Made by a program: the position numbers and the translations under genes
Shown: positions 1 to 24,832 of the stretch, piece by piece
Position numbering within the stretch: position 1 is the stretch's first letter
Layout: every line of letters begins with the position of its first letter
DNA from: Geosiphon pyriformis uo1
Lineage: Eukaryota; Fungi; Glomeromycota
Direction: 5' to 3'
DNA: 24,832 nucleotides
NCBI GenBank assembly: GCA_016748015.1
Contig: JAAOMT010000148.1
Span: forward strand, 1-24,832
The notes under the pieces: model-generated
Told to the model about the DNA's origin: nothing
Database searches by the model: none
Seen by the model: only the letters and a program-made list of their open reading frames with translations

Positions 1-2
1 AA

Positions 3-341
3 TTGCCACCAGCTACCAACGAATTCAAAGTTGGAAATAAAGTTCTCTTACATAGAACTAAGGCTGAAAAACAATGGAGTGGAAAATTTGAACACAAATG
101 GGATGGACCATTTTATATACACGAAATACTAGGCAATGGATCATACAAGTTAAGACTTGATGACAAAATCCTAGCAAAAGTTGCACATGGAGACCGTTTG
201 AAACACTATCATTCCAGAACTAATCCTGAACCATTAATCCCACAAATTGGTACACATTCCCTTTTAATTAATCCTGAAGATATTCCACGAAATTTAGAAC
301 CAATAATTATAATAGAACAACAACCAAACTTGAACACTTAA
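3..341 (+). CDS. pol: C-terminal end of gypsy Pol (integrase GPY/F, SH3-like region); 5' truncated by the window edge
   Basis: FKVGNKVLL...KFEHKWDGPFYIHEILGNGSYKL...VAHGDRLKHY matches the gypsy integrase tail (F.VG..V, KW.GP[FY], H..RLK.Y). The TTG 'start' is an internal Leu. Confidence 0.9.
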   Translation: MPPATNEFKVGNKVLLHRTKAEKQWSGKFEHKWDGPFYIHEILGNGSYKLRLDDKILAKVAHGDRLKHYHSRTNPEPLIPQIGTHSLLINPEDIPRNLEPIIIIEQQPNLNT

Positions 342-474
342 TTTAGCATATTATAACCCCTTTAATAATACAGAAAAAAAATAGTAAATAAATTCAAAAG
401 AAAACCCAAAACCAAAAACAAATAAAAACCCTATACCCAAAAATAATTTCTTTATTCTTTTAGTCATTTTTATC

Positions 475-1182
475 ATGAGTATCCCCCGAAATATTCAACA
501 AATATCCCAAAAATTATTGTTAGCCTTGAGAACACTTCCTGACTTATCCATAACAATTAATGGAAGTCAAATTAATTACATTCAAAAAGAAACCCCAGCC
601 CCAGCAGTCAACAATTCTCAGAATTATCACTCTTATAGAAGAAAAACTAGAAGTCAGTCTGGAAAACAATTACCAGAACTTTTAGAGCAAGCGTTAAAAG
701 AAAACCTCTTATTTGCCCCTATTGACATTTCACCAAATACCACAATCCAACAAAAACTTCTACTACTGCTTAATGAACAAAACAATGAACATACCCTTAT
801 TTATAGATACTTTCATATTGGAAAAACACTTTATGAACGAAAACTGGAACTTGAAGCAACAAACCTCACTCCTGAAGCTATACAAAAACAAATTCATAAT
901 GAATTCAAGACAGCAGCTGGACCAACAAACACTCATTACAAACTTAGAGCAGCTTTTAGACTCTATAATTTGTTCAACACTTGCGAAAATGTCCTACAAA
1001 ACCCAATACTTCAACAAATGAAGATTCAGTATATTGGAAAACTCACAGAACTGAAATTTCAACAATTTTCAGACCAGATCACTTCAATCAATTTTGACTA
1101 CTATCTTAATACCACAGATAGTGCTTGGACTTTGACGGAGCTCAGTCTTGAGGAGGAGATTATGTTACCAGTAGAATTTTAG
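475..1182 (+). CDS. Accessory ORF3 (235 aa, function unknown) between pol and the 3' LTR
   Basis: ATG start, uninterrupted 708-nt frame, and a decayed homologue at ~8625-9153 in the same position of a sister element. It runs through the PPT and stops 20 nt inside the LTR. Confidence 0.85.
   Translation: MSIPRNIQQISQKLLLALRTLPDLSITINGSQINYIQKETPAPAVNNSQNYHSYRRKTRSQSGKQLPELLEQALKENLLFAPIDISPNTTIQQKLLLLLNEQNNEHTLIYRYFHIGKTLYERKLELEATNLTPEAIQKQIHNEFKTAAGPTNTHYKLRAAFRLYNLFNTCENVLQNPILQQMKIQYIGKLTELKFQQFSDQITSINFDYYLNTTDSAWTLTELSLEEEIMLPVEF
1150..1159 (+). other. Polypurine tract (plus-strand primer)
   Basis: GAGGAGGAGA lies 3 nt upstream of the LTR-start TG at 1163. Confidence 0.85.
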
Positions 1183-1370
1183 CTATTAATTAGCATGAAA
1201 TTTTCTTTATAATTCCTATCATTAATTAGCATATATTATTATCGTTTCGAATTTCACTTATTAGTTAATCAAATTAGCAATTATCATCATTTAATCAATA
1301 ACCCGATTTGGACCATAGAAATTGAGATGATCAATTTACACAATACCCTGAACCATATAACATAGCAAAA

Positions 1371-1463
1371 ATTCGCCGAAATTAATGGAAATTGGCCGAA
1401 ATAATTCATAGTTCAGCGAAATAACTTGTAGTTCGCCGAAATGTATCTTTAGTTCACCGAAAT
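1371..1463 (+). repeat. U3 tandem array, 5 units of ~20 bp, core TTCGCCGAA
   Basis: Cores at 1371 ATTCGCCGAA, 1391 ATTGGCCGAA, 1411 GTTCAGCGAA, 1431 GTTCGCCGAA, 1452 GTTCACCGAA. Confidence 0.9.
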
Positions 1464-1514
1464 TCTAGAAAAGAGAAAAAGTGCAAGTTCAAAGACTAGT
1501 ACTACAACAAGTTG

Positions 1515-1627
1515 TATAAAAGAAGAGCTTCTCTCTTCAAGAAAATGTATCTTCTGATATCTTACCATAGTATCTTACTTTAGGTATCTTAATTAGAACA
1601 AATCACTTTTTACATATCTCAAATAAA
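1515..1627 (+). promoter_or_regulatory. Putative LTR TATA box (1515-1521) and poly(A) signal (1622-1627)
   Basis: TATAAAA sits just downstream of the array and AATAAA ~107 nt later. The order fits U3/R, but both motifs are common in AT-rich DNA. Confidence 0.55.
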
Positions 1628-2132
1628 AATTAAATATTCGAAAACCAAATCCTTTGATTATTACACTTGAAATTCTCTCAACACAACTAACATTTTGAAA
1701 TTGATTAGCTACCAATTTCAGTAATCTGTTAGTGACTCCAGGCCTGGATAGAAAACGTTTCCTTGACAAAATTCTATTTCTTTACGTTTCTGTTATTTTT
1801 CCTCTTTCTTTTCTTATCATAATCATTTGAGTAGCCTACAGACAAGATTCCTGTAAAAGAATTGACTTTCACAGCAAAGTAACTACACATTTTTAGTGAG
1901 CTTCCAGACGAGCAATTCCTGGGAAAGAGTTGACGTTTACTACAACATAACTACATAAAGTAACTGGCACGGAATTGGCCATTCCACTTATAAGCCCAGC
2001 GGTTCAAATTATAGGAGATAATTTGAAGATAAATTCAGTTATCGAAGGTTCAACTACTTCCTCTAGTCGTGAATAAACAGCAAAACAACATCAACAACCT
2101 TCAAGAAAAGAGACCAAAAACCTCGGGTAACA

Positions 2133-3420
2133 GTGTAAAGTTTTTGGTGATAACAAATCACCAAGCTTTGGTTTGGCTGCGCAACAAGAAAAGACTAAAA
2201 CATAAATGGATAGCCTGCTGGATACTCTATTTGGATGAATTTGACTATAATATTCAACACCATAAAGAAGCTAATCATCAAAACACTGACACTTTCTCCA
2301 GACTTACCACCAAGTGACAATACAACCTCTCAAACCAAACTAACCTAATTATTAGTAATTTTCTTATAACCAAACACAATAATGGACTTGGACAACTACT
2401 CTGCCTTAATAGAATTTTTGGGTAAAGGACAATATCCACCGGAATACACTCAACAGCAAAAAAAACATTTGTGCAAACAATCAAATTTTTATTTGATTCA
2501 CCAGAACCAATTATACAAAAGAAATAGAAAAGATCCTAACTGCCCCAAAGAATCATAAGATTTGAAGAAAGAGAAATTGTGATTTACAATATGCACACTG
2601 ATCCATTAGCTGGACACTTTGGAAAAACAAAAACAATTCAGAAAACTCTAGCTCGCTATTATTGGCCTATCTTAGAAAAAAACATTGCTGAGTACATCAA
2701 AACCTGTAATACCTGCCAAAAAAAAGGAAAACCCAATTGCAAAGAAAACATTCATCCAATTTCTGTTGGCCAACTCTTTGACAGAATTGGTATAGATGTT
2801 GTTGGACCATTAACAGTAACTCCTAATGACAACAGATATATTATCACAGCCACTGACTATCTTACAAAGTGAGTAGAAGCAAGAGCCACCCCAGATCAAA
2901 CAGCAGTTTCCATTGCTAATTTCATTTATGAAGATATCATTTGTCACTATGGCTGCCCCAAAGAACTTTTATCTGATAAAAGAAGAGCTTTTCTTAGTAC
3001 ACTGGTTGAAGAACTTTGTAGAAAAATGGAAATATGTCACAAACTTTCCTTCCCTTATTACCCCCAAACAAATGGCCTAGTAGAACGTTTTAATAAAACA
3101 CTGTATAAAACCTTAGCCAAAACAAGTAAAGAAACAAACTTATGGGACAAAGTACTGCTTTCAGCTTTGTTTGCTTATAGGACTGTGAATTATGACATAA
3201 CAAGTTATAAACTCTTTTATCTGCTCTATGGACAAATGGCAACACTACCAATAGAAACTGATATTGAGACAATACTCTTTAAAGAAATTACAATAGGGAA
3301 TTACAAAGACATTTTGCAAAGAAGACTTGGTACTATTTTTGACTCATTAGTAGAGGCATAAATAATTGCCTTTGAAAAAATAAAACAGTTCCAAGAGAAG
3401 CTTAAGAAAAAGAAAACCTA
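2133..3420 (+). pseudogene. pol: Older gypsy pol remnant (element B): RNase H end, integrase H2C2 zinc domain, rve core
   Basis: KFLVITNHQALVWL...WILYLDEFDYNIQH...NTDTFSRL (RNase H); HTDPLAGHFG...YYWP...CNTCQ (HHCC); IGIDVVGPL, TDYLTK*VEA, YPQTNGLVERFNKTL (rve). Contains stops and frameshifts. Confidence 0.93.
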
Positions 3421-3424
3421 TAAC

Positions 3425-4291
3425 TTAATACAAAAAATTTGTAAACTGTTAAAAGACTCTTATTATTATCTTATCATTTCTAAACAAATAGATTAATGAA
3501 ACATTTTAACCAAATATTGTATAAATTATTAGCCAAAGTCTTAACTAAATTTGAACAGAAATAGAATATCTTTATTTTATTAATATTATTAGTATATAAA
3601 ACATAAAAACAAAATATTATAAAACACACACTCTTTAATTTAACCTATAAAAGAACAGTAATATTACCAATTAACTTCACAGTAAAAACATATTTAGTGC
3701 AGCCAATTAACAAAAAATACTTTTAAAAAATACTTTAATAAAGAGTCTATATTCTGTTTAATACTTTAAAAAAAAAAAAACAAATAGCAACTACTTATAT
3801 TAAATACTTTTAAGCTTAACAATAAAAATGACATGACAACAAATTGCTGTCAATTACTAATAAATTCAAAATTGAAAACAAAGTTTTTTTATACAGAACT
3901 AAGACTAAAAAACAATGAAATAGAAAATTCAAGCATAAATAAAATAGATTATTTTATATTTACAAAATTTTAAATAATAAATTATATAAGTTAAGACTTA
4001 ATAACTAAGTTCCAGCTAAAGTTATACATGAAAATTGATTGAAGTACTATTATTTTAGAACCAATTTTGAACCATTAATTTCACAAATTGGTACATATTT
4101 CTTTTTAATTAATTTTGAAGATATTTTCTAATATTTAGAATCAATAATTATAATAAAACAATAACTAAACCTAAATATTTAATTTACTATTATTATAATA
4201 TTTTTTTAATAATACACAAATATAAAAACAAAAATAGTAAATAATTACAAAAAAAATATCTCTTTAAAACCAAAAAAATATAAAAACTCTA
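3425..4291 (+). pseudogene. pol: Element C, left part: hypermutated integrase C-terminal half and spacer of family A
   Basis: 3842-4182 is collinear with 1-341 (offset 3841). Upstream, YHF*TNRLMKHFNQIL is a decayed YHPQTNGLVERFNQTL, a second integrase core distinct from that of B. Confidence 0.9.
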
Positions 4292-4432
4292 CAGTGAACT
4301 CTCTTTATAATCACACCTTTTGGTCAGCATATTTTTGGTAACTATAGAGAGATAGAACTATAAAAAATGATTAATATCTTATCATATAATCTATATATCA
4401 CATGTATAATATAATAACTAATTATATATATT

Positions 4433-5988
4433 TTATTTAAAAAAGCTATCTATTTGCAATTGTTTTTTTTTTTCTTGAACTTTGAGAACAGTATTACAAA
4501 TTAATGTTCTTAAAGTTTTAAAAAAGTTTGAACTAACTTTTTTACTATACTGCTCTTTACAATAGTGCAATGTATTTTTAAGTGCAGTTTTACCTTGATG
4601 TGTAGATAGCAAAGACAAAAGTTCATCTTCATCTTCACTTTCTAAATTTTTATTTGCATTAGAATTTTCACTATACTTGTTGTTAATAAGATTTACAATT
4701 TCATTTTCTGAGAAATAAGTGAATAATGGTTCAAACTTGTCAATATTAATGAAGTCTATTGCCAATAGCTTGTCAATATCAACATGCTCAATAAGAACTT
4801 GTACTTCTTATAAGAATTCTTGTTTAATATTTAATAGATGGGCTGGCATTTGACTATTATTCAGAATTCCCATATGACACCAACAGTTTTGGATTGTAGT
4901 TGTTATTACTGCTGACCATGCATCAATTAGAAAGTCAACCATATCCTTTAATGTTACTGTTAATATTGAAATCTTGTCATCATACTAATTAATAAGATAA
5001 AAAAGAAACAACTTTCAATATTGTGCCTTAAAAGATACAATAATTCTTGTATCTAATAATTGCAAATGGGATATTGTATTGGATAGTAGATATCTAATTA
5101 TAATATTAGATAATATAGAAGATTTTCTACTATGAAGACCAGCATTATCAAGCAATAGCAAAATCTTTTTTTTCTTGTGATGCATTTTTTATTTAATAAA
5201 TTAAGCCATTTACTAAAAATATTGGTTTACATTCATGCTTTTGTATTGTAATAATATGTGATTAGAAGTGCATTCATATTAATATTGTAAAAACATTGTG
5301 GCTTTGCAGCTTTGCCAATAATTAAAGACTGCAACTTGATGCCTGTTGCATTACAAGCAAGAAGTATGATAATTTGACTCTTATTATGCTTGGTGCTAAA
5401 AGTAGATCTTGTTGCCAAAGTTGTATTTGGTGGTATTCTAAAAAATATTGCTGTCTTATCAGCATTGTAAACATCATTTAGATCATATTTGCTGATAATC
5501 TCATGCAGTTTCTTTTATTCCTTTGGTGAAATTTCCAAGGGGGCACTGTTTGCTTCATTATGCATCTTAATATAGTGCAAATTATGACGTTTCTTGAACT
5601 TTTCTAATCAACCATTTGATGCTTTAAAGTTATTTTCTTCTGGAAACTTTTTAGCAAACTTAAGGGCTTTTGTTTGTAAAATTTTTCTAGTAAGAATGCA
5701 GTTAGTAGCTAGTGCTCCAAGCATCTATTCTCCTAGTGCATCATTTATCTTTGGAAACATCTCTTTCCTGTCTTTTGTCAATTGACCAGAGTTGCCAAAT
5801 ACATTTTTTTCAATTTATTGGTCTGATTTTGCAAGTAACTTTGTTACAGTAGAGCAGTCAACTTTTAGATTAAATATTTTGATAAGTCTATTTGCTGAGT
5901 AGTTAAGATGCTTTAGTTTGTACTGACAGAGAGCTTTTCTAGTCTCCAAGGAGATTGCTGCTTGCTTTTGGTTTGCATTTTTTAGCAT
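4433..5988 (-). pseudogene. pogo/Tigger transposase (CENP-B-like HTH + DDE_1), inactivated
   Basis: ATG at 5988. Motifs FKASNG*LEKFKKRH, VYNADKT (from DET), LLACNATG, LLLLDNA, LQLLD (from LQPLD) and a C-terminal QLQIDSFF. Several stops and frameshifts. Confidence 0.93.
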
Positions 5989-6156
5989 GTTAATAAGAAC
6001 ACACTTTTTATTGTATTTTGCTTTTATAATGTATTAATGTATCTGTTATGTCTCAAACATCATTTTGCTTTATATTTAATCGGACATGTAAGATGTCTTA
6101 TATCATATAAAGTGCCTCAGATTATAAAAAGCAGCCAAATTATAAAAATGAAGATT

Positions 6157-6369
6157 TTAATCTAACTGTAGGATTCTAAGTGCAAATGACAGATTTTCAG
6201 TAAAAAAAAACCTAATTTCGATAATGCATCTGCAATACTTTTTGTCTCTTACCTCTAACTGATAATTAATAATGAAGGCTGTTAATTTAATCCTCTGTAT
6301 ACTTGCATAATTGCATAGAAGATAGCACAATGTTATGTTGTCAAGCCTCCCAAACACAGCAATGCCTAT
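6157..6369 (-). pseudogene. Captured N-terminal fragment of a PP-loop ATPase (TilS / tRNA(Ile)-lysidine synthase-like)
   Basis: IGIAVFGRLDNITLCYLL...KLTAFIINYQL...ILQLD* reverts by T>C and A>G changes alone to IGIAVSGGLDSMALCYLL...KLTAFIVDHQL...ILQLDW. Confidence 0.72.
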
Positions 6370-6371
6370 AT

Positions 6372-7430
6372 CAATTAGAATATTGATATAAAATACTTTG
6401 TACAATGTCAGGAATATCAGAGTGAAAGTCAATTGCAGTTTTTTAAAAAATGTTCTAATCATTATAAGTCATGGAATTTAATATGTAATATATATAAGCA
6501 TGCAATGGCTTCCAAATTAATGTGGTTATATGTTGTTTCTAAGAAAAATCCCATCTGTTGAAGATTACTTAGAATGGGCCCAAAATAAAACAGATCCTAT
6601 GTTCAGGTTAAAGTATAAATAAGTCTTTTTTTATTTACAAGCAATTATTAACTTTTACACTGGAGTTCGTTTCAATAGGTCTTCATTAAGACTTATGGCT
6701 AGATAAATGTTTGCACCAATTTGGTTTTTTCGGTGCTATTTTATTTACCAATTAATTAAAATTGCTGATAAAGAACATAACTACAATTGAAGCCTAAAGT
6801 TTGCAAGCTGATTCAAGAAAGAATTGTAATTTTTCAATCTAAACTTTTAAATCAACATTAAAGCCATGATGCAATACTTGAAAAAATTAACAAAATGCTC
6901 AAATCGTTAATTTTTTCTACACCTTTACAATAACATTGAAAAATTGCAGTGCATAACTGTATCAAATTTGAAAAATTGCATACTTATTTCTTTAATATTA
7001 TCAGATATTCTAAAAGTGAAATATACAGGTCTCATACATGTCCCAATTTTATTACTGAATCAAATCGATTTTGAGTTCAGATAAAAAAAACACAGTTTGT
7101 AAATCCAAATGTTTTTAATCATGTTTTTTGTAATATTGGCCATAAATAGATATTAAGTAAAAAAATAAAAAAATTTAGTAAAATTGCACGAATGAAAAGA
7201 ATAGACTTTTTTAAAACAAAACAAATTAAGAAAACATTGTTAGGTACTTGGAAACCAATTCTAGTAACAAATGAAGAAGCAGATCATCAAAAAAATATAA
7301 ATCTGTTAATAAAATCACAACTATTATTTATTATTAATTCTCTAATACCTCTTTTAAGTGATCATGTTTTCAAAGCTTATCAAGTTAATTGTGTAACAGC
7401 CTAATAAATATTTTTTAAGAAGTTAGAAAT
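6372..7430 (+). pseudogene. C-terminal fragment of a large hypothetical (possibly transposase-derived) protein
   Basis: Protein-like decayed frames (IDIKYFVQCQ, PSVEDYLEWAQ, YLQAIINF, SHDAILEKINKMLKSLI) continue into ORF 7192-7404. Resemblance to a multicopy Glomeromycota hypothetical family is from recall only. Confidence 0.55.
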
Positions 7431-8000
7431 ATATTGTATTGTGTACAGTTTTGTTTACATTGGGTTGGATGTATTATCATTTATAATTGACATTTTTAAA
7501 ACATAATATGTTGAATTTAGATGCAAATCTCCATTCTGCATGATTATGTTTGGATTATGAAAAGCATTTAACATGGATTTATTTGCCCCAAAAAAGTTGA
7601 TTTTTAATATATCTTTAAAATTATCAATCAAACTTTTACTCGCTAATACTAAATATTGGTTAAATAATGAATATGATTGCTAGTATAGAGCCCTTTTTTA
7701 ATTACAAATGCCAAAGTTGGTGTGAAAATGTATTTATTGGGTATATATCAGAATTTTTATGCTCTGAGTTTTATTATTAGTCATATTTCTCTTTCTAAGA
7801 AAAGGTAAATTCAAACTTCATTTCCAATTGATTTGCTTGAACAATGTCTTATTAACAAACTTATTTCCGAAAGATCCTATTGGACCATTATTCTTGCTTG
7901 TAGATCTGTTAATTCTTTTTCCCAATATAGAAAAAAAGTAATCTTATTAGCCAAAATTTGATCCAGAGTAACTTCATCAATACCTACAGCAACAGCCTTC

Positions 8001-8043
8001 AAAGCATTACTAGTCTCTAAAGCACTACTAGTCTCCAAAGCAC
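8001..8043. repeat. 18-bp tandem repeat (2.4 copies) in pogo cargo
   Basis: AAAGCATTACTAGTCTCT / AAAGCACTACTAGTCTCC / AAAGCAC; encodes ALETSS-ALETSN-AL in ORF 7877-8110(-). Confidence 0.8.
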
Positions 8044-8368
8044 CAAGAGCAGCAGTATTGTACCATATATCAACTATTATTAAAACTCTTATAATATTCA
8101 CAAATAACAAGTCAAATATAATAGTTCTGTCATTGTCTTCTAATGATAATGACAGCTTATAAAGAAGAAGAGTAATTGAATGTTATAATATTTCAGAAAT
8201 TTTGTTTAGTGTTCTATAATTGTTTTCAGAAACTTTTTTAATTTTTTTTACTATCATAAAAAGAATGATTTCCATTGACAAATCAGAAAATCTCCCTGAC
8301 TGTACATGTTCAATTAAATATGAGATGACATCTAATGTTCATATCTAATATTATATGATTATAGTGTA

Positions 8369-8548
8369 ACTATAGAGAGTAGAAATTACTTATATTCTGC
8401 TATCATATTTGTGGAAATAGGGACTATAAAGAGATATATATAGTAAAAATGACTATAAAGAGATAATATTATATATAAATGGTTTTGGTTTTTAAAAAAA
8501 TGTGATTATAAGAACATAGTAACTATAACCAGAAAAACTATAAAGAAA
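8369..8548. repeat. Subterminal ACTATARAGAGA repeats of the pogo element
   Basis: Copies at 8369, 8423, 8452, 8522 (partial) and 8537, plus 4341 and 4357 at the other end. The motif equals the inner half of the TIR. Confidence 0.8.
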
Positions 8549-8556
8549 GTTCACTG

Positions 8557-9153
8557 TATATCCAAAATATTTCTTTATTTTTTAAATTTTTTTAAATTTT
8601 AGTCTTAATTTAATTACTTTTATTATAATTATTCTTTAAAACATTTAACAAATGTCTTAAAAATTAATAATAATATTAAAAACACTTTTTGACTTACTTA
8701 TAATAATTAATAAAAGTTAAATTAATTATACTTAAAAGAAAACTATAATGTTAGTAATAAATAATTTTCAAAATTATTACTTTTATAGAAGGAATACAAG
8801 AAATTCTTCTAGAATTCAATTGTCAGAACTTTTGAAGCAAGCTTTAAAAAAAAATTTTATTTGTTTCTATTGATATTTTACCAAATATCACAACTTAACA
8901 AAAACTTTAACTATAAATTAATAAACAAAGCCATGAATATATATCACTATTTTTAGATATTTTTATATTAAAAAACATTTTATGAACAAAAACTAAAATT
9001 TGAAACAATTAATCTTACTTTTAAAATAATATAAAAATAAATTCACAATAAATTCAAGACAACAGCTAAATCAATAAATACTTATTACAAACTTAGAGCA
9101 GTTTTTAGACTCTATAATTTATTTAATACTTGTAAAAATGTCTTAAAAATTCA
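8557..9153 (+). pseudogene. Element C, right part: decayed ORF3 homologue, truncated before PPT/LTR
   Basis: Collinear with ~432-1005. ATG>ATA at 8625; TTACAAACTTAGAGCAG.TTTTAGACTCTATAATTT is shared with 936-971. Confidence 0.92.
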
Positions 9154-9559
9154 CATAATTAATAATAATTTAAAATTTAGGACAATTTAAAACTCCAACT
9201 TAATTATTTATATAATTAATGATTATTCTGTTAAATAAGTAATATTATATTATCATATAGTATTTTTAATTATAAAAATATTGGTTTGCTTTACTGTAAT
9301 TTTACCAGAATTAGCAGAATTTAAACTTTAATACTTAAGATAACTTATATTAATAGTAAAAAGTTATAAGTTATTGAATATTACAGATATAGTTTATAAA
9401 TATAAGAATTATTTAACTATTAAATTAGTAGATTTAAAATACTATGGCTTATCACAAATTATAAGTTATCTCAGTATAGATTTTTTCAAGTTTAACTGTA
9501 TATATAATTAATTATGACTAAGCAATTAAATAAAATTAATAAGTAAAAGTTTTAATTAT

Positions 9560-11050
9560 AATTATAAAAATATAAAAAAAAAGTTTTTTAGTATTTTTTT
9601 ATTTATTGTATTATAAATTTATAATAATAATTATTATTTATTTATTTTATATGTAAAAATTTAAATTTAAAAAATTTTAAATTTAAGTTAATTTAATACA
9701 AATAAAAAACAAAATACTATTTAAATTTTTAAATTTTTTTTTGTTTTTATTATTAAAATTTTTAATAAAATAACTAAATAATTAATTATCTGAGTGGCTA
9801 GCTACATGTAATTTGTGTGTGAGCTACATTTAATTTGTTCCACTTAGTTTGGTTTTATGTACTAAATAGTAATTGGGCTTTACTCTTTAAATTCGTAATA
9901 AAAAAAAAATTAATTATATAATTTATATATAATGTAAGTTTAAGATATAATAATAGATAATTTATAATTAAAATTATATTATTAATTTTATAAAAAATTT
10001 TAAATTAAACAATTTAATAAAATAAAATAAAATTGTATTTTACAATAAATATATTTTAAATAATTACAATTATTATTTTATTTATAAAAATAATTATTTT
10101 TATATATAAATAACAATATATAATTTATATATTTATAATATATAATAAATAACAAAAAAACAGTATTATATAACAATAAAAAAGTAATTTAACTTTAATA
10201 AACAAATAATTTAATAATAAATTAATATATAAAATTAGTTTATAAATATTTTAATTATTTTTTTTTTTAAAAAGTAATAAAAATAAAAAAAATATTTATA
10301 TTATTAATAAAAAATAATATTTTAATATAATTTCATATTTTATATTGATTTTTTTAAAATTTAAAATTAAATATTAGTTATATTTTTTAGTAAATATTTA
10401 TTTAATATATTTTACAAAAAATTAACAATTATACAAATCAAAAAATAATAATAATAAAAAAAAGTTAAAATAAAAAAAAATAAAAAAGTTAATATTATTG
10501 TATTAATCTTTGTTTTTTAATAAATTTAATTCAAGTTTAAATAAATTTTTACAGTTTTAAGAAGTTTTACTTATATATTTTTTTAAAAAAATCAATAATT
10601 AAATTAATAATCTAATTAATTACCAAGTTAATAATTAAATTAATGATTAAATTATTAATAAATAATTACATTAATAACTATTTTTAAAAATAAAATAGCT
10701 AATTAATAATATTAATAATTAATACATATAACTAATTATAATAATATAAATAATAGAAACTTAAAATAAAAGTTTTAATTATTATAATATTATTGTATTA
10801 ACTAATATATTAACTTATTTATTATTTAAAACTTGAAAATATTTTTTAATTTTTAATTAAATAATAAAAAGTTTTTTATAATTAATAATATTAATAATAT
10901 AATAATATTTTATTTAACAATAATTTCAAAAATAAACACATTTAATTTTAATTTATTAATATAAACAGTTAAAAATATTTAATTATTTAATGCAACAATT
11001 ATATAATTTACAATAAGCATATATTATATTTTAAATTGTAAAAAAAATTT
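9560..11050. other. Extreme AT-rich tract, probably fully eroded TE DNA
   Basis: Roughly 90% or more A+T by inspection, with no recognisable motifs except a small island at 9790-9900. Confidence 0.6.
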
Positions 11051-11084
11051 TTGTCTTCTTAATTTTATAATCACAATAAAAACA

Positions 11085-13185
11085 ATAAGTAAAAAAGCTA
11101 TAGCTAATATTTTTTTTGGTATTTTACAGTTTCAACCAAAAAAGTTTTTTCTGTTATAAAAGCAGCTAAACAAAACATTTTAGAAGTTTTTTTTTTACCT
11201 AATAATTATAAAAAGCTGTTTTTAATAATTACTAAAACATTTTTTTTATCTTTGGCTGGTTTTTTATCAGTTAAAATTTCCTTAAAGAAATACACTTAAG
11301 TTAGTTTCAATATTGTTTCTATTCTATTTAAGAGCCCAAAAGTGTTTAATAACAGACCAATTAACAAGCTGGTTTTTTTTTATGGCTTTTATATCTGGTG
11401 TTGCTAGTATTATCTTTTTAAAAAATATGATCAAAAAAATCAAAGATTCAAAAAAGTAGAAGCAATTATTTGTTTCTACTATTGTTATATTGAACTCTTT
11501 TGTGGTTTCCAATGAAATTTTATATAAAATTTCTGTTGTATTATTTAATATATTATTTAAAATAGACCAAGATTAACCACTAATTATATTGTCAAATATA
11601 GTATCTTTTAACAAATTATTGCTGATTTTAGAAGCAAAGCAACTATTTTCTGTGAAGTTATTTGTTTTTGAAAACTGAACTGACTAAATAGAAACTGAAT
11701 CATTTTTTTTGCTAATTTTTGATGCTGTTACTGGTGGTGTTTGAAAAACTATTTTTAGTCATCAAAGATTTATTAAATGAGTGGTTTCTATTCTGGTGTC
11801 TGAAGTTACTTTCAAGATTAAATTAACTTATATTAAGACTGTTTTTTAGTCTGTACATGGTTTTTTGAATATAAAATCAGTGTTAAAAAACAATATAAAG
11901 CTTTTTTGTATAGAGTTTGCTTTTTAAAAGTCTTTGAAAGCTGTTTTTTGGTTGAATTTACAAGCATTATTTATTTAACTACTCTTAAAATTGCCAAGTC
12001 TTTGGTAATTTCTAAGTCTGGTTTTTTTTATTGTAATTGTATAATATAATGTGTTTTTGAGTGTGTTTTCTATTAATATTAAGATAATTTTTAATGTATT
12101 TGGTAAGATTGCTTATGTAATATTGAAGCCAACTGGCATTTGGCAATATATGATTATTCATTTTAAGAAACTAAACTTTGCTGTATTTGCTCTGAATTAT
12201 TAGTTAGGTTTGGTAGATAAAAATAGTATTAGAATTCGTTATTTGGTAAATTAAAATAAGACTATTATATTTTATAATAGATTTAAAGCCAAGTTAGTTA
12301 ATCTTTCTTTTGGCTGTACTGCTTTTAAAATTAGTAATATAATTTTTTAAGTTAGTAGTCAGATGTGTTTTATTTCTTACTTTTTTAATTTTGGTTGTTA
12401 TTTTTGGTTTGCTCTGATTACATTTAGATCTCAAGTAAATTTAAATACTATTATAAGCAAAATTAATATACTAAAAAAATATTATATTTGGTGGAAAATC
12501 TCTAGCTGTTAATGCTGTTTTAAGTATTAGAAAGTAAGTCATTTGGCTATGGATTACAAGGTGTTTTTATCTTCTTTTTTTAAGACTTTTAAAATGATTA
12601 CATTATATTTTGTAAGCTCTAAGTCTTATGTTAAAGCTTCTGTTTTTTTGAGCTTCTTTGAGTTTCTATTTCTAACAACTTTTGTCTTTTTTTTAACTGT
12701 TATTGGTAATTTTTTGGTACTGTCTTGGTTATTTTTTTTGAAATCTGATCTGACCAAACTTTTTGTATTGGTTGGATCAATTGTTAAGCCTGGCAGCTTT
12801 TTGGTTACTATATTTAAATAGTTTATTAATAATGATTTGATTTTAAGCAGTGTTTTTAACTTTAAAATTAATAAACTTATAATTCATCTAAGTTTTTTTA
12901 GCAAAGTTGTTAATAAATTGAAAAAGAAAATGGTTTTGTTAAAAAAAAATATTGTATAAATAATATTGACAAGTCTAATAATTCAAATCTTCTAGTTGGT
13001 ATTGATAATAATACATTTTCTAATTTAATTTTTTTTTAAATGCATAAATCTAATAGTATTAAAACTTATTTCTTAAAAATACTAAATAGTTGATTGGATT
13101 AATTTTTTGTAGTATTAGATTATTTGATATAATTTAAAAAATATTGGTTTTAGGTAAGTTTACTTCTATTATAGCAATATAGCAT
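11085..13185 (+). pseudogene. Non-LTR retrotransposon ORF1 (gag-like: RRM-like segments + CCHC knuckle), decayed; no ORF2 follows
   Basis: Knuckle C-FK-Y-*KVS-H-LAMD-Y at 12516-12557 is CX2CX4HX4C with two Cys lost by G>A. RRM-like KAKLVNLSFGCTAF and GIWQYMIIHF segments. Ends approximate. Confidence 0.75.
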
Positions 13186-14158
13186 AGTTTAAATTGGTTT
13201 GAGCTAGTTATATATAGAAAACATATAAATTACACTTAATTTGTTTCAAAGTATTAGATAATAATTGGGCTATACTTATTAAACTTAATAAAAAAAAATA
13301 AGCATATATTTTAAAGCCAATATAATTGTTTATAATTTAATTATAGTAAAAAAAATTAAATTATATATTTTGATTTTAATACTTAGGTTAAATTCAAAAA
13401 ATAAAAACCAAAACTTATTAAACAAACTTTTTTTTCTAATAAAATTAATTATAATAATAGATTAATTAAAACTCAAATTTTTAAAATCTAGTTTTTTTTA
13501 ATAGCAAAAAAATTTTTAACTTAAAAAATCTAATATTTATATAATCATTAATTAGTAAAATAATTTCAAAAATCTTAATTATAAAAAAATATTTAAAAAT
13601 AAAATAATATTTTATTTAAAAAGTTTTCAATAAATTTTATTTATTATATATATTTTTATATATAAAATTAATAATATAAATTATAATATAATATTTTAAA
13701 ATATAAATTTTTTTAAATAAAAACATAAAAACTTTTTTCTTTTTTATGTTTAAAATTTTCTGAAGAAAAATTTTTGAAATTTTTTTTTTTGGTTTTTTTT
13801 GTTTATTACTTCACAATTTCTAAAGAAACTAATCCTTTTATTGTTAAGTTGGCTGTTATTATAAGTAGTTTTATGGCTAAAAAAAGACCAGTTAAAATTC
13901 TGGTATCAGATTCAATTAATAAGAGCTTGGCTCAAAAGCAAAAAGCTTTCTTTAGCAAAGTTAAGTATTTAAATAATAAATCAAATTTGAGTTTTAATAA
14001 GTCAAAGCATATTGTTAACCAGTTTACTGGGATAAATACAAATAAAAATGCTTTTAAAGTGATGTTATAGTTCAAAAATTTAATAGAAATTATAAATAAT
14101 ATAAATTAACCAATCATAAAATAGCACAACAACAATTTATAAAAAAAAAAGATTTACA

Positions 14159-14256
14159 AATAACAGTAAGTATTATTATACAATAGCAGTGAACACTATC
14201 ATGCAAAAACAGCAAGCACTATTTCATAATAGCAGCAAGTACTATTTAGAAATAAC
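14159..14256 (+). repeat. U3 tandem array of LTR X, 4 x 23 bp
   Basis: Units start at 14159, 14182, 14205 and 14228; consensus AATAGCAGCAAGCACTATT. Confidence 0.8.
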
Positions 14257-14567
14257 AAAAATAAAGTATTACAAGACATTATTTTGTAAAACAATAATTA
14301 TATATATATACAATAGTTTTTAATAATGAAAAAAAAAACAGCTTTAACTTAAAACAACAAATATCTAAATAAAATTTTATTCAAAAAGATTTAATAAAAA
14401 TAATAAATTGAATTAACATTACAATTATAAGATTAACAATAGAATTTACATATTTTTTCTAGTGAATAAAACTATTATTCTATCTTTAAATTCTTTGGAA
14501 GAATAATCTTTGATCAAGATTATTTACATAGTTACTAATTAAATTGAAAAAGCTTTATTATATACAT

Positions 14568-15522
14568 TGTTACAAGTAATTATTTGGGGTCTCAAATCAA
14601 ATAACAAACCTGTAATTTGGTATTCAATTGATGATGTTGTTGATAATATCTAAAAGTTTTGTTAATCTAAAGGTTTTGGTTAAGTTCTTTGTATAATAGA
14701 CAAAAATTCATTATTATTGGTTTTGGTTGATTTCTCAAGTCGTTTTTCTAATTTTTGTCTTCAGCATGGTGGCCAGTTTAATCTGGCAGTCATGCTCTTC
14801 TAGTAAGCTATCCATTAATATATATAATTCTATTCTTATTTCTGGGTCTTTTACCAAGCTATTTTTAACATTAATAATTCAGTGTTTAATCTCTTTAATC
14901 AGTAGTAAATCAACAAACAAAAGTAAATAAAATAAAAAAAAATAAAATAAAAGAAAATAAAAGAAAATAAGAAATTAGTATTTTATCAATAGCCATGATC
15001 AAGAGCTATTGTTCTAGTGTGATTAAATGTTGGATTTTATTAACATAAAGTGTTGATAAATGGAAGAGTGATTATATTTTCAAACAAACAACAATAACAT
15101 GAATTTGAAGAATTGGAGAGATCTTTTTATTTATATAATTCCATTTCGGTTAATAACAACTATTCTTGAAATGAAGGTTAATAAATAGAGAAGAAAGGGG
15201 ATTGTTCTAAATTAATAAAACTCTATTGAATTCTCCAGGAATTGTTTTTTCTGCTTTTAACACTCTTGCTATATATATATAATTTATGTTATATGAAATT
15301 CCTTAATTCTCTAACCAGGAATTCTAGAATTCCTGAAATCCTGCAATTTCTTTAAGAAAAATTTTGGAATTCTGGAATCCTGCAATTTTTCATACAAGAA
15401 TCCTGAAATTCCTGGAATTCTGCAATTCCTCTGAGAGGAATTCTGGAATTCCACATTTATTACGTCTTCTTCTGATTGGCTAATTTATATGTTAATATAC
15501 TTCCTATATTCTATAAGTAACA
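14568..15522 (-). mobile_element. Inner solo LTR Y (955 bp), antisense, nested in LTR X
   Basis: TGTTAC (14568) ... GTAACA (15522), with exact 4-bp TSD ACAT at 14564-14567 and 15523-15526. The minus strand reads AGCCAATCAG, then the array, TATA (15270-15280) and AATAAA (15126-15131). Confidence 0.9.
15296..15452. repeat. U3 array of LTR Y: degenerate 8-9-bp GGAATTCC(T) palindromic units
   Basis: Repeated GGAATTCT / GAATTCCTG / GGAATCCTG / GCAATTCC units. Confidence 0.85.
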
Positions 15523-16332
15523 ACATAAGAAAATTATGAAAAAGCCATTAATATTTGATGTTTTTAGATTAAAGAAACACATCAGACAATTACAAGAATA
15601 ACTTCAAAGAAAACCTCAGACAGCAGGTAAATTTCAGATTAGCCTTTGGGAAGAAGTACACAATATATAAAAACAACTAGAATTAAAAAGAAAAAACCTT
15701 AAATATATTATCATTAATATCCAACACATAAAATTAAGGAACTCACAAGAGACTGATTACAATTAAAATAGAATATCAACAATTAAAATATACCAAGAAA
15801 ACTCTTTCATAATAGTAATTTTTTTAAATGATAATATTAGTTATAAAGTAAATAATAAAGATAAAAAACAGTTTGATTCTAAAATAAATACTTTAAAGAC
15901 CAAGCAGATCAATATTAATACTGTTTTTGTTTCTTAATTGGTTTTTTTATCTATTATATAAATAATAATAATGAGATTTTTTTCTCTTTTTATTTTTTTA
16001 TTTCCTTGAATAAAAAGTAAACTAACTCAAAAATATTTAAAACTCAAGTAAAAGTGACTATTAAAACATCATTTGTTTTAAATATTAATCTTTCAACAGT
16101 TGAAAACAAAACAGTAACAATGAAAACTTATTTTATTAAAATTTTTTTTATTAATTAATAGTTTTGGAAAGATTACTACTTCTTTAAAATTTAAAAAAAC
16201 ATCAGATTAATGTTAACATTAAAGAAAAGCATAAAAAAAATTATATCATTGGCCAAAAAAAGAGCATTATTATAAACAATAATCTTAAAAAACAAGAATT
16301 TTATTTAAATTAGACTGTGATAATTAAAGAAA

Positions 16333-19154
16333 TAGGATTTTAATTAAACTAAACCAATTTGAACTTTGGGTGTTTTTTAAGTTTGGTTTGAATTATGAAT
16401 TAAACTTAAACTAAACTTAAACCAAACCAATTTTTCAAAGTAAATTTAGTTTAAGTTTAGCATTGAATCTTTTTGACAAGTTTAAGTTCAATTTAAGTTT
16501 GGTTCAAAGTTTTACAAACTTGTTCAAATTTGATAAAATTAGAAAAAATATAACTTGTACTATTTGTTTATTAATCATTACTTTGTTTAATTATTATAAT
16601 CAATTAAAAAAGTATATAAACTATATATATATAACAACTCTACTCTCCAACTTACTAAAATAAATTCATTGTTGATATTATTTAATGTTACTAAAGATTC
16701 AAAATTCGAAATAATAAAATTTGATAATCTAAATAATTTAAATATTAATATATTTGGTAAATATAATTTTTAAAGTAACATATAAGATTATTTTAATAAG
16801 TTTAAATAAATAAAAGAAAAAAAAACAGCTAAATATACAGTCTTAAAATGTATACATAAACTATTTTTTTGTAAAACTACAAGTACTATTAAATTTTTAT
16901 GACATTATTTAGAAACTTCTACCAAACAATATATTACAACAAAAAAATATTATAAGAAAAGACAAAATATTCAAAAAAATTGCAAGTTAATTAAAAAATG
17001 GTTTGACAAATGAAATTGCTATTTTTTTTTATAATTTTTGACCAATTTAACTAGAAAACTGCTCTAGTTTTTTGTAGTAACTACTATTAATATTAATAAT
17101 AAAAAACTTTGTGACATAATTACTATTTGGTTTATCAACTACTAATGATTATTTTTTATAGTAAAAGACTCTAAATTAAGAGTAAACACTATTTTTATTA
17201 TAAAATATATCTTTTTTTATTTATACTTATAATATAATAAATATACTTAAGTATTATTAAGTTCAAAATTTCTTTTATATTAAATCTTTGAACATCTTTT
17301 AATAATAAAATTTTTGTTTCTGTTATTACTTATTATATTAATAACAATTAAAATTTTTAATAAACAATAATTGATTTTAAATTAATGAGTAAATAAAATA
17401 ATAAAATAAACATTGTGAATAGATTTTTAAAGTATTAAAAGATTATAGAATTACATTAAAAATATATACATATATTTTTATATAAATTTGAATTAATTAA
17501 TGGTCAATAATAAAATTAACATACTATATAGCATATTAATATTATTTGAAGCTCAGAGTTATTATAATTCTTATATTATTGAAAATTGTGTTTTTTTAAT
17601 ATTGGCTTAAGTTGATTTTTATTATTGTCCCAGACTTAAATTTTTGGTATTAATATTATCTAAAACTCAGAGTTTCTATAGTGTTTATATTATTGAAAAT
17701 TATGTTTTCTTAATATTAATTTAATTGATTTTTATTATTACTTTAAAGCTAAATTTTCAGCCAAAAAGTTTAAAAAAAAGTTATATTTATCTTTTTTTAT
17801 ATGAGTTTATTATTAATTTTATTAGTTATAATCTAATTTTTTTAACAGCTTTTTGCTATTACCCTTAATAATGCCACAAATAATAGTATTTTTATAAAAA
17901 AGTTAATAAGAAAATTAAAAAAAAAACATTTAATAAAACTTAGAGAACTTTTAATTTTAATGCTTTGATCATATTCTAAACTTGGTAATACAAGTGGTCT
18001 TAGATGAAATAAAAAATAATATTTTTAAGATATTTGTTAAAAACTTAAACTAAATATATTTATCTGAAATTTTTTTAATATAAACTTTGTATAAATTAAA
18101 GATTAAGGAACTTAACTCTGTAATTTATACTTTGTTTCAACGTTTTGAACTTTTTAAATATACTTGTAATGCATGTCAAATTAAATATTATAAACCTATT
18201 TTGGATTGTTTTACTCAACAAAATTTTATTTATAATATGGTCAAAAATGAGTTATTTTTTAAATCAGCAAGTTATTTATTTCTGATTCTATATATTTTGA
18301 ATACAAAAATTCTAATTGTAAATTTATAGACATTAAATATTCTTATTAGTCTTTACATTAATTTTTATTAATATGTTATTTTACATAATCAGTAGGCTGT
18401 TTTCAATAAAATTGCTAAATTTCTTGAATTATTTAAAAATATTATGATTAAAATGTCAGCCAGTTTAAATAATACTATTTCTTTAATTATTTTCCTCTTT
18501 AATATTATTTTTAATCACATCAAAAACATAATTAATAATAATGAATTCAGTAAAGCATTATAATCTTAATTGTATTTATTTAGTATTTATTTAATATATT
18601 TAATATTAGATTTATTATTTATTTAACAGTTAAAGCTGCAAGAAAAAAGTTGGTTGAATATTACTTTAAAACAAATACAACTGTAATATTCTATACTGCA
18701 TTAAATCCAAAAAGAAAATTTTATTATTTCATGAAGAGAAAATTTTCGAATAACAATATTAATAAAATAAAAGAATTGTAAATTATTAATTTATTTAAAT
18801 AATTTTATTTTCCAATTCTTACATAATAAATAAATCTTTAAAATATGTACTTTCTTTAAAATAGAGTACATACTGAATATTATACTAACATTAAATGACA
18901 GTTTTTTGTTCAATGTGAATTTTAATAATATTATAGCATTAGTTACATGATCTATATTAAAGACAGACTTTGACAATAATGAAAAAAAAAATTTACAAAA
19001 TTAATTATTATATTTTTAAAAAGATGGCCAATAAGAAAATAAATATAATAGCATAGTAGAAGATATATTACAAAAAATATTTACTTAATTAATATTTTAT
19101 TAATAATTTAATATTTAAGTACATCAAACACAATTTTTTTATCTTATATATATG
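16333..19154 (+). mobile_element. hAT transposon copy 1: 5' TIR, subterminal repeats, transposase pseudogene; 3' end missing
   Basis: TAGGATTTTAAT terminus and AAACTAAACC-type repeats at 16345-16530. BED-finger relic (YTVLKCIHKLFFC...L*HYL), LDCFTQQNFIYNM at 18201 (from LD..TRWNSTY.M) and ALNPKRK (from LDPR.K). Confidence 0.85.
17533..17760 (+). repeat. 114-bp tandem duplication inside the hAT element (also in copy 2 at ~20945-21175)
   Basis: CTCAGAGTT...TTATATTATTGAAAATT at 17552 and again at 17666. Confidence 0.85.
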
Positions 19155-22080
19155 TAGAGTTCTGATGTTTAGTCTGGTTTGATTTAAATTCAATTGAACC
19201 ACCAAATTAAATCAAACTTGAATAGAAAATTTGGCAAATTTTAAACTCAAACTTAAACCAGACTTAAAATTACCAAACTTAAACTATATCTGAATACATA
19301 TAATAAGTTTGGTTTAAGTTTAGTTTAAAGTTCATAAATATGTTTAGATTCAACTATTAAAAACATTATATTATACTATATTATTATTTAATTTTTTTTT
19401 CAATAATTCTTGTATTTATAATTAAAAACACTATACTGTTCTTATAGTTTAAGCACTAAGCAAAACCTTATATCTGTAATTATATTTTTACTTGCAAAAA
19501 AAACATGTTCAAAAGCAATAAATAATTTTTGAATTGCCAAATAATTATAAATCATATATACAAGACAAAAAAATTATGTTTAATGTATTTAAATATCAAA
19601 TTATAAATAAAATGTTAATTTAGATAAATATTTTTTGTAATATATCTTTCATCATGCTATTACATTTATTTTCTTATTGGCCATTTTTTTAGAGATATAA
19701 TGATTAATTTTGTCAAGTTTTTTTTTTTATTATTATCAAAGTCTGTCTTTAATATAAATTATGTAATTTATACTATAGTAATATTAAAATTGTCATTCAA
19801 CAAAAAGCTGTTATTTGATGTTGGTATAATGTCTAGTGTATACTCTGTTTCAAAGAGAGTATATATTCTAAAAGTTTATTTATTATGTAAAAGTTAGAAA
19901 ATAAAACTGTTTAAATAAATTAATAACTTACAATTTTTTTGTTTTATTAATATTGTCATTCGAAATTTTTTTTTTTGCGAAATAATAAAATTTTTTTCTT
20001 GAATTTAATGCAATGCCAAGTATTACAATTGTATTTGTTTTAAAGTAATATTTAACCAACTTTTTTCTTGCTGCTTTAGCTATTACAATAAGTAATAGAT
20101 CTAATATTAAATAAATACAATTGAGATTATAATGTTTTATTAAATTTATTATTATTAACTATGTCTTTGACATAATTAAGAATAATATTAAAGAGAAAAA
20201 TAATTAAGAAGACAGTTTTATTTAAACTGGCTAATATTTTGACCATAATATTCTTAAATAGTTTAAGAAATTTAGCAATTTTATTGAAAACAGCCCACTG
20301 ATTGTGTGAAATAGCATATTAATAGAAGTTAATGTAAGTGCTAATAAGAATATTTAATGCTTATAAATTTGCAATTAGAATTTTTGTATTCAAAATATAC
20401 AAAATTAGAAATAAATAAGTTGTTAATTTAAAAGATAACTTATTCTTAACCATATTATAAATAAAATTTTACTGAATAAAACAATTCAGAATAGGTTTAT
20501 GATATTTAATTTAATATATATTATAAGTATATTTAAAAAGTTTAAAACATTAAGACAAGGTATGGATTGTAGAATTAAGTTCTCTAATCTTTAATTTATA
20601 CAAAATATATATTAAAAAAATTTCAAATAAATATATTTGGTTTGGATTTTTGACAAATAACTTGGAAAAATTATTTTTTATTATATTTAAGATTATTTGT
20701 ATTATTAAGTTTAAAATATAATTAAAGCATTGAAATCAAAGATTTTCCAAGTTCTATTAAATGTTTTTTTTTCTAATTTTCTCATTAATTCTTTTATAAA
20801 AGTACCATTATTTATAATATTATTGAGAATAATAACAAGAAGTTGTTAAAAAAAACTAGGTTATAATAAATAAAATTAGTAAAAAATTTGTATAAAAAGA
20901 AAGTAAGTGTAACTTTTTTTTAAACTTTTTTTTTAAATTTTTTGGTTGAAAATTTGGTTCAAAACAATAATAAAAACTACTTAAGTTAATATTAAGAAAA
21001 CATGGTTTTTAATAATATAAGCATTGTAATAACTTTAAGTCTTAAATGATACTAATACTGAAAATTTAGCTTTGGAGCAATAATAAAAACCAACTTAGGT
21101 TAATATTAAAAAAACACAATTTTTGATAATATAAGCACTATAATAACTTTGAGTTTTAAATAATATTAATATGTTGCATAATATGCTAATTTTATTATTA
21201 GCTATTGACTAATCCAAATTTATGTAAGAATATATATACATATTTTTAATGTAATTTCATAATTTTTTAATACTTTAAAAAATATGTTTGCAATATTTAT
21301 TCTATTATGTTATTTATTTATTAATCCAAAATCAATTATTGTTTATTGAAAGTTTCAATTGTTATTGATATAATAAGCTATAATAGAAACAAAAACTTTA
21401 TTATTAGAAAATATTTAAAGATTTAATATAAAAAAAATTTTGGACTTAATAGTATCTAAATATGTTTATTATATTATAAGTATAAATAAAAAAAAAGAAA
21501 TATTTCATAATAAAGATAATACTTACTCTTAATTTTTGTCTATTCAAAATATAGAATTCTATGATTTTATTCTTAATTATATCAACATAAACAGATTAAG
21601 AAGTAAGATTCAAATATTGAAATATTTTGATTAATTTAAAGTTTTTTACTATAAAAAATAGTTATTAGTAATTGATAAGCCAAATAGTAATCATGTCATA
21701 AAGTTTTTTATTATTAATGTTATTAGCAGTTACTACAGAAAACTAAAGCAGTTTTCTAGTTAGATTGACCAAAAATTATAAAATAAAATAGCAATCTTAC
21801 TTATTAAAACATCTCTTCAATTAATTCACAATTTTTCTGAACATTTTGCCTTTTTTTATAATATTTTTCTGTTGTAATATATATTGTTTGGTAGAAAACT
21901 TTTAAATAATGCCATAAAAATTTGGTAGTGTCTGTAAATTTACAAAAAAATAGTTTATATACACATTTTAAGACTGTATATTTAACTGTTTTTTTTGTTT
22001 ATTCAAACTTATTAAAATAGTTCTATACTTTACTCTAAAAACTATGTTTATTAAATATATTAATATTTAAACTATTTAAT
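19155..22080 (-). mobile_element. hAT transposon copy 2 (inverted): 3' TIR, subterminal repeats, dimerisation domain; 5' end missing
   Basis: 19553-22079 is the reverse complement of ~16727-19154. 19400-19552(-) reads YLAIQKLFIAFEHVFFAS (from YLAI..SS..SER.FS). The terminus TAGAGTTCTGAT differs from the copy-1 terminus by transitions only. Confidence 0.87.
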
Positions 22081-22084
22081 TATA

Positions 22085-24509
22085 AAAATAGCCACTATTT
22101 TTTATTGTTGATCAAAATATCATTGATTATAAAAAACTTACTAGCAATATTCAAAACATATTATATAGAAGTTTAACTATTTTTAATCCAAATTAAATTA
22201 TTAATAAACATACCAGCTGCAAAAAAAAGAACATTCTACTACTGTTTTTAATTCTGTTAGTTTTTGTCACAAACTTAGTATCAATTCAGTATTTACATAA
22301 TTGTTTATGTCTTTTAATCTTATACAAGAATAGATCATAAAAAATTTTTCAAAGAAGAGATAAGAAAACTTTGCTCTAATTCAATTCATTGCACACTTTA
22401 TAATTACTAGAAAGACCAAAATTAGTCATCACTCTAATGATCTTATTTTTGTGTATACTGCTAAAAAATCTGATAAATTTATCATATATTTTGATTTGTT
22501 ATAAGCTAGTCTTCAAATAATGCTAACTAACCAAGTTATATGTTTTACATATATTCTATAAAACCAACCAAGGTTTTCTATTTTTTTAAGAGTATCTTCA
22601 ATCACTAATTAAACAACAAACACAGAAGACTGAATAGATATACTCTTCAAAACCAAAAAATTATTATCACAGAAAACACCAAATTTATTGTATACAAACA
22701 AAATCCAATTAAATAGAACCTTAGAAAAAAAAATTCTGGTAGTCTTAATTAAAGCAATAGATTAAATATTCCTAAAAACCCAATCCCAATTATAAGGTTT
22801 AGGAACTCTTGAGACCCAAGTTTTTTTTCACAAAACAAGCATATTATTAATAAATAAACATGCATTTAACAAATCCAAAAGACACCCCGTTACCCTATTG
22901 TCACTATGCTTTTAAAGTTTGTTAGAAATGCCAAACAAGCCAGCAGTCTTACTATTAAACAGATTATTAATCACTAAAAGCAATTTTTTTATACTGATTT
23001 CTCTTATTATAACAGAAAAAGTATCATCTTTCATGTAATTTAATAGTACATATTGGCAAGCCCAAAGATTAGGCATTATCATAGATATAGTTTGCTTTTT
23101 TATTTAACTCTTCATAATTATATTGATATTGAACTTTACTTCCTTCAGTTTCAAAACCAAGTTACCATCTATTACTAAATAATTTAGAACTATCTTATAA
23201 AAAAGCTGATTTAAAATGCTTCTAATTATATCATCTTTATTTAAACTAAAATTTTCTATATATTTCTTAATCACCTTCTTGATAGATACTTTTTTAGCTA
23301 TTCTTAACTTATATATTTTGGATCTTTTGTACTTCTTACAAACTAATAACAAATGTTTAATAATATTTATTAACTTTTTACTATTCTGAATTATATGTAC
23401 AATTATGATAGTTTTATTTTTATTCAAAGTTGATTATTTTTTAATGAGACAATTAAATTTAAGCACATTATCTAAGCTTAACTTCTTAACAATTTTGGCA
23501 ATTAACAATTTCAACCCAAAAAACTTAAAAAACTGTCTGTTTTTTAAACATTAAAATTTACTAAACTAATATCTTAAAAATATTTTATCAGTTAACTTTA
23601 TTATTATTTTCTTCAGCAAAATTCACATAGCATCCAAATTACCATGAGTCTAAACATCTGAAAACTTATCTTCTATTACCAAAAGCTTGACAAAAAAGCA
23701 TTTTTTAAATTATATCTATTTTGTACTATTTGTATTTTTAATTTTAAACTTCCAATAATCTTTGTTAGCTTGTTTGTACAAGTCATTTAAACAAACATTT
23801 AAGAGTTCATTCAAACCAATTAACACTAAAACAGTCTTGTAATTAATGTTAAAAAATGTAAATACAGAATCAATTTTATGATCAGCAACTACTAATGATA
23901 AGCTTTCACTAATAAAATGTAATTTAAAACTTTTTCAACACCTTTTAAATTGTTTTAAGTTGAAGCTTTAACTAATGAATGTTTACTAAATAAGTTAACC
24001 AAACCCAAATCCAAACAAAACTTGAAATTTGTACTCTTTCCAAACTTATTTTCATTGAAATTTCCATTTAAAACCACAAAATTGCTGGAGTTAACAGCTT
24101 TAACAATAAGAAAGTTAACTCTTAAAGCTTGATCAAACTTAGTCTTAGCAGAAGCACCAACATATAAACCCAAAATTATAACTGAAAGCTTATTTTTGAA
24201 AAAAAGCCATATTAAAACAATATGACCTGAAACTTTTTCTATTTTGGAAACATATTAAGCCAAAAAATTATTTATAACAATAACTACTCCAATACTGAGA
24301 AAACTTTATTTTATACCAGATGTAAAAATTTGTATCTCTTCAAACTTATTTGTAATTTAAGGCTTGATACTAGATCTTAGTTTTGTTTCTATTATAAAAG
24401 AAATCATGTTATTCAAATTCACATGTTAATAAACAATGTCTTCCTGCTTGGCAAGAATATTAATATTTCTAATATTACAAGTAACAAATTTTCATACCAA
24501 GTTTCTTAT
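22085..24509 (-). pseudogene. LINE ORF2: APE endonuclease + reverse transcriptase, 3' truncated
   Basis: KFVTCNIRNIN and IIETKL (APE start), VVLNGNFNE (from GDFN), LN*SKVFLSLL (from QG..SP.L), AGMFINN at 22197-22217 (from FVDD). Confidence 0.9.
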
Positions 24510-24832
24510 TAAGAAAGAGATTCTTTACATCCAAATTATAATTGTTTATCTTAGTTATTAAGTTTATAACTATAGCTGACAGATTGTTTATATTTTTTTC
24601 CAACTTCAAAATAAATAATTGATCAAAAACCATCACTTTTACAACAGTTCCATCACTAGTAACCATACTTGAATTTTTACTTATCACTATATTTACTTTT
24701 TAATTCTGTGATAAAAGGATTATTAATAGTTAACATTTAAGGTTAGGCTAGAAAACTATTGATCCAAGTGTATCCAATCTCTTAGCTAGTTTATTAATCT
24801 ATTCTATAAGACTAATAAAACTGTATTCAAGA
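24475..24832 (-). pseudogene. C-terminal end of LINE ORF1; continues beyond the window
   Basis: Coiled-coil-like frame (INKLAKRLDTLG...LEKNINNLSAIVINLITKINN) directly upstream of, and overlapping, ORF2. Confidence 0.7.

Follow-up and report, generated by a model that had tools for sequence, protein, structure and literature searches.

A sense, soluble accessory ORF between pol and the 3' LTR of Ty3/gypsy retrotransposons in Geosiphon pyriformis

Fungal gypsy elements are usually described as carrying gag and pol only. Accessory genes at the 3' end include lentiviral nef, foamy-virus bel1/tas and HTLV-1 tax; the products of tas and tax act on their own LTR, Tax through 21-bp repeats in U3, and nef and bel extend far into U3. 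Errantivirus env and the env-like ORFs of plant elements are, like the gene described here, sense ORFs that follow pol. In the plant Ty3/gypsy elements Grande (gene23), RIRE2 and Retand, and in the fungal element Boty, the stretch from pol to the 3' LTR holds a conserved extra ORF (PMC7264820). Like ORF3, the subject of this study, these ORFs are found in many copies and have no established function, although a regulatory role has been proposed, and GENE23 of Grande is nuclear (PMC7264820). Unlike ORF3, which is sense, soluble and ends on a motif at the polypurine tract (PPT), the non-env ORFs of these four elements are antisense, while the sense ORFs covered in PMC7264820 are env-like with transmembrane domains. 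Overall, the non-env extra ORFs on record are mostly antisense and of plant origin (PMC7264820). A further likeness, one of general properties, is to CERV of the Caenorhabditis elegans element Cer1, an LTR retrotransposon whose accessory protein is likewise novel, soluble and nuclear (PMC10309623); CERV is shown to export genomic RNA and comes from a spliced mRNA, whereas splicing and RNA export are conjectural for ORF3. Searches of the open literature listed no paper that describes ORF3, and a repeat-library entry could exist.

The window, by which we mean the whole stretch of 24,832 nucleotides that was analysed, begins inside the pol of one gypsy element (element A) and continues into the remains of a second (element B). 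Its principal features, compared where possible with L001, a metagenome locus described below, are as follows.

3..341, plus strand: 3' end of element A pol, the integrase C-terminal SH3_Tf2-1 region (Pfam PF24626, E 1.4e-5, under the cut-off; identity to the corresponding part of L001 61%)
447..463, plus strand: pyrimidine tract ending in AG, judged from the sequence a possible splice acceptor (AG 11 nt before the ATG)
475..1182, plus strand: ORF3, 235 amino acids, with a predicted N-terminal helix and beta-hairpin (low confidence), a PY/basic linker, a helical core and a short tail over the PPT
658..1110, plus strand: ORF3 core domain, residues 62-212, predicted all-helical (AlphaFold2 pLDDT 90.1, pTM 0.85, 30 sequences)
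1137..1169, plus strand: conserved cis block of GGAGCTC motif, PPT (1150-1159) and LTR start (31/33 nt identical to L001, with equal identity at all codon positions)
1163..1889, plus strand: LTR, TG...CA, 727 nt (5' edge demonstrated, 3' edge probable; TATA at 1515, AATAAA at 1622)
1369..1463, plus strand: five 14-nt near-palindromic units in U3 (TTCG-N-CGAA core; spacing 20, 20, 20 and 21 nt), candidate regulator sites
1890..2060, plus strand: PBS-like site and leader following the LTR (contigs of 3/3 runs diverge at about 2060)
2090..4291, plus strand: element B, comprising a broken RNase H, integrase, a decayed pol end and spacer
4292..8556, no strand: pogo/Tigger-like DNA transposon whose insertion separates ORF3 of element B from its pol (terminal inverted repeats, TA duplication; DDE_1 E 4e-4, under the cut-off)
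8609..9149, plus strand: decayed ORF3 relic of element B

The initial annotation of this DNA had proposed an intact sense ORF of 235 amino acids after pol, and this proved correct: positions 475-1182 are open throughout, and the ATG lies 133 nt past the stop of the gypsy pol frame that matches SH3_Tf2-1. Not one of 2000 shuffles of the region yielded an ATG-initiated ORF of this length, the longest reaching 135 amino acids. That element A is of the Ty3/gypsy type is indicated by the pol in which the window starts, the downstream PPT and the LTR beginning with TG, and the order of pol domains is that of Ty3/gypsy elements both in L001 (RVT_1, RT_RNaseH, Integrase_H2C2, rve, SH3_Tf2-1) and in element B (RNase H, then integrase). 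The lack of a transmembrane helix noted in the annotation was also borne out. Hydropathy over 19 residues peaks at 0.95 in the window copy, and a transmembrane-length hydrophobic segment was absent from all seven ORF3 proteins checked (peaks of 0.85-1.33), indicating that ORF3 is not an env. The N-terminus is not strongly hydrophobic, and cysteines are few (1-3) in the proteins tested, whose isoelectric points range from 5.2 to 9.2, the family thus not being uniformly basic. ORF3 therefore shares position and orientation with env and env-like ORFs but differs from them in having no transmembrane segment, few cysteines and a small size.

A protein search with ORF3 returned 208 matches, the best 120 of which are, without exception, named hypothetical proteins of G. 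pyriformis. The nearest database record, P0002, is such a gene model, assigned to this fungus by its source, and has a C-terminus that differs from that of ORF3 and is apparently spliced. Two groups appear among the matches listed, with lengths of 235/221 and 239/225 amino acids and a mutual identity of about 66%. When 1.84 billion representatives were searched, 35 matches were obtained, which include a third Geosiphon family and the metagenome proteins P0147 (29%) and P0148 (31%); P0150 and P0152 were dropped from that search as repeat-driven chance matches. A profile of distant members collected 52 proteins, mostly from a fourth Geosiphon family, and in seven of these 52 the pol SH3 region is part of the same gene model as ORF3. 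In the four Geosiphon families the protein is 19-68% identical to the ORF3 of the window, and intact homologs occur in metagenome records at 26-30% identity. Among 150 candidate stretches from a scan of metagenome contigs one independent locus, L001, was confirmed, in which RT, RNase H, integrase and SH3 are followed by a 316-nt spacer, an intact ORF3 of 230 amino acids (28-30% identical to that of the window), a PPT and an LTR. Linkage to pol is thus seen as DNA in the window and in L001, and as fused gene models elsewhere; being present in many copies and several families and linked to pol, ORF3 is a conserved additional ORF. Most copies are decaying, and NCBI models label copies as hypothetical host proteins. 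Scans of viral and of prokaryote contigs gave no match to ORF3, and tblastn of the core against phages gave chance matches only. A similar helical domain may be present in Rhizophagus proteins; no such match was among the best 120 of the 208, among the best 120 of 225 in another search, or among the matches listed from the representatives and from the profile. In one gene model, P0123, a dUTPase domain (PF00692, E 4e-12) is joined to an ORF3 copy; the pol of this lineage may carry a dUTPase, or the model may be chimeric.

The annotation had regarded ORF3 as a family trait on the ground that a diverged sister element ('sister C') carries the same ORF. The trait itself stands, on the evidence of the other families and of L001, but sister C does not testify to it, being a relic with 75% identity to ORF3, eight stops and three frameshifting gaps rather than a separate element with a working copy. 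Window positions 1-433 match 3842-4291 and positions 459-1000 match 8609-9149, both at 74-75%, and as the 4.3-kb insert at 4292-8556 lies between the matching blocks, sister C must be the severed 3' portion of element B. Of the 126 changes in the relic, 88 are C>T or G>A, and the number of synonymous changes (40, with 33 expected) is what neutral decay would give. Thus, the ORF occurs twice in the window, and the pair provides no evidence of conservation.

Several other observations concern the decayed remainder of the window. Neighbouring elements have decayed to very different degrees: the observed/expected ratio of CpG is 0.5 in element A, 0.14 in the pol of element B and 0 in its 3' part, and GC content drops to 5-11% at 9500-11000. 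The pogo-like insert contains a 103-amino-acid frame (6157-6468, minus strand) that weakly matches PP-loop (E 0.019) and may be what is left of a passenger fragment after decay. Positions 16730-22078 form a very large inverted repeat with arms of about 2.4 kb, 82-88% complementarity, a spacer of about 400 nt and 114-nt tandem units within each arm; it may have arisen by inverted duplication or be a foldback element in decay. At 23104-24254 (minus strand) two frames, with no match in Pfam, resemble by eye the endonuclease-like region of the gene model P0151, and are likely to represent a decayed LINE-like element.

The coding sequence of ORF3 is under purifying selection. This was read from the difference table of a single run (X1), in which the best 40 of 115 differences between the window copy and other copies, picked by the tool on support, comprise 23 synonymous changes, 17 replacements and no stops, whereas the same changes placed at random would give 10.5 synonymous changes and 3.3 stops (P=5e-5). 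The resulting omega-like ratio of about 0.26 is rough, because the rows were picked on support and sequence context is outside the model, but it is not near 1, the value that the annotation had set against its own proposal. No frequent indel was seen inside ORF3 in run X1, and the decayed relic at 8609-9149 served as the neutral control. Between the window and L001, identity over ORF3 residues 1-218 is 0.41/0.54/0.42 by codon position, against 0.27, 0.31 and 0.33 expected from composition, and 29 of the 54 identical residues in the body of the protein are encoded by different codons, in an alignment made from the proteins, which favours such a pattern. ORF3 is an old lineage gene of fungal Ty3/gypsy elements, and the initial description of a non-env, soluble and family-wide accessory ORF is upheld by the homologs in several families, the purifying selection and the lack of a transmembrane segment.

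At its 3' end ORF3 reads through the purine tract at 1150-1159. Thirty contigs of run X1 stop at 1163 with unlike flanks (agreement 0.43), placing the LTR edge at this position and the stop of ORF3 20 nt inside the LTR, as the annotation had proposed. The analogy with nef and bel that it built on this overlap is not supported. The portion of ORF3 in U3 amounts to six codons and the stop, occupying 20 nt in the window and 32 nt in L001, with sequences that diverge after M-L-P, and no substantial protein-constrained part lies within U3. Over the last 17 aligned codons, identity to L001 is 0.77/0.77/0.77, and eight of the nine identical residues have identical codons; equal identity at all three codon positions indicates that the constraint is on the DNA. 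A collection of 223 proteins, some of them truncated, fused or unrelated, was sorted by ending: 107 share the frame of the window ORF3 and run into the LTR, 93 end otherwise, and 23 have the ending F-x-G-A(-Q-F). Read in another frame, the window motif gives an end of this last type, which stops at the start of the PPT, and the 23 proteins thus appear, to judge from their sequences, to end on the same motif in that frame. The proteins of the fourth family suggest that its ORF3 stops before the LTR. Nef and bel contrast with ORF3, which uses 20-32 nt of U3 and whose families vary in the frame in which the motif is read. The overlap is likely to be incidental, reflecting a compact gene that ends on a conserved cis element, with which the residues encoded over the PPT are probably carried along. 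The GGAGCTC-centred motif just upstream of the PPT (window 1137-1149; L001 3091-3103), which is conserved at the DNA level between these distant elements, may act in cis during reverse transcription or in the handling of RNA.

The annotation had also described a helical C-terminal half and a basic patch (YRRKTRS). The former agrees with the AlphaFold2 model of the core, which is all-helical, while a full-length model from five sequences is poor (pLDDT 56, with the N-terminal helix and hairpin at about 50). The patch is present but only loosely conserved; the linker varies except for a Pro-Tyr pair, after which come basic residues or prolines, an arrangement reminiscent of a PY-type nuclear localisation signal. 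Pro-Tyr is found in seven of nine aligned rows, with all six groups represented. In the two closest families Pro is retained in 79 of 125 motif-carrying proteins, the others having Leu (25), Ser (19, as does the window copy) or Phe (2), substitutions that C>T decay would produce. Within the core, a conserved G-x-x-N turn connects the predicted helices 108-127, 133-148 and 153-167; its G149 and N152 are invariant in 9/9 aligned rows, and basic and polar residues follow it. In the model these three central helices and the turn resemble a helix-turn-helix (HTH).

Attempts to place this core in a known family produced several HTH leads, all weak and each below the threshold of its own tool. No Pfam family exceeded its cut-off, and DUF1016_N was reached at E 0.12 by one of 30 ORF3 members (12.9 bits against a cut-off of 32.8). 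Chosen after that scan, a 7-sequence DUF1016_N alignment scored 25.6 against ORF3 in hhalign, above all 40 block-shuffled nulls (mean 14.9, sd 2.3) but with an HH probability of 21%. A DUF3102-like set scored 18.6, a value reached by two of 40 nulls and nearly equalled by the reversed control, and a ParB HTH alignment gave a null score of 8.9, reached by 25 of 40 shuffles. As positive controls between families known to be related scored only 11.7-17.7, the test has little power. A single DUF3102-like protein matched the ORF3 profile at E 0.75. Atlas rows for ORF3 include DUF6192 (0.89), HTH_3 (0.87), DUF3102 (0.86) and DUF1016_N (0.84), and above them, as the top named row, stands a closterovirus coat protein (0.90-0.92), a hint at RNA and not DNA as the ligand, with a translational repressor family at 0.89-0.90; the rows share 117-141 of 256 features, whereas true members usually share 170, and of 100 shuffled proteins 4-10 score as high as 0.9. 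With the core model, VIA paired Spo0J (Z 3.8, rmsd 4.8, 95 aligned), sigmaF (Z 3.8, rmsd 2.4, 57 aligned), KorB (Z 3.3, rmsd 4.7, 95 aligned) and ParB (Z 3.3, rmsd 5.5, 85 aligned) in a list whose top Z is 4.5. In the fold search with this model all 48,161 chains stayed below Z 5, as did the 997 of a second look, and at E 0.001 nothing in BFVD matched; such an outcome is neither proof of a new fold nor exclusion of any family. The full-length model reached at best Z 5.7 and had no Foldseek match at E 0.001. Sequence searches of the PDB gave nothing useful, and in PHROGs the only match was phrog_23683, to which no function is assigned (12 of 30 members, all from the two closest families; best E 4e-4). 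DUF1016_N (the YhcG N-terminal domain), DUF3102 and ParB/KorB share with ORF3 a motif order of an aromatic-x-x-IG helix, a second helix, a glycine turn and a third helix, and HTH_ParB weakly matches two DUF1016 proteins. Unlike ORF3, however, these domains are prokaryotic and occur as parts of nucleases or partition proteins, and we file ORF3 in none of the DUF1016_N, DUF3102 and ParB families.

The LTR of element A contains a candidate target for such a protein. The near-palindromic units in U3 are spaced by about two helical turns, and the array ends about 50 nt upstream of the TATA box. The unit pattern matches eight times in the window, where 0.12 matches would be expected; seven of the eight fall within the array when both strands are counted, and none of 100 shuffles equalled this. 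The LTR repeat of L001 differs, consisting of three exact 9-nt copies at irregular spacing, and host factors could equally bind the near-palindromes. The 3' end of the LTR is placed at 1889 because a CA there is followed by the PBS-like site, which has no complementarity of at least 7 nt to the LTR and thus gives no sign of self-priming. The divergence of contigs at about 2060, in three runs one of which (X3) is probably DNA, indicates that gag-RT has likely been deleted and that the LTR is likely common to elements A and B in tandem. Summed contig depth in run X1, which is not copy number, is far higher over 1451-1540 and 1891-2030 than over ORF3; these peaks may reflect motifs shared with other families.

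The reading that we prefer, at a probability of roughly 0.4, is that the ORF3 product binds DNA in the nucleus and thereby regulates the LTR of its own element. Translated from a spliced or subgenomic RNA, the protein would rely on its PY/basic linker for nuclear entry and, probably as a dimer, bind the 20-nt-spaced near-palindromes in U3, where it might raise transcription or hold off silencing by methylation; CpG methylation of transposons is reported for the related fungus Rhizophagus irregularis (bioRxiv 10.1101/2021.03.30.436303). The array well beyond chance expectation, the HTH leads and the PY in the linker argue for such a regulator. Against it stand the range of isoelectric points, the sub-threshold nature of the HTH leads, the RNA-virus coat protein at the top of the Atlas rows, the different and irregular repeat in the L001 LTR and the lack in L001 of a splice-acceptor-like AG at the matching place. 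A more specific version, distinctly unlikely as a whole, would have the lineage encode a sequence-specific factor for transcription or against silencing, with a prokaryote-type HTH like that of DUF1016_N/ParB as its origin, which binds, and co-evolves with, the CpG-containing palindrome array of its own U3.

It could be argued, on the basis of the same Atlas rows, that ORF3 binds the RNA of the element and serves in export, translation control or particle assembly, in the manner of Rev or CERV. The coat protein and translational repressor rows point in this direction, as do the conserved DNA/RNA motif beside the PPT and the precedent of CERV as a novel nuclear export factor of an LTR retrotransposon (PMC10309623); the rows, however, share fewer features than true members usually do and have scores that some shuffled proteins attain, and we consider RNA binding possible but rather improbable. 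We would give similar weight to a protein that acts through protein contacts, whether it assists integration targeting or nuclear import as a cofactor or inhibits a host silencing protein. This would suit the mixed surface charge across families and a pol end at which no chromodomain match was reported, and the best-covered VIA rows include two helical domains associated with chromatin, the CHD1 C-terminal domain (Z 4.2, rmsd 3.0, 80 aligned) and Orc6 (Z 4.2, rmsd 5.7, 83 aligned). Such Z values are background for helical domains, however, and the clustering of basic and polar residues after the conserved turn speaks against such a role.

Two further explanations fare much worse. An atypical env or movement protein, spreading the element between nuclei, hyphae or partners, would account for the env position and sense orientation of ORF3 and for an in-frame hydrophobic stretch (hydropathy 1.67) just upstream of its ATG in the window copy. 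In L001, however, the frame opens at the ATG itself, and with hydropathy of at most 1.33 in the seven proteins and one to three cysteines this role is very unlikely. The decay of most copies, and their appearance in NCBI as hypothetical host proteins, would be expected of a neutral passenger, such as a piece of host sequence picked up by the element or a chance ORF that multiplied along with it, but the excess of synonymous changes, the failure of shuffles to produce such an ORF and the intact homologs in metagenome records have largely refuted this view.

ORF3 is a real, previously unannotated accessory protein family in a known kind of element. As a sense, soluble and selected accessory gene that has been kept across families with identities as low as 19-30%, it represents a new accessory protein family, for which the U3 array is a candidate target. 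For annotation, the finding means that at least 120 gene models of this fungus recorded as hypothetical proteins are copies of a transposon ORF. LTR elements make up 41.2% of the G. pyriformis genome, according to PMC11952901, and a self-encoded activator or anti-silencing factor, if real, would therefore bear on their expansion. If ORF3 does act on its own LTR through the palindrome array, a fungal retrotransposon would possess a positive feedback loop similar to those of Tax and Tas, and the growth of LTR elements to 41% of the host genome might be explained by it.
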